Positions 1 to 64,000 of a stretch of DNA of 64,000 bases are shown piece by piece. This stretch comes from Myxococcales bacterium. Its GTDB lineage: Bacteria > Myxococcota_A > Polyangia > Polyangiales > DASUME01. The stretch spans positions 8,160,001 through 8,224,000 of the forward strand of contig JASGJH010000001.1 in the NCBI GenBank assembly GCA_047601445.1, written 5' to 3'. Position 1 is the stretch's first letter, and every line of letters starts with the position of its first letter. The notes beneath the pieces were generated by a model. That model did no database searches, had not been told where the DNA came from, and worked only from the letters and a program-made list of their open reading frames with translations. Made by a program: the position numbers and the translations under genes.

Positions 1-2
1 GC

Positions 3-632
3 AAGCACCGCAACGGACGCGGCTCGCTGCCCGAGGTGGAGGCGCACGCCCAGGAAATGGCGCTGCGTTTGCTCCAGGCCCTGCCGGGTGTCCGCGATGT
101 GCTCGCCACCGACGTGCAGGCTGCACTCTCGGGCGATCCCGCCGCCTGTACCGCGGAGGAAGTGATCCTCAGCTACCCGGGCGTCCAGGCCATCACCAGC
201 CACCGCATCGCTCACCAGCTGTATCGCCTCGGGGTACCGATGCTGCCGCGCATGATGAGCGAGGTCACCCACTCGCGGACCGGCATCGATATCCACCCGG
301 GCGCCACCATCGGCCCGAGCTTCTTCATCGATCACGGGACGGGGCTCGTGATGGGCGAGACCACGGTCATCGGGAGCGGAGCGAAGCTCTACCAGGGCGT
401 TACCCTGGGGGCGCTGAGCGTGCGCGGAGGCCGCGACGAGGCGGGTTCTGTCAAACGACATCCCACGCTCGAAGACGACGTCACCATCTATGCCGGCGCC
501 ACCATCCTCGGCGGCGAGACCGTGATCGGCCGTGGCAGCGTCATCGGCGGCAACGTGTGGCTCACCCACAGCGTGGGTCCTGGCACCACCGTGGTCCTCG
601 ACAAGCCCAGTCTCCTGTTCAAGCAGAGCTGA
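3..632 (+). CDS. cysE: Serine O-acetyltransferase (EpsC/CysE type), 5'-truncated by window edge
   Basis: GDPAA..EVILSYPG, HRIAH, TGIDIHPGATIG..FFIDHGTG, KRHPT motifs; frame open to window start. Confidence 0.88.
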   Translation, partial: KHRNGRGSLPEVEAHAQEMALRLLQALPGVRDVLATDVQAALSGDPAACTAEEVILSYPGVQAITSHRIAHQLYRLGVPMLPRMMSEVTHSRTGIDIHPGATIGPSFFIDHGTGLVMGETTVIGSGAKLYQGVTLGALSVRGGRDEAGSVKRHPTLEDDVTIYAGATILGGETVIGRGSVIGGNVWLTHSVGPGTTVVLDKPSLLFKQS

Positions 633-926
633 GGGGACGGTTTCGCTTCTTCGCTTTTGCCCTCCAAGCCCGCCTTCTCCCAGCCTCGGGCGTTCCAGGG
701 GCATTACCTTGCTCCCGAAAGAAGAGCCGTGCGATCCTCGCGGGAAGCCTCGGGGTGGCGCTTCGGTCGCGGGTAGTCCGCGTCGAGCCTCATCCGGCGG
801 ATCCCGATGTCGGTGTCCTCCCCACGCCCGCAAAGTTTTCCAGGTGCTCTGGGTTTTTGCGATGCCGCGTGTCCGGTCTTTACGCGGAAGTAGCAATGAT
901 TCTCGGAATTAACCGGCAAACAGCGG

Positions 927-942
927 TGGTACGTGGCTTGCA
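927..942 (+). promoter_or_regulatory. Putative sigma54 (-24/-12) promoter
   Basis: TGGTACG-TGGC-TTGCA matches TGGYACG-N4-TTGCW; GG(928-929) and GC(940-941) are exactly 10 nt apart; about 65 nt upstream of ATG 1008. Confidence 0.65.
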
Positions 943-1007
943 AAGCGGTTTCCAAAACTCGCGAACGGGCCGCTAGACCCGTGGGCTCCGTGCTCGGAGG
1001 CGCTTTC

Positions 1008-4000
1008 ATGCTGTGCAGGAAGTGGTTGTCTTACAGGTGCTTGTCGCCTCTCTGGATGCTGCTGCTCCTGATCACGGCCGCCGCCTGCACCGACAACGAG
1101 CGGGGCGACAGCTGGCAAGGCGTCTGCATCGACCAGGACGGCGACGGCTTCGGCGTGGAGTGCGCCAACGGCCCCGACTGTAATGACCACGACGCCAACC
1201 TGGCCGCCGAGTGCAGCTGCACGCTGCCGGCCACGGGCTGCGCCTGCGAACCGAACGCCAAGCCCATCGATTGCGTGGTCTCGCGCGAGCACACCGGCAG
1301 CGGCAGCCTCGTGTGCCGCACGGGTTTGATGTATTGCCAGGACCAGGTCTGGACCGAGTGCGTGGGTACGCGCAGCTTCGAGGTCCCCGCGCCCTCGGTC
1401 GTGTTGTCCGAGCTCGGCGCCGCCAAGATCCAGCAGGACGCTGCGCCCCGCATCTGCGATGTGTGCCAGCCCGACTGCTATCGCGTCGACGATCCGCTGA
1501 CCCGCACGGACGCGGGCGTCCCGAACAGCACCGACACCGTGTACGGTCCTGGCGGCGGCATCACCTTGCCCAGCGTGAAGAACGACGCGGGCGTCAAGGA
1601 TCCCGACGTCGTCGTCCCCGATCCGCCTTGCGTGCCAGGCAACGTCACCGACAAGGATTGCGACGGCATCCCCGACAAGCTCGACCCTTATCCGGATTCG
1701 ATTCCGTTCAACTCGGACCACAGCACCATCTTCATGGACCTCGCCCCCGGCGAGTCCGATTCGGCCACCTTCGAGGTCAAGTTCTACCTGAACACCGCCG
1801 ACATCTACTTCCTCATCGACCAGACGGGCTCGATGGCGGAAGAGCAGAAGGCGCTGTTCGACTCGCTGAAGAACGGCAACTACCTGGACGATCCCGCCAC
1901 CACCGCCGACGAATCGGTGGGCGTGGAGTGCGCCGACCGCAACTTCGACGGCAAGCCGGACGCCACCCTCAAGACGCAGGGTATCGCCGGCAACATCGCC
2001 TGCTTGATCCGCAGCTCGGGCCTTGGCCTCGGTTGGTACCGCGAGGTGCCGTACTCCCAGCCAGACGACTACGGCATCAAGTACTCGTACCCGAACTTCG
2101 AGGCCTTCGAGCATCGCCAGGACATTAGCGAAGACGAGAGCCTGACGCTGAAGGCGCTCGACCTGCTCTACACGCGCGGTAACCAGAACTGGGCTGAGTC
2201 CGCAGGCATCGCACTGCACGCCGTCGCGAGTGGCGGGCCCATCTACATGGGCTGGGATCGCCCGGGCATCCCAGCCAAGATCTGCCCAGCAGGGCGCGTG
2301 GGCTACCCGTGCTTCCGCAGCGAGGCCGTGCCGGTGGTCATCCTGATCACCGACGCGCCGATGATGAATGGTCCGCCGACCACCGCCGGCAACCTCGGTA
2401 CCGAGACCAGCACTTACAACAACAAGCAGCCCTACAATTATCAGCCGGTCGGTCTGGCACACACCAACTTCAGCAGCGACAAGCAGTACCACCTCGTCGA
2501 CCAAACCAACGAGACCTACATCAACGCGTACGACGTCGGGACCATCGACAACAGCTTCAAGACCTACTCGGGCGACACGCGCGGCATGGTCGCGGATCTG
2601 CGCTCGGACAACCTGGGCATGAAGTGCTCGCTGTGGCCCACCGACTCGACCTCCGCGGCGAGCCCTGGTCTCCCCGATGCAGTCTTCAAGTTCAAGGTGG
2701 AGACCAACAAGCTGCTCACGGTCTCGACGCGTGGCACGCGTTTCAAGCCGGTGCTCGCCATCGTCCCGGTACCCACCAGCACGAGCGCCGACCCGCCGCC
2801 CGTGACCAGCATCTCCGCGTCGAGCAACAACTACCTTGCCCCCAAGGACCTAGGCACTGTCACCGAGGCCATCAACATCCAGGTCAACGGAAACTCGACC
2901 AGCCTCACCCAGAGCTTGCCGGTCGCCGCTGCGCCTGCGTGCTTCGCGGGCTCGGTGCCGTCGAACAACGCTTCGTCGGCCTACTACAAGTTCACGGCCA
3001 CCAAGAGCGTCAACGACGTGCTCTTCACCGCGAGCGGCAGCGACTTCGATGCGATGCTCGGCTTGTACGCCGGTGCGCCAGTGGCGCTCGAGAGCTACCC
3101 GATCACGGGCAACACGAACGACTACTTCTACATGTTCAATGTGCCCTCCACCAACAGCCCCACCGGCAACTCCGCGCTGAACGGCCGCATGGTGTGGCTC
3201 TCGGGTGGTGACACGTCGGCGACTGCCATCCGTCCCGACTTCCCGGCCACCGGCTTCTACAACGTGGACAACTCGGACACGAGCTGCAACTCGGCCACTG
3301 GCTCCGCAGACGACGCTGTGATCGACTTCTCGCTCGCAGCAAAGACGACGATCCGCGTCGAGACCACCTCGAGCACCGACTCGAACGCCGCGGCGGCCTT
3401 CGACAACATCATCGCGCTCATCGAGCGCCCCGCCACCTTGTCGCCCATCATCACTGACGTGGCTGGCAACGACAACTCGTCCCTGGCCTACACCATCCAG
3501 AGCACCTCTGTTCCGCCCAAGACCGACGAGGGTTCCTGGGCGGAGTACCATGGCTACACGGCCAACTACAACACGGCGAACAGCCCCGTCACCATGAAGG
3601 CCGACGACGTGAGCGCGACCGCCATGTACGACTCGAGCGTGGCCGCCACCTCAACGTGCAGCACCATCTCGGGCAAGACCGGCTACCACGACGTCGTCTA
3701 CAAGTTCAACGTCACCCAGGAAGACGACTACGACATCGACACGCTGGGCTCGGGCTTCACCACGTTCCTGGCCCTCCACAACCGCGTTCCGTCCGCTGCG
3801 CGCACGGTGGCCTCCAACAACACCCTTGCCAGCGCCAGCGCCGGCCAAGACACCGGCATCACGTTCGACGGCACCGTGTCCAAGTTGACCGTCACGGGCT
3901 CGACCTCGACCTCTCCCACCACGTCTTACTCGCCCGACAAGGTGCAGGTGGTGGGCGACGTCAACGGCTGCCAGACCGCCAACAAGACGTCTCCCTCCCT

Positions 4001-6143
4001 CGTCTACAAGTTCGTCGTCACCGGTGCCACGCGCTCCTTCGCCTTCAACCGCTCCACCAGCTGGACGGGCGTCGTGTCGCTCTTCTCCAACCCGCTGCCT
4101 GCCAACTCGGGTGCGCAGGGTCTCTGGTGCCGCACGGCCACCGACTTCAGTGTCGACCTCGCGCCTGGCACCTACTACGTGATGATCCACGGCAAGACCA
4201 CCACCGATAAGGGCACCTTCACGCTCAACATCACCGACTCGAGCGTGCAAAGCGGTCTGCTCGCCTGCGACATGGGTTCGCACCCGAATGCCAGGGGCAA
4301 GAACTCCTTGTTGCGTCGCCACCTCACGGTCGGCACCTACTACATCGTGGTCAAGGGCAACAGCACGGACCTGGCGAGCTCGCGCTACGTCATGAGCATC
4401 CGCCGCACGCAGCCGCCGCCTGTCATCGCGTGTAACTGGAAGGGCGTGGGCACCAACCGCAGCGCTGTCACGAGAACCCTGGATCCGGGCAACTACTCGG
4501 TCATCGTGCGTGGCCGTGCCGATGGCGACGTCGGTGGCAAATACGGCGTGTTGATCACCGACGTCAGCGCCACGCCGCTGGCTTGTCACAACGAAGCCGG
4601 CCTGAGCATCAACGGCGTCCCCACCGCGTCCAAGGCGTTCCGCGCCAACCTCGTCGCGGGGACGACGTACTACATGGTGCTGCGCGGAAACAATATCAAC
4701 AAGGGCAGCGGCGACGGTCCTCATACCATCGTCATGAGCTCCGGCGTGGGCTCCAGCACCTGCGCCTACGACAACACGACCTACTCGGCCACAGGCGATA
4801 CCTCGTTCTCGCTGGGAGCTGCCGAGATCACGCAGACCTTTACGCCTGGCGAATACTACGCCGTGCTCAAGGGGAAGGGTGACACGGGTGCTCCACCCAC
4901 GGCCGACAAGGGCCGCGGTTGGTACCAGTTCAGCGTGGGCGACCCCACCTTGATCGTCCCCGAGCAGACCAACACGCTGCCTACCTGGACCCTGCCCGGC
5001 GGCGGCATCAAGGGCGAGCTCACGGCCAACAACATCCGCGTCATCACGGTGGCCTCCGTCATCAAGGATGGCGCCGTGTGTAACGGCGGTAGCTGCAGCT
5101 CGGGCAGCACCGATCAGAACAAGGCGCTTACCGATCAGGGCGACGAGCTCGCGCGTGCCACGGGCGCCTTGAGCCTCGACAGCAAGCCCCTGCGCTTCAA
5201 CATCAAGAACGACGGTACCGGCATGGGTTACGCGGTGGTGCAGGCCGTGAACCAGCTGGCCAAGAACATCGCGATGGACGTGTCGGTGCGCTTCGTGCCC
5301 GACCCACAGAAGCCCACGCCGCCCCAACAGTTCAAGTTCACCGCGCGCGCCATCAACGTGCCGGGTGACCTGTGCGACGGTCCGGTCGACACCGACGGCG
5401 ACAAGATCTTGGACACGCACCTCAAGTGCGCGCCGGGCGCCGTGCCTCGCTTCGAGGTGACCTTCACCAACCCGCCCGTTTCCAGCGGCCAAAACGTGAA
5501 GGCCAATCCCGCTGACCCCAAGGGCGGCTACAACATGCGCATCGAGCTAATCGGCGACGCCAAGTACGTGGTCGACAAGATCCCTGTCTACATCATTCCG
5601 GAAGACGTGGTGCCGAACCCGCCGCCCGTCATCTACCAGCCCACGGGTACCTACTATCAGGATGTCAGCTCTTCGGGCTGCGTCGGCACCGAGCGCCCGG
5701 ATTGGCAGGCGTTGTTCTGGAACGCCTCGCTGCCCGCGGGCACGTCCATCGAATGGCGCGTATGCGGTGGAAATACCGTGGCCGATCTCAACACCTGCGC
5801 GTCGAGCGGCAACTGGCAGCTGGCGGCCAGGGTCGATTCGGGCGGTACGTGCCAGGACTCGGTGGAGTGTCCCAACGGCTATTGCGACACAGCCGGCATC
5901 TGCGAGTACCCGCGTGGTCCCGCCTGCACGGCCAAGTCGGATTGCGGTGTGAACGGTAACTGCATCGCCAACCAGTGCATCTGGACGGCGAACCCCATCG
6001 ACCTTAACCCTGCCGTGATGAATGGCTTCAACGGACTGAGCAAGATGCGTGTCCAGGTTCGCTTGAACGCCAATGGAGATCGCAGCAAGGCTCCCGCCAT
6101 TACGGACTTCCGGCTCAACTACGTTTGCGCGCCCGGCGAGTAG
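1008..6143 (+). CDS. Large Cys-rich surface lipoprotein: integrin-beta-like vWA domain interrupted by nested PPC-like beta-domains
   Basis: GGAGG RBS 996-1000; lipobox-like ITAAAC; CIDQDGDGFG..C..DCND motif; MIDAS DIYFLIDQTGSM (~1800-1835), VVILITDAP (~2334-2360); vWA C-part ELTANNIRVITV..LARATG (~5016-5165); PPC-like motifs between. Confidence 0.8.
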   Translation: MLCRKWLSYRCLSPLWMLLLLITAAACTDNERGDSWQGVCIDQDGDGFGVECANGPDCNDHDANLAAECSCTLPATGCACEPNAKPIDCVVSREHTGSGSLVCRTGLMYCQDQVWTECVGTRSFEVPAPSVVLSELGAAKIQQDAAPRICDVCQPDCYRVDDPLTRTDAGVPNSTDTVYGPGGGITLPSVKNDAGVKDPDVVVPDPPCVPGNVTDKDCDGIPDKLDPYPDSIPFNSDHSTIFMDLAPGESDSATFEVKFYLNTADIYFLIDQTGSMAEEQKALFDSLKNGNYLDDPATTADESVGVECADRNFDGKPDATLKTQGIAGNIACLIRSSGLGLGWYREVPYSQPDDYGIKYSYPNFEAFEHRQDISEDESLTLKALDLLYTRGNQNWAESAGIALHAVASGGPIYMGWDRPGIPAKICPAGRVGYPCFRSEAVPVVILITDAPMMNGPPTTAGNLGTETSTYNNKQPYNYQPVGLAHTNFSSDKQYHLVDQTNETYINAYDVGTIDNSFKTYSGDTRGMVADLRSDNLGMKCSLWPTDSTSAASPGLPDAVFKFKVETNKLLTVSTRGTRFKPVLAIVPVPTSTSADPPPVTSISASSNNYLAPKDLGTVTEAINIQVNGNSTSLTQSLPVAAAPACFAGSVPSNNASSAYYKFTATKSVNDVLFTASGSDFDAMLGLYAGAPVALESYPITGNTNDYFYMFNVPSTNSPTGNSALNGRMVWLSGGDTSATAIRPDFPATGFYNVDNSDTSCNSATGSADDAVIDFSLAAKTTIRVETTSSTDSNAAAAFDNIIALIERPATLSPIITDVAGNDNSSLAYTIQSTSVPPKTDEGSWAEYHGYTANYNTANSPVTMKADDVSATAMYDSSVAATSTCSTISGKTGYHDVVYKFNVTQEDDYDIDTLGSGFTTFLALHNRVPSAARTVASNNTLASASAGQDTGITFDGTVSKLTVTGSTSTSPTTSYSPDKVQVVGDVNGCQTANKTSPSLVYKFVVTGATRSFAFNRSTSWTGVVSLFSNPLPANSGAQGLWCRTATDFSVDLAPGTYYVMIHGKTTTDKGTFTLNITDSSVQSGLLACDMGSHPNARGKNSLLRRHLTVGTYYIVVKGNSTDLASSRYVMSIRRTQPPPVIACNWKGVGTNRSAVTRTLDPGNYSVIVRGRADGDVGGKYGVLITDVSATPLACHNEAGLSINGVPTASKAFRANLVAGTTYYMVLRGNNINKGSGDGPHTIVMSSGVGSSTCAYDNTTYSATGDTSFSLGAAEITQTFTPGEYYAVLKGKGDTGAPPTADKGRGWYQFSVGDPTLIVPEQTNTLPTWTLPGGGIKGELTANNIRVITVASVIKDGAVCNGGSCSSGSTDQNKALTDQGDELARATGALSLDSKPLRFNIKNDGTGMGYAVVQAVNQLAKNIAMDVSVRFVPDPQKPTPPQQFKFTARAINVPGDLCDGPVDTDGDKILDTHLKCAPGAVPRFEVTFTNPPVSSGQNVKANPADPKGGYNMRIELIGDAKYVVDKIPVYIIPEDVVPNPPPVIYQPTGTYYQDVSSSGCVGTERPDWQALFWNASLPAGTSIEWRVCGGNTVADLNTCASSGNWQLAARVDSGGTCQDSVECPNGYCDTAGICEYPRGPACTAKSDCGVNGNCIANQCIWTANPIDLNPAVMNGFNGLSKMRVQVRLNANGDRSKAPAITDFRLNYVCAPGE

Positions 6144-6189
6144 CCCGGCTTCCCACGTAGATCCTCAGCCAGTGTGACCTGGAGACAGC

Positions 6190-9100
6190 ATGCAGACGCG
6201 TCGTCATCGACACTTTTGGATCCTTGCCCTGGCGTTGTTCGCAGCGTCACCGGTGTACGCGCAGGAAGACCCGGACGCCGACGGCGACGGTGTTCCGGAT
6301 GAGAATGAGAGCCCAGGGGACACGGACGGCGACGGCAAGCTCGACGTCAACGACAGCGACGACGACGGCGACGGCATCCCCACGGCAGAAGAGCTCGTTT
6401 CTGGCAACGCGGACGGCGACGAATGGCCTGACTTCCGGGACCCGGATGACGACAACGATCATGTGCTCACCAAGAACGAGCTCGGCATCGGAGGCTGGCA
6501 GACCCCGCTCAACACGGACGGCATCGGCGCACCCGATTACCTGGACGATGATGACGATGACGACGGCGCGCCCACGGCAGAGGAAGTCTGGGACGCGGAG
6601 TGGGATCCGGACCGACAGATCTACGATCCGCTGACGCAGGACACGGACAAGGACGGCATCAAGGACTTCCGCGATGCCGACGACGACGGCGACACCATCC
6701 CGAGCGAGCTCGAGACCGAGTACTTCGTTTCGGGGACCGCGTATCCGATCCCGGACACCGACAACTATCCGGGTGACCAGGACAACGACAACCAACTCAA
6801 CGCGGTCGATCGCGACGACGACAACGACGGCATCCTGACCAAGGACGAGCTGGGACCGAACGGGTACACCAATCCGCGCAACACCGACGGCACCGGTCTC
6901 CCGGACTATCTCGACGACGACGACGACGACGACGGAGAGTCGACCGCGGTGGAGCTCTCCACCAACCCGGAGCCAGACTTCAACGGGAATGGCATCCCGG
7001 ACTATCTCGACCCGGAAGCCAAGGGTTCCCAGGCGGATCCGCCGCCTCTTTTGGTGCCCGGTGCCGATGCCGACGACGACGGCGTCAGCAACGAGCTCGA
7101 GGACCTGAACCGCGACGGTAGATACTGGAACGACAACACGGACGGCGACAAGCTCGCGGACTACGTCGATGACGACGACGACAACGATGGCATCAAGACC
7201 ATCTACGAGAAGGGTGATCCCGCGAATCCTCCGGATAGCGACGGCGACAAGATCCCGGACTACCTCGACCCCGACGATGACGGCGATGGCGTGCTCACCA
7301 AGGACGAGCACCCCGACGCCAACGGCGACGGCGATCCCAGCGACTATCTGTCCACGGCCAGCGCCGAGCCCAACTATCTAAACCCGGACGACGACGACGA
7401 CGGCAAGTCCACCTTCGACGAGCGCCCTGGCGGCCTCGACGTCGACAGTGATCACGATGGGATCCCGGACTACCTCGACGAAGACGATCTGCCGAGCAGT
7501 GGTGGTCCCACCGACGGCGACCTCGACACGGACGGCGACGGCATCCCCGACAAGATGGAGATGCCCGGTGGCGTGGCCGTCGACACGGACGGCGACGGCA
7601 TCCCCGACTACCTCGATCCCGACGACGACGGCGACGGCATCCCCACCAAGGACGAGGGGAAGGGCGGCGGCGTGGACACCGACGGCGACGGCATCCCGGA
7701 CTACTTGGATCCGGATGCAGACGGCGACGGCATCCCCGACAAGATGGAGGGCACCGGCGACAGCGATGGCGACGGCGTTCCCGACTACCTCGACGACAAC
7801 GGTGCGGGTATGGCCGACGCTGGAACCTCCGGCGGCGGTTCGGACGCGGGCGGCGGCGGTAGCGGTAACCCACCGCTCGGCGAGAAGCCCCAGACCAAGA
7901 AGTCCGACAGCTGCAGCGTCAGCGCGCCCGCGAGCGCAACGTTCCCTGCCTTGAGCATGTGGAGCCTCGTGCTGGCCGGTGTGGTGTTCGCGGCGCGACG
8001 TCGCCGTGCACGCAGCGCGCTGGCCATGGTCGCCGGTGCGCTGCTCATGCAAGCCTGCGGCGATGACACCGAGCCCCCCTCCGAGGGCCTCTTGGGCGGC
8101 GACGGCGGACACCACGAGCCAGGGCACGACGCTGGCTCGCAGCCCGCGGACAGTGGCATGCCCGAGTCGGACGCCGCGACCGACGCCGGGCCAACGAGCT
8201 CGGTCACGCCCGAGTGCACGATAGAGGACGGCTCCTTCCAGGTGGAACTGCCCGCCGTGGAGGGCTCCCCTTGGGCTTCCACGCTGCAGGGAGACACCTT
8301 GCACCTCGCCTACCTTGGGCGCAGCTGCGGCACGGCCGAGAACGTCACCGGCACGGGCGTCCGCTATCAGACCTTCCGCGTCGCTGGCGGCACCGTCGCC
8401 GACATCGACAACATGGACGGCGACTTCTGTCTCACCACACTCCACCCGGCGGTGTCGGCCGACAGCGGCGGCGCCACGGTGTTCTACAGCTCCAATCTCG
8501 AAAACGGCATGGAGCTCTACAGCCACAGCGCGAAGCCGACCACCGGTCGCAACCGCCTCACCTTCGACGCCGACTCCGGAGGCGACCAGGAGGTCCTCAC
8601 CGTGGCCGAGACCTTCGGCGACGCCGCCTTGCTCGCGTACGCGAATCGCCAGGGCAAGCAAGGGCCCTTCCAGATCGTCACCGCGCGCCCGAGCAACTTC
8701 TCGGAGAACGAGATCGCGCCCGCCTCGCTCGACTACCGGCCCACGCAGCTCGCGCTGCTCGGCCTCAAGAACGCCGGCGCGCTGGCCTGGGTGAGCAGCG
8801 GCGACACGCAAGGTTCCATCGTGCTGCAGCCGCTGGCTGCCAACGGCAAGGCCTCCGGTGCATCGGTCGTGCTCAGCGATCAGGTCGGGAGCTACTCCGG
8901 CGTCAGCTTCGGCGCGCTGCCGGATCAAAGCGCTGCGGCCGTGGTGTACAGCGTCGCCCTTGCGGGCAACACGCACGAGTTGCGCTTCCGTGAGCTCGGT
9001 GCGGATGGCGCGCCGACGGCTGACGAGGTCAAGCTCACCAGTGGCAACCGCGACGCCTCGGGCGTGTCGCTGGCCCCGTTCGCCGCCGGCTACGTGGCCG

Positions 9101-9318
9101 CGTTTCGCTGGCGCCGTGCTGACGGCCCGCCCGTGATTCGCTTGATGTTCATCAACAAGCGCGGCGGCATCGGCGGCGAGCGCACACTGAGCGAAGCCGC
9201 GCTAACGGGCGAGGATACTCGTGTGCACGCGCTGCCAGATGGTCGCTTGCTCGTGCTCTGGAGCGACAGCACCGGCACGGGCAGCACACTGCATGTCGTG
9301 CGCGCCAACTGCATCTGA
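6190..9318 (+). CDS. Secreted Asp-rich Ca-binding (TSP3-like DxDxDGxPD) repeat protein with internal MYXO-CTERM-like motif and C-terminal beta-rich domain
   Basis: GGAG RBS 6181; Sec signal ending VYA-Q; many D(T/S)DxDG(I/V)PD and DYLDxDDD repeats; SCSV..hydrophobic..RRRR at ~7909-8010; LMQAC lipobox at 8056. Confidence 0.8.
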   Translation: MQTRRHRHFWILALALFAASPVYAQEDPDADGDGVPDENESPGDTDGDGKLDVNDSDDDGDGIPTAEELVSGNADGDEWPDFRDPDDDNDHVLTKNELGIGGWQTPLNTDGIGAPDYLDDDDDDDGAPTAEEVWDAEWDPDRQIYDPLTQDTDKDGIKDFRDADDDGDTIPSELETEYFVSGTAYPIPDTDNYPGDQDNDNQLNAVDRDDDNDGILTKDELGPNGYTNPRNTDGTGLPDYLDDDDDDDGESTAVELSTNPEPDFNGNGIPDYLDPEAKGSQADPPPLLVPGADADDDGVSNELEDLNRDGRYWNDNTDGDKLADYVDDDDDNDGIKTIYEKGDPANPPDSDGDKIPDYLDPDDDGDGVLTKDEHPDANGDGDPSDYLSTASAEPNYLNPDDDDDGKSTFDERPGGLDVDSDHDGIPDYLDEDDLPSSGGPTDGDLDTDGDGIPDKMEMPGGVAVDTDGDGIPDYLDPDDDGDGIPTKDEGKGGGVDTDGDGIPDYLDPDADGDGIPDKMEGTGDSDGDGVPDYLDDNGAGMADAGTSGGGSDAGGGGSGNPPLGEKPQTKKSDSCSVSAPASATFPALSMWSLVLAGVVFAARRRRARSALAMVAGALLMQACGDDTEPPSEGLLGGDGGHHEPGHDAGSQPADSGMPESDAATDAGPTSSVTPECTIEDGSFQVELPAVEGSPWASTLQGDTLHLAYLGRSCGTAENVTGTGVRYQTFRVAGGTVADIDNMDGDFCLTTLHPAVSADSGGATVFYSSNLENGMELYSHSAKPTTGRNRLTFDADSGGDQEVLTVAETFGDAALLAYANRQGKQGPFQIVTARPSNFSENEIAPASLDYRPTQLALLGLKNAGALAWVSSGDTQGSIVLQPLAANGKASGASVVLSDQVGSYSGVSFGALPDQSAAAVVYSVALAGNTHELRFRELGADGAPTADEVKLTSGNRDASGVSLAPFAAGYVAAFRWRRADGPPVIRLMFINKRGGIGGERTLSEAALTGEDTRVHALPDGRLLVLWSDSTGTGSTLHVVRANCI

Positions 9319-9450
9319 GCCGCTTCGCGCAAGCTCGAGAACGCCCCAAAATCTGAAGTAATGTCGCGCATGACCGACGCGAGTCAGCGCGGGGGGCCCA
9401 TGACCAAAGGATGACAGTGGCGTTCACGTGCGCCTGCTACTCCTGAGGTC

Positions 9451-10356
9451 ATGAACAGCACGGCCCCCAGCCAGAACTTCGTCGTTCGCTATTTCCATCT
9501 CCAGGCTTGGCCCTTCTGGGCAGCTCACGTGGGCATGATCTACGGGCTGTTCTCGCTCGGCTTCTCCTGGAGCGGGCTCGCGCTGGCCATCGCGCTCTAC
9601 TACGCCCGGATGTTCTTCATCACCGGCGTCTATCACCGCTACTTCTCGCACCGCTCCTACAAGACCTCGCGCTGGTTCCAGTTCGTGATCGGTGCGCTCG
9701 GCGGCATGAGCGTGCAGAAAGGCGCGCTCTGGTGGGCCGGCCATCACCGCCACCACCACAAGTTCTCCGACCAGCCCGAAGACCTACACTCCCCGCGCGA
9801 GCAGGGCCTGTGGGAGTCGCACGTGGGTTGGATCGTGAGCGTCCAACACAACGAAACCCGCTACGACCTCATCCGCGACTTCGCCAAGTTCCCCGAGCTC
9901 GTGTGGCTCAACAAGTGGCACCTGGTGCCGGTCGCCGTGTACGCGGGTGCGCTCTACGCCATCGGCGGCATGTTCGCCTTCTTCTGGGGCTTCGTGGTGT
10001 CCACGGTACTGCTGTGGCACGGCACGTTCACCATCAACTCGCTCTCTCACGTGTTCGGCAAGCGTCGCTACGAGACCACCGACGACTCTCGCAACAACTG
10101 GTTCCTCGCGATGCTCACCATGGGTGAGGGCTGGCACAACAACCATCACCACTACCAGAGCACGGCCAACCAGGGCTTCTACTGGTGGGAGATCGATCTC
10201 AGCTATTACATCCTGTGCGCGCTGGCCAAGGTCGGCCTCGTGTGGGATCTGCGCAAGCCTCCCCAGTGGGTCCTCGACGCGGGTCGCGGCAAGCCTGCGG
10301 CAGCCCCTGTCCCGTCCGACGAAGGCCTGGCTGGCCTGGTCGATCCGGCCGAGTAA
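9451..10356 (+). CDS. Delta-9-type acyl-lipid/acyl-CoA fatty acid desaturase
   Basis: His boxes HRYFSH, HHRHHH, GEGWHNNHH; INSLSH; WWEIDL. Confidence 0.93.
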   Translation: MNSTAPSQNFVVRYFHLQAWPFWAAHVGMIYGLFSLGFSWSGLALAIALYYARMFFITGVYHRYFSHRSYKTSRWFQFVIGALGGMSVQKGALWWAGHHRHHHKFSDQPEDLHSPREQGLWESHVGWIVSVQHNETRYDLIRDFAKFPELVWLNKWHLVPVAVYAGALYAIGGMFAFFWGFVVSTVLLWHGTFTINSLSHVFGKRRYETTDDSRNNWFLAMLTMGEGWHNNHHHYQSTANQGFYWWEIDLSYYILCALAKVGLVWDLRKPPQWVLDAGRGKPAAAPVPSDEGLAGLVDPAE

Positions 10357-10416
10357 GCATCCTGCATCGCTCGGCGCGGTTCGACTGCAGCGCGAACTGA
10401 ACGCTGTTCAAGATCT

Positions 10417-10455
10417 AAAAAGAGGCGCGATCACCCCGATCGTGCGCTTTTTTTT
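10417..10455. terminator. Bidirectional intrinsic terminator between convergent desaturase and MarR genes
   Basis: AAAAAG-AGGCGCGATC-ACCCC-GATCGTGCGC-TTTTTTTT. Confidence 0.75.
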
Positions 10456-10475
10456 ATGAGAACCTTCTCAGGTTC

Positions 10476-11012
10476 TCAGGCGTCGTCGTGACCCGAACCC
10501 AGGGCATCCGGGTGGAAAGCACTGCGGGCCACCGCACAAGGCGGCTCACGCAGCGTCCCCAGGAGGCGGTTCAGGGTCTTCAGATCTTCCTGGCTCATGT
10601 GCCCAAAACGGGCCTTTAGCGCCTCGGCCAGCGGACCGCGTACGGCCTCCACCTTGGACCGACCAGCATCGGTCAGATACGTGCGAACCACGCGGCGGTC
10701 GTCGCAGCACCGCTCGCGCCGGATCATCCCTGCTTGCTCAAGGCGATCCAGCAGACGCGTGATGTCCGGCACGCGGTTCAAGAGCTGCTCCGCAATAGCC
10801 TGACAGGCTACTCCGCCGCCGCACGAGGCCAGTGCCTTGAGCACGTTGTACTGCTGGGGCGTGAGGTCGAAACGCTGGAAGAACTTGGTCAGTTCTGACC
10901 ACAGCGAGTCGTACGCACGCAACAGGCTTGCGAGCACGTCTTGGCCCGCATCGCACTGTGTATCTAGTGTGGGATGTTCGGTCACCACGTTTGGGATTGT
11001 TGAGGCAGTCAT
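10476..11012 (-). CDS. MarR family transcriptional regulator (Cys-rich)
   Basis: LTPQQYNVL, VPDITRLLDRLE, DRRVV..LT..G winged-helix motifs. Confidence 0.92.
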   Translation of the reverse strand: MTASTIPNVVTEHPTLDTQCDAGQDVLASLLRAYDSLWSELTKFFQRFDLTPQQYNVLKALASCGGGVACQAIAEQLLNRVPDITRLLDRLEQAGMIRRERCCDDRRVVRTYLTDAGRSKVEAVRGPLAEALKARFGHMSQEDLKTLNRLLGTLREPPCAVARSAFHPDALGSGHDDA

Positions 11013-11178
11013 GGCTCTGTCAACGACCGTTTGGGTGCTTTCTTATCAACATACATTTGCTCGCACCGAAGCCCCACCATATCTTGTTAAGACGAGCTTC
11101 TTGTAGCTTCCGTGCGAAGAGCCGCAGCTCCGGCTGACCAACTACTTCGCGCGCCTTGTGAAAGTACCCTAGTTTGAG

Positions 11179-11862
11179 GTGACGATGAGGTTCCGGGTCC
11201 TGTTGGTGGACGACGACGAGGCCGCGCTCGCGCTCGCGGCGGCTCTCGCTGATGCTCCTTACGAAGTGCTGACTGCTCGCTCGGCGGCGGAAGCGCTCAA
11301 GGTGCTGGAGCGCGAAGATGTGCAGGTCGTGGTGTCCGACGAATGGATGCCTGGGATGCGCGGCGTGGAGCTGCTTGCCCAGGTCGCCAAGGAATACCCC
11401 TACATTGTGCGTATTCTGCTTACCGGCGATCCCCAGCTGGACGCGGCGGTGCGGGCGATCAACGAAGGCGAAATCTTTCGCTTCCTGACCAAGCCCTGCT
11501 CGCCGACCACGCTGGACTCGGTGATTCGCGAGGCGCTGATCCGGCAGTCCCGCGGGAAGCTTCAGGAAGACCTGATGCGCGTGGCAGGACAGGGCATCGA
11601 GCACCTGCAGCGCATCGAAGGCCTTTCGTCGGGCGGCGGAGCGGGCGCGGGTCTGGACGTTGGAGGTCCGGAGATCACGCTCGATCAGCTCAGCAAGCGC
11701 GAGCGAGAGATCGTGGAAACCCTGCTCGGGGAAGGCAGCGTCACCGGCGTCGCCACGAACCTCCACATCAGCCTCCACACGGTGCGAAACCACCTCAAGT
11801 CCATCTTCCGCAAGCTCGGCGTCCACTCCCAGGTCGAGCTGGTCACCAAACTCAAGCGCTGA
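11179..11862 (+). CDS. Response regulator with C-terminal LuxR/NarL HTH
   Basis: VLLVDDD, VVSDEWMPG, ILLTG, FLTKP; LSKREREIV..ISLHTVRNHLKSIFRKLGV. Confidence 0.92.
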   Translation: MTMRFRVLLVDDDEAALALAAALADAPYEVLTARSAAEALKVLEREDVQVVVSDEWMPGMRGVELLAQVAKEYPYIVRILLTGDPQLDAAVRAINEGEIFRFLTKPCSPTTLDSVIREALIRQSRGKLQEDLMRVAGQGIEHLQRIEGLSSGGGAGAGLDVGGPEITLDQLSKREREIVETLLGEGSVTGVATNLHISLHTVRNHLKSIFRKLGVHSQVELVTKLKR

Positions 11863-11901
11863 TCCTGCAAGGTTCCTTGCGGGTGTCCAGCCGAGTCGCA
11901 G

Positions 11902-12474
11902 TCAGCCCTGGAGCTGACTGCGATTTTCGGTGTGTTGCTGTTCGCGGAGGGAGGCGTCGCGCAGTCCACGCGCCTCCACGCCGCTGGCCAGCAGGGCGGC
12001 TTCCAGCTTGTGCCGGCCGCGGTGGAGCAGCACCCGCAGGTGGCCGCGGGTCACGCCCATGCGTGCGCTCGCCTCGTCCCGATCCATGTCCTGCACGTCG
12101 CAGAGCGTGATCGCGGTACGCTCGAGCTCGCTGAGCTCGGTCATCGCCCGGGAGGCAATTTCGGCGGCTTCATAGGCGTCCAGGCGGTCTTCGGGGGCGT
12201 TCTGCTCCCAGGCCACCTTCTCCTCCTCGAGCAGCTCCGACGGGCGCTCGCGGCGGAAGCGGTCCGCGATGCGGCGGCGCAAGATACTCACCAGCCAGGT
12301 GCGCAAGCTCGACCGGCCCTCGAAGCTTGGCACCGTCTTGAGAGCGCTGATCCAGGTGTCCTGGACCAGATCTTCAGCTTCCTCGCGCTGGCGCACCGCG
12401 CGGTAAGCAAAAGCGAAAAGACCAGGACTGAGTTCCTGGATGGTGGCCGCATTGATGATCGCCATACTGGCCAT
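11902..12474 (-). CDS. ECF-type RNA polymerase sigma factor
   Basis: AEDLVQDTW, FEGRSSLRTWL (region 2); LLHRGR (region 4). Confidence 0.92.
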   Translation of the reverse strand: MASMAIINAATIQELSPGLFAFAYRAVRQREEAEDLVQDTWISALKTVPSFEGRSSLRTWLVSILRRRIADRFRRERPSELLEEEKVAWEQNAPEDRLDAYEAAEIASRAMTELSELERTAITLCDVQDMDRDEASARMGVTRGHLRVLLHRGRHKLEAALLASGVEARGLRDASLREQQHTENRSQLQG

Positions 12475-12787
12475 GGTCTGGGTTCTCCGAGTTGCTTGTT
12501 GTCACGACTATGTGGCCGACGATTATTCGTGTCAACGGATATTGTGCGGACGAAAGAACCGTGTCCCCCCTCCAGGTACACGCGCGCGTAGCCGGCGTAC
12601 CCCCCCGCGAGCAATTTCGGGGGCCTGGATGTGCGCACTGCTGACGCCCTGCGGACCAAGGCCGTGTGGTATAGGAGCCGTCCGCCGGGGGAACAGGGCC
12701 CTCCATGCCCTACAAAGCGTGGTGGGCGTCGGCAGGAGGCATCCTGCCGGCCGTGACTGGGCAGTACTTCGGTCCCACGCGGCACGT

Positions 12788-12882
12788 GAGAGCGCGTGAG
12801 AGACGCGTGATCAGAGAGCGCGTGAAGGACGCGCTACCGGAGAGCGCGAGAGGGACGCGGCGGGGCAACAAGCGAGGACGCG
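12788..12882 (+). repeat. Imperfect tandem array GAGAGCGCG-N5-GACGCG, period 26 bp, three copies plus a partial
   Basis: GAGAGCGCG at 12788, 12814, 12840; GACGCG at 12802, 12828, 12854, 12877. Confidence 0.8.
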
Positions 12883-12920
12883 CCGACAGGGCGCGCCAGC
12901 ATCACAAGGAGGCACGGCAC

Positions 12921-13559
12921 ATGGGCTTGCACATTGGCAGCATCGCGCCTGATTTCACCGCAGAGTCGAGTGAAGGGACCATCAAGTTCCACGACTACTT
13001 GGGCAAGAGCTGGGGCGTTCTGTTCTCGCATCCCAAGGACTTCACGCCCGTTTGCACGACCGAACTTGGCTACGCCGCCAAGCGCAAGGCTGACTTCGAG
13101 AAGCGCAACGTGAAGGTGATCGCCCTCTCGGTCGACCCCGTGGATAGTCATCGTGGCTGGATCTCCGACATCGAAGAGACCCAGGGCGCCAAGATGAACT
13201 ACCCGATCATCGCGGACAGCGATCGCAAGGTCTCGACGCTCTACGACATGATCCATCCAGAAGCGAACGACACGTTCACCGTACGCTCGGTGTTCTTCGT
13301 CGATCCCAACAAGAAGATCCGCGCGATGATCACGTACCCGGCCAGCACGGGCCGCAATTTCGACGAAATCCTGCGCGTGATCGACTCCCTGCAGCTCACC
13401 GATGGCTACTCCGTGGCGACCCCGGTGAACTGGAAGGACGGCGAGGACTGCGTGATTGTCCCGTCGCTCCAGGACCCCGAGGTGTTGAAGCAGAAGTTCC
13501 CCAAGGGCTACAAGGTCGTCCGGCCCTATTTGCGCCTCACACCTCAACCCAATAAATGA
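12921..13559 (+). CDS. 1-Cys peroxiredoxin (Prx6 family)
   Basis: AGGAGG RBS before ATG 12921; FSHPKDFTPVCTTELG, YPASTGRNFDEILRVIDSLQL. Confidence 0.96.
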   Translation: MGLHIGSIAPDFTAESSEGTIKFHDYLGKSWGVLFSHPKDFTPVCTTELGYAAKRKADFEKRNVKVIALSVDPVDSHRGWISDIEETQGAKMNYPIIADSDRKVSTLYDMIHPEANDTFTVRSVFFVDPNKKIRAMITYPASTGRNFDEILRVIDSLQLTDGYSVATPVNWKDGEDCVIVPSLQDPEVLKQKFPKGYKVVRPYLRLTPQPNK

Positions 13560-13596
13560 GAGCCCACAAGGTTCAAACAAGGCCAAGGAGCGCCTC

Positions 13597-14178
13597 GTGA
13601 TCACGCTGAAGTCTTTCGTGTTGGGTAGCCTGGGTGGAGCGTCCCTCTTGGCATCGGTGGCCTGCGGCGGCGCCGCGGCTCCGAAGCAAGCGCCTACCCC
13701 GGTGGAGAGTCAGCCGAGCGCCGCACCGGCGCCACAATCAACGTGGGAGCCGCCTCCGCTCCCCACGGACGATCCCAAGGGCGCCATCGCTTTGCTCGGT
13801 GGCATCTCGGGGCCGGAAAAAGCCTGGGACACCATGAGTCACGACGAGAAGGAGTGGTACATGGTCGGCAAGGTGCACCCGATCATGCGCCAGGTGTTCC
13901 AGACCTTCGATCAGGCTCGCTACGAAGGCGACAAGTTCGAGTGCGCTCCGTGCCACGAGCCGAACTTCGAGGTCACCAAGTACAAGATGCCGAACCCCAA
14001 GCTCTCTCCGGTGCCTGCCTTTGGCAGCGCCGATTGGAAGGCCATGGAGAACGCGCGCATCGTGAAGTTCATGCAGCAACGCGTGACGCCGGTCATGGCG
14101 CAGCTCCTCGGGCACGACCCGAACGATGCGAGCCAGGGCGACGCTGTCACCTGCTACGCCTGTCATCCGAAGTCATGA
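13597..14178 (+). CDS. Di-heme c-type cytochrome lipoprotein
   Basis: Lipobox SVAC; Pro-rich linker; two CxxCH motifs (CAPCH, CYACH). Confidence 0.8.
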   Translation: MITLKSFVLGSLGGASLLASVACGGAAAPKQAPTPVESQPSAAPAPQSTWEPPPLPTDDPKGAIALLGGISGPEKAWDTMSHDEKEWYMVGKVHPIMRQVFQTFDQARYEGDKFECAPCHEPNFEVTKYKMPNPKLSPVPAFGSADWKAMENARIVKFMQQRVTPVMAQLLGHDPNDASQGDAVTCYACHPKS

Positions 14179-14927
14179 GTGAGAGTGGCGCGTCCGCAAT
14201 TGCCGAGGAGACGGCCTTCACCGTCGTGAAGGGCGATCCGGACGCGCCGGTCTTCATCACCTGCGAGCACGCCAGCCAGCGTTTGCCGGCGCCTTGGAGT
14301 TGGCCGGAGGCCGATCAGCGATTGGTGGGCACGCACTGGGCCTACGACCTCGGGGCGCGCGAGATCACGCTCGAGCTCGCCGCCGCGCTGCGGGCCACGG
14401 CCGTGCTCGCCGAATTCTCGCGCTTGCTGGTGGACGCGAATCGCGCCGAAGGCCACCCCGACCTGTTTCGACCCGTCGCAGACGGCGAGCTCGTGATGCT
14501 CAACCAGAGCCTGAGTCCGAGCGAGCGCGAGCTTCGCATGCATCGCTACCATCGCCCCTATCACCAGGCGGTGGATACCGCGCTGCTCGATGCACGGGCG
14601 CCGTTGTTGTTCTCGGTGCACAGCTTTACGCCGGTGTACGAAGGAACCATCCGCAACGTGGAGCTCGGTGTCCTCTACGATGAGCAGGAGGAGCATGCGT
14701 TCGCGCTCGGCGCAGCGCTGGCGCGCGAGCTTCCCAACGTGGCCTACAACGAGCCTTGGTCTGGCAAAGACGGTCTGATCTACTCCGCGGAGGTTCACTC
14801 GCGGCGCAACCAGCGCGTCGCGCTGGAGATCGAGGTGCGCCAGGATCTGGCGGTCGATCCGAGCTACCGCGCGCGCTTGATCCCGTTGCTCGCCGACTAC
14901 ATTTCCCAAACCTTCGTGGTGCGCTGA
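14175..14927 (+). CDS. N-formylglutamate amidohydrolase family protein
   Basis: ITCEHAS, HWAYDLGA, SRLLVDANR, SVHSFTP, YNEPW, EIEVRQDL; ATGA overlap with upstream gene. Confidence 0.9.
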   Translation: MSESGASAIAEETAFTVVKGDPDAPVFITCEHASQRLPAPWSWPEADQRLVGTHWAYDLGAREITLELAAALRATAVLAEFSRLLVDANRAEGHPDLFRPVADGELVMLNQSLSPSERELRMHRYHRPYHQAVDTALLDARAPLLFSVHSFTPVYEGTIRNVELGVLYDEQEEHAFALGAALARELPNVAYNEPWSGKDGLIYSAEVHSRRNQRVALEIEVRQDLAVDPSYRARLIPLLADYISQTFVVR

Positions 14928-14931
14928 AGGC

Positions 14932-15462
14932 TCACTGCTCGCCAAGCCGCGGCAACAGCTCGGCGAAGTTGCAGGGGCGATAGCGACTGTCGAGCTGCTG
15001 TCCGAGGATCAAATCCCAGGCATCTCGGCAAGCGCCCGGAGAGCCAGGCAGCGCGAACACGTACTTGCCGCGCGCCACCGCGCCCAGGGCCCGTGACTGG
15101 ATGGTGGAGGTGCCGATCAGCGCGTAGCTCAGCTGTCGGAAGAGCTCGCCGAAGCCCGGGATTTCCTTGTCGGCAACCGAGTGCACCGCCTCGGGGGTCA
15201 CGTCGCGCCCGGTGATGCCCGTGCCGCCCGTGGTGAGGATGACCTGGACGCGTTCGTCCTCCAGCAAGCGGCGAAGTTCGGCTTCGATCGCGGGCTGGTC
15301 GTCGCGCACGAGATTGCGGCTGTGCAGGACGTGACCGGCGGCACTCAGCTTCTCGGCCAACACGGTGCCGGAGCGATCGTCGGCCAGGCTGCGCGTGTCG
15401 GAAACGGTCAACACGGCGATCGTGAGTGGAACGAAGGTGCGGCTCTCGTCGATGCCAGGCAT
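14932..15462 (-). CDS. moaB: Molybdenum cofactor biosynthesis protein B
   Basis: VLTVSDTR, TTGGTGITGRDVTPEA, IPGFGELFR, LPGSPGACRDAW, PCNF. Confidence 0.95.
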   Translation of the reverse strand: MPGIDESRTFVPLTIAVLTVSDTRSLADDRSGTVLAEKLSAAGHVLHSRNLVRDDQPAIEAELRRLLEDERVQVILTTGGTGITGRDVTPEAVHSVADKEIPGFGELFRQLSYALIGTSTIQSRALGAVARGKYVFALPGSPGACRDAWDLILGQQLDSRYRPCNFAELLPRLGEQ

Positions 15463-15482
15463 GGCGGATCCTTTGCGCGCGG

Positions 15483-16496
15483 TCAGGGCGCCTGGCAGGC
15501 AGGCTCCGTGAGCTCCAGCGTAGCGCGCAGCGTGCGCTGTGCTTGCGGGGCGAGTGGCTCGTCCATCGACATCGCCGTGACGCGGAGCCAGCCACGCAGC
15601 AAGAGATGTTCATGGGGTAGACCCAGGGGACCGAGCGAGGCCGGCGTGCTCGGCATGCGCCCGTAGCCGACGCGACCGTCGCGTAGATCCTGGGCGCGTG
15701 TCACGGCCTGGACGTCGGCGGTCGAGGGGGCGCTCCCCAGTTGTCCCAGCCAAATGCTGCGGGCATCGCTCGTGCGCTTTTGCAGGCCACGCAACCGCTG
15801 GGAGCGCGCGTCGCGCACGCCGTAGGTGAACACGGACGGCACGCTGAGGGGCTGCACGCTGAGTTCGCAGCGGTTGATCTTGAGCTGGGCGACCGACCTG
15901 GGGGCTTTGGCGCGGCGCGGGCCGGCCGGCTCGAGGAGTTCGCGTCGAACGAACAGCGCCCAGGTGGAGCCCGGCACGGGTCCGTGGATGACCCGATAGT
16001 TGCGCAGCGTGTCTTCTGCGCGCAAGGAAGTGAGCGCCGCGCCATCGTTGGCGCTCAGCACCGCGAGATTGACCTTGTGCGAGACGAGCTCGGTGAGCAG
16101 CTCTGCCGGCGTGAGTGTGGCCGCTCCGAGATGGGCACCGAGGACGCGAAGGGTAGGGCCAGAAGACGGCGTGGGCCGCGTACTGCGTGCGAGCGAGAGG
16201 GCAGGAAGGCCCCAGGAGATCACGAGCAACACGCAGACTGCGAGCGCCAGCCAGGCCCGCCGCAAGGCCGCGTATACACCGAGCCCGAGCGCCACCAGGC
16301 ACAACTGGAAGCCGAGTTCTTCCATCACCGTGCCTAGCCAGAACATCCCGCCCAAGCGGCCGAGGCCCGCCGCGCACAAGCAGCCCAGCACCGCCCAGCT
16401 CAGCCAGTGCGGCTCCAGATTCAGCGTGGCCCAGCCGGCCCAGCTGCCGCGCCGAGCCACAGCTCGTTTGGTGCGCTTGGGAGGGCGGGCTGCCAC
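15483..16496 (-). CDS. Membrane-anchored endonuclease/exonuclease/phosphatase (EEP)-fold protein, degenerate active site
   Basis: Three N-terminal hydrophobic helices, then LRVLGAHL, VNLAVLS, IWLGQLGSAP, LGLPHEHLLL in EEP order but without the canonical N/E/D/H residues. Confidence 0.55.
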   Translation of the reverse strand: MAARPPKRTKRAVARRGSWAGWATLNLEPHWLSWAVLGCLCAAGLGRLGGMFWLGTVMEELGFQLCLVALGLGVYAALRRAWLALAVCVLLVISWGLPALSLARSTRPTPSSGPTLRVLGAHLGAATLTPAELLTELVSHKVNLAVLSANDGAALTSLRAEDTLRNYRVIHGPVPGSTWALFVRRELLEPAGPRRAKAPRSVAQLKINRCELSVQPLSVPSVFTYGVRDARSQRLRGLQKRTSDARSIWLGQLGSAPSTADVQAVTRAQDLRDGRVGYGRMPSTPASLGPLGLPHEHLLLRGWLRVTAMSMDEPLAPQAQRTLRATLELTEPACQAP

Positions 16497-16497
16497 G

Positions 16498-18375
16498 TCA
16501 GGTCGAGGAGCCCGAGAGCAAGGCTTCCGCGCTCGTCGTCATCAAACGCGTCAGCCGCTTGGCCACGCGAGCCGGGTCGTCGATGGGGCTGCCCTCGGAG
16601 AGCAGGGCCTGATCGTAGAGGAGCTCGATGGCCTCCGTGACGGCCTCGCCTTGCGCGGTCTTCTCCTGCAGGCGCGATAGCGCGGAGACCAGCGGGTGCT
16701 TGGCATTGAGCTCCAGGATCCGCTTCTGTGGCGGCAGATCGGCCCCCTGCTGCATACGGAGCAAGCGCTCGATGTACGGCCCGAGGCCGCCCTCCGGCAC
16801 CACCAGACAGCTCGGCGAGTCCGTCAAGCGATCCGACAAGCGTACCTCGCTGATCTGCTCGCCGAGCACTTCGCGCACGCGTGCGAGCAGGCGCTCCGTG
16901 GCTTCGTCGGGTGCGGGCTTCTCTGCATCGCTCGCGCCGCTCTCGGACGGGTCGAGATCGAGCTTCTCGTCCATGGCCGAGACGAGCGGCTTGCCGTCGA
17001 ACTCGCCGAGACCTCGCACGACCCACTCGTCTACCGGGTCGACCATGAACAGAACTTCATAGCCACGCGCTCGCAGCGACTCGATGTGCGGGCTCGACTC
17101 GACGGTGCGACGGGAAGGCCCGAGCAGATAGAAGATGGAGCGCTGTGCCTCGGGCATGCGCTTGACGTAGTCCGCGAGGGAGGTGGTGGTCTCGGCCTTG
17201 CTGCTCTCGAAGCGCAGCAGCTTGGCGAGCCGGTCCTTGTACTCCGGATCGAGGTGCACGCCTTCCTTCAGCACCGAGCCGTAGTTCTTGAACAACGTCA
17301 CGTAGTCTTCGGGGCGCTTGTCCGCGATCTCCTCGAGTAGATCCAGAACTTGCTTGATCACCTGCTTGCGGATCACGCGCACGACCTTGGAATCCTGCAA
17401 GATCTCACGCGATACGTTGAGCGGCAGGTCCTCCGAGTCGATCACGCCGCGCACGAAGCGTAGCCAGCGCGGCAAGAGCTCCTTGAAGTCGTCCATGATG
17501 AAAACGCGCTTCACGTGCAGGCGTACGCCATGGCGCTCTTCGGGCGAGAACAGGTCGAACGGGGGGCGCTTCGGAATGAAGAGCAGACCGCTGAACTCCT
17601 GGGTACCCTCGACGTGGAAGTGCTTGCGCCCGAGGGGCGGTTCCCAGTCGTGTGTGAGGTGGCGGTAGAACTCGTCGTACTGCTCGTCGCTGATCTCACT
17701 TGGCCGACGCTGCCAGAGTGCGCTCGCCTGGTTGATGCGATCGAAACTCAGCGCATCGTCCTTCTTGCTGCCGAGCTCGATCGGGTAGCCGACGTAGTCC
17801 GAGTAGCGCGAGACCAGCTGGCGGATGCGCCCAGGATTGAGGAACTCGCGGTGCTCCTCCTTCAGATGCAGGATGACCGAGGTGCCGCGTCCTTCGCGCT
17901 CCACCTTCTCGATGGTGAAGCCCTGCTTGGCGTCCGACTCCCAGCGGTGGGCCTGCGACTCGCCGCGCTTCTTGCTGATCACGCTCACGCGGTCGGCCAC
18001 CAAGTACGCGCTGTAGAAGCCGACGCCGAACTGGCCGATCAAGTTGACGTCCTTCTTCTCCTTGACCTGCTTCAAGAACTCCTTGGAGCCCGAGTGCGCG
18101 ATGGTGCCGAGGTTCTTGATGAGCTCGGCTTCGTCCATGCCCACGCCGTTGTCGTCGATGGTGAGCGTCGCGCTCGCCTCGTCGGGGATCAGGCGGATTC
18201 GCAAGGGCTCTGCCGACTCGGCTGGGTTGGTGAGGGCGAGGAAGCGTTCCTTGTCGAGCGCGTCGGAGGCGTTCGAGAGGAGCTCACGCAGGAAGACCTC
18301 GGGGTGGCTGTATAGAGAGTTGATGACCAGGCCGAGGACTTCACTGACCTGGGCTTGAAAGGCGTGCTGTGTCAT
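16498..18375 (-). CDS. htpG: Molecular chaperone HtpG (Hsp90)
   Basis: FLRELLSNASDALDK, NLGTIAHSG, IGQFGVGFYS, DLPLNVSREILQ. Confidence 0.98.
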   Translation of the reverse strand: MTQHAFQAQVSEVLGLVINSLYSHPEVFLRELLSNASDALDKERFLALTNPAESAEPLRIRLIPDEASATLTIDDNGVGMDEAELIKNLGTIAHSGSKEFLKQVKEKKDVNLIGQFGVGFYSAYLVADRVSVISKKRGESQAHRWESDAKQGFTIEKVEREGRGTSVILHLKEEHREFLNPGRIRQLVSRYSDYVGYPIELGSKKDDALSFDRINQASALWQRRPSEISDEQYDEFYRHLTHDWEPPLGRKHFHVEGTQEFSGLLFIPKRPPFDLFSPEERHGVRLHVKRVFIMDDFKELLPRWLRFVRGVIDSEDLPLNVSREILQDSKVVRVIRKQVIKQVLDLLEEIADKRPEDYVTLFKNYGSVLKEGVHLDPEYKDRLAKLLRFESSKAETTTSLADYVKRMPEAQRSIFYLLGPSRRTVESSPHIESLRARGYEVLFMVDPVDEWVVRGLGEFDGKPLVSAMDEKLDLDPSESGASDAEKPAPDEATERLLARVREVLGEQISEVRLSDRLTDSPSCLVVPEGGLGPYIERLLRMQQGADLPPQKRILELNAKHPLVSALSRLQEKTAQGEAVTEAIELLYDQALLSEGSPIDDPARVAKRLTRLMTTSAEALLSGSST

Positions 18376-18411
18376 GGCTTGCCGCGAAAGTTGGTCATGC
18401 TCCCGGCCATG

Positions 18412-19317
18412 TCAAGAGGGGCCCATGAGCTCCGTGAGGGCTCGTTCGAGGAGGCTGCGCGGGTAGCCCATGGAAAAGCGCGCGTTGATCTCCGAACGGG
18501 GCTGAAATTCGAGCGCGCCACCCGGGCCCTGGTACTCGAAGGCATCGAGGCCGAACGGGCCGAAGTAGCCGATGGCGTGGAGGGCGCGGCCGGAGTGTGC
18601 GAGTTCGTGGTCGAGGCGTGCGCGATGCGCGGGGGGGAGCGGCTCGAGGGCTGGGCTCGAGCGGAGCCAGCGGCCCATGGCGTCGCAGTGCTGTTCCATC
18701 AGGGGCCCGCTCAGCAGTGTACCGTCGGCCGCCAAATAGCCGTGGAGTGCGAAGTCGCGCGTGCGACGCAGCCAGGGCTCGACCTGGAGCCCCTCGCCGG
18801 ACTCGAAGGAACGCCTGGCGAAACCGCGGCTGCTCGCGTCCAACACCCCGCCGATCGCGCGGCGCCGCTCGCGGCCAGCAAAACCGAAGGGCCGCTTGAG
18901 CACCAGGTCCTGGTCCGGTTCGCATGATTTGACCAATTGCTCAAGAGTTTCCATATCATACACGTAGGATGCCCCGGCCAACGTCTGGCCAAGGCGGGCG
19001 CAGAAGGCGCGTCCATTGGCTTCGCGAAGTGCCGCCAGGTCGGGTGCGGCCACCGAGAGCTCGAGGCCGATGGCGTGCAGGCGTCGGAGCGCATGGGGGG
19101 TGGGGCAGAACGCGAGCACGCGGCGTCCGGCAGCGGCGACGACGTCGGCCTGCGCGTGTGCACCCAACACGACGTCATCCGATCGCACGAGCGTGGCCAT
19201 GCGCGCGACCAACTCCACGATGCGCGCTTCGCGCTCCAGGTCGGGTCGGTAGGCGGCAGGTGCGCTCAGCTCGACGTCGGCGTCGAGGTTCATCAACCAC
19301 GCGATCGAGGTTGCCAT
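18412..19317 (-). CDS. ATP-grasp-fold protein of unknown function
   Basis: LVLKRPFGFAGR, VEPWL, YFGPFGLDAF, EINARFSMG. Confidence 0.7.
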   Translation of the reverse strand: MATSIAWLMNLDADVELSAPAAYRPDLEREARIVELVARMATLVRSDDVVLGAHAQADVVAAAGRRVLAFCPTPHALRRLHAIGLELSVAAPDLAALREANGRAFCARLGQTLAGASYVYDMETLEQLVKSCEPDQDLVLKRPFGFAGRERRRAIGGVLDASSRGFARRSFESGEGLQVEPWLRRTRDFALHGYLAADGTLLSGPLMEQHCDAMGRWLRSSPALEPLPPAHRARLDHELAHSGRALHAIGYFGPFGLDAFEYQGPGGALEFQPRSEINARFSMGYPRSLLERALTELMGPS

Positions 19318-20105
19318 GCTTCGAGCTCGTCCATGAAGGATGTGTCCAGGCCAGCGCGCGCGCGTGCCTCGCGCGACAGTGGCTTGCCGCGCATCACCAT
19401 CGGCGATAGTGGCGCGGGTAGCGTGCGCTCCCAGCTGGCGAAGTCGAGCGCACCGGTGAGCTCGCGGAACCAGTGCACGCCGAACGCGACGTGTGCGATC
19501 TCTTCTTCGCCGACCAACTCCTGCAGCGCAGCACCCTCGTGGTCTCCCGCCGCCCGGAACATCTCCGCGAAGCGCGCGGTGTGATCCAGGTTGCTCGCCT
19601 CGAAGCCGATGCCCATCAGCGCCACGAACCCGGCCGCGCTCCGGGCGTGAGGCGTGCGCTCCCAGAACCAGTCGCGAACCGGAAAGTCTCCTACTCTGAA
19701 ACCTAACCGTTCGATGTGAGCTGAGTACAGACTCATGTGTCGAATCTCATCCTGACAAATGCTCAGGAGTCCACGCCTGAACGAAGCTGGAGTGTCTGGA
19801 AAGGTCAGCACCGCCCAGCACATCAGTTCCGCTGCTTGCAGCTCGTGATGCAGGAACGTGTGCAGCAAGTGCGCCCGCTTGTGTGGCGACGTCAGCGCAT
19901 GCGCGGACTTCGGTGCCTTGTACTTGTCCCACACCACGCGCAGCTCCGCGGGCCTGCCTGGTCGCTCGATGCGCAGCTCCGTGTTCGTCGTTGCAAACGT
20001 CGTAGGTAGTGCCGGCGGATTGAACTTGTACGCGAGCGACGTCGATACGACGTACGCATGCGCCCAGTGTTCGAGTGACTCGCGAGCGATATGGTTCGGG
20101 TTCAT
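19293..20105 (-). CDS. DUF455 ferritin-like (putative diiron) protein
   Basis: PGRP, LLHTFLHHELQA, DEIRH, FEASNLD, EEIAHVAFG..WF. Confidence 0.85.
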   Translation of the reverse strand: MNPNHIARESLEHWAHAYVVSTSLAYKFNPPALPTTFATTNTELRIERPGRPAELRVVWDKYKAPKSAHALTSPHKRAHLLHTFLHHELQAAELMCWAVLTFPDTPASFRRGLLSICQDEIRHMSLYSAHIERLGFRVGDFPVRDWFWERTPHARSAAGFVALMGIGFEASNLDHTARFAEMFRAAGDHEGAALQELVGEEEIAHVAFGVHWFRELTGALDFASWERTLPAPLSPMVMRGKPLSREARARAGLDTSFMDELEAWQPRSRG

Positions 20106-20402
20106 CGACGACACTTTCGGCGACCACCCACGTCGCGCGAGTGAGCTCGCAGGGCGCGCTTGGTGCGCGCTCGCCGAGCACAGGCTGCGATTGGCCAGTT
20201 CGCGCTTGATACGTCTCGGCTTGGGAGCATGACGCGCTCAGATTGTCCCGTTTTCCAGTGACTTCAAGCGTTTTTCCATCATTTCAGCGTCAGCAGGGTG
20301 AGCGCGCAGGCGCCCGGGGAAGCCGTTTTTTAGGCGTGAACGGTCAACTGGCGCCGAGACATTTGTGATCAGTTGAGGAATCGTTCGTGCTAGGACGTAC
20401 GT

Positions 20403-21497
20403 GTGAGTCACCGGCGAGTACAAGCAGCGGCGTGCGCTTTGTGGTGGGCAGTCTCCGGCTGCTCCGATGAAGCACCGCAAAACACCCAGCCCAAAGCGCC
20501 GGCGCCTCGCTACACGCTCGAGCGTCCTGCTGATTCGCTCGCAGTGCCGATGCAGCGAGAAGATTCGTTCCGGCGCGGCGTCTCGTTGAGTGTGTACGGT
20601 GGCAGCTCCGAAGAGCCATCCACCAAGCCGACCTACGGCAAGTTCCTGGATGACATCGTCGATCTCGGCGCGACCGATCTCGAGCTCGTGGTGCGTTGGT
20701 TCCAGGTCGATACCAAGGCCATCGAGATTGCGCCGAGCGCACTGTCTACGGTTGAAGACGAGTTGCTGACGTGGCTGATGGACGAGGCGAACACGCGTGG
20801 TCTGCGAGTCTGTCTGACGCCCGTACTAGAGATCGAGGCCGAGGGTCCGAAGGAGACTCGGTCTGCTATCGAACCTGAGGCATGGGATCGTTGGTGGTGG
20901 AGCTATGAGCGCTTCGTCACTCACTACGCTCGTCTCGCGGGCACGCACAAGGCGGCGCTGTTGTCCGTCGGGTCCGACCTCACGAGCACTCAGTCGCAGA
21001 CCGATCGTTGGCGTGAGTTGGTGCGCGACGTGCGCAAAGTGTATCGAGGCAAGCTCTGGTACTCGGCAGCCATCGATCACGTATCGGAGGTCGGCTTCTG
21101 GGACGCCGTCGACGTCGTGGGTGTGACCGGATATCAGACGGCGCTCATTCCGGCGGCGGGTTCCGACGAGGAGCTGCGCAAGGCGATGACACCTCAAGCG
21201 ACCAAGCTGCGCAGCTGGGCGCTGGCGGAGGGCAAGCGTTACCTATTCACCGACCTCGGTCTGTTCACGCCTGGCGCCGATCGATCCAAGCTGTTGATGG
21301 ACGAACTCCGTCGCCAGCGCACCACCTACGAAGTGTGGCAGGACGATCCGCGTCTCGAAGGAATGATGGCGGGTGCTTGGCTGGGGCGCGCGCCGCAGGT
21401 GGCCCTGCCCGGGGTACGTGAGCGCCCTGCTGCCGAGGTGCTGCGTCACTGGTATCGCGCGAGTCGGGTCGCAGCCCAGGGCTCCATCCTGCCGTGA
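20403..21497 (+). CDS. GH113-like TIM-barrel lipoprotein
   Basis: Lipobox VSGC; WWWSYERFVTHYARLA, LSVGSDL, WRELVRDVRKVYRGKLWYSA, FWDAVDVVGV, LFTDLG. Confidence 0.75.
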   Translation: MSHRRVQAAACALWWAVSGCSDEAPQNTQPKAPAPRYTLERPADSLAVPMQREDSFRRGVSLSVYGGSSEEPSTKPTYGKFLDDIVDLGATDLELVVRWFQVDTKAIEIAPSALSTVEDELLTWLMDEANTRGLRVCLTPVLEIEAEGPKETRSAIEPEAWDRWWWSYERFVTHYARLAGTHKAALLSVGSDLTSTQSQTDRWRELVRDVRKVYRGKLWYSAAIDHVSEVGFWDAVDVVGVTGYQTALIPAAGSDEELRKAMTPQATKLRSWALAEGKRYLFTDLGLFTPGADRSKLLMDELRRQRTTYEVWQDDPRLEGMMAGAWLGRAPQVALPGVRERPAAEVLRHWYRASRVAAQGSILP

Positions 21498-21627
21498 GGC
21501 AAGCTCCCTGAGGCGCCCGATCCTGCCGCGAGGTCAACTCGCAGCGGGGCTTCATCTCATTGCGAGACCGGTCCGCTCGAAGGGGTCGAGCGTGCTGCGA
21601 GGCCAAGCCTGGGCGAAGGGCTCGACC

Positions 21628-22926
21628 CTACCGCGAAGCTAGCCCGCTGAAGACCGCGTTGACCGCCAGGCTCTTGCGGTATTCCGCAAACATTTCAAGT
21701 GTTTGCTCATTCGATAGGCCGAAGTCCTCGAGTTGGTACTGGTGGCGGCCGTACTTGTGCTGGGGGCTGCGGAGGAGGGTCTCGGTCATGGCCCAACGCG
21801 CCTCGGCGCGCAGCTCCAGGCCGAGCTTCACGTAGAGCTTCTCGAGCGCCTCGAGCGGGGCTGCGATGAGGTCTTCGTAGCTCACGTCCACGAAGCCGCG
21901 CTCGCCGTCACGCTTGCGGACTTCGAGCGCACGCTCGAGCATGCGGCTCACCTTGCGGGACCAGTGACGACCGATCTCGTGGGGATCGACGCTATCGCTG
22001 AACACCCCTCGCGAGTGCCAGATCATGCTGCAGAAGGAAGCCAAGGTCTGCGACGGATCGCGGTGCGTCTGGATGACGCGAGCATCCGGGAAGACCTTGC
22101 GCAGCACGTCGAGGTGCTCGAGGTGGTGAGGTGTCTTGAGGACCCAGCGCTTGGGGCCCTGGCGATGACTGAGCCAACGCAGCATCAGGTCGAGGAGTCT
22201 GTAGGCGGGAGTCTGATCCTGCTGCTCGAGCCAGTGTGCATAGCTCGGCACGTGCAGTGTCGCTTCGGGTACGGTGCTCAAGAAACTGTAGTCGAGCAGC
22301 AGCACGTCTTCTTCGGGCGCGTCGGCTTCCACCGGATGAATTGCGAAGAAGTCGGGCGCCATGTAGAGCAGCGCGCGCTCGCTGAGCTTGGCTTCGAGCC
22401 AGCGCGCATCGTGCCCGTGAAAGCGCGAGAAGAAGGAGCGCTCGGGGGCCATGGGCGCGATGGCTTCGTAGGAGCGCAAGCTGCGCAGGCCCGTGTCGCT
22501 CGCAAGTAGCCGATGCAGCATGGTGGTGCCCGTGCGCTGCAAGCCCGCGATGACGATGGGCGCTGGCAGTTCGCTCTCGAATACCTCGGGATGTCGCTTG
22601 ATGGCGTCTTGCAGCAGCAAGCGCGTGGTCAGCGAGCGCGTCAGGCGAGCCTTCGTGATCAGCTTGCCTACCGTGTGCAGGTTGGCCTCGCGCTCGATCG
22701 AGCGCAGCAGCACGCCGAGCGCCTCGCGAAAACTCTCGTCGCCGAAGTCGCTCAGCCCTGTTTGCGCTCGCGCCGCGCTCAGCAGCGCGCTCGCCTGCAA
22801 CGCATCGCCGCCTGCGCCGAGGCGCTTGAGTCCCTCGCCCCAGCGATTGAGCAGCGCGAGCGGCAGCGGTCGATAGTGATAGGAGCCAACGCTGGCAGTG
22901 GTGCGAGCTAGTGCATGCGAATTCAC
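21628..22926 (-). CDS. PAPS-dependent sulfotransferase family protein
   Basis: IAGLQRTGTTMLHRLL, WVLKTPHHL, IQTHRDP; GTG start overlaps upstream stop. Confidence 0.9.
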   Translation of the reverse strand: MNSHALARTTASVGSYHYRPLPLALLNRWGEGLKRLGAGGDALQASALLSAARAQTGLSDFGDESFREALGVLLRSIEREANLHTVGKLITKARLTRSLTTRLLLQDAIKRHPEVFESELPAPIVIAGLQRTGTTMLHRLLASDTGLRSLRSYEAIAPMAPERSFFSRFHGHDARWLEAKLSERALLYMAPDFFAIHPVEADAPEEDVLLLDYSFLSTVPEATLHVPSYAHWLEQQDQTPAYRLLDLMLRWLSHRQGPKRWVLKTPHHLEHLDVLRKVFPDARVIQTHRDPSQTLASFCSMIWHSRGVFSDSVDPHEIGRHWSRKVSRMLERALEVRKRDGERGFVDVSYEDLIAAPLEALEKLYVKLGLELRAEARWAMTETLLRSPQHKYGRHQYQLEDFGLSNEQTLEMFAEYRKSLAVNAVFSGLASR

Positions 22927-24044
22927 GGCTGAATCTCTCGGAGGGCGACGACCCGGGTTTGAGGCACGGGATGGGCAGCGGCACGGACCCAGCGAAAGCA
23001 CATGGTGCCAAAGCGATGCCCAGCCGTGTCGAGCCAGTTGTCGACGCCCGGATTGCGGTGCGAGACCACGATGCACACGCTCCCGTCGGCGCGCAGTTTG
23101 GCGCCCGCCTGGTTGATGCAAACCTCGTGGTGGCGATAGTCGAGTGACTCCATCCAGTAGTTGTTGAGCTGAAAGTTCCAGTAGTCGCAGCTTGGTGGCG
23201 TGACCTCGATGACGAGCGCTTGATCCTCTTCGAGCTCCCAGAAGCTGTGATAGTAGGCAATGTTCGGATCGCCGCCGAACATGCGCGAGAGCTGTGGATC
23301 GAACTGGGGCAGCTGGTTTGCGTGCTTGCGGAAGCCCTTGGCCCAGTTGGGAAAGATCATGGCGCAGGCACTCACCAGGCTGGCAGCGCTCTGCAGGCCG
23401 CGCATCACGCCGTCGGGCGTCAAGCCCGGCAGAGGCCCGGACTGCTCCGTGTTCGGTGCTTGCTCGATGCGCTCGAGCGTGAGGTCTGCGCGCGTCTCGC
23501 GGGTGCGATCGGAGAACGTCTGCCGCACGATCAGCGTGCCGTAGCCCTCCGGGAGTTTGAGCCAGTTGCCCGCGCGAGGTTCCTTGCTGAGCACCACATC
23601 GATACGCCCATCCGGCGTCAGTTGCATGTCCTTGGCCTCGAGGAAGCCAGCCGGCGGCATGCCGGCACCCTGCCCGTAGTGTCCGTTCTGAGTGGCGATG
23701 CTGAGGTAGGGCACGCTGCCGCGCGTACCGGAGAGGCGATAGACGTAGTCGCCGTGCACCGGCGCGTTCTCGTACCAGTTGTCAGGGTTGTCGGCGCCCA
23801 TCTTGATGGTCTCGTGGACGGTCCGTCGCAGTACCGGCGCAGCGGGCTCGGAGAATTCCACGAAGGTCTCGAAGGCGGCTCGCACCAGGCGGGTCAGATA
23901 GCGGACCCCTTCGGCTCGCGTCAGCGGATCTGCTGCGGCCTCGTCAGCGAAGATGGGATCGCCCGCCGATTTCAGACGATCACAGAAGGCGTGCCAGGCG
24001 GCCTTGAGTGCTTGCGTGTCGCTCTCCGTGTTCGTTTGGCTCAT
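22923..24044 (-). CDS. DUF1214-type protein
   Basis: RAEGVRYLTR, MGADNPDNWY, YRLSGTRG, YWNFQLNNYWMESLDY, NWLDTAG; ATGA overlap with SDR. Confidence 0.8.
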   Translation of the reverse strand: MSQTNTESDTQALKAAWHAFCDRLKSAGDPIFADEAAADPLTRAEGVRYLTRLVRAAFETFVEFSEPAAPVLRRTVHETIKMGADNPDNWYENAPVHGDYVYRLSGTRGSVPYLSIATQNGHYGQGAGMPPAGFLEAKDMQLTPDGRIDVVLSKEPRAGNWLKLPEGYGTLIVRQTFSDRTRETRADLTLERIEQAPNTEQSGPLPGLTPDGVMRGLQSAASLVSACAMIFPNWAKGFRKHANQLPQFDPQLSRMFGGDPNIAYYHSFWELEEDQALVIEVTPPSCDYWNFQLNNYWMESLDYRHHEVCINQAGAKLRADGSVCIVVSHRNPGVDNWLDTAGHRFGTMCFRWVRAAAHPVPQTRVVALREIQP

Positions 24045-25003
24045 CGATGCTCCCCCAGCGCGCGCTCGATCAGCCGTTGGCTCTCGCGCAACAGGCGCCG
24101 CCCCACGGCCGTGTCCCGTGTCTGACCCGCGGGTCGCTTCTCGACCATCGCGTGCAGGTAGCGGCCCGTGCGCCCCTCGAGCTCTCGCGCGCAGCACAAA
24201 TAGGTCACGGGCAAGGCAGCGTCGGCCGGGGCTCGAAAGAACTTCTTCATCACGAGTCCGAGCGCGGGCTTCACCCACTCCGGCGCTTCCCGCGCGATGT
24301 CGGTGTCCACGGCGCCGGGACACATCGTGTGCACCGACGCACGTCCAGCGAGGCGACGCGCCAAATCCGCCGCGTACACCTCCACGAGGAGCTTGGAGTA
24401 GCCGTAGACCTTCATGCTGCCCATGGCGTCGTAGGGCGTGAAGCGGCCGAGATTGCCGAAGTCCACCGAGCCCACATCACGGTGGGTCTCGCTCGACACG
24501 AACACGAGCCGAGGAGGGTGCTCCGCGTTGGGCTCGATCACGCACAGCGACAGCAAGCGCTCCACCAACAACACGTTGGCCAGGAAGTTCACGCCGAACA
24601 TCAGCTCGAAACCTTGCTTGGTGGGACGCGCGCTGCTCGGAACGACGCCTGCGTTGAGCACCACCAGATCGAGCCTGCGTCCGCTGCGGGCGAGCTCTTC
24701 GCAAAGGGCGATCACCGAGTGAAGGTCGGCCAGATCCACGGGTAACATCTCGACGTGGCTCGAGCCGCTGCTCTGCATGACGTCCGCGGCGGCCTCGGGG
24801 ATGCCAGTGCGACACGCCATGATCACGTGGGCTCCGCGTTCGGCGAGTTGCGTCGCGATGGCTTTGCCGAGTCCGCGGTTGGCGCCCGTGACGAGGGCCA
24901 GCTTGCCGTCCGCGCGATCGGCGCCGGCGAGTGTCACGGTTCGCTCCTGATGCTGGCGCGTGGCCACGGCTCCCGCGAGGGCAGCGCTGATGGGGTTCCG
25001 CAT
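24041..25003 (-). CDS. Short-chain dehydrogenase/reductase (retinol-dehydrogenase-like)
   Basis: TGANRGLG, VLNAGV, FGVNF, VSSETH, YGYSK, CPGAVDTDI. Confidence 0.92.
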   Translation of the reverse strand: MRNPISAALAGAVATRQHQERTVTLAGADRADGKLALVTGANRGLGKAIATQLAERGAHVIMACRTGIPEAAADVMQSSGSSHVEMLPVDLADLHSVIALCEELARSGRRLDLVVLNAGVVPSSARPTKQGFELMFGVNFLANVLLVERLLSLCVIEPNAEHPPRLVFVSSETHRDVGSVDFGNLGRFTPYDAMGSMKVYGYSKLLVEVYAADLARRLAGRASVHTMCPGAVDTDIAREAPEWVKPALGLVMKKFFRAPADAALPVTYLCCARELEGRTGRYLHAMVEKRPAGQTRDTAVGRRLLRESQRLIERALGEHR

Positions 25004-25082
25004 GGCGGAGAGCGATATCAGAAATCGGCGTGCCCTGCCGGGAGAACCCGGACATCGGGCCCACTCAGCGCGCGGCGAGCAC

Positions 25083-25116
25083 AAAAAAAGGCCGCCCGGG
25101 CGGAAACGGGCGGCCT
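25083..25116 (-). terminator. Intrinsic terminator after argG
   Basis: Minus strand AGGCCGCCCG-loop-CGGGCGGCC-TTTTTTT. Confidence 0.8.
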
Positions 25117-25141
25117 CCATGCGGCGTGAGCGTGACCTTGA

Positions 25142-26374
25142 TCAGATCTTGATCTGACCTGCGCGCGCGAGTGCCTTGGCTTCGACGCTCTGGATCTCCA
25201 CGTAGCCTTGCGAGCTGGTGGGGTTGAGTCCTTCGCTCTTCTCCATGGAGGCGTCGGCCTCGTTGTAGAGCGATCCAGCGCAGTCCTTGAGGCTGTGGAA
25301 GTAGATGTTGCCCTTGTAGAGGCCGAGCTCCACGGTGCCCGTGGCCGGCTCGGAGAGCACGTCGATCGCGGCCAGCGCAGCGCGGACCGTGGGATCGAAC
25401 AGGCGGCCGTCGTAGATGTGGTCGGCCACGATGCGCGAGAGCTCGTTGAAGAGCTTGGTCGCGCGACGATCCATCACGGCCTGGTACACGGCGCGCAGAC
25501 CCGCGCCGAGCAACTCCATGCCTGGGGCTTCGTACACGCCGCGGCTCTTGGTGCCGATCACGCGATTCTCGAGCGCGTTGCGCATCCAGACGCCGTTGCG
25601 GCCGGCGATTTGGTTGGCCTCGAGCATGGCGGCCACGGAGTCGAGCGTCTTGCCGTTGATGGCCGTGGCGCGCCCGCGCTCGAAGCGCAGGGTCACGCTC
25701 TCGACGCGGTCGGGCGCCTTCTCGGGCCACACGCCCATGATGGGATCCACGATGGTGCACGGAGTCTCGATGGACTCGAGATCTTCGGCTTCATGGGACA
25801 GGCCGGCCAGATTGGCGTCGGTGGAGTAGCGCTTCTTGGCGCCCACTTCGGCTTCGATGCCCTGCGCGCGCAGGTAGGCTGCCATCTCCTTGCGGCCCGG
25901 GAACTCGCTCAAGAGCGCCGGGTCACGCCAGGGGGCGTAGACCTTCATGTTGGGGGCCAGCACGTTCGTGTAGCGCTCGAAGCGGAGCTGGTCGTTGCCG
26001 CGGCCGGTGGCGCCGTGGGCGAGCACGGTGCAGCCGCGGTCGCGCATCGCGCCCAACAGGCCCTTCACGGTGACGGCACGCCCGAGGCCAGTGGTGTTCC
26101 AGTAGCCGCCGTCGTAGGTGGCCTGGCTCTTCAGAGCCATGAACGCGGCCTCGGCCATTTCCTTGCGCAGATCGACGATCACCGTCTCCGCGCCGGTGGG
26201 GGCCATCTTCGTCTTGATGTCGTTGACGTCTTTCTCGTCGGGCTGGGCGAGGTTCGCCGTGAAGCACAGCACGTCGGCGCCAGCCTTCTTGAGGCGCGTC
26301 GTGACGGTCTTGCTATCGAGACCACCCGAGACGCAGATACCAACCTTGTGACCCTTCAATTCCTCGATGCGCAT
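25142..26374 (-). CDS. argG: Argininosuccinate synthase
   Basis: SGGLDS, HGATGRGNDQLRF, YSTDANL, ENRVIGTKSRGVYEAPG. Confidence 0.97.
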   Translation of the reverse strand: MRIEELKGHKVGICVSGGLDSKTVTTRLKKAGADVLCFTANLAQPDEKDVNDIKTKMAPTGAETVIVDLRKEMAEAAFMALKSQATYDGGYWNTTGLGRAVTVKGLLGAMRDRGCTVLAHGATGRGNDQLRFERYTNVLAPNMKVYAPWRDPALLSEFPGRKEMAAYLRAQGIEAEVGAKKRYSTDANLAGLSHEAEDLESIETPCTIVDPIMGVWPEKAPDRVESVTLRFERGRATAINGKTLDSVAAMLEANQIAGRNGVWMRNALENRVIGTKSRGVYEAPGMELLGAGLRAVYQAVMDRRATKLFNELSRIVADHIYDGRLFDPTVRAALAAIDVLSEPATGTVELGLYKGNIYFHSLKDCAGSLYNEADASMEKSEGLNPTSSQGYVEIQSVEAKALARAGQIKI

Positions 26375-26490
26375 GGCGCGCAAAGGTAGTCGAAAGCGGC
26401 CCGCGCGCCATCGGACGCAGGCGCCGTTCGCGAGGGCGCTCGAGGCGGGCCCGGCGGGTCGCGGGGACCCTCGAGGGGGCGGTCTAAACC

Positions 26491-26925
26491 TCAGTCTTCG
26501 GCGCGGTCGCGGAAGCGCTGCATCATGCGCGGAAGCTCTTGATCAGCGAAGACTTTTTGAAGCTCTTCGGGGATCGGCAGGGTGGTCACGATCTCGTTCT
26601 CGTAGAAAGCCTTGGTCTCGCCGTCCGAGGTCTCTTCGAGTTTCCAGCGCCCCTCGTTCTTGGTGAGCGTCGGGGACTCCAGCAACGACCAGCTGACCTC
26701 GTTTTTCCCGAGCTTGTAGCGCACGGTGTACTCGGTCTTCACTTCCGAGCCGGCGACCTTCACCTCGACGAAGAACTTCGCGACCAGGGCGTCTTGGGTG
26801 CGCTCCTTGATCTCGACCTTCTTCACTTCGGGCAGGAACTCCGGGTACTTGTCGACCGCGATGACGATTTCGCGGAACTCTTCGGGGGAAACGAACGTCT
26901 CGACCGTGGTGGAGCTTTTGGGCAT
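26491..26925 (-). CDS. SRPBCC/START-fold (polyketide cyclase/CoQ10-like) protein
   Basis: DKYPEFLPEVK, VSWSL..NEGRWKL, C-terminal helix. Confidence 0.85.
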   Translation of the reverse strand: MPKSSTTVETFVSPEEFREIVIAVDKYPEFLPEVKKVEIKERTQDALVAKFFVEVKVAGSEVKTEYTVRYKLGKNEVSWSLLESPTLTKNEGRWKLEETSDGETKAFYENEIVTTLPIPEELQKVFADQELPRMMQRFRDRAED

Positions 26926-26968
26926 GGCCCATCTTTACCATAGGCCCCGTGTGAAGCAGCGTGAACAT

Positions 26969-27143
26969 CCGTGAGCGCAGCGAACCTCGCGGCGGGGTGG
27001 GCCCCGGCGCGGCTTGCGCTGGGCGGGGAGGTCGCGCGACCTCGCTCGTAAGCATGCGAGGCCACCGTGAGCGCAGCGAACCTCGCGGCGGGGTGGGCCC
27101 CGGCGCGGCTTGCGCTGGGCGGGGAGGTCGCGTGACCTCCCCG
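26969..27143. repeat. Two direct 75-bp copies of a REP-like palindromic element
   Basis: 26969-27043 and 27065-27139 differ at one base (period 96); copy 2 ends in hairpin CGGGGAGGTC-GCGT-GACCTCCCCG. Confidence 0.9.
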
Positions 27144-27154
27144 TGAAATGACGC

Positions 27155-27715
27155 TCACATCTTGCCCTGTGCCAGGTTCTGCACGACGAGCTTGCCGTAC
27201 TGCCAGATGGTGCGGCCCACGGTGCGGCGGTCGAGCGTGCTGAACACGGTGTCGGCCAGTCCGAAGGGCAGCATGCTGGGAATCGGCCCGCGCGCGTACT
27301 CGAGCATCCAGGCATGGCTGGGCACGGCGTAGCCCTTGGCGCGATCGGCTCCCAAATAGGCTGCATCGCCCGGCTTGTAGACCGCGCGCTCGAACTCGCC
27401 CGGGTGATAGCACCACATCTCGCCGTCCATCATGAAGTCGTAGACCTCCGTGGCGTAGCGACCCGAGTGGCCTTCCGTGCCGATCGGAGTGCCGAAGATC
27501 AAGATGTACTCGGTGATGGAGCAGTGGAGCAGCTTCATCTGGCCCATCGCCCCGCCGGCGTTGTTGAAGAGCCAGTCGACGTCGAGCGTGATGTGCTTGG
27601 GGTAGCGGCGCTTGAGCTCGTCGCAAACCACGCGGATCATCTCTTCTTTGCTCTTGCGGCCGATACCGAGCTTGGCGACCTCGTGCAGTTCGTCTGGATC
27701 GAAGATGTAGCCCAT
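27155..27715 (-). CDS. ERG2/sigma-1 receptor-like protein (C-8 sterol isomerase family)
   Basis: WLFNNAGGAMGQM.LLHCSITEYILIFGTPIGTEGHSGRY, WMLEYARGPIPSMLPFGLAD. Confidence 0.92.
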   Translation of the reverse strand: MGYIFDPDELHEVAKLGIGRKSKEEMIRVVCDELKRRYPKHITLDVDWLFNNAGGAMGQMKLLHCSITEYILIFGTPIGTEGHSGRYATEVYDFMMDGEMWCYHPGEFERAVYKPGDAAYLGADRAKGYAVPSHAWMLEYARGPIPSMLPFGLADTVFSTLDRRTVGRTIWQYGKLVVQNLAQGKM

Positions 27716-27758
27716 GAAGTCAGTCTTTCTCGCGCTGCCGGTTGGAACTCGTTGATCT

Positions 27759-28259
27759 TCAGCGTTGCGGTCCGACCAAGGTGCGCAGGACGCTGGTGGC
27801 GACCACGTCTCCTTGGGCATCGCGCATGGTGACTTGTACCTGGTATTCGGCGCGTACGCTGCTCGGGATGGCAGGACAGCGCCCCTCGGCGGTGATGGGG
27901 CCGCGAGCCTTTTTCACGTAGTCGATGGAGAGCCCCGCCACGATGAAGCGCGCGTCGGCAGGCATGGTGTAGGCGAGCGAAAGATTGCCCGCGAGCTCCG
28001 CCAAGTTGGCGAGCGCGATGGCATGCACGCACTGAAGGTGATTGCGCACGGCCGGGCGATCGGCGAGCAAGACCTTGGAGCCGTGCGGGCCGAGTTCGAG
28101 CACCTGCGCGCCGATGCTGCCCGTGTAGGGAGCCAAACGACCCACGCCTTGGCTGAAGATCTGCTTACCGAAGGGCAGCCCGGAGAGCTTGTCCCAGGCA
28201 GCGCGCAGCGTCCCCGCGGCATTTTCGCCAGAGGGCACGAAAGGTAGGGTGAGTTTCAA
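27759..28259 (-). CDS. Hotdog-fold (DUF4442/PaaI-like) protein
   Basis: APYTGSIG, VRNHLQCVHAIALANLAE, IDYVKKARG. Confidence 0.85.
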   Translation of the reverse strand: MKLTLPFVPSGENAAGTLRAAWDKLSGLPFGKQIFSQGVGRLAPYTGSIGAQVLELGPHGSKVLLADRPAVRNHLQCVHAIALANLAELAGNLSLAYTMPADARFIVAGLSIDYVKKARGPITAEGRCPAIPSSVRAEYQVQVTMRDAQGDVVATSVLRTLVGPQR

Positions 28260-28437
28260 GGGGGGCTCCTCGCAGCGCGCAAACTGGCAGTTGAGGCCCG
28301 GCTGTCAAGCCACGCGCGTCTGGATTTGTGCGGTGAATCTTCAGTGTTGTGGGGCGTCTTTCGTTGCACCGCGAGGACTGGTCCGTGACGCGTGCGCGCG
28401 TTAGGGTTCGCACTCCCGGAAAGGACGAAGTTGAGCC

Positions 28438-29319
28438 ATGCCGCATTTGGGTTCGCGCGCGACACCACGCCTGCTTTCGGTGTCCTTCTACGGTGCCCTG
28501 GCGCTGATGACAGGCTGCGCCAGCTGCTCGTACAGCGCCTCGTACAGCAGCCGCACTGGCAGCTCCGCGACCTCGGGTGGTGAGCGCACGCACGTCGAGC
28601 ATCATCACCACGAGCAGGGCCCGCGGGGCAGCATCCACGTATCGGCGGGTTCGCAGCCGCCGCGTCCTTCCACACACCACGAGCATCACGGTCGGCATGA
28701 CTCGGGTCAGCCCGTCGTGCACTCGACGCCGCAGCCAGGTGCCCCAGCTGGGGGCCAGGGCGGTGCCGGCGGCGTGGCAACTGGCGCGCCCGGCAGCAAC
28801 GGTGGCGCTGGGGGAAGTGGCTCGGTACACGGCGGCATCGGCGGCGCGCCCGCGGGCAATGGCGCCGGCGGCGTCGTCGCGGGCGGCACGGGCCAGCCAA
28901 GCGGCGGCAGCAACCCCGGGCAACAAGGCTCCGGCGGCGCAGTCACGCCTGCGCCCGATCATGGCGGCACCCCCACGCCCAGCTCGCCTGGCCCGCGCCC
29001 GAGCATGGCCGAGGTGGCCGCGCTGCCGCGGCCGGGAGCTGGCGAAGGCATGGCGAGCGTGGCCGCTCCCAACACGAAAGCTGGCTCGGCGGAGCAGGTG
29101 CAGGGCCGCGATCCCAGTGGTCCCAAGCCCGGCGAAGCCGCCAATCGCCCGGTGCATCCGGTGACGGCTCCGGTTGGCAAGCGCACCACCAAGGCGCTGC
29201 CCTCGAAGGGAAGCCGCGACGCGCAGAAGCAGGAAGTCGACAAGCAGGGTGGCTCGCGCCAGAAGGACTCTGCTCAGCAGAGTGGGGGCGAGAAGTCGGC
29301 GGGCCAGAAGAAGCGCTGA
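28438..29319 (+). CDS. Low-complexity His/Gly/Pro-rich putative lipoprotein
   Basis: LALMTGC lipobox-like; HVEHHHHE and HHEHHGRH; Gly-rich middle; Lys/Gln-rich tail. Confidence 0.55.
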   Translation: MPHLGSRATPRLLSVSFYGALALMTGCASCSYSASYSSRTGSSATSGGERTHVEHHHHEQGPRGSIHVSAGSQPPRPSTHHEHHGRHDSGQPVVHSTPQPGAPAGGQGGAGGVATGAPGSNGGAGGSGSVHGGIGGAPAGNGAGGVVAGGTGQPSGGSNPGQQGSGGAVTPAPDHGGTPTPSSPGPRPSMAEVAALPRPGAGEGMASVAAPNTKAGSAEQVQGRDPSGPKPGEAANRPVHPVTAPVGKRTTKALPSKGSRDAQKQEVDKQGGSRQKDSAQQSGGEKSAGQKKR

Positions 29320-29327
29320 GCGTCGAT

Positions 29328-30749
29328 TTGGCAACGCTGCGCGCCGAGCGATCAAGTAGTACTGGCGGCGTGCGACGCGTGATGTTGATTGGGCTCGACT
29401 GTGTGCCGCCCGCGCTGGCCTTCGAGCGTGGGGCGAGCCTGATGCCGAACTTGGCTTCGCTCATGCGCCGAGGAGCCTGGGGGACGCTGCACTCGACCAT
29501 GCCACCCATTACCGTGCCGGCCTGGACGAGCATGGTGAGCGGTCGCGATCCCGGGGAGCTCGGCCTGTATGGGTTTCGTATGCGCCGTGCCCGCAGCTAC
29601 GAGCTCTCCATGGTGCAGAGCACGGATGTCCGCTGCGAGCGCGTGTGGGACGTGATCGCGCGCCATGGGCGCCGCTCGAGCGTTCTCTTCGTGCCGCCCT
29701 CCTATCCGCCTTTCCCCGTGCAGGGGGAGCTCGTGAGTTGCTTCCTCACGCCCGACGGGCAGAGCCCGTGCACCTATCCGACGCCGCTGCGTGGCGAGCT
29801 CTCGGCGCGCTTCGGCGCCTACGTTCCTGACGTCGAAGTGCGCTCGCGCGCGCCCGAGGGACTGGTGAACGAGCTGGTGGCCATGACCCGCCAGCACTTC
29901 GCGATGGCGCGGTACGTCTGGCAGACCCGCGAGGCGGACTTCCTGATGATGGTGGAGATCGGCCCGGATCGATTGCACCACGCGAGCTATCAGCACCTCG
30001 ATGCTGGCCATCCGAAACACGATCCGAGCGCGCCCGGCGTGGCCGAAGCCGAGCGCTACTACCGGGAGCTCGATCGAGAGCTAGGCCAGTTGGTGGCGCT
30101 GGCCGATGCCGATACGGCCGTGCTCGTGGCGAGCGATCACGGGGCGCGCCCATTGCGCTCGGCGTTCTGCATCAACGAGTGGCTGATCGAGCGCGGCTTT
30201 CTGTGTTTGCGCGAGCGGCCAGGCAAAGCTCAGCCGCTCAAGCCCTCGATGATCGACTTCACGCGGACGCGCGCCTGGGCAGAGGGCGGCTACTACGCGC
30301 GCGTGTTCCTGAACGTGCGTGGCAGAGAACCCGAGGGATGCGTCGAACCGGAGCAGGCCGAGGCCCTGTGCAGGGAGCTGCGCCAAGCACTACTGGACGT
30401 GAGTGGGCCTCGGGGCGAACGTTGGCTCAACCGCGTGGAGGCTCCGCGCGAGCTCTATCGCGACGTGCGCGGGGACGCTCCGGATCTGCTCGCTGTCTTC
30501 GACGACCTCAACGTGCGTGCGCTGGCCACGGTAGGTGGCGCCGGTCTCCACAGCGACTCCGACGATCGCGGCGCCGACGCGTGCAACCATGATTGGCGTG
30601 GCATCTTCGTGCTCGCTGGGGCGGGGGTGACCGTGCGCGGCGAGTTGCCCGAATGCAGCATCTACGACGTTGGCGCGACCATCCTCGGACTGTTCGCGGT
30701 CGACAAGCCCGCCGATTGGCTCGGACAGGATCGGAGTCGAGCGTCATGA
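29328..30749 (+). CDS. Alkaline-phosphatase-superfamily nucleotide pyrophosphatase/phosphodiesterase-like protein (start uncertain)
   Basis: IGLDC, STMPPITVPAWTSMVSG, DRLHH, ASDHG, NHDWRG. Confidence 0.88.
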   Translation: MATLRAERSSSTGGVRRVMLIGLDCVPPALAFERGASLMPNLASLMRRGAWGTLHSTMPPITVPAWTSMVSGRDPGELGLYGFRMRRARSYELSMVQSTDVRCERVWDVIARHGRRSSVLFVPPSYPPFPVQGELVSCFLTPDGQSPCTYPTPLRGELSARFGAYVPDVEVRSRAPEGLVNELVAMTRQHFAMARYVWQTREADFLMMVEIGPDRLHHASYQHLDAGHPKHDPSAPGVAEAERYYRELDRELGQLVALADADTAVLVASDHGARPLRSAFCINEWLIERGFLCLRERPGKAQPLKPSMIDFTRTRAWAEGGYYARVFLNVRGREPEGCVEPEQAEALCRELRQALLDVSGPRGERWLNRVEAPRELYRDVRGDAPDLLAVFDDLNVRALATVGGAGLHSDSDDRGADACNHDWRGIFVLAGAGVTVRGELPECSIYDVGATILGLFAVDKPADWLGQDRSRAS

Positions 30750-32407
30750 GCACGCGCTCGCTGGTCGTGGGGCTCGACGGAGCCGACCTGGAGATCGTCC
30801 TCGCCCTTGGCCGCGAGCGACTACCCGAGTTGTTCGCGCTGATGGATCGAGGCGTGTTCGCGCATCAGTTGAGCGTGCAGCCGCCGGCTACCTTGCCCAA
30901 CTGGACGACCTTTCTCACGGGGGTGGATCCCGGGCGCCATGGAGTGTTCGATTTCACCGTGCGCGACGGATACGCGGTGGCGTTTCGCGCGGGCACCGTG
31001 CGCGAGACGCCCACCTGGATCGCTCGGCTCGACCGACTCGGGATGCGCTGCGCCTGCGTCGGGTTTCCAGCCACGTGGCCGCCCGAGCGCCTGCGGCACG
31101 GCGTCTTCATCAGCGGCTGGGATGCGCCCGTGGCCTTCGAGGCGGATGCCTCGTTCGTGTGGCCGCGCGCGTTGTATGGGACCTTGATGCGGCGCTTCGC
31201 TGCGCTGCGCTTCGACGAAGTCGACCAGTTTCGAGCCGACGCGCCAGGATTTCACGCCGCCCTGGGGGACAGCTTGGTGGCGAAGGTCGAGGCGCGCAGC
31301 GATCTCGCGAGCTACTTGCTTGCCATGCGCCGTTGGGACGTGTTCGCGTTCTACTTCGGGGAGAGCGACACGGCCTCGCACTACCTGTGGAGTTTGCACG
31401 ACGAGGGGGCGCCGAGGCGGCCGGCTCGAGTGAGTGCGAGCGAGGCCACGGGGTTGACGCGCGTCTACCAACAGCTCGATCGCGCGCTGGGGAGGTTGGT
31501 GCGGGAGGCCGGGCCCGACGTGGAGATCACCGTGGTGAGCGACCACGGCTCGGGCGGGTCGTCCGACAAGGTGGTGTACTTGAATCGCGCGCTGGCGCAG
31601 CTGGGACTCTTGAGCTTCAAGCCGAACATGCAACGGGCGAATGCGGCCGGCGGGGTCAAACGTCTCGCGCTCGAACGCCTGTCCCCGCGCTGGCGCGATC
31701 GGCTTTTTCGCGCGGCGGGTGCACGCTTGCCGAGCTGGCTCGAATCTCGCGCTCGCTTCGCGCGCATCGACATGGCCCGCACCCAGGCCTTCAGCGACGA
31801 GCTCAACTACTTTCCTGCGGTCCATTTCAACGTCAAGGGCCGCGAGCCGCAGGGCACGGTCGAGCCAACCCAGCTGCCGGCGCTGCGAGCGCGCGTGACA
31901 GAGGGGCTGCTGTCGCTGCGCGATCCCTTCTCTGGCCGGCCACTCGTCACGCGCGTGATGCCGCGCGAGGAACTGTTCGACGGTCCTTGGGTGCAGCGCG
32001 CTCCCGACCTCTTGCTCGAGCTCCGGCTCGATCGCGGCTACAGCTACAACTTGATGCCTTCGCCATCCGCGGGGAGCGACATCGTGGTGCGCCTCGAGCC
32101 CCATGATTATCTGGGCAAAAAGGGGCGTAGCTTGCCCGGCAGTCATCGCCCGCGTGGGCTGTTCATCGCCGCGGGCCCGCGCGTCGCGGCGCGCGGCCAG
32201 ATCGAAGCGACGATCGCCGACGCCGCAGCCAGCGTCCTCTCGCGCTTGGACGTCGCGCCGCCCGAGCATGCAGCGGGGAGCGTGCCGCATGCGCTCGACG
32301 CCGGCGGCCCGCTGCGCGACCTGCCCGAGGCCGCGCCTCGACTGGTTGGCCTGGGTGATCAGGGAGCGCTCGAGCGTCGCCTGCGAGCCCTGGGCTACGT
32401 GGATTGA
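30746..32407 (+). CDS. Second alkaline-phosphatase-superfamily NPP-like protein
   Basis: VGLDGA, PPATLPNWTTFLTG..PGRHGVFDF, VSDHG, GSHRPRG, LRALGYVD; ATGA overlap. Confidence 0.88.
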   Translation: MSTRSLVVGLDGADLEIVLALGRERLPELFALMDRGVFAHQLSVQPPATLPNWTTFLTGVDPGRHGVFDFTVRDGYAVAFRAGTVRETPTWIARLDRLGMRCACVGFPATWPPERLRHGVFISGWDAPVAFEADASFVWPRALYGTLMRRFAALRFDEVDQFRADAPGFHAALGDSLVAKVEARSDLASYLLAMRRWDVFAFYFGESDTASHYLWSLHDEGAPRRPARVSASEATGLTRVYQQLDRALGRLVREAGPDVEITVVSDHGSGGSSDKVVYLNRALAQLGLLSFKPNMQRANAAGGVKRLALERLSPRWRDRLFRAAGARLPSWLESRARFARIDMARTQAFSDELNYFPAVHFNVKGREPQGTVEPTQLPALRARVTEGLLSLRDPFSGRPLVTRVMPREELFDGPWVQRAPDLLLELRLDRGYSYNLMPSPSAGSDIVVRLEPHDYLGKKGRSLPGSHRPRGLFIAAGPRVAARGQIEATIADAAASVLSRLDVAPPEHAAGSVPHALDAGGPLRDLPEAAPRLVGLGDQGALERRLRALGYVD

Positions 32408-32410
32408 GGC

Positions 32411-33568
32411 ATGCGCACCCTGCACGTCGCTGCGCTGGCCCATCCAACCCGTCAAGGAACGCAAGCTGCGCTGCACAGCATGCTGTCCGCGTTGGCCCAG
32501 GCGGGGCACGACACGCACCTCCACTGCTATCCGCTTCACGACGGGGCAGGCCGCGGTTCAGGCGCTGACTACCAGGTTCACCGGCCCGCCTCGGCCTTGT
32601 CGCCGCGCTCGACACGCTCGGGGCCGAGCCTGGAGAAGCTGCTGCTCGACGCGCTGCTGGCTCGCGACTTGAGGCCGCTGTGCGCGCGGCTCGAGCCGGA
32701 CGTCGTGATCGCCCATCACGTGGAGGCAGCCATGTGTTGTCTGCGCCTCGCGAAGCCCGTGCTGTTCATGGCGCACACCAGCCTGGCAGCCGAGCTGCCG
32801 AGCTATTTCTCGCCTCGTTTCGCAGGGCCCTTGCGTGGCATGGGGGAGGGGCTCGATCGCTTCCTGTGCCGCGCGAGCACGCGCGCGCTCGCAGTCTCCC
32901 CGCTGCTCGCGGACATGTTGGCCGCGCAGTCCGCTCGGCCCGTGTCGGCGATTCGGGTCCCGTGGACTACGCCCGAGCCCATGAGCGCGGAAGAGCGCGC
33001 GCACGCGCGTCGCAGCCTCGGGCTCACGTCGGAGCACGAGGTCTTGCTGTATGCGGGCAACCTTGACGCTTACCAAGATCTCGATGGTTTGCTGGAGCCG
33101 CTCCATCGCCTCGCACGTCGCAGGCCCCAGCTTCGTTGGCTGATCGCGACCGAGAGCTCGTCGAGGGAATTCAGGCGCCGCCTCGAGACTGCCGGACTCG
33201 CCTCGCGCGTGATGTTCGCACCGCTTGCAGACGAGGCTCAGCGCAGGCGCGTGCACGCGGCGGCGCAGCTTGCCCTGGTTCCGCGGGGGGCCCCGGGCGG
33301 CCTCCCCATCAAGCTACTCGACGCGCTCGCGCGCGGCGTTCCCGTGGTCACCACGCGGCGCGCGAGCGCCGGGCTCGGGCTGCCTTCCGCGGCCGTGGAG
33401 TGGGTGGACGACGCCGGGAGCTGGGAGCAGGCCATCGAGCGCGTGCTTTCCGGGCAACTGCCGGTGACCTCACTCGGGCGCGCTTATATCGAGCAAGCCC
33501 ACTCGAAGGAGCGCTTCGTGTCCGACTTGATCGCACATGCCAGTGTCGCCCAAGCGTCGCACGGCTGA
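32411..33568 (+). CDS. Glycosyltransferase, GT4 family
   Basis: YAGNLDAYQ, GLPIKLLDALARGVPVV. Confidence 0.88.
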   Translation: MRTLHVAALAHPTRQGTQAALHSMLSALAQAGHDTHLHCYPLHDGAGRGSGADYQVHRPASALSPRSTRSGPSLEKLLLDALLARDLRPLCARLEPDVVIAHHVEAAMCCLRLAKPVLFMAHTSLAAELPSYFSPRFAGPLRGMGEGLDRFLCRASTRALAVSPLLADMLAAQSARPVSAIRVPWTTPEPMSAEERAHARRSLGLTSEHEVLLYAGNLDAYQDLDGLLEPLHRLARRRPQLRWLIATESSSREFRRRLETAGLASRVMFAPLADEAQRRRVHAAAQLALVPRGAPGGLPIKLLDALARGVPVVTTRRASAGLGLPSAAVEWVDDAGSWEQAIERVLSGQLPVTSLGRAYIEQAHSKERFVSDLIAHASVAQASHG

Positions 33569-33629
33569 AGCCACGGTCTTTGGAACGAGCTTTTTTCGAC
33601 GGCCAATCCAGCGATGGTAGGGTGCGCCC

Positions 33630-35973
33630 ATGGCCCGGAATCCAGCCACCAAGCAGCTTTTTCTCGACCCCCGCGCCGGCCTCCTCGGGCTCGCCCTGTT
33701 CCTGTCTCCGCACCTCTCGGCATGCACCACGGCCACCGCCGAGGGCGCCGCGGGCTTGACCGCGCAACGTCCGGGCTCCTCCCGGGCGGCCAACCCGGCC
33801 CCCTCTGCATCCGCGCCCCCGAGCGTCGCGCCCGCGCAGCCTGTTGCGGTCGCTGCCAATCCCAACCCCGCGGGACGTCGCGTCTTCTACGACCTGGTGG
33901 CTCACCGCGACGACGCCGAGCTCTTCGTGGGGCGCTCGCTGATCGTGGATTTCGGCACGTCTGGCGACGCCAAGTACACGCTCGGCGGCTGGGGTACGCG
34001 CGTGCGCGGCTCGCTCGTCATCGACGGCGTGAGTGCGACCCTGGTGCGTGGCACCCATGGCGACGTGATCCTCCCGCTGCCCTTCGACGGCGGCGCGAGC
34101 GTGCTGGTGAACCTGCGGGCCCCCCGCGACGGCGAGGTCACCGCGTACCTCGGAGATACCGTGGTGGCGCGCCTCAAGACCGACAAGACCCGCTTCAATA
34201 CCGTGCGCATCGACCTGCCGAGCAACCTCGCCACGCGCGGCGAGCACCTGCTGCGTCTACGGGCGAGCGGCATGTCCACGCTCGGCAAGGAGAGCGCCTC
34301 GCTCGCGATTGACTGGCTGAGCGTTGCCTCCAGCCAGGACACGCCCGCCACCCCCGTGCTCTCGGCCGCCGCGGCTGCACCCGGGTCGCTCTCGATTCCC
34401 GCCGGACAAAGCCTGAGTTACACCTTCCTGGTGCCGTCCCAGGCCCGCCTCGCTGGCGAGACATCGGGGCGCCTGCAGCTGACGGCCACGCTCGACGACC
34501 TGTCCGAAGTCGATCTGGGAGGTTGGGGACCGGGCAAGCTCGACGTCGATCTCGGCAAGCTCGCCGGAAAGGTCGCGCGACTGAATCTCACCGCCGCGGC
34601 TGATCTCGCGCTGTCTCGAGCACAGGTCTCGATTCCCCAGGCCGAGGCCCCGCGCAAGCTCGAGAAGCCCGTGCGCAACGTCCTCGTCTACCTGATCGAC
34701 ACCCTGCGCGCCGACCACCTCAAGCCCTTCAACGCAAACACGCGCGTGCGCACGCCTGGACTCGACGAGCTGGTGGCCCTCGGCAGCGCCGTCTTCAGCT
34801 CGGCCCATACCCAGGAGAACTGGACCAAGCCCAGCGTAGCTACCTTGCTCTCCTCGCTCTTGCCTTGGGAGCACCACGCCGTCACGACGGAGGCCGTCGT
34901 CCCCGCGGAGGTCAAGCTCTTGCCCGAGCTCCTGCAGGAGCGCGGGTTCCACACGGGCGCGTTCATCGCCAACGGCTACGTGTCCGACAAGTTCGGCTTC
35001 AAGCAAGGCTGGGACAGCTTCCGCAACTACATCCGCGAAGGACGCTATTCACGCGCGGAGTTCCTGGCGGCCGACGTCGTCGAGTGGCTCGACAAGCGCC
35101 CCGAGAAGCTGCCCTTCTTCCTCTACGTGCACGCCATCGATCCGCACGTCCCCTACAAGCCCACCGCCGAGTTCCTCTCGCTCTACAATCCCTTGCCCTA
35201 CGACGGCGTGGTGGACTTCTCGGATGACACCGCCTTGCTCGAGAAGATCAAGAATCGGTCAGGTCAAGCTCAAGGACCGCGACAAGGTCCACCTCGAGGC
35301 CCTGTACGACAGCGAGATCAGCTACCACGACGTGCATTTCAGGGCGATTCTCACCGCCCTCGAGAAGCGCAAGCTCGCGGACGACACGATGGTGGTGGTG
35401 GTGGCCGACCACGGCGAGGAGTTCTGGGACCACGGCTCGGTGGGCCATGGACACAGCGTCTACGAAGAGCTCCTGCGCATTCCGATGGTGATGCGCGTGC
35501 CGGGCCTCACCACCCGGGCAGAGACCATCAAGACCTCGGCGGGCCTGGTCGACGTGATGCCCACGGTCCTCGATGCGCTGGGCGAGCCGATTCCGAGCGA
35601 GCTCAGCGGCCACTCGCTGCTGAAGGAGCTCAGCGGCAGCGGGTCGGACGCGCCGCAGGTGACCGTCTCCGGGTTCATGGATGGTTGGCGCACGGTGGTG
35701 ATCGACGGCATGAAGCTCATCCAGCGCACCGAGCGTCGCCTGATGCTGCACGACCTGGCGATCGATCCGCACGAGCAGACCGATGTGGCGTCTCAGCGGC
35801 CCCTCACCACGCGCTATTTGCGCGGCCAACTCGGTCTGGCGCTGGCCAAGAGCGAGCCCGGGCAGGGCGCAGCGAGCGGGAAGAAAGCGCACCGCGAGCA
35901 GAAGACCGACATCGACGCGGAGACCGAGGCCCAGCTGCGCGCTCTGGGGTACGTAGGGTCCTCCCGTCGCTGA
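33630..35973 (+). CDS. Sulfatase-like lipoprotein, interrupted by an apparent +1 frameshift at ~35253
   Basis: LIDTLRADHL, WTKPSVATLLS, FFLYVHAIDPHVPY in the first frame; YDSEI..VADHGEEFWDHG..GHG..LRALGYV in the next frame; removing one A at 35253-35254 joins them. Confidence 0.85.
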
Positions 35974-35994
35974 GGCTCAGCCCGGCGCGAAACG

Positions 35995-36026
35995 AAAACG
36001 CCCTCGGGCCTGGGGCACGAGGGCGT
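35995..36026 (-). terminator. Hairpin/terminator between convergent genes
   Basis: ACGCCCTCG..CGAGGGCGT stem followed by TTTCGTTT on the minus strand. Confidence 0.6.
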
Positions 36027-36053
36027 CGGATTGGATGCCGGGAGCCGAAGGGG

Positions 36054-36839
36054 TCAGGCCTTGGAGGGCCTGGGCGCCTTGCTCACGCGGCGCGCCGGGT
36101 CGAGCTCGGGGCGCGGCGGCACGTTGGGGAAGGGCAGTCCATCCGTGTACCGGAAGGACATCCCATTGACGGCGCGCGGCGCCGAGGGAGCCACGTGCCC
36201 GTTCACGGCGGGAGCTGCGGCTGCAGGCGCGGCGTGGACCACCGGAGCTTCGCGCAGCATGGCCGCGGGGCTCGGGGCGTTGGCGGGCGGCGGCATGGTG
36301 ACCACGGCGACTTCGTCGTCGTCGTCCATCATGGCCGAGCGCTCCAGCGCCGCTTGCACGTCCGCGCGGTCGGCCATCACCGTGGCCTCCTCCTCGGAGT
36401 GCGCGGGGTAGGCCTCGAGGGCCGGCTGCGAGCGGAAGTCTTCGCTGACGTCCTCGAAGCTACCCGTCTCGTGGGTCGCGTCTGGCTCCGCGTAGCCCGC
36501 GTCGTCGGTGGCGACGCCCTCCTCGGGGCCGTTGAGCATCAGGATGTGCTCGAAGATCTGCTGGCCACGCGAGTCGAACTGAAGCGAGTCGATCACGACG
36601 TCGAAGCGCTGGTGCGAGAGCCGATCCTCACCGTTGTCGACCACGGTGACGCAACGACCCACTCCGGCGAAACCGGGCGTCCCATCGTAGAGCGTGACGG
36701 CGAACTGCACCCAATCCCCCACGTCGACGACGTCGGGACCGGGCAAAATAACGTGCGTTTCGTTCACCCGTCCCACGAGTCCCTGGGCCATCTGATTGAG
36801 GTCCGTGAAGTCCGTGTGAACGGTCACCACCTGAGTCAT
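36054..36839 (-). CDS. Hypothetical protein with degenerate PilZ-like N-terminal barrel and acidic/Pro-rich tail
   Basis: VGDWVQFAVTL..G.G.CV..RFDVVI..D beta pattern; ATGA overlap with xseB. Confidence 0.55.
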   Translation of the reverse strand: MTQVVTVHTDFTDLNQMAQGLVGRVNETHVILPGPDVVDVGDWVQFAVTLYDGTPGFAGVGRCVTVVDNGEDRLSHQRFDVVIDSLQFDSRGQQIFEHILMLNGPEEGVATDDAGYAEPDATHETGSFEDVSEDFRSQPALEAYPAHSEEEATVMADRADVQAALERSAMMDDDDEVAVVTMPPPANAPSPAAMLREAPVVHAAPAAAAPAVNGHVAPSAPRAVNGMSFRYTDGLPFPNVPPRPELDPARRVSKAPRPSKA

Positions 36840-37108
36840 GGGGCTTCGTTCTCCTTGTGTCGCGTCTCAGTCATCGTCACCGTGGTGCCATCCTCACTCA
36901 GAAGTCGCTCCACCCTGCGCTCCGCATCGTCCAGTCGGGTCGCTCCCAATCGCGAGAGCCGAACCCCCTCCTCGAACAGCGTTAACGAATCTTCCAACGT
37001 GAGGTCACCTGATTCCAGTTTTTCCACGACCACGTTCAGTCGCGCGAGGATCTCTTCGAAGGCAGCGGGGGAAGCGTCGTTTCCCGTCGCATGCTGGGAT
37101 TCTCCCAT
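36836..37108 (-). CDS. xseB: Exodeoxyribonuclease VII small subunit
   Basis: FEEILARL..VVEKLESGDLTLEDSLTLFEEGVRL..LDDAERRVE. Confidence 0.94.
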   Translation of the reverse strand: MGESQHATGNDASPAAFEEILARLNVVVEKLESGDLTLEDSLTLFEEGVRLSRLGATRLDDAERRVERLLSEDGTTVTMTETRHKENEAP

Positions 37109-37238
37109 GTTTTCCCTCCGCATGGCCATGGCGTAGCGCGAGCCTATCCCCGGAAAAGCCGCGTGACCATGCCCGAGCTGTACGCGGGGGTCAACGGCTG
37201 CACTGCTTACGGGCCAAACTTATATCCCGACCCCGAGC

Positions 37239-37853
37239 TCACAGCCCCACGGACAACCGCATCCCGAACGTGTCGTACCGCAGATCGTCCATCGTGTAGA
37301 CCATGAAACTCACGCCGACGCCCACATGGAAGCCCTTGACCAGCTGGACGTCCGCCCCGAGCTCGGCCCCGATGCCCCGAAAGCCGCGGCTCAGGGGGGT
37401 ATGAAAGCGCTTTCCGAACGTGAACCCAGCCTCCCCCATGGCGACGAGGTAGGGCACCAGACGACCCAGGTCTCTAATGTGCTGGTAGCCGGCGAACAAG
37501 TGGCCGCTGATGAGCCCTTCGGAGTCTCCCTTGTGGTAGGCGCGCGTGCCGCCCTCCACGCCGCCGCCCCCGCGGAAGTAGCGCGTGGGGAGGAAGCCCG
37601 AGAAAGCAGCCGAGTTGACGATTCCGCCGCCCTGCCAGTCATGCAGTGAGTACAGCCGATAGCTGACGTCGACCTTGGGGCCCTTCCAGGGCTCGGGCTC
37701 CTTCTCGTAGTCGGCGCTGCCTGTCGAAGCTGCCGCGCTGCTGCTCGCGCGCTCCACGCTCGGGCTGTTCGTGCCGGGGTTGTCTTGGGCCTCCGCCCCC
37801 GAGATGACTCCGAGCAGACCCACCAAGAGCCAGCTGCTGAACCAGCGGTTCAT
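37239..37853 (-). CDS. Putative small outer-membrane beta-barrel protein
   Basis: Signal peptide (AEA-Q); alternating Gly/aromatic strands; ends MRLSVGL. Confidence 0.6.
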   Translation of the reverse strand: MNRWFSSWLLVGLLGVISGAEAQDNPGTNSPSVERASSSAAASTGSADYEKEPEPWKGPKVDVSYRLYSLHDWQGGGIVNSAAFSGFLPTRYFRGGGGVEGGTRAYHKGDSEGLISGHLFAGYQHIRDLGRLVPYLVAMGEAGFTFGKRFHTPLSRGFRGIGAELGADVQLVKGFHVGVGVSFMVYTMDDLRYDTFGMRLSVGL

Positions 37854-38644
37854 GGCGATGTTCCCCCGTCGGTGGGACCCAGACTGCCAGCATCGAGGTC
37901 GGGGACCTCGCCATCGGAGAGGTCCGCAGCTTCGCCTTCGAGCACCTCGAACGCGTTGATCATCTGCGTGACTTCGAGCTCACTCAATGGCGGATTGGCC
38001 TCGAAACCGAGGCGAATTGCCGTCATCCGCTTGGAGGTCTCGTAGTAGACCACGCGCCGGTAGCGGGCCGTCTCCTGCACCTGAGTCATGAACTCGTAGT
38101 AGGGCTGTCCCTTGTCGTTCTTACCCTCGCGACCGTCCGCGCCAAAGAACGTGTTGAGCTCTGCGCCGGTGCGACCCTCGGAATCGCTGGTGTTGAGCTT
38201 CTTCGCACAGGAGTCCTGGGTCGCCACCTGCACGCCGAGCTCATCGCAGTTCAGCACGCTGACCTCGAGCCGATATTTCGGGTACGTGATCACGCCGGGG
38301 GCCGCCATATCCACCTGTGCCGTGCGATGGATCTCGAGCACGCGTGAGCTGAGCTTGCTCGGCACCAGGTCGGGCAGCGCCGGGGCGCCCACGCGATCCA
38401 GGCGACCGAACTGAACCGACGCGTCGGGTTGTCCACGCTCGAGCGGATCGGTGGTCACGCGTTGCCAGGGCGGATCCACGTATCGGAGCCGATAGCCGAT
38501 GCCATCGGGCTGCTCGACCACGAGGCTAGACATGCCGGCATAGGTCTCGTCGGCATCTCGGCCGCAGCCCAGGGCGAGGCAGGAGAGGTTCAGGACGAGG
38601 AACGTTTGGGTGAGGCGGAAGGCCACGGGTGCTGTTGTGAACAA
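37850..38644 (-). CDS. Hypothetical lipoprotein
   Basis: LALGC lipobox; ATGA overlap with downstream gene; start uncertain. Confidence 0.6.
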   Translation of the reverse strand: MFTTAPVAFRLTQTFLVLNLSCLALGCGRDADETYAGMSSLVVEQPDGIGYRLRYVDPPWQRVTTDPLERGQPDASVQFGRLDRVGAPALPDLVPSKLSSRVLEIHRTAQVDMAAPGVITYPKYRLEVSVLNCDELGVQVATQDSCAKKLNTSDSEGRTGAELNTFFGADGREGKNDKGQPYYEFMTQVQETARYRRVVYYETSKRMTAIRLGFEANPPLSELEVTQMINAFEVLEGEAADLSDGEVPDLDAGSLGPTDGGTSP

Positions 38645-38903
38645 TGCTGGGCAGAACGCAAATCGGTCAAGGATTCACGGCATCCGGGCGCGCTTGGGAT
38701 GAGGCTCCAATGTGGGCTTTTTGCACCCATGGATTTGAGTGCGCGGATACTCGCGGAACTCCCCCAAGACGGTGTTACCATCCCGCAAGCTGCAAGGGGG
38801 GACACCGCGCTGCGCTCCCTCCCGCTTATTTTCGTGCGGGGTCGCCCGCGCAGTTCGATGTGTCGGAGGCAGGTAGTGTCGCTCTCCAGGGTTGAGGTTT
38901 CTT

Positions 38904-40571
38904 ATGGATGACTCGCGCAGGGCGCCGCTTTCGGTACCGCGTCCGCCTGTCCAGGGACCGGATCCTCTCATCGGCCGCATCGTCAACGATCGCTACCGCA
39001 TCGTGGGGATCATCGCGCGCGGCGGCATGGGCAAGGTGTACCGCGCCGAGCAGCAGCCCCTCGGGCGTCTGGTGGCCCTCAAGGTCCTGGATCCGAACTA
39101 CACGGGCGACAACGATCCCGAGTTCCATCGGCGTTTCTTCCTGGAGGCTTCCATCGCCTCCAAGTTGTCGCACCCGAACACCGTCACGATTTTCGATTAC
39201 GGCAAGACCGACGACGACATCTACTACATCGCCATGGAGCTGCTCGAGGGGCGCACGCTTCACCGCGCGCTCCGAGACGAGGGCCCGTTCGCGCCCGATC
39301 GCGTCGTGCACATTGGTCGCCAGATCTGCCGCTCGCTGCGTGAAGCCCACGCGCTCGGCGTGATCCATCGCGATCTGAAGCCCGCCAACGTGTACCTGGT
39401 CCAGCACGGCGACGAGAACGACCTGGTCAAGGTGCTCGACTTCGGCCTGGTGAAGAACGTCGAGGACAAGGCCGGCGAGGAGCTGACCCAGACCGGACTC
39501 TTCATGGGCTCGCCCAAGTACATGTCGCCCGAGCAAATCCGCGGAGACGCGGTGGATGCGCGCGTCGACGTATATGCGCTCGGCGTAATGATGTACGAGA
39601 TGTTGACCGGCAAGGTGCCCTTCGATCGCGCCAACTCGGTGAACATCCTGATGGCTCACATCCAGGAAGAAGTGCCGCTGATGAGCGAGCACAACGCCAA
39701 TGTGCGGATTCCGCCGGCGCTCGAGCAGGTGGTCCGCAAGTGCATGGCCAAGCAGCGAGAGGATCGCTACGCCAGCATGGACGCCGTGCTGACCGCGCTG
39801 AAGCAGTGCGGCTACATGGGCGGCACCATCAGCGGCGAACACCGCCTCGACAGCGGCGACAACAGCATCGTGTTCGGAGCGCTGCACAGCCCGATCTCTT
39901 CCACCGTGCGTGTCGCGAACGACGCGACCCTGAGCGGACCCGTGCTCTCCACGGCCTTCGATAGCCCGGCGGTCGAGCCGGCTCCCGTGGTGGCCAACAA
40001 GCCCAAGCGCAGCTGGCTGCCGCTGGCGGCGGGAGCAGCGCTGCTCGTGAGCGTCGGAGCCGGCATGGCTTTCTCGCGCGGCAGCGAGCCGACCAAGGAA
40101 CAGCCGGGCGTGGCACCGGCGGCCACTGCAGCGCCCGTCGCCGAACGTCCATCGAGCGTCGGGGAGGCTCCTGTCGCCGCCGCGCCGTCCAACGTTGCGC
40201 CCGCGGCCGCCGAGCCTCAGGTCGCGCCCAGTGTCGGCACGGTGCTGGTGTCGCTGCGCTCTACGCCGCCGGGGGCCATGGTGGTGGTGGGTGGCAAGGA
40301 GTTCGGTCCGACGCCGACGCAGCTCGAGTGGTCGGGTGCCGATGCGGCGGTCGGTCGGGAAGTCACCTTTCGATTTCAGCGCAAGGGCTACCGCGATCTC
40401 ACGGTCACCCGACAGATTCGCGGTGACCGGCTCGAGGTCGAAGCTCCTCCGATGGATCCGATTCCTGTGCGCAGGCCCACGCGTGACGAACGCCCTGCCG
40501 GGGCCGCGCCTGGCGCGAAGGGCCCGGGTGTGGTGGCTCCGCTCAAGGACTACAAGGCCGAGCCCTACTGA
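38904..40571 (+). CDS. Membrane Ser/Thr protein kinase with PEGA-like C-terminal domain
   Basis: GGMGKVY, VALK, HRDLKPAN, DFG, YMSPEQ; TM helix; STPPGAMV..GPTP..KGY. Confidence 0.93.
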   Translation: MDDSRRAPLSVPRPPVQGPDPLIGRIVNDRYRIVGIIARGGMGKVYRAEQQPLGRLVALKVLDPNYTGDNDPEFHRRFFLEASIASKLSHPNTVTIFDYGKTDDDIYYIAMELLEGRTLHRALRDEGPFAPDRVVHIGRQICRSLREAHALGVIHRDLKPANVYLVQHGDENDLVKVLDFGLVKNVEDKAGEELTQTGLFMGSPKYMSPEQIRGDAVDARVDVYALGVMMYEMLTGKVPFDRANSVNILMAHIQEEVPLMSEHNANVRIPPALEQVVRKCMAKQREDRYASMDAVLTALKQCGYMGGTISGEHRLDSGDNSIVFGALHSPISSTVRVANDATLSGPVLSTAFDSPAVEPAPVVANKPKRSWLPLAAGAALLVSVGAGMAFSRGSEPTKEQPGVAPAATAAPVAERPSSVGEAPVAAAPSNVAPAAAEPQVAPSVGTVLVSLRSTPPGAMVVVGGKEFGPTPTQLEWSGADAAVGREVTFRFQRKGYRDLTVTRQIRGDRLEVEAPPMDPIPVRRPTRDERPAGAAPGAKGPGVVAPLKDYKAEPY

Positions 40572-40631
40572 GACGTTCGCCGCATTGACCCCGGCCGGGA
40601 GTTGCCGCACCCTCGCGCCCAGGTGACGTCG

Positions 40632-41585
40632 ATGGCCTCCACAGAGCAAGCGCATGCGACCGGTTCGGTCGTCACGCCAGGCAACCACGACGGGGTCCAC
40701 CTCGGACATCGCGCCCTGGTGCGCGCGGCTCGTCAGCTGGCCGACCAACAGCAGCCGGCCCTCGAGGTCGTGGCGCTCACGTTCGATCCTCATCCCCTGC
40801 ACGTGATGGCGCCCGAGCGAGCACCTCCGCTCCTGACCTCACCTGAGCGTCGCGCTCAGCTGCTGCTCGGCGCGGGTGCCGATCGCGTGGTGGTGCGCCC
40901 CTTCGACGCAGCCTTCGCGAGTCTGACGCCGGAGCAGTTCGTGGCCGAGGTGCTGCGACGTGACCTCGGTGCGCGTGCGGTGGTGGTCGGCAACGACTTC
41001 CGCTTCGGCGCCCAGCGTGCCGGCGACGTCGCTCGCTTGCGCGAGCTGATGGCCGAGACGCAGGGGCAGGTCCTCACGGTGCCCGCGGTCACGCTCGAGG
41101 GCGAGGTCGTCTCGTCGAGCCACGTTCGTGCCGCCCTGGCGCGCGGGGACGTCGCACTGGCAGCACGCATGCTTACGCGCGTTCATGACGTAACGCGCAC
41201 CGTGATCCAGGGAGCGCAGCGGGGGCGCACGATCGGGTTCCCCACCGCCAACCTGGAACTTAGCGGATTGATGACTCCGGCAGACGGTGTGTACGCAGTG
41301 GTCGTGCGCGTCCTGGACGAGGGCCCGGCGAACCCACTGCGCCTGGGGGTCGCCAACTTGGGAGTGCGTCCCACCGTCAGCGCCGGGCGTTCGTTGGAGG
41401 TACACTTGTTGGACTTCGCCGGAGATCTCTACGGCAAGTCCCTGCGGGTCGGCTTCGTGGCGCGCTTGCGAGCGGAGCAGAAGTTCGAGAGCCTCGACGC
41501 GCTGCGCGCGCAAATCGCGCGTGACGTGGAAGCCGGGCGCGGGGTCCTCGCGCAATCCGACCAGTTGCTATGGGCATGGGTATGA
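40632..41585 (+). CDS. ribF: Bifunctional riboflavin kinase/FAD synthetase
   Basis: DGVHLGH, TFDPHP, GNDFRFG, GRTIGFPTAN, NLGVRPT, LEVHLLDF. Confidence 0.96.
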   Translation: MASTEQAHATGSVVTPGNHDGVHLGHRALVRAARQLADQQQPALEVVALTFDPHPLHVMAPERAPPLLTSPERRAQLLLGAGADRVVVRPFDAAFASLTPEQFVAEVLRRDLGARAVVVGNDFRFGAQRAGDVARLRELMAETQGQVLTVPAVTLEGEVVSSSHVRAALARGDVALAARMLTRVHDVTRTVIQGAQRGRTIGFPTANLELSGLMTPADGVYAVVVRVLDEGPANPLRLGVANLGVRPTVSAGRSLEVHLLDFAGDLYGKSLRVGFVARLRAEQKFESLDALRAQIARDVEAGRGVLAQSDQLLWAWV

Positions 41586-42052
41586 AGCCAACCAGCTTGT
41601 TCAAGCGAGTCTTCGATTTCGCGCGCGCCGAGTTGGAGCGGCGAGCCAAGCCGAACCAGGACGACGAGCGCGAACCTGCGGAGGCCTATGCCATCGGCGC
41701 TGCCGGTGCTGCCTTCGATCCGCCTCGCGGTGAGGTGAGGGGCGGCGGCGCTCCCGAGCTGCGCGGTCTCGAGGTGGTGCGAACCGAACGCGCCGGCGTG
41801 CGCTTGTCGTGGTCCATCTCGGACGCCGAGATCCAGCGGGCGCGGGCCCTCATCGATCCGGAAGCGGTGCTGTGCGTGCGCGTGGTGGCGTTCTCGCCGT
41901 TGCGCGACGACGTGCTCCGCCAGGTTCAAGATCGCCCGGGAGTCGAGCCACGCGGCGAGTGCGACGCCGGCATGGTGGACGGTCGCGCCATCGTGTCCAT
42001 CGGGCTGCGCTCGGGCGAGCGCTTCGTCTCGATCACCCACCACACGCTCTGA
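41582..42052 (+). CDS. Hypothetical protein
   Basis: ATGA overlap with ribF; coding-like codon usage. Confidence 0.6.
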   Translation: MKPTSLFKRVFDFARAELERRAKPNQDDEREPAEAYAIGAAGAAFDPPRGEVRGGGAPELRGLEVVRTERAGVRLSWSISDAEIQRARALIDPEAVLCVRVVAFSPLRDDVLRQVQDRPGVEPRGECDAGMVDGRAIVSIGLRSGERFVSITHHTL

Positions 42053-42152
42053 GCACGCTTTTCCACGCAACCGTGCGGACCACGGGCCGATAGCAGCTCC
42101 AAAAGCAAGGCGTGGTCACGCGGCATCGGCGTGGTCCACGCGGGAGTCGCTC

Positions 42153-42497
42153 GTGCCGCTCGTGATCGCCATCGTCTCGGGAATCGTTTGTGCGCTCTTC
42201 GCCAGCGGCTGTCGTCGCGCGGCTGCAGCCTCGTTCGTCCCCACGCTCCAGGTCCAGCTCGCGGCGCGTCAGGTGACCCGGAGTAACCTGCCAGCCCAGC
42301 GCAAGGCTCCCTGGGACGCCACCGTCATCGCCTGGCTGCGCTTCACGCCGAAGATCGCGGCCAGCAGCATTCCCATGCGGGCCGAGTTCGACGTGGAGCT
42401 CGACGTGATCCCGTGTGAAGCCGAGGACCTCACATGCCTGGAGGAGTTCGCCGAGGGGGAGCGGAGCACCACTCGCATGCTCGGGGAACTCGAATGA
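42153..42497 (+). CDS. Hypothetical exported protein
   Basis: Hydrophobic N-terminus; GGAG upstream; ATGA overlap with next gene. Confidence 0.5.
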   Translation: MPLVIAIVSGIVCALFASGCRRAAAASFVPTLQVQLAARQVTRSNLPAQRKAPWDATVIAWLRFTPKIAASSIPMRAEFDVELDVIPCEAEDLTCLEEFAEGERSTTRMLGELE

Positions 42498-43093
42498 GCC
42501 TCCGGATGCATGTACTCAAATGGGGAGCCCGGCTACTTCTCATGGTGCTCGTGATGCCGGCACGGGCGCAGGAGGTTCCGCGTCCGCGCGCGCGCCCGGA
42601 GCCCTCGGTGGCCGAGGTGCTGCGGATGGCCCAGCGCGCCGCCTTGCAATCGAGCCCCGAGCGCACGCGGAGCCTGGTGCGGCGGGCGCGCCTTTCGGGC
42701 CTCGTGCCGACCCTCAAGCTTGGTGCCGAGCGTGGCTTGCAGCAGGACCTTTCGGCCTCTTCGGGTGGAGACACGGAGCGCACGAACTCGTCCCTGGGCG
42801 ACGACCTCAGTATCGACGCAGCGCTGACCTTCGAGCTGCCGCGCCTGGTGTTCGCGCCCGAGGAGGTGCGTCTGCTATCGGTCGATCGTTGGCTCGCCCA
42901 GGATCGCAAAAAGCTCTTCGAGGAGATCGTGCGGCTGTATTTTCAGCGCCGGCGCCTGCTCGCGGAGAAGGCCCGCGCCGCGGCGCCCGACCCCGAGCTA
43001 GAGCTGGCGCTTGCGGAGAGCGAAGCCTTGCTCGACGCGTTTACGGACGGTGCCTTCGGGGCGGCGATCCGGGCGCGCGCTGCTGCGGAATAG
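42494..43093 (+). CDS. Hypothetical exported protein with TolC-like half-repeat pattern
   Basis: Signal peptide (ARA-Q); RARLSGLVPTL..LTFEL..VRLYFQRRR..LDAFTDG. Confidence 0.55.
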   Translation: MSLRMHVLKWGARLLLMVLVMPARAQEVPRPRARPEPSVAEVLRMAQRAALQSSPERTRSLVRRARLSGLVPTLKLGAERGLQQDLSASSGGDTERTNSSLGDDLSIDAALTFELPRLVFAPEEVRLLSVDRWLAQDRKKLFEEIVRLYFQRRRLLAEKARAAAPDPELELALAESEALLDAFTDGAFGAAIRARAAAE

Positions 43094-43120
43094 CCGCACG
43101 CGGGAGCGCGGCTGCCGAGT

Positions 43121-43744
43121 TCACTTCTGCTTGGTTTGAGCCACCAGGGAGCGAATCTCGCCGAGTACGTCATCGAGGGGACGCGGCTCTTCCACGGCGG
43201 CGGGTTGGGGCGTGAGGGTCCCCGCGCTCTTCTTCACCAGCGCCAAGTTGCTCGTCCCCGAGCGCACCCAGCGTGCGCCGTCACGCTCGAATACGCGGAG
43301 GGCCCCCTGGCTCATGCCCACTGGGCGCAAGAGCGCGCGCTGTTGAGGATCGGATCCGAACAGCAGCACCGTCTCGCCCACCGTAAAGCTCGGCTCTCCC
43401 TCGATGCGCATGCTGACGCCATTCACGGCTCCGCCGAGCTTGCGCACGACCACGCTGGCACCAGGGGCCAAATCGCCCTTCTCGGCCTGCTCTACCTGCA
43501 TCTGCACATCGGTCACGATGCGCCCGCGTTCGTCGTAGGAGCTCCGCTGGCCCATCACGCGTGCGAGCACCACGACCTGCGCCTCCTTCACGAGCTCGGA
43601 CAAGTCCATGGCCAAGACGAGCGAGGCACGGACGCTCGGGCTCACGACCAGCCACAGTCCTGCGGCGACCACGGCCGCTGCGACCATCCGTCGCACGCTC
43701 CTGCCCATTCGAGGCAAACGTTCACGCCAGCTGATTGTTTCCAT
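43121..43744 (-). CDS. Hypothetical exported protein
   Basis: Signal peptide; LSELV..A.VVV.ARV, GG.V.G..M.IEG.P.F..GE.VLLF, PVGMSQG. Confidence 0.7.
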   Translation of the reverse strand: METISWRERLPRMGRSVRRMVAAAVVAAGLWLVVSPSVRASLVLAMDLSELVKEAQVVVLARVMGQRSSYDERGRIVTDVQMQVEQAEKGDLAPGASVVVRKLGGAVNGVSMRIEGEPSFTVGETVLLFGSDPQQRALLRPVGMSQGALRVFERDGARWVRSGTSNLALVKKSAGTLTPQPAAVEEPRPLDDVLGEIRSLVAQTKQK

Positions 43745-43849
43745 TGTTAGCCCTCGGGTCCTCGGCACCCAGGCTACACCAGACAGGCTGGCGGCGCTGC
43801 CCCCCTGCCAGGCGGTCTGAACGGCCATACCCATGGACGTCCCGCACCA

Positions 43850-43879
43850 TTGACAATCTGCAGTAGCCCCGCGTACAAC
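43850..43879 (+). promoter_or_regulatory. Putative sigma70 promoter for tatT
   Basis: TTGACA-N18-TACAAC ending 8 nt before ATG 43888 (near-leaderless). Confidence 0.4.
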
Positions 43880-43887
43880 GCCGCACC

Positions 43888-44826
43888 ATGACCGCCACGT
43901 CTCGTTCACGCGACCTCATTGCAGGAGTCGCTTCCATTCTTCTTCTGGCCGGCAGCACCGGCTGCAGCATGAGCAAGCTGGTCGCCAACCAGACCGCCGG
44001 CATGGTGCGCGATGGAGCACCCGCGCTCGACGCGCTCGGCGACTACGAGCTCGCCGTGCAGGGCATTCCGGGTGGCATCGTGCAGCTCGAAACCTTCTAC
44101 CACATCAGCCCGGACAACCCCGACCTCGGCCTGAACCTCGCGAAGGCCTACGTCGGCTACGCGCTGGCTTCGGTCGAACATCAGTACGAAGTTCAGGACG
44201 CCGCCGGCAACATGGACGCCGCCGACGAGCTTCGTGCGCGTGCGCGCTTCTTGTACCTTCGCGCCCGCGACATCGGGCTCCACCAGCTCAACGTGAAGAA
44301 GAAGGGCGTCGACGCGGCCGTGAAGGGCGGCGAGGCAGACCTCACGAAGTACCTGCAGAAGTTCAAGAGCAAGCACGATGCGCCCGCGCTGTTCTGGGCC
44401 GGCTCTGCCTGGGGCGCCGCCATCGACATGTCTCGCGACCAGCCTGATCTCATCGTGGATCTGCCGCTCGCGAAGGCCCTCGTGCAGCGCGCGTTCGAGC
44501 TCGACGAGTCCTTCTATCACTTCGGTCCCGGCATGTTCCTCGGCGCGGCCAACTCGGCTCTGCCCGAGGCCATGGGTGGCAACCCCACGCTCGGTAAGCA
44601 GTTCTTCGATACCGCACTCGAGAAGTCGGGTCGCAAGAACCTGATCATCCAGTTCCAGATGGCGCGCACCTACGCGGTGAACACCCAGAACAAGGAACTG
44701 TTCGACAAGCTGATCAAGGAAATCCTGGATGCTCCCGACTACGGCGACGAGTTCCGTCTGCCGAACCTGATCGCGAAGCACCGCGCCAAGTTCTACCAGG
44801 AGACGAAGGGCCCCGCGCTCTTCTGA
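43888..44826 (+). CDS. tatT: TRAP transporter TatT component (TPR-like lipoprotein)
   Basis: STGC lipobox; DYELA..GIP..LE, LFWAGSAWGAAI, ELDESFY, MGGNP, NLIAK.RA; precedes dctP. Confidence 0.8.
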   Translation: MTATSRSRDLIAGVASILLLAGSTGCSMSKLVANQTAGMVRDGAPALDALGDYELAVQGIPGGIVQLETFYHISPDNPDLGLNLAKAYVGYALASVEHQYEVQDAAGNMDAADELRARARFLYLRARDIGLHQLNVKKKGVDAAVKGGEADLTKYLQKFKSKHDAPALFWAGSAWGAAIDMSRDQPDLIVDLPLAKALVQRAFELDESFYHFGPGMFLGAANSALPEAMGGNPTLGKQFFDTALEKSGRKNLIIQFQMARTYAVNTQNKELFDKLIKEILDAPDYGDEFRLPNLIAKHRAKFYQETKGPALF

Positions 44827-44998
44827 GACCGTGCGATTGCGGGCTAGCTCACGAGTCCGTCAGTTCATCGAAAAAGCATTTGAATCACCCCAAGCACCCC
44901 AACGTCGCCGCCCTGGAATGGGCGCGTACGCTCGGGCCTCGCGTTCGAGTTGGGGATCCCAAATTACTTATCTGGCTGAGAAGCGGAGGATTGGAAAA

Positions 44999-46015
44999 AT
45001 GACGCGCAGGCTCTCGACAATGTTGCTGATCATCGGCGCCGTGCTGGCGCTGCCCGGCCTCGCCACCGTGGCCGCGGAAGGAAAGACGGTCATCCGCCTC
45101 GCCACCTTGGCTCCCGTGGGCAGCACGTGGGACCGGGTCTTCAAGGCCTGGAACAAGTCTCTCGGCGACCAAACCAAGGGTGCGGTCTCCATCCAGTTCT
45201 TCAACGGCGGCGTGGCCGGCGATGAGAAGGACGTCATCCGCAAGATGAAGCTCAACCAGATGGACGCTGGCGCGTTCACCACGGTGGGCCTCGCGCAGAT
45301 CGCTCGCCCGCTGTCGCTGCTCACCACGCCCGGCGTGATCGATGGCTACGAGCACCTCAACAAGGTGCGCCAAACGCTTGCCCCCGAGCTCGAGGCGATC
45401 TTCGACAAGGAAGGCTACAAGCTCCTCGGCTGGGGCGACGCCGGCTTCGGTCGCGTCATGTCGAACCGCCCCATCCTGATGCCCTCGGACTACAAGGCCG
45501 TGCGTCCGTGGGTGCCGCGCGACGAGGCTGCCTTCCCCGAGTTCATGAAGATCGTGGGCGCCAATGGCGTGCCCGCCGGCATCCCCGAGGTGTTCCCTGC
45601 GCTGCAGACCGGCATGATCGACACCGTCATGGTGTCCGCCATCGCAGCCGTGGCGCTGCAGTGGTTCCGCAACGTGAAGTTCGTGGCCAAGGAAGCCCAG
45701 ATCCCGATCGTCGGCGCGACCCTCATTCGCAAGGACTTCTTGGCCACGTTGCCGCCCGACCAGCTTCAGCACCTCACCGAGACGGGTAAAAAGGCCCACG
45801 AAGTGCTGCTGAAGCAGATCGCCAAGGAAGATGAGACCGCCTACAAGGCGCTCACCACCAAGCTCGGCCTCAAGGAGTTCTCCATGGGTGCCACTCCCGA
45901 GCAGGTCAAGGCCTGGGCGGATGTTGGCAAGGAGTTGCGCAAGCGTCTCACTGGCAAGCTCTGGACCGAGGAGTTCTACAAAAAGACCATGGATGCTGCC
46001 AAGAAGAAGGACTGA
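44999..46015 (+). CDS. dctP: TRAP transporter DctP-family substrate-binding protein
   Basis: IRLATLAPVGSTW, GGVAGDEKDVIRKM, LLGWGDAGF, EVFPALQTGMID. Confidence 0.9.
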   Translation: MTRRLSTMLLIIGAVLALPGLATVAAEGKTVIRLATLAPVGSTWDRVFKAWNKSLGDQTKGAVSIQFFNGGVAGDEKDVIRKMKLNQMDAGAFTTVGLAQIARPLSLLTTPGVIDGYEHLNKVRQTLAPELEAIFDKEGYKLLGWGDAGFGRVMSNRPILMPSDYKAVRPWVPRDEAAFPEFMKIVGANGVPAGIPEVFPALQTGMIDTVMVSAIAAVALQWFRNVKFVAKEAQIPIVGATLIRKDFLATLPPDQLQHLTETGKKAHEVLLKQIAKEDETAYKALTTKLGLKEFSMGATPEQVKAWADVGKELRKRLTGKLWTEEFYKKTMDAAKKKD

Positions 46016-46054
46016 GTCCTTCCGAGCCGACGTCTCCTGAGAGACGGCCTTGCG

Positions 46055-46092
46055 AACCGCGTCCTCCGATTGAAGGGCGCGGTTTTGTTTTT
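46055..46092 (+). terminator. Intrinsic terminator after dctP
   Basis: AACCGCGTCCT-loop-AGGGCGCGGTT-TTGTTTTT. Confidence 0.75.
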
Positions 46093-46240
46093 GGCGGGGC
46101 ACATGGCTGGAGCATGGCGTGCGCGGGGCCGTGCGTGCCCGGGGATGGGCGCCCGCGGCGGCTCGTGTCCGCGAATGGGCGGGGCGCTTGGCGTTCCTGG
46201 CCAACGGCTTTCGCGCGCAGCCGTGAGGAAGCGCCCAGGT

Positions 46241-47254
46241 CTAGGGCTTCACTGGAACCGGTCCAGAGGCCGGTGCGGGCGCCCCGTCAGGTGCCGGCGT
46301 GGGGGCGCCGTTGGCGGCGTCCTGGGCGGCAGGCGCGCTGGGCTGGTCTGCTCCCATCGCTTCGCGCGGGGAGGGTGGCTTCGAACCGAACGCCGCGGCC
46401 TCGCCGCCAGTCAGCGCGCGTACCTGGGAGGCGATGGAGCAGTCCTGGGCCGCAGCTGTCTGGGCCCCCGCTGCGTAATGACCAGGCTTCACGCCCTCCA
46501 CGGCAATGCGCGCGGAGACCAATGCCCCCGCGGCCTGGGTTCGCGTCCGCAGCAGGAGCTGGTCGCTCTTGAGGTCCCACAGGTACACGTCCACCGGAGC
46601 GTCGCGCCGATTGGCCCCGCGCTCGACGGTCAGCATGAACCACTGCGCGTCCACCGCCTCCACCACGAACGGCAGGTCACGCTGGCTGCGTTGCTTGAGC
46701 TCCTCGGCGACCACACGCAGCTTCATCAGGCTGTCGGCGTCCTCCGCCTGCTTGATCCACTCGGGGTCGAGGAAGGAGCCCCGGGCCAGCAGCTCGCCCG
46801 CTGGTAGCGGGGCGAGGCCCAGGCAGCGTCCGATGGCATCCGGTGTTTCGTCGAGCTTGGCCTGGTCGAGCTTGCCGGCGTACGGGATCTGGCTCTCCTC
46901 GAGCCGCAGGTAGAGCCCCTTGCCGCTTCCCAGGGCATCCAGGCGCAGGCGCGGGTCCACGAAGGTCTCGGTTCGCGGCTGGCGAGCCGCCTCCTGGGTG
47001 TGCCTCCGGACCTTCTCGGTCACGCTCTCGTAGCGGGCCACCACGGGAGCCAGGTCCGTCCCGCGGGCCTTGAGGAGCGCGGCCCTGAGCACGTCGGTCT
47101 CCTGGCGCTCGCGCATCTGGTGGACCCCCACGGAGAGCACCAGGAAGCTGCCGATACCCAGGACCCACTTCCAGGCGATCTTGGGCATGTAAGCGGGGCG
47201 TTCATCCTCCACCTCGGGGCGAGCCGGGCGCAGATCGGGCGAGTCGTCGGTCAT
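46241..47254 (-). CDS. Hypothetical single-pass membrane protein
   Basis: One N-terminal TM (WVLGIGSFLVLSVGV), soluble domain with two Cys, Pro-rich tail. Confidence 0.65.
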   Translation of the reverse strand: MTDDSPDLRPARPEVEDERPAYMPKIAWKWVLGIGSFLVLSVGVHQMRERQETDVLRAALLKARGTDLAPVVARYESVTEKVRRHTQEAARQPRTETFVDPRLRLDALGSGKGLYLRLEESQIPYAGKLDQAKLDETPDAIGRCLGLAPLPAGELLARGSFLDPEWIKQAEDADSLMKLRVVAEELKQRSQRDLPFVVEAVDAQWFMLTVERGANRRDAPVDVYLWDLKSDQLLLRTRTQAAGALVSARIAVEGVKPGHYAAGAQTAAAQDCSIASQVRALTGGEAAAFGSKPPSPREAMGADQPSAPAAQDAANGAPTPAPDGAPAPASGPVPVKP

Positions 47255-47325
47255 GGCTGTTTTCACGCTAGAAGAGACAGTTTTCGGGGCGACAAGTTCG
47301 CGGAACCCACGCTCACGCTCGGATT

Positions 47326-47355
47326 AAAAGCGAAAGGCCCCGCATCGCGAGGCCT
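47326..47355 (-). terminator. Intrinsic terminator after the aglRQS-like operon
   Basis: Minus strand AGGCCTCGC-GAT-GCGGGGCCT-TTCGCTTTT. Confidence 0.65.
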
Positions 47356-47403
47356 CTAGCAGATTCGAGGATGTCCGCGCCTTCTTTCGAACGCGGCGAG
47401 ACT

Positions 47404-47949
47404 TCACTCGCCCGGCTTGCCCAACCGATTGACCGCGAAGCTGATGTTCGCGTAGCCAGCCTGGGCGCAGGAGAACATCACCTTCTTGATGACGCGGAAG
47501 TCGATCTTCTGATCGGCCTGCAGGATCACGATGCCCGCGAAGGGGTCCGTGGGGTGCAGGATCGACCAGTTGCGCTTCAGGGTCTCAAGGTCCTGGATCA
47601 GCGACTCCATGCGCTCCACGCGGGCGTCGGCCTCGAGCGTGCGGGTGTCGGCCATGCGGCGTCCGTCCAGCGTGATGACGTCTGGATTGATGGCGATGAC
47701 CGGCTGAGGCTCGAGATCCACCACGTTGGCGGCCTCGGGCATCTTGAGGTTCGGCTGCTGGGCGAGGAGCTCACCCGAAGCGCTGAACGAGGTCAGGAGG
47801 AATACGACGAGCGTCACGAGGAAGTCGATGAACGGCACGAGCGGAATCTCGTGGTCGACCGACTTCTTGCCGCCGCCGCCAACCTTCTTCTGGACGAACT
47901 TGAGCGGGATGCTCTTGAGGAGGACTTTTCCTGGTCTATGGATGGCCAT
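47404..47949 (-). CDS. aglS: ExbD/TolR-family motor subunit, AglS-like
   Basis: LVPFIDFLVTLVVFLL TM with conserved Asp; ILQAD..IDFRVIKKVM; third gene of an ExbB-ExbD-ExbD triad; symbol from recalled similarity only. Confidence 0.7.
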   Translation of the reverse strand: MAIHRPGKVLLKSIPLKFVQKKVGGGGKKSVDHEIPLVPFIDFLVTLVVFLLTSFSASGELLAQQPNLKMPEAANVVDLEPQPVIAINPDVITLDGRRMADTRTLEADARVERMESLIQDLETLKRNWSILHPTDPFAGIVILQADQKIDFRVIKKVMFSCAQAGYANISFAVNRLGKPGE

Positions 47950-47964
47950 GCTCTCGTCCGTCTT

Positions 47965-48441
47965 TCAAAGGGTCGCGCCGTCAGACAACGACATTGCCTC
48001 GTATCCCTGGCCCACCACCGTGTCCATCGCCTTCACGACGTCCACGTACTGCACTCCGTCTTCCGGAGCGACCGTGATGTCCTTCTTGTTCGGCTCGAGC
48101 TCGCGACGTTCCTTGAGCTTCTTGACGAGCTCTTCGACGTCGTAGCTGTCGCCGTTCTTCGGGATCTCGGTCTTCTCGCCAGCCGTGGTGGCCAACACGA
48201 ACCCAGTCTTCTGAACCTGCAGGATCAGCTTGATCTGCGGCTCTTCCGGTGGGGGCGTGTCCATCTGCGGCTGACCAGGCTGTTGCTGGTTGGCGTTCAG
48301 GCGCGCCAACTGGTTCCAGACCGCGGTAACGAGCAGGAACATAACGCAGCAGAGCAGTAGATCGATGAATGGAACCAGCGGAATGCTGTGATCCACACTC
48401 TTCTTTCCACCGTGTCCGCCACCAGCGCTAATACTTGCCAT
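47965..48441 (-). CDS. aglQ: ExbD/TolR-family motor subunit, AglQ-like
   Basis: GGKKSVD..LVPFIDLL..FLLVTAVWNQLARL; VQYVDVVKAMD; symbol from recalled similarity only. Confidence 0.7.
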   Translation of the reverse strand: MASISAGGGHGGKKSVDHSIPLVPFIDLLLCCVMFLLVTAVWNQLARLNANQQQPGQPQMDTPPPEEPQIKLILQVQKTGFVLATTAGEKTEIPKNGDSYDVEELVKKLKERRELEPNKKDITVAPEDGVQYVDVVKAMDTVVGQGYEAMSLSDGATL

Positions 48442-48524
48442 GGAAGCACCTCACCATCGAAGCGCGCGGTTCCGCGCTGCGAGTAGTTGTTGCGACCCCG
48501 GGCCCCGAAAGGAGCCCGAGTAGA

Positions 48525-49178
48525 TCACGCAGCCTGCTGCAGCGTGGTCATGTTGATCTTCGAGCGGTTGCTCACGACCAGGTTGACGACCTGAACGGTC
48601 GCGCCGTTGATATCGTCGAGCAGGTGCTGGGTCTTGCCGTTGAGGAGCGCGAAGCCGATCAGCGCCAAGATAGCGGCCAGGAGGCCGAACGCGGTGCAGT
48701 TCATGGCTTCGGAAATGCCCTTCGCGAGCATGGTCGCCTTCGAGGAGGCGTCCGCGTTGGCGACGGCGCCGAACGCTGCGATGAGGCCCGTCACGGTGCC
48801 GAGCAGACCCGAGAGCATCGCGAGGTTCGCGAGCAGCGCGAGGTAACCGGTGCGCTCTTCGAGCTTGGGCAGCTCACGCAGGGCAGCCTCGTCCATGGCG
48901 GCCTGGACTTCGGAGTCCGGGCGGTTGACCTTCATCAGGCCCGCCTTGACGATGCGCGCGAGGGGCGCGTTCGCGGCCGAGCACATCTTGATGGCGCGAC
49001 CCACGTCGCCCGCGAGGATGCACTTCTGCATCGTGGCCAGGAACACGTCCTTGTTGATCGAGCTCTTGTAAACGAAGATCGCGCGCTCGACGATGATGCC
49101 GATAGCAAGGATTTGGAACAGCAAAATGGGGTACATGCCCCAGCCGCCTTCCTGGAAGTGATGCATCAGTGCTGACAT
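48525..49178 (-). CDS. aglR: MotA/TolQ/ExbB-family motor subunit, AglR-like
   Basis: GMYPI..IIVER, GLLGTVTGLI, GISEAMNCTAFGL; symbol from recalled similarity only. Confidence 0.75.
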   Translation of the reverse strand: MSALMHHFQEGGWGMYPILLFQILAIGIIVERAIFVYKSSINKDVFLATMQKCILAGDVGRAIKMCSAANAPLARIVKAGLMKVNRPDSEVQAAMDEAALRELPKLEERTGYLALLANLAMLSGLLGTVTGLIAAFGAVANADASSKATMLAKGISEAMNCTAFGLLAAILALIGFALLNGKTQHLLDDINGATVQVVNLVVSNRSKINMTTLQQAA

Positions 49179-49423
49179 GATCCGTGTCCTCCTCTGGTGC
49201 CGCTACGCGGCCAACGCTTTCAATCGATGCGTGTTCAATCACTCGCCCGCGCCTCCTCGAGAGGAGGACGGGCAAAAGCCGGTTCAATCAGAAGTCGCTC
49301 ACCTGACCTGGGGAAAGGTTCGACTCACAGGGGTCGAGCAGCGAGAGCCTCTCTGAATTTCGTCGCGAAAAGCTAGTAAAAACCCCTAAAAATCGCAAAT
49401 TCCGCGCTCGGCGGTGAGAGCGG

Positions 49424-49451
49424 ATGATACAGACCGAGTTCTGGGTGTCAA
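49424..49451 (-). promoter_or_regulatory. Putative sigma70 promoter of the aglRQS-like operon
   Basis: Minus strand TTGACA-N16-TATCAT. Confidence 0.55.
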
Positions 49452-50055
49452 CAGTGGAGTGAGGTCCACGACGGTTGACGGAGCCAGCGACGCGACGTGT
49501 CGTAAGTGCCGACGAAGACGGCACAAGTTCGCACGCGTGGCCTGGCTGGATTCCTACAGTAGAAGCACTCCCGGACGTGCGGTGACGAGGCCCCGAGCAG
49601 GCGATCGTGCGTTCCGCCCCACGCGAACGAAGTGCGATGTAGGGAAGCGTAAGCTCGGCGGCCCTGCGCCCGCGCGCGTCCGCGTCCATGGTCCGGCGAC
49701 CGCGCACCCCGACCGGGCAGCCACCCTGGGGGGCCTGGTCGGCGGGCTTCGAACGCAGCTTGTCCAAGGTCACTTGGTCCTTAGTGTCGCCTTGGGGGCA
49801 TAGGTTCCCGATTTGATCGCAACTTTGATCCCGGGGTGGTTCGGGCGGGGGAGGGGAAGCTCTCGGGGAGCAGGTGGGCGGAGCCGAGCGCGGTTTCGAG
49901 ATCGCCCGCGACCAAGGACGTCCGAAGACTTCACCCGCATGTCCGGGTCGCGACCGGACGGGTCCAGCCAGCCGATCGGGGCGAGACATAGGTCGCGCAG
50001 GCGCAAGAGAACGACATTGCGACGAAAAAACGCGCACCTTCGATCCTGACCTTCG

Positions 50056-50085
50056 TTGACAAGGCCGAAACTGGTGGGGTAGCGT
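50056..50085 (+). promoter_or_regulatory. Putative sigma70 promoter of the second motor operon
   Basis: TTGACA-N18-TAGCGT. Confidence 0.45.
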
Positions 50086-50272
50086 CCTCTTGCAGTTGCG
50101 ACTCACGGGGGACGATGAGCGCGCGAAAAACTGGTCGCGGTCACAGAGGCCCGTTAGCCTTGGGGCGTCGCGGGTTTGGACTCTGGGTCGACAACGGTTT
50201 CTTCCCAGGCGCGCGGCGACGGCTTGAGCCGGGGGATTTGCAGCATTTGGGCACTCGAAAGGAGCCTAGCTG

Positions 50273-50902
50273 ATGGAAAAGGTCTGGGAGGCGCTGACGG
50301 ACGGAGCGCCGTTCTCGTTCATCAACCTGGCGGTTCTCGCCTTGGTGCTCGCGATCATTGCAGAGCGAGCGGTCTACATTCTCACCAAGTACCGCGTGAA
50401 TAGCCGCGAGTTCATGGCCCAGATCCGAAAGCTGGTGCAGGCCGGCAACATCGATCGTGCGGTGAAGCTTTGCGAGGCAGCCCCGCTGCCTCTGCTCCAG
50501 GTGGTGAAGGCGGGTCTCACGCAGGTGAACCGCGGCGAGGACGCCATCATCGCGTCTATGGAAGAAAGAATGTCGGAGCTCATGCCCGAGCTCGAGAAGC
50601 GCATCGGCGCTCTCTGGTCGCTCGCGAACATCGCGACCCTGATCGGCCTTCTCGGCACCATCTCCGGTCTGATTCGAGCCTTCGCGGCGGTGGCCTTCGC
50701 AGAGCCCTCGCAGAAGTCGGCGCTGCTCTCGAAGGGTATCTCGGAAGCCATGTACAACACCGCGCTCGGCCTCGGCATCGCGGTGCTCTGCATGATCTTC
50801 CACCTGATCCTTCACGGTCAGCAGAAGAAGATTAAGCTCGATATGGAGCGCTCGACCATGAAGCTCGAGAACCTTCTCACGCTGAAGGCGAAGCCCGAGT
50901 GA
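50273..50902 (+). CDS. MotA/TolQ/ExbB-family proton channel subunit
   Basis: AGGAG RBS; IIAER, ATLIGLLGTISGLI, GISEAMYNTALGL. Confidence 0.92.
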   Translation: MEKVWEALTDGAPFSFINLAVLALVLAIIAERAVYILTKYRVNSREFMAQIRKLVQAGNIDRAVKLCEAAPLPLLQVVKAGLTQVNRGEDAIIASMEERMSELMPELEKRIGALWSLANIATLIGLLGTISGLIRAFAAVAFAEPSQKSALLSKGISEAMYNTALGLGIAVLCMIFHLILHGQQKKIKLDMERSTMKLENLLTLKAKPE

Positions 50903-50903
50903 C

Positions 50904-51461
50904 ATGGCGAAGCTGACTTCGCAGCAGCGGGCGTACATCCGCCGGCGGACCAAGATCCACGAGCCAGATCCGTCGGAAATCGCGGGCGAACTCAACATCG
51001 TCCCGTTCCTCGACATCGTGGTGAACCTGATCATGTTCCTTCTCGCGACCAGCGAGGCGGTGTTGGCCATCGTTCAGATCGAGGCGCAGCTTCCCCAGCT
51101 CGGCGGGCGCGCAGGCGCGGGTGCGGCTCAGGAGCCGGGCCTCAACCTGAACGTCACCGTGACCGACGCCGGCGTCATCGTCACCGGCTCGGGCGGCAAG
51201 CTCGCACCGGGCTGTCAGGACGTTTCGTCCGGTCGCGTGCTCACGGTCCCGAAGGTCGGAAATAACTACGACTGGAAGGGGCTCACCGAGTGCGTCGCCA
51301 AGATCAAGGCCGTGCCGAAGTTCGCCGATGAGCACGACGTGATCATCGGTGCCGACCCCATGATCCACTACGAGCACGTGGTGGCCGCCATGGACGCGGT
51401 ACGTGGAGACGGCAAGAACGCACTCTTTCCCGATGTCCTGCTTTCGGCCGGCGTGCGCTGA
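50904..51461 (+). CDS. ExbD/TolR-family protein
   Basis: GELNIVPFLDIVVNLIMFLL; IHYEHVVAAMDAVR..LFPDV. Confidence 0.9.
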   Translation: MAKLTSQQRAYIRRRTKIHEPDPSEIAGELNIVPFLDIVVNLIMFLLATSEAVLAIVQIEAQLPQLGGRAGAGAAQEPGLNLNVTVTDAGVIVTGSGGKLAPGCQDVSSGRVLTVPKVGNNYDWKGLTECVAKIKAVPKFADEHDVIIGADPMIHYEHVVAAMDAVRGDGKNALFPDVLLSAGVR

Positions 51462-51480
51462 GGCATAAGGAGCTCCTGCT

Positions 51481-52072
51481 GTGTCCGAAGACAACGAGCC
51501 TTTTGCGACAGCTTCCCAGGTCAAGCGCATCATCCGCCGTCGCCTGGGCAAGCACACGCCTCACGAGGAAATGGGTCTGAACATCTATCCGATGATGGAT
51601 ATGATGACGATCCTCCTGGTGTTCCTGATCCAGAGCTTCGCCCAGTCGAGCGCCGCTAACGTGGTGCAGAGCGACGAGCTCCAGATCCCACAGTCCTCAG
51701 CTGAAGAAGACGTAGACGCCGCGCTCTCCATCACCATCTCCGGCAGCGGAGATCGTGGTCGAGGGCAAGCAGGCGCTCTCCCTGCGCAACGGCCAGGTGG
51801 ACCCGAGCCAGAAGCAGGGCGGCTCCAACGGCTTCCTGGTCACGCCGCTGTTGAACGTGCTTCAGCTCCACCGCGATCGCCTCAAGCTCATCGCGCAGAG
51901 TCAGGGTGGCCGTGCCTTCAAGGGCGAGGTGCAAATCATCGCCGACAAGCGCACGCCCTACCGCACCTTGGTCGAGGTCCTCTACACGATGGGCCAGGCC
52001 GAGTTCAAAGCCATGCGCTTCGTGCTGCTCAAGGGCGCCGGCGCGGGTGCCACGGCCGCCGCAGCCCACTAG
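51481..52072 (+). CDS. ExbD/TolR-family protein with an apparent +1 frameshift at ~51748
   Basis: LNIYPMMDMMTILLVFLI in the first frame; EIVVEG..IIADKRTPYRTLVEVLYT in the next; removing one G at 51748-51749 joins them. Confidence 0.85.
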
Positions 52073-52092
52073 GGCTGAGCGACCGCGCCCCT

Positions 52093-54375
52093 TCAATCGA
52101 GCCCGCGGCGAAACGCCAGACGAGCCAGGAAGTCCGAGGCATCGAGCTTGTCTGAGAGCGAGGCGCCTGGGGCTTCGCTCAATTCGACGTAGCAGGCCTG
52201 GCTTTCATCCATGGCTCCCGCCAAGAACGCGCTGAGGCCGTGCAGCCGCAGGGCCTCGAGGCGCAGGCGCGGCGTGGCCAGTCCAGCGGAGCGCGCCTGC
52301 CGAATCAGGGGCAAGGCCAGGTCGGGACGGTTGGCGCTGAGCAGCTGCCGCGCTTCGAGGTAGGGCGCGAGTCCATCTTTGCGGACCTGCTTCAGCTCCT
52401 GGATCAAGAACATGGCGCTACGCGGGTCGAGCTCGGTTCCGACCCGACCGATCAGCAGCTCACCGACGAGCTTGCGCGTGGGATCGCCCGCCTGGAGCGC
52501 GAGCAACTTGACGTCGAGCTGGCGGAGCTCCGACTCCCCCTGTGGTTCGCCCAACAGGATCCGATAGCTGCGCTCCGCCCGCGCGAAATCACCTGCCATG
52601 AAGGCTGCGTCCGCGATGCCGACTTCGGCGCGCGCGACCGCCGGACGGGGCGTGGTGGGCGATTCCTTCATGGCGTCCAGAGCGTCGGCTGCCTCGGTCA
52701 TCTTGCCGGCGCGGGCCAGCGTGCCGGCCAACACCGCGCGCGTGCCCGAGTTCTTGGGGTCGATCTCCAGAACCTCGCTGCACTTCTCGATGGCTCGCGG
52801 CAGATCCCCCGCGGATAGCGCAGCAGAGAGCTCGCCTTCGAGGCGGTCGATGGCGTGGGGACAAACCTGGGAGAACACGCCTGCGCGCTCGAAGCGCTGC
52901 TTGGCGAGCGCGGGAGCGGTTGCGGGCAGGGGCACCTGAGCGAGGTACGCACGCCAGGCTTGCTCGAGCTTCGGCAGCGGCTCTCCCAGCGCCTTCGCGG
53001 CGTCGCCCTCTGCGTAGACCTTACGGAGCGCAGGGGCGCCGCGGGTGTCCAACACGAAACGCAAGAAGCTCCCGGCCAGCGTGTAGCCGAGCTGCTGGTT
53101 GTGGCTGAAGAAGCGCGGCCCGAGCATCTCCGAGAGGGAAGGCGCGAGCTTGGCTTCCTGGGCCGCCTTGGCCCATTGATGCGGGGTCAGCTCGTCGCGC
53201 GCCACGGGCTCGAGCGCCACCGCCATGCCCTCCACCAGTACGGGCTCTGGGATCAAGCCGCCGAGCTTGCCGGGGACGCCGAAGAACCCCCGGGCCGCAT
53301 TGCGGGCCACGACATGGGCCAGTTCGTGCGCCAGCACCGGGTGCGGGAAGTCCTGATCTTGCAGGTACACCTCGCGCCGCCAGGGTTTGGCGATGTACAC
53401 GCGCATGGCGCCCATCAGCGCGCGCTTCTCCTGGGGCGACCGAAAGAAGTACGCCGTGATCGGCTTGGACTCTTTCACACCCAGGCTGTGCTCCAGCTGC
53501 CCCACGCGAAATGCACAGTCTTCGGCGATCCGAGCGCCTTCCACGAGGTCGAGCTCGCGCGGCACCACCACGTGGCAACGCGGCCCCTGGATCACCTTGC
53601 CCAGGCGATGCGCGATGAAGGCGCTGCTCGTGTGATGACCGAGATCCTCACCGCGGCGCGCTGCGCTCAACGCGGCCACGGCACTCAGCACCGCGAGCCC
53701 GCCCAGCAGGGAGTTCCTGCGCGGGCCGTACACGAGCACCATCCCGCTGCGCGGCTGTCGCGTGGCGGCCAGGAATGCCCACAGGCCGAAGCCGATGGCA
53801 CCCGAGATCAAGCGGTGGCTGAGCCAGGCGTCGGGGACGTCGATGCGTCGGTCGTAGAAGGTGCCGGGGAAATACCCGAAGAAGTGCCCGAACGCGAAGA
53901 TGCCAGGCGTGGACACGAAGTCGTAGAGCGGGCGCACGACGGCGAGGATGGGTAACAGCGCCGCGCACCAGGTCGCGAGGCGGGTGGACCGAATCGTGGC
54001 TCCAAGAGTGCAGCCACACACCGCGGCCAGGCTCACGCCGAGCCAGGGACCAAGTGCAAGGAACGAGAGGCCGCGCCATGGATCGCAGCTCTTCACCCGC
54101 AGCGCGTTGAGCGCCAGGAGCACGACCGGGCCCAGCACCACTAACCAGCCCGCGAAGATCGCCTGACCCACCAGCGCTTCCGTGCGCACCCCGCGCCCAC
54201 GAGCGGCGCAGGCCAGGCGAGCCCCGAGGGCGCACGCCCATGGCGATAGGGCGAGCGCGAGCACCAGCGCGCTCTCGGGGCCCCAGCCGCTCACCAGCGG
54301 CGTCACGCACAACACCAGGCCCAAACACAGCGAGAAGCCCAGTGCCCAGCGTGTGGTGCGAAGAGTGAACAACAT
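52093..54375 (-). CDS. Multi-pass membrane protein with gluzincin-like metallopeptidase motif and TPR region
   Basis: Several N-terminal TM helices; LAHELAH..LVEGMA; TPR-like C-terminus. Confidence 0.75.
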   Translation of the reverse strand: MLFTLRTTRWALGFSLCLGLVLCVTPLVSGWGPESALVLALALSPWACALGARLACAARGRGVRTEALVGQAIFAGWLVVLGPVVLLALNALRVKSCDPWRGLSFLALGPWLGVSLAAVCGCTLGATIRSTRLATWCAALLPILAVVRPLYDFVSTPGIFAFGHFFGYFPGTFYDRRIDVPDAWLSHRLISGAIGFGLWAFLAATRQPRSGMVLVYGPRRNSLLGGLAVLSAVAALSAARRGEDLGHHTSSAFIAHRLGKVIQGPRCHVVVPRELDLVEGARIAEDCAFRVGQLEHSLGVKESKPITAYFFRSPQEKRALMGAMRVYIAKPWRREVYLQDQDFPHPVLAHELAHVVARNAARGFFGVPGKLGGLIPEPVLVEGMAVALEPVARDELTPHQWAKAAQEAKLAPSLSEMLGPRFFSHNQQLGYTLAGSFLRFVLDTRGAPALRKVYAEGDAAKALGEPLPKLEQAWRAYLAQVPLPATAPALAKQRFERAGVFSQVCPHAIDRLEGELSAALSAGDLPRAIEKCSEVLEIDPKNSGTRAVLAGTLARAGKMTEAADALDAMKESPTTPRPAVARAEVGIADAAFMAGDFARAERSYRILLGEPQGESELRQLDVKLLALQAGDPTRKLVGELLIGRVGTELDPRSAMFLIQELKQVRKDGLAPYLEARQLLSANRPDLALPLIRQARSAGLATPRLRLEALRLHGLSAFLAGAMDESQACYVELSEAPGASLSDKLDASDFLARLAFRRGLD

Positions 54376-54393
54376 GGAGGGAGGGCGAACGCC

Positions 54394-56772
54394 TCAGGTC
54401 GGCATAGCAGCCACGGGCCGGTCGGGCGATGCGGTGGGCATGCGCTCGAGAGCCAAGGCCAGGGCTTCCTCCACGTGGGCAATCAAGTGCACCTGCATGG
54501 CCGAGCGGATCTCCTTTGGCACCTCGTCGAGATCCGGCGCGTTGAGCTTGGGCAGGATCACGTGCTTGATGCCCGCCCGGTGTGCGGCCAGGAACTTGTC
54601 CTTCACTCCACCCACGCGCAGCACGTTGCCGCGCAGGGTCACCTCGCCCGTCATGGCCACGTCGGGGCGCACCTTGATGCCGGTGAGCATCGAGCAGAGC
54701 GAGACTAGGATGGCGATACCCGCCGACGGACCGTCCTTGGGAATTCCGCCCTGAGGCAGGTGCACGTGGACGTCGATCTTGGAAAGGAAATCGGCGTCGA
54801 GCGAGAGCTTGGCCGCGCGCGCACGCAAGTAGGTGAAGGCCGCCGCCGCCGACTCCTTCATGACGTCGCCCATCTGACCGGTGAGGTGCACCATGCCCTT
54901 GCCCGGCATGCGCATCGACTCCACGAACATGAGGTCGCCGCCCGAGGGCGTCCACGAAAGACCGGCCGAGATGCCCACCTCGGCGCTGCGCTCGGCCATC
55001 TCCTTCTCGTGAGACGCGGGCCCAAGCACCTCTTGAATGGTCGCGTTGTCGCAGGTCACGTACACGTCTTCACCACGCGCCAGGCGCACGGTGACGTGTC
55101 GGCAGACCGAGGCCACGCGCTGCTCCAGCGTGCGCACGCCGGCCTCACGCGTGTAGCTGTCGACCAGTGTATCGATGGCTTCGTCGGTGAACTCCAGGCG
55201 TGCCGGGGTCAGGCCGTGCTCGCTGAGCTGGCGAGGAATCAAGAAGTCCCTGGCGATGGCCTTCTTTTCGTCGCGCGTGTAGCCCGGGATCTCGATGACC
55301 TCCATGCGGTCCAGCAGCGGTCCGGGGATGGTGTCCTTGCGGTTGGCTGTCGCGATGAACAGCACCGAGGAGAGATCGACGGGGACCTCGAGGTAGTGAT
55401 CCGTGAAGGTGCTGTTCTGCTCCGGATCGAGCACCTCGAGCAGGGCGCTGGCAGGATCGCCGCGATTGTCGCGCCCGAGCTTGTCGATCTCGTCGAGGAT
55501 GAGCACCGGGTTCTTGGCGCCCGCTTTCTTGAGCGCGCCGATGATGCGCCCCGGGAACGAACCCACGTAGGTCCTGCGATGGCCCCGGATCTCGGCCTCG
55601 TCGGACACGCCGCCCAGGGATACGCGCTGGAACTGACGTCCGGTGGCGCGCGCGATGGAGCGACCGAGCGAGGTCTTGCCCACACCCGGCGGTCCCACCA
55701 AGCAGAGGATGGGGCCACGCTGGTTCATGCGCAGCTTGCGCACCGCGATGAACTCCACGATGCGGCGCTTGGCCCGCTCGAGTCCGTGGTGATCCTCGTC
55801 GAGCACGCGGCGCACCTCTGCCACGTCGAGGCGATCGGGCGTGGCCTTGCCCCAGGGCAAGTCGGCCAACCACTCCACGTAGGTGCGAGCCACCTGGTAT
55901 TCGGCGCCGCTGGCCGCCATGGTGCGCATGCGGCTGAGCTGCTTGCGCGCAGCGCGTTCGGCATCGGGCGGAAGATCTGCGCGCGCGATGCGATCGCGCA
56001 GCTGCTCGAGCTCGTCCTCGTCCTCCTCGCCCTCACCGAGCTCACGTCGGATCGCGCGCATCTGCTGGCGCAGCAGGAACTCGCGCTGGGAGCGCGACAT
56101 CTCTTCTTGAACCATGGTCGAGATCTCCTGCTTCACGCGGTAGACCTCGGACTGGCGGTTCAGCAGGTCGAGCACCTTGCGCAGGCGATCGCGCACGTCG
56201 AGGAGCTCGAGCACGGTCTGCTTTTGAGCGGTTTGGATGGGCAGGTTCGACGCCACCAGATCGGCCAACGCGCCCGCTTCCTGCACGTTGTCGAGCGCCT
56301 GAGCGGCCTCGCGCGGCAGTTGCGGCAGTTGGGCCATCAGCTTGCGCGCGGACTCGCGCAGGTGGACCGTGAGGGCGTTGATCTCCACGTCCCGACCCGG
56401 GCGTTCCACGATGCGCTCTACACGGGCGCGCAGCGTCGGCCGAGTCTCGAGCGGCTCCAGCATGCGCATGCGGGCCACGCCCTGCAGCACCACGCTGTAG
56501 TTGCCCGAGCTGAGTCGGATGACCTTGAGAATGCGGGCGACCGTGCCCATCTGATACAGGTCCGCGAACTGCGGATCCTCGGTTTCGGCGACCTTCTGCG
56601 CCACCACGCCGATGGTGGGGCGCTCGCCGCCGAAGGCCTCTTCGATCAGCCGCACCGAGCGCGGCCTTCCCACGTTTACCGGCACGACCGAGGCCGGGAA
56701 AAGCACGGAATTGCGGAGCGGCAAAATGGCGAGGGACTCTGGACTTGCAGGCGGAATCATCGAGTCAGTCAT
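54394..56772 (-). CDS. lon: ATP-dependent Lon protease (alternative start 56790)
   Basis: LPLRNSVLFP, GPPGVGKTS, RGHRRTYVG, PKDGPSAG, VGGVKDK. Confidence 0.97.
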   Translation of the reverse strand: MTDSMIPPASPESLAILPLRNSVLFPASVVPVNVGRPRSVRLIEEAFGGERPTIGVVAQKVAETEDPQFADLYQMGTVARILKVIRLSSGNYSVVLQGVARMRMLEPLETRPTLRARVERIVERPGRDVEINALTVHLRESARKLMAQLPQLPREAAQALDNVQEAGALADLVASNLPIQTAQKQTVLELLDVRDRLRKVLDLLNRQSEVYRVKQEISTMVQEEMSRSQREFLLRQQMRAIRRELGEGEEDEDELEQLRDRIARADLPPDAERAARKQLSRMRTMAASGAEYQVARTYVEWLADLPWGKATPDRLDVAEVRRVLDEDHHGLERAKRRIVEFIAVRKLRMNQRGPILCLVGPPGVGKTSLGRSIARATGRQFQRVSLGGVSDEAEIRGHRRTYVGSFPGRIIGALKKAGAKNPVLILDEIDKLGRDNRGDPASALLEVLDPEQNSTFTDHYLEVPVDLSSVLFIATANRKDTIPGPLLDRMEVIEIPGYTRDEKKAIARDFLIPRQLSEHGLTPARLEFTDEAIDTLVDSYTREAGVRTLEQRVASVCRHVTVRLARGEDVYVTCDNATIQEVLGPASHEKEMAERSAEVGISAGLSWTPSGGDLMFVESMRMPGKGMVHLTGQMGDVMKESAAAAFTYLRARAAKLSLDADFLSKIDVHVHLPQGGIPKDGPSAGIAILVSLCSMLTGIKVRPDVAMTGEVTLRGNVLRVGGVKDKFLAAHRAGIKHVILPKLNAPDLDEVPKEIRSAMQVHLIAHVEEALALALERMPTASPDRPVAAMPT

Positions 56773-57066
56773 CTCAGCTCCTGGAACCATAGTTTCCCCT
56801 ACTGCGCGGAGTCTGACCAGATCCCACACCGCCCGAATGGCACCGCGGGCGGGTGCGGGACTCAAGATTTCCGAACCGTTTTCGGCTCGGGCGTGCGGGG
56901 ACTTTTGTGCGGCCTGGGGACCATGCGATGCTTTGCGCGGAACGTCGCCTGTAGTAGATCCTTTGACCGTCTACTGCCGGTGTGCGACTGTCACCTACAC
57001 GGTGAGTCAACAGGGGCGAGGCTTCGGTTCGTGGGCCGCGATTGGGCGGTCCCAGCGGGAGGGTTG

Positions 57067-57261
57067 ATGTTGTCGTTGCGATCTGCCGGTTTGCTTTCGG
57101 CTCTAGTCATGAGTTCGGGTTGCAACGGCATCTTCTGGGGAAACTTGGGCGTGCTTTGCGTGACCGTCGGCATCTTTCTCGGCACGGTGTTCCTGAGCCG
57201 AAATAGCAACGCCCGCACCGCGACTCGCTCCACGCCCCCGTCCTCGTCCACGAACACCTGA
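57067..57261 (+). CDS. Small (64 aa) lipoprotein/membrane protein
   Basis: GGAGGG RBS; MLSLRSAGLLSALVMSSG-C, then TM GIFWGNLGVLCVTVGIFLGTVFL; ends 11 nt before the next gene. Confidence 0.65.
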   Translation: MLSLRSAGLLSALVMSSGCNGIFWGNLGVLCVTVGIFLGTVFLSRNSNARTATRSTPPSSSTNT

Positions 57262-57272
57262 TCGCGAGAGTC

Positions 57273-58415
57273 ATGCCCGAGAGCGTGCTCGATTCGGGCT
57301 TCCGCACGCTGGATGCCCTCACGTTGGCCGATCTCGAGGCCGTGCGCCTCGCTTTGCGCGGTGGCTCGGTGATCGACTGGTATCGGCTCAATTTCGAGAG
57401 CCGTCGGGAGATCGACGAGTTCATCGCCGTCCAGGAGATGCAGCTCGAGGAGCCCGCGGACGTCGCTCGGGTGGAGGCCGTGAAGAACGCGGCCGTGAGC
57501 TACCTGCGACGCAACTTCGACTTCCCCGTGCCCAAGCCGGTGAGCCAAGCGGACCTGCCCAAGCTGCTCGAGCTGGCGTCCTCGCGTGGTCACCGTCAGC
57601 TGTGCGCCTGCACCATCCTCAAGGTGATGCACATTATCCACCACCTGGATGCGCGGGAGCTCCTGTTCATGTTGCCCGTGTCCGACCAGGAGGTGTTCCA
57701 CCTCGTGGAAGAGAAGGTCTATCGGGTGATCGGCGGCATGCTCGCCAAGGGCTTCCCGATCCTGGAGTTCATCGGCGGCCGCAAGAACAAGGACTCGCTC
57801 TACACCAAGCTGTTGTCCAAGCGCGAGACCATCGCGGCTCAAATCTACGACAAGCTGCGCTTCCGTATCGTGACGCGAACGCCCGACGACATCTGGCCGA
57901 CGCTGAATTACCTGATGCAGAAGGTGTTTCCCTTCAACTACGTGATTCCTGGGCAGTCGACCAACTCGATGTTCGACTTCAAGAGCTACTGCGAGGCGCA
58001 TCCGAACCTCACTCAGCTCTTGCCCAGGCTACAGCTGAGCGTCGATCTCGAGCGCACGAGCGATGGGGTCGACAACCGCTTCACCTCGAACAGCTACCGG
58101 GTGGTGCACCTGGTGGTGGACATGCCGATCCGGCTGGCGCGCGAGATGCTCGAGCAAGTGCCGCCCGCGGGCTGGTCCCTGGGCCCCGTCATCTTCGTGC
58201 AGGCCGAGTTTCAGATCGTCGATCGCGAGACCGAGCAATCCAATGAGCTCGGGGAGGCGAGTCACGCGTCCTACAAGCAGAGGCAACGTCAGGCCGTGAT
58301 GCGGCGGCTGAAGCTCGGCTCCGAGGAGGCGCGCAACAACCCCGAGCTGCGAGACGAGAGCAAGGACAGCGAGCCGAAGGACAGCGAGCCGAAGGACGGC
58401 GAGCCGCACGACTGA
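57273..58415 (+). CDS. TIGR04552-like myxobacterial protein with RelA/SpoT-type nucleotidyltransferase motifs
   Basis: LRGGSVIDW, RKNKDSLYTKLLSK, IYDKLRFRIV, YRVVH, EFQIVD, SHASYK. Confidence 0.8.
   Translation: MPESVLDSGFRTLDALTLADLEAVRLALRGGSVIDWYRLNFESRREIDEFIAVQEMQLEEPADVARVEAVKNAAVSYLRRNFDFPVPKPVSQADLPKLLELASSRGHRQLCACTILKVMHIIHHLDARELLFMLPVSDQEVFHLVEEKVYRVIGGMLAKGFPILEFIGGRKNKDSLYTKLLSKRETIAAQIYDKLRFRIVTRTPDDIWPTLNYLMQKVFPFNYVIPGQSTNSMFDFKSYCEAHPNLTQLLPRLQLSVDLERTSDGVDNRFTSNSYRVVHLVVDMPIRLAREMLEQVPPAGWSLGPVIFVQAEFQIVDRETEQSNELGEASHASYKQRQRQAVMRRLKLGSEEARNNPELRDESKDSEPKDSEPKDGEPHD
58362..58406 (+). repeat. In-frame 15-bp tandem repeat x3 (KDSEP/KDSEP/KDGEP)
   Basis: AAGGACAGCGAGCCG x2 + AAGGACGGCGAGCCG. 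Confidence 0.9.
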
Positions 58416-58476
58416 GCCCACGAGGGCACGCATCCGCGTGGATCCCGTTCGGCAGGGCTGTCTGGGTTGCAGAGCC

Positions 58477-60882
58477 TCAGAAGCGGCGGATGATGCGCAC
58501 GACCTTGCCCGCCTCGACGTCGACTTCGACGTCGTGGGTGAGGTTGTCCGGGGTGCGCAGGCCGATGCGGTGGGCGCCGGCGGGCACGCGCAGCGAGCGC
58601 ACGGGCGTGTCGCGGCCGCTGTCGACTCCGTCGATGAACACCCGGGACCAGGGCAAGGTGCTGATCAAGAGCTCGCCTTGGCCTTCGGCCAGCGTCTCTT
58701 CGTTGATGGCTTCGGCGATCTCGGTCTCACCGACGTCCGCGCGTTGCACCGACGGGCTGCTCGGGTCGCCCTGGTGAGCGGCCTGGGCAGGGCGCGGGCG
58801 GCCGCGCGGCGCGACCGGCTTGGCGCGCTCGATCGGGGCGGGTCCCACTGCGGCCGGCACGGGCAGGGCGCTCGTGGTGGGGCCGCTCGGGGCCTGAGGC
58901 TGCACGGTGGGGGCGGGCAGCGAGTCGACCTTGGGGGCCGCCTTGCCGCTCGGGGCCTGACCGGGGGCTTCGAGGCGCTGGAGGACGGGTTGCACGGCGC
59001 GGGACTCGCCGGGGGCAACATGGACGGAAATGCGGACCGGCTCGTAGCCACGGGCGTCGATGGCCACTTCGTGTACGCCGGGCTCGAGTCCGTCGACGCT
59101 GAGGGGCGGGTTACCGCGCAACACGCCGTCGATGCGGACGAGAGCGTCTGGATCGCCGAGGCTGTCGATCTCGAGGGTCGCGGTGCGGTGCTGCGCCATG
59201 CGCGTGAGGCCGTAGCCGGCACCGAGCAGAATCAGGGCGAGCCCGACCACGGCGGAGCGACGCACCATGCGGCGCGAGTGCTCGCGCTCGCGCTCGAGCG
59301 GAAGCGCCTCGAGCTCGGGAACAGGCGTATTCTGGGGACCCGCCTTGAAGGTCATGGTGGGGATGCGGCGCTCGTCGAGCGGACGCGACTGATAGACCGG
59401 GGCGCGTCGGGACTCGGACGGAGAGCGCTCGTACATGCCGCTCGGGCGTGCCGGGCGGTCGGATGGTGTCTGCTGCTGCTCGTACATGCGGGGAGCCCAG
59501 GGGGCAGCGCCGCGCATGATCACGTCGGAGGGAGCCGGCTGGCGGACGGCCACCGGGTTCGGCGCGGGCACGAGATCGTCCAGCGAGATCCGCGGCTCGC
59601 TCTCGATTTCCCGCAGCTCGTCGAGCTCATCGGCGCTGAAGAAGATTTGGGTCTGCTCGTCGTGAACGTCGTGCTCGCCGCTGAGCTTTGCGAGCTCTTC
59701 CTCGGTGAGTTCGCTGCGACGCGTGACGAGCAGCGGATCGCTCGGGGTCGTCGCGTGATCGTCGCCGCGTGCGAAGCCCTGCTCGCCCGAGCTCTTGGCC
59801 GCGCGCTCGCCGCTTGGGGGAGGCTCGGAGGGCAAGGGGGGCACCGTGGCTCCGCGCACCAGGGCGCCGCGCGAGAGCATGTCTCCGAAGATCTCGAGAC
59901 GCTGCTTCTCGCGCACCACCTCTTGCGCGAAGGCTTCGCGCATCATCACGCCCACGTCGGCCTCGCCGAAGCCAGGATAGTGCGAGTCCAGGAAGCCATA
60001 GAGCGCCTGCTCCATGTCCTGGGCGCTGGCGTAGCGGTCCTGCACGTCGCGGGCGAGTGCCTTGAGCACGATGGCATCGAGCGCGGCGGGGATGCCTGGC
60101 ACCTTGGCCGAAGGCGGCACCACGCGGGCATCGCGGACCTGCTCGAGCGTGGCGAAATCGGTTTCGCCGTAGAACAAGCGCGAGCCCGTGAGGGCTTCAT
60201 GCAGACAGATGCCCATCGCGAACACGTCGGAGCGATGGTCGACGGGCAGGCTGCGGATCATCTCCGGGCTCATGTAGCCGAACTTGCCCTTGAGGATGCC
60301 GGCCTGGGTCTTCTGCGACTGAGAGGCCGCGCGTGCGACGCCGAAGTCGATGAGCTTCACCTGGCCCGAGTAGCCGACGATGATGTTCTGCGGCGAGACG
60401 TCGCGGTGGATGATGTTGAGCGGCTCGCCCGACGCGTCGCACTTGGTGTGAGCGTAGTGCAGGGCGGCGCAAGCCTTGGCGGCGATGAACGAGGCTGCGG
60501 GTGGCGGCACCACTTCGCCCAGCTTCTTGAGCCGGTTCATGACCTTCAACAGGTCGCGGCCCCACAGAAACTGCATGGCGATGTAGTGATCGCCGCGGAC
60601 CCGGCCGAGCTCGTAGATGCGGCAGATGTTCGGGTGCGTGAGCTGACCTGCAATGCGCGCTTCGTCGATGAACATCCCGATGAACTCGCTGTCCTCGGCG
60701 ATGTTCGGCAGGATGCGCTTGATGGCGACGATTTGATCGATGCGGGAGGAGCCGGTCGGGAGCGCCTTGAAGACCTCCGCCATTCCGCCGACGCTGACGC
60801 GCTGGAGCAGTAAGTATTTTCCGAAGGGAGCGATGCGTCCCTTGGGTTGCGAAGCAGGTTCAGCCACAGCCTGGGAAGTCAT
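58477..60882 (-). CDS. Membrane Ser/Thr protein kinase with two PEGA-like domains
   Basis: GGMAEVFKA, HRDVSPQN, DFGVA, GKFGYMSPE; TM; IDGV..G..P, PWSRVFIDG. Confidence 0.93.
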   Translation of the reverse strand: MTSQAVAEPASQPKGRIAPFGKYLLLQRVSVGGMAEVFKALPTGSSRIDQIVAIKRILPNIAEDSEFIGMFIDEARIAGQLTHPNICRIYELGRVRGDHYIAMQFLWGRDLLKVMNRLKKLGEVVPPPAASFIAAKACAALHYAHTKCDASGEPLNIIHRDVSPQNIIVGYSGQVKLIDFGVARAASQSQKTQAGILKGKFGYMSPEMIRSLPVDHRSDVFAMGICLHEALTGSRLFYGETDFATLEQVRDARVVPPSAKVPGIPAALDAIVLKALARDVQDRYASAQDMEQALYGFLDSHYPGFGEADVGVMMREAFAQEVVREKQRLEIFGDMLSRGALVRGATVPPLPSEPPPSGERAAKSSGEQGFARGDDHATTPSDPLLVTRRSELTEEELAKLSGEHDVHDEQTQIFFSADELDELREIESEPRISLDDLVPAPNPVAVRQPAPSDVIMRGAAPWAPRMYEQQQTPSDRPARPSGMYERSPSESRRAPVYQSRPLDERRIPTMTFKAGPQNTPVPELEALPLEREREHSRRMVRRSAVVGLALILLGAGYGLTRMAQHRTATLEIDSLGDPDALVRIDGVLRGNPPLSVDGLEPGVHEVAIDARGYEPVRISVHVAPGESRAVQPVLQRLEAPGQAPSGKAAPKVDSLPAPTVQPQAPSGPTTSALPVPAAVGPAPIERAKPVAPRGRPRPAQAAHQGDPSSPSVQRADVGETEIAEAINEETLAEGQGELLISTLPWSRVFIDGVDSGRDTPVRSLRVPAGAHRIGLRTPDNLTHDVEVDVEAGKVVRIIRRF

Positions 60883-61029
60883 AAGTAGAGGCCGCTGAAT
60901 ATCGCACACTTTCACGCATTTTGTACGTCCATTCGTGGCCAATCTTGAGGTGAGCTGGGACACCATCCTACACGTCGGACGGCTCCTTTGCGCGCTATGC
61001 GAGCTCGAAACGGAGTCGCGATCGCTGCG

Positions 61030-62571
61030 CTACTGGCTCCAAGTTATTGAGGAATCGCCCACTGTCACGAGGTTGTCTTGGGGCGCATCCGAGGGGTGCA
61101 GCGGCGTCACCGCGCAGTCCGTCGTCACGCCCTGAGCGCTCACGACAGGTGCAATCTGGGCTACACGCCACAGCTCTTGCTGCGCATTCGCGGTATCGCT
61201 AAACGGCGTTTTCGTCGGATCGAGCTGGTAGCTTCCGCGCAGCTTTCCGCCGCAGTACACGTTGACCAGCGCGCGCACGGGGATCGGGTCCCCGGTCACG
61301 TGGTCGACCGCCACCTGGAAGATCTCCCCCGCGCGTGGATTGTCGAGGTTGATGTTTTCGGGGAGGTATCGCTTGGTGCTGGTGTTGCCCTGGTTGTCGA
61401 GATCGAGCCGCGGATTGACGCAGTTGTTGCGCAGCTGGTGGATCTGGTCGGCGCTACCGGGGAGGCCCCCCGTGAGGCACCCGCTCACGTCGGGCGACGG
61501 CGGGTGGCCCCAGACGCCCCACGCCAGCGTGAAGTTCTCGTTGGCGAAGGTGAACGCGTAGAGATCCTTGTCGGCGCCATTGTTGGCGTACCACTTGGAA
61601 GTGCGTCCCTGGAGGGCCAGGTGCAGGTCGAGGTCCACGAAGTTGGTGACTGACGTGGGACCCGTCTTGTCCCAGCACAGCTCGACGCGCAGGCCCCCTG
61701 CGCCCACCACCAGCGGGAAGGTGCAGCCCAGGGTATCTCCGGACGTGCGCACGATGGTGAGCGTGACGAGGTAGGTCCCGCTCAGCGTGAACTTGACCTG
61801 GGCCTGCTGCGCATTGGCGTTCTGCAACGTGTAGCTCAGGCTAGATTGCTTGGGGTCGAAGCCCGGGATGCTCGCGAACAACTCGTCGCACGGGGAGCCG
61901 GCGACGCTCCACGTGTAGCTGGCTACGTCATTGCCGTTGTAGAACATGGCGGCGTCGAGCGTGGTCACTGCGAAGGGCTTGACGGGCGGCAAGCGCACGT
62001 CGTCCTCGCCCGGGCAATCGATGAACACGTTGCAGTCCTCGCGCTCGTCGACGCAGCCGTTGCAGTCGTTGTCGAGGCGATCGCAGACCTCGGGCTGAGG
62101 GGAGATGCCGCGCTCGCAGGGGCCCCAGCCAGCGAATTCCAGGCCTCCGTAGCAGACCTGGGTGCCGTGCTGGCAGGCGCCCACCTTGGCGTGTCCGGGC
62201 GGGCCGTCGAAGCAGTCCTGGACGCTGCCCACGACGCAGGTGCAGCCGTCGTCGATGAGGCCGTTGCAGTCGTTGTCGTAGCCATCGCAGAGCGAGGCGG
62301 CCGCTTCGCCGCCTGGACCGAGGACCAGGCAGCCGTCGGGGACCAGCTCTTCTGCGGGGCACATCAAGGCGGAGGCGCCGTCGAGGGCTGCATCCGTGCT
62401 GCCGTCGGCGTCAGGGAGCGTGGCGTCCATGCCTGCATCCGCGTGACCCGCATCGAGCACGCCCTTGCCCGGGCTCGCGCCGTCGTGACAGGCGATGCAG
62501 GCGACTCCACAAAGCAGACCGAACGCGGCAGATAGACGAGAGGAAAAACGCGGCAAGTCGGAAGCCCCCAC
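61030..62571 (-). CDS. Cys-rich secreted/lipoprotein with CDxxDNDCNGxxD repeats, PKD-like and C-terminal beta domain
   Basis: LCDGYDNDCNGLIDDGC, EVCDRLDNDCNGCVDE; SYTWSV..GTYLVTLTI; LRVELCWD..DLDLHL..PENINL. Confidence 0.75.
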   Translation of the reverse strand: MGASDLPRFSSRLSAAFGLLCGVACIACHDGASPGKGVLDAGHADAGMDATLPDADGSTDAALDGASALMCPAEELVPDGCLVLGPGGEAAASLCDGYDNDCNGLIDDGCTCVVGSVQDCFDGPPGHAKVGACQHGTQVCYGGLEFAGWGPCERGISPQPEVCDRLDNDCNGCVDEREDCNVFIDCPGEDDVRLPPVKPFAVTTLDAAMFYNGNDVASYTWSVAGSPCDELFASIPGFDPKQSSLSYTLQNANAQQAQVKFTLSGTYLVTLTIVRTSGDTLGCTFPLVVGAGGLRVELCWDKTGPTSVTNFVDLDLHLALQGRTSKWYANNGADKDLYAFTFANENFTLAWGVWGHPPSPDVSGCLTGGLPGSADQIHQLRNNCVNPRLDLDNQGNTSTKRYLPENINLDNPRAGEIFQVAVDHVTGDPIPVRALVNVYCGGKLRGSYQLDPTKTPFSDTANAQQELWRVAQIAPVVSAQGVTTDCAVTPLHPSDAPQDNLVTVGDSSITWSQ

Positions 62572-62601
62572 CCGAATTGCAGGGGAGGGACGGGCTCGAC
62601 G

Positions 62602-63999
62602 TCAACGCTGGACTTGGAATTCGATCGACGCCGCGGTCACGTTGTAGGCCGCATCGCTCGCGCGCACGGAGCCGATGTGGGTTCCGGGCGCAAGCGCGCT
62701 CAGGTCGACCGCAAAGCGTTCTTCGCGGGTGTCGAGCAAGCCGTCCACGGACGAGATGGGCAAATAAGGTGCCCCGTCGAAGGAGAGCTCGAGCGAGTGG
62801 ATCGGGCCGAGCGCGTCCCGGGCCGTGCCGGAGAGCTGCTTACCTTGCACCTTGAGGTCGATGATCTCGGGGCCGTGGTTGTCCACTAGGATGGGACCGC
62901 TGAAGGCCTCGGAGCGCCGCACGAAGGCCACCGGGTTGCTGTTTTCGTCGGAGGCTTCGACGCGCACACGGTAGAAGCCGTCGGGCAGGGTGCGCGTTTC
63001 CCACTCGTATTCGGTCTGCTCGAGCGGCTCGTGTTCGCGCAGCGCGGGCAGCCACGTGGCATGGGCTTCCTGTCGGAAGAACACGCGGTAGCGCAGACGA
63101 TCTTCGTCGGGATTGTCGACCTCCCACGTGAGCGAGACGATGCTCTTGTGGGGCGGTAGGCCGCCCTTGGCGTCGGGGGTCTTGCCGGGGCGTGTGCGCA
63201 CGTGGCGCAGCTGAGCCTGCTGGTTCTGGGGCAAGTAGTAGGCGTTCAAGGCATAGAGCTCGGCGTCGCCCACCAGGCTCAAGCGCACCTGCAGGAAGCG
63301 CGCGGCGGCGCTCTTGATTGGTCCCTGGGTGGCGCTCTCGGCGGACCACGCCGACCAGCTGTCGTCGGGGGTCTCGGTGTTGCCCGAGCGCGTTGCCCAG
63401 CGCAGCGTTCCGCGCGCGCGAAAGCTCAGCTCGCCGAAGCGAGCGGGCACCTTGGCGTCGAGCGCGGCGCTGGTCCAGAGGCCGTCCTTAGCGTTCGCTT
63501 CCACGCGGTACACCGCGACTCCGTCCGAGGTCACGAAGTGAGGGGCCTTGCCCAAGAGATGGAGTGCCACCACCTGGCGTTCATCGGCGTCGGCCCAGGT
63601 TGCGCGGTCGCCGTTGCGCTCGACCCGAACCACACGGCCCTCCTGGGCGAGGCCCACCTGCACGGCCTGGCCCGAGCTCTCGATCTCGAGCGCGCTGATG
63701 TGACCTGTGTCCGACGCATACAGCTCGTCTAGCTGGCCGTCGAAGCCGAGGGTGTAAAGCTTGCCCTTGCCCGGCTTGGGCCGCCGCAGTCGCGCCGATC
63801 CGAGGTCTTTGCTGGCATCCGGACTGGCTGCCGGTAGGTCCGGAAAATCGTTCGAGGCCACCGCGATGAAGCCCGAGGCTACGTCCAGCGTGGTGATCTC
63901 CTGACCCGGGAAATCATGGAGCACGCTGACCTTGGGCGTTCCCGAGTCCTCCACGCGCAAGAGGCGCGCACCGTTGCTCGTGCCGACGTAGAGCCGACC
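62602..63999 (-). CDS. Secreted beta-propeller/fibronectin-III-like protein, 5'-truncated by window edge
   Basis: Frame open to window end (GRLYVGTS..); TRSGNT..WSAWS, LTWEVDNPDED.L.Y, LPDGFYRVRVEASD. Confidence 0.75.
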   Translation of the reverse strand, partial: GRLYVGTSNGARLLRVEDSGTPKVSVLHDFPGQEITTLDVASGFIAVASNDFPDLPAASPDASKDLGSARLRRPKPGKGKLYTLGFDGQLDELYASDTGHISALEIESSGQAVQVGLAQEGRVVRVERNGDRATWADADERQVVALHLLGKAPHFVTSDGVAVYRVEANAKDGLWTSAALDAKVPARFGELSFRARGTLRWATRSGNTETPDDSWSAWSAESATQGPIKSAAARFLQVRLSLVGDAELYALNAYYLPQNQQAQLRHVRTRPGKTPDAKGGLPPHKSIVSLTWEVDNPDEDRLRYRVFFRQEAHATWLPALREHEPLEQTEYEWETRTLPDGFYRVRVEASDENSNPVAFVRRSEAFSGPILVDNHGPEIIDLKVQGKQLSGTARDALGPIHSLELSFDGAPYLPISSVDGLLDTREERFAVDLSALAPGTHIGSVRASDAAYNVTAASIEFQVQR

Positions 64000-64000
64000 C

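Follow-up and report, generated by a model that had tools for sequence, protein, structure and literature searches.

The question raised by this locus is how one polypeptide comes to carry five N-terminal halves of PPC-like domains in a row, followed by five C-terminal halves, and what such an arrangement could do for the cell. The gene lies in a stretch of 64,000 nucleotides from a Myxococcales bacterium (assembly GCA_047601445.1, contig JASGJH010000001.1, positions 8,160,001 to 8,224,000), hereafter called the window. A preliminary description had proposed that the five domains sit inside one another within a split vWA domain, and the motifs it named are all found at their places, in the order it gave and with one Cys per half, in the uninterrupted open reading frame 1008-6143, for which the database gene call has a start 16 codons downstream (1695 aa). 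We read the parts of this gene as follows.

1008..6143, plus strand: whole open reading frame, 1711 aa from ATG; probable beta-integrin-like lipoprotein bearing the nested stalk
1008..1088, plus strand: signal peptide ending in the lipobox-like LITAAAC (Cys27, residues 21-27), from sequence
1089..1712, plus strand: Cys-rich N-terminal region with isolated DxDxDG-like motifs, from sequence; conserved in alignments A1 and A3
1713..2372, plus strand: hybrid-like lead-in strand and N-terminal vWA flank (beta-I-like), from the family profile against integrin beta-3 and the fold match
2502..2768, plus strand: N1, N-half of the outermost PPC-like domain (predicted partner the last C-half), from HMM and one-level relatives; outside the directly read model pairs
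2817..3074, plus strand: N2 (predicted partner the fourth C-half), from a single-domain fold match with Z 7.0 and the two-level relative P0013
3111..3428, plus strand: N3 (predicted partner the third C-half), from 4 of the 25 best contact pairs and three-level relatives
3462..3785, plus strand: N4 (predicted partner the second C-half), from 19 of the 25 best contact pairs and fold matches with Z 9.1
3810..4238, plus strand: N5 with the first C-half, predicted innermost, uninterrupted tip domain, from the match to the ColG collagen-binding domain and 2 of the 25 best contact pairs
4254..4406, plus strand: second C-half, predicted to complete N4, from contact pairs and fold matches
4419..4565, plus strand: third C-half, predicted to complete N3, from contact pairs and three-level relatives
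4572..4742, plus strand: fourth C-half, predicted to complete N2, from fold match and relatives
4752..4946, plus strand: fifth C-half, predicted to complete N1, from relatives and by elimination among the model contacts
4971..5279, plus strand: C-terminal flank completing the vWA fold, from integrin beta I alignments and the uninterrupted paralog of the same genome
5280..6140, plus strand: conserved beta-rich segment, probably the rest of a hybrid-like domain, then a Cys-rich C-terminal tail, from our own HMMs H2 and T

The vWA strand VVILITDAP is found at nt 2334 and ELTANNIRVITV at nt 5016. The N-halves carry the motifs DAVFKF (nt 2676), AYYKF (2979), DAVIDF (3312), DVVYKF (3690) and LVYKF (3999), and the C-halves LWC (4122), LAC (4260), IAC (4425), LAC (4578) and STC (4755), respectively. 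The stretch from residue 436 to 1357 contains exactly ten Cys, and each half has one of them (C540, C645, C760, C884 and C988 in the N-halves; C1041, C1087, C1142, C1193 and C1252 in the C-halves), and across the family exactly one Cys occurs in 354 of 361 N-halves and in 322 of 356 C-halves. Profile HMMs of the two kinds of half, seeded from the query units and iterated on 171 proteins, together with four HMMs of flanking segments, read the query as vWA flank, N N N N N C C C C C, vWA flank, with domain E-values of 5.5e-24 to 1.9e-7 for the halves, which are partly circular because the query units sat in the seed. The units are 14-32% (N-halves) and 19-34% (C-halves) identical in pairwise comparison, BLAST of the query against itself gave no internal repeat match, and from their sequences the units are judged to be old. 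Scans of the protein with Pfam and NCBIfam matched no family, since linear HMMs cannot see split domains. The signal peptide is the sole hydrophobic segment (the top five 19-residue hydropathy windows begin at residues 7-11), so that by hydropathy an integrin-type transmembrane helix with cytoplasmic tail is absent; a loose lipobox pattern is present in 46 of the 58 nested members, and the query is probably a lipoprotein.

The first part of the question is whether the vWA domain is indeed completed after the insert. Two AF2 models were made, one of residues 255-1431 on a 25-row alignment (pLDDT 80.2, pTM 0.57) and one of the insert alone, residues 485-1318, on a 27-row alignment (pLDDT 81.0, pTM 0.64); because the same 25-27-row alignments served for the two-chain model described below, these models are not fully independent of it. 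The top seven fold matches of the longer model are all integrin beta or Pactolus I domains (Z 19.1-20.7, the next match having Z 16.6), among them integrin beta-7 (Z 20.7, rmsd 3.8, 223 aligned residues, range 1..1173) and the beta-6 head (Z 20.3, rmsd 2.9, 215 of 248). As the integrin beta I alignments place 212-223 residues across model positions 1..1173, that is from the first through the last part of the model, the segment past nt 4970 completes the vWA domain, and the Rossmann-type I-like fold is formed from both flanks, as had been claimed for the split vWA.

Within the insert, N5 and the first C-half (model residues 447..593) match the collagen-binding domain s3b of ColG (Z 11.9, rmsd 2.2, 109 aligned) and the collagenase PPC domain 5sv5 (Z 9.7), so that the innermost domain has a PPC/collagen-binding beta-sandwich fold. 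N4 with the second C-half (337-341..650-654) matches related sandwiches (Z 9.1, 112-117 aligned), and the range 137..765, corresponding to residues 621-1249 and to N2 with the fourth C-half, is matched by one single domain at a middling Z of 7.0 (103 aligned). PF04151 was not matched at its gathering score of 25.9 bits by the query or by its innermost domain; the relatives P0012, P0022 and P0052 score 52.6, 43.7 and 38.3 bits, respectively.

When the N-arm and the C-arm were given to a second program as two chains, a score of 0.85 was reached, while the best of three controls had 0.00; of the solved pairs 116 in 157 come up to the score mark applied, of the mismatched pairs 2 in 215, figures that are rough with an own alignment. 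Contacts agreed to at least 90% between runs, with a partner pLDDT of at least 79. Halves of one fold can pass such a test by their likeness to solved structures, and the order of pairing is the informative part. Among the 25 best contact pairs, 19 join N4 to the second C-half, 4 N3 to the third and 2 N5 to the first; all 25 fit nesting and 21 exclude a parallel order. N1 and N2 appear in the interface list, yet are absent from the 25 best pairs. Thus, the two predictors support nested pairing for four levels, and the fifth, N1 with the last C-half, is supported by the relatives. The same pairing order could also arise between molecules, the N-arm of one closing on the C-arm of another to give dimers or a mesh, and this reading draws on the two-chain model, in which the arms fold together although they are not joined, as well as on the element swapping described for the recursive HABAS domains of Si3 (PMC11515920). 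However, single-chain models satisfy all levels, N5 is directly linked to the first C-half, and the intact tandem domains that the relatives P0003, P0006 and P0012 carry at the tip fit a closed hairpin, and we therefore consider pairing between chains improbable.

How far the arrangement extends beyond the query was followed in a family set of 171 proteins including the query, of which 126 have both vWA flanks and 45, being fragments or distant, were left out. Halves are present in 95 of the complete members and missing from 31. If each N-half is read as an opening and each C-half as a closing bracket, 92 of the 95 strings are balanced and well formed: 27 NC, 4 N2C2, 9 N3C3, 5 N4C4, 12 N5C5, 4 N6C6 and 17 N7C7, besides 10 tandem strings (e.g. 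NCNC) and 4 mixed ones (e.g. NNNNNCNCCCCC). The remaining three (P0052, P0061, P0077) balance once their gaps are read by eye, a judgement that we keep outside the count. The N5C5 string thus recurs in 12 of 95 members, the query counted, and is therefore neither a product of chance nor an assembly artefact. The latter had been considered separately and was ruled out, as the source genome is a single 9.5-Mb contig with a single copy of the gene and the string occurs also in other sources. The only further member in this genome is a distant paralog that has the same vWA domain, uninterrupted and with merely a short loop at the insertion site.

Depth hence varies from 0 to 7 levels on the same head among complete relatives, and in shallower relatives the inner levels are missing together, as a single block. 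In 79 genome loci, with titles mostly of Polyangiales, Sandaracinaceae and Myxococcales, 17 of 18 complete genes with halves are balanced and 73 are without halves. Within the genus of the window, three genomes (G002, G004, G007) have one level and two (G001, G005) have three. The G007 locus (L023) has the same surroundings as the window, where cysE precedes the gene and the propeller-like and desaturase genes follow it, and stalk depth therefore changes at one chromosomal locus.

Balance of the halves by itself fits nested and parallel pairing alike. The five closest loci are more telling: in all three one-level genes the N-half is nearest to N1 (38-43% versus 15-34% to the others) and the C-half to the last C-half (47-53%), and in both three-level genes the halves map to N1, N2, N3 and the last three C-halves. 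Shallow genes keep the outermost N-halves and the last C-halves, and therefore the inner N-halves go with the first C-halves. A mirror test on 51 pure nests with 258 levels, which asks how closely the likeness among N-halves is followed by that among their assigned partners, gave r = 0.46 for nested and 0.26 for parallel pairing against 0.21 ± 0.018 for shuffled levels (maximum 0.27 of 300), and for pairs of different depth 0.36, 0.11 and 0.156 ± 0.021, respectively, while N-to-C couplings learned on 125 intact domains gave, in 203 outer-level pairs, r = 0.177 nested and 0.039 parallel against 0.032 ± 0.021 shuffled (maximum 0.071 of 40), all of these contrasts being inflated by kinship among the members. 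Cruder orthology counts are noisy (last-to-last C-half 233 of 526, first-to-first 71), and for one-domain members the best C-half match is a middle half in 76 of 161 cases, the last in 64 and the first in 21.

The halves could alternatively be independent small domains, or be paired in parallel order, and the balanced counts taken alone would fit the parallel version, to which the noise of the crude orthology counts may be added. However, contacts and fold ranges are nested, the parallel order scores at or below shuffled levels in the mirror test of different depths and close to shuffled in the covariation, shallower relatives lose inner N-halves together with first C-halves, and independent domains would not need the balance that is seen nearly throughout. 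We hence regard these two readings as very hard to uphold and the nested architecture, judged from models and sequence comparison, as nearly certain. The pairing N1 to N5 and C5 to C1 given in the preliminary description agrees with contacts, fold ranges, relatives, mirror and covariation tests, and none of the three outcomes that it had named as speaking against it, namely independent halves, parallel order or an incomplete vWA domain, was found. The integrin-beta-I-like character of the host domain, the variation of depth within the family and the conserved neighbouring gene for a propeller-like lipoprotein come in addition to what it had noticed.

Some members appear to go far deeper. In genome G011, the open frame on contig C1059 counts 7554 codons and continues past the contig end, with 27 and 21 N-halves in two overlapping pieces and just 3 C-halves, and on contig C13 a fragment of 3069 aa, likewise open, shows 28 C-halves and 3 N-type matches ahead of the vWA flank. 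P0067 reads as (c c b c) nine times, with 33 C-halves and 9 middle parts, and its missing N-arm would imply 24 to 33 open levels. This string fits a putative second site at which the domain is split, ahead of the conserved Cys; by eye, P0052 and three close relatives have, outside two ordinary levels, a lone first part for which a middle part and a C-half further on provide the closure. A stricter parser with three parts (first strand part, middle, C-half) was set aside, as only 46 of the 102 complete proteins could be parsed with it, the query not among them, because its first-part model is insensitive. The search for giant members returned 2 proteins, one labelled partial, and among the complete members seen the depth stays at about 9 levels or less, which is why greater depth is read from the fragments; these would imply a depth of 24 or more.

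What kind of head carries this stalk? A profile of the shallow members matches residues 92-226 of integrin beta-3 with an E-value of 2e-7, covering the lead-in strand and aligning DtTgsm with DLSYSM and ngadgpE with RNRDAPE, while phmmer searches of the PDB sequences with P0013 and P0108 gave nothing significant, so that the integrins are reached by the family profile only. The likeness to an integrin beta head thus consists of the best fold matches together with the profile match on the lead-in strand, the DxSxS loop and RNRDAPE. MIDAS-type residues in the query are D271-x-T273-x-S275, E397 and D449, aligned in part to the beta-3 motifs, with Thr in place of the first Ser, the metal site being putative. 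In contrast to an integrin beta subunit, the query has DxTxS, an 830-residue stalk in a loop and no transmembrane helix or tail. From a myxobacterium as well is CglD of Myxococcus xanthus, a beta-integrin-like surface lipoprotein that provides traction in gliding; it is Cys-rich and has a beta-I-type vWA domain with MIDAS (10.1101/2023.10.19.562135), which the query, a probable lipoprotein with MIDAS-type residues, resembles. However, residues 40-430 of CglD form a COMP-like DxDxDG array, the counterpart of which sits in the gene next to the query, and CglD is not known to carry a nested insert (10.1101/2023.10.19.562135). In the query chain itself such a repeat region was looked for, and isolated motifs without a Pfam TSP3 match were found.

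The position of the insert, which begins about 45 residues past D449, leads to the question of function. In line with the preliminary description, the same nested fold could work mainly in a mechanical way, as a lever or shock absorber in which load on the tip would travel down both arms into the loop after the MIDAS-type Asp449 and so tune the MIDAS, since the strict DxT/SxS pattern is kept in 47 of 58 nested members, the related CglD gives traction in gliding (10.1101/2023.10.19.562135), and two arms with a disulfide at each level would be expected to resist pulling. However, the motif is kept equally in members without a stalk (26 of 31), and a depth that runs from 0 to 7 or more on the same head suits a spacer better, as does the former. 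The cargo points in the same direction. A scan of 19 proteins, picked for having gaps, recognized RCC1-like plus C-type lectin modules in the innermost loop of P0062, P0078, P0082 and L042, a C-type lectin in P0065 and LamG in P0045; further relatives have LamG (P0029) or PA14 (P0014) at the tip or side, and LamG, lectin, PA14 or DUF11 modules hang between levels. In RTX adhesins it is a split beta-sandwich from which a ligand-binding domain is projected away from the adhesin axis (PMC12077191). Because the cargo modules match this projection principle, we prefer the spacer and regard the lever as rather unlikely. At the tip of the query itself no extra ligand-binding module was recognized, and the display role is therefore borrowed from the relatives.

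The explanation that we favor for the query, at a probability of about 0.72 for the mechanism as a whole, is a lipid-anchored, beta-integrin-like surface adhesin of Polyangiales-type (soil) myxobacteria with a nested, length-tunable spacer stalk, for which pairing order, intact vWA and variable depth are supported by the models and by comparison of sequences, and the rest is inferred. The stalk would start from one loop of the I-like vWA domain, the one that links the TDAP strand to the helix preceding NNIRVITV, and each PPC-like beta-sandwich would be inserted into the same loop of the sandwich below. On its way outward the chain would lay down the first halves and on its return the second halves in reverse order, so that two arms close every level, probably pinned by one inter-arm disulfide. 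As a spacer of tunable length the stalk would lift its tip, which is the innermost domain in the query and a lectin, LamG or RCC1 module in relatives, off the cell surface; such a display stalk is the likeliest predicted role. Folding would have to zip from tip to base, because an outer level cannot close before its C-half is made. Depth may change when a single contiguous block of DNA at the centre is gained or lost or, alternatively, through a double crossover that is offset by one level in both arms, and in either case the halves would stay balanced.

The gene downstream of the query bears on a possible partner.

6190..9318, plus strand: neighbouring gene with DxDxDG repeats, a myxosortase-type tail, a second lipobox-like stretch and a 368-aa terminal domain, from sequence

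The 368-aa domain (window 8212-9315) has periodicities of 51-52 and 105 residues (z about 3) and a terminal Cys, and is probably a beta-propeller. No family was matched in PDB and Pfam; in the ESM Atlas it falls to unnamed clusters (0.91-0.92) and to BNR-repeat clusters (0.83-0.85), which we take as a lead only. Where the vWA gene has the family tail, a homolog, in most loci a stand-alone lipoprotein, is present in 18 of 25 loci, and elsewhere in 2 of 54. We hypothesize that the query and this putative partner form an integrin-like alpha/beta pair. The loop that bears the stalk is presumably the one that faces the propeller of the alpha subunit in integrins, a position that could argue for or against such a pair.

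Out-and-back nesting of unlike domains is known from flagellins and pilus adhesins, and long adhesins normally gain reach via tandem repeats, which change by simple slippage. Known arrays of PPC domains are tandem as well, and although the innermost domain of the query matches the PPC/clostridial collagen-binding fold (PF04151; ColG s3b, PliG), without collagen binding being implied, four of its five domains are discontinuous. The preliminary description knew of no five-fold recursive insertion; this does not hold, as in the Si3 of cyanobacterial RNA polymerase beta-prime HABAS/SBHM domains are recursively inserted over six levels (PMC13114784; PMC11515920), a case highlighted in a survey of 2.7 million ECOD domains (PMC13114784). 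In Si3 as in the query family, a single domain family supplies both host and insert over several levels, its copies sitting inside one another, but Si3 is described as an insertion in an intracellular enzyme with bifurcating nodes, swapped elements and 8-10 domains (PMC13114784; PMC11515920), whereas the family is made of secreted beta-sandwiches, mostly linear and inserted at one loop, with a depth of 0-7 in complete members and 24 or more as implied by fragments. In the RTX adhesins, split domains are single and stand among tandem extenders, with one two-level case of beta-roll, vWA and insert (PMC12077191), while in the query family the split domains are the extender. The word "nested" is absent from the main text of that paper. 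The query has an N-terminal signal peptide instead of RTX repeats or a type I secretion signal, for which Pfam and NCBIfam gave no match. A literature search that covered main texts, mostly outside the subscription journals, found nothing on this family or on a nested extender of variable depth. Recursive insertion itself is thus already described, and nesting of variable depth as an extender appears to be the new part.

It is tempting, at somewhat less than even odds, to go further and see here a distinct class of repeat proteins: a fibrillar extender that would grow by nesting, with a bracket grammar of two bracket kinds (two split sites per domain), more than 20 levels in giants of many thousand residues, lectin-type modules at tip and sides and last-in-first-out folding, mounted on an alpha/beta-integrin-like pair with the neighbouring propeller lipoprotein. 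The family seems to gain reach by recursion, for which two distant gene segments must stay matched and outer domains are left waiting unfolded, up to hundreds or thousands of residues. The natural series of 0-7 levels on one head offers a test of the limits that contact order sets on folding and secretion, and the family would equally allow tests of how nested architectures evolve and of load bearing by a two-armed, disulfide-pinned stalk. Moreover, a bacterial integrin-like pair can be put to a direct test, given the conserved propeller-like neighbour.

The gene directly downstream of the nested vWA gene is a possible partner of it, and both lie among ordinary neighbours:

Window 6190-9318, (+) strand: fusion-like ORF that reads as two proteins in one frame
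Window 3-632 and 9451-13559: flanking genes, ordinary neighbours

The first part of the fusion-like ORF consists of DxDxDG repeats and ends in a myxosortase-type tail with RRRR, followed in the second part by another lipobox-like stretch (LLMQAC) and then a propeller-like domain. The same DxDxDG/propeller-like fusion is present at locus L026, and the propeller-like lipoprotein is unfused in most of the other loci. The flanking genes include serine acetyltransferase-like and fatty-acid desaturase genes, and their order is unchanged at locus L030. MarR-like, response-regulator, ECF-sigma-like and peroxiredoxin-like genes, assigned by eye, are also found among them.

The genome of the window (G000) also encodes a paralog of the vWA protein:

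G000:C1:4449225-4454021 (locus L019): paralog sharing the beta-I-like vWA, without insert

Here, VWD and TSP3-type matches precede the beta-I-like vWA. Each of 11 further loci (L065, L072, L075, L076, L077, L088, L094, L096, L097, L098, and L103) contains two or three adjacent long frames that bear the vWA signature, an arrangement that suggests tandem clusters of stalk-less paralogs.

In genome G011, open frames at G011:C1059 (L013, L014) and G011:C13 (L016, which contains an N gap) may be opposite ends of a single giant gene of the nested type, and modules of C-type-lectin-like and other kinds lie between their levels.

The half models also weakly match two more G000 genes, G000:C1:8697455-8699104 and 8123049-8124491, in which the halves alternate in ordinary order. 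The family protein P0077 carries an additional intact PPC-like domain at another point of the vWA N-flank, besides the usual site. Growth by nesting occurs alongside tandem growth: P0003, P0006, P0012, P0061, and P0118 contain intact tandem domains, either at the nest tip or inserted straight into the loop of the vWA.
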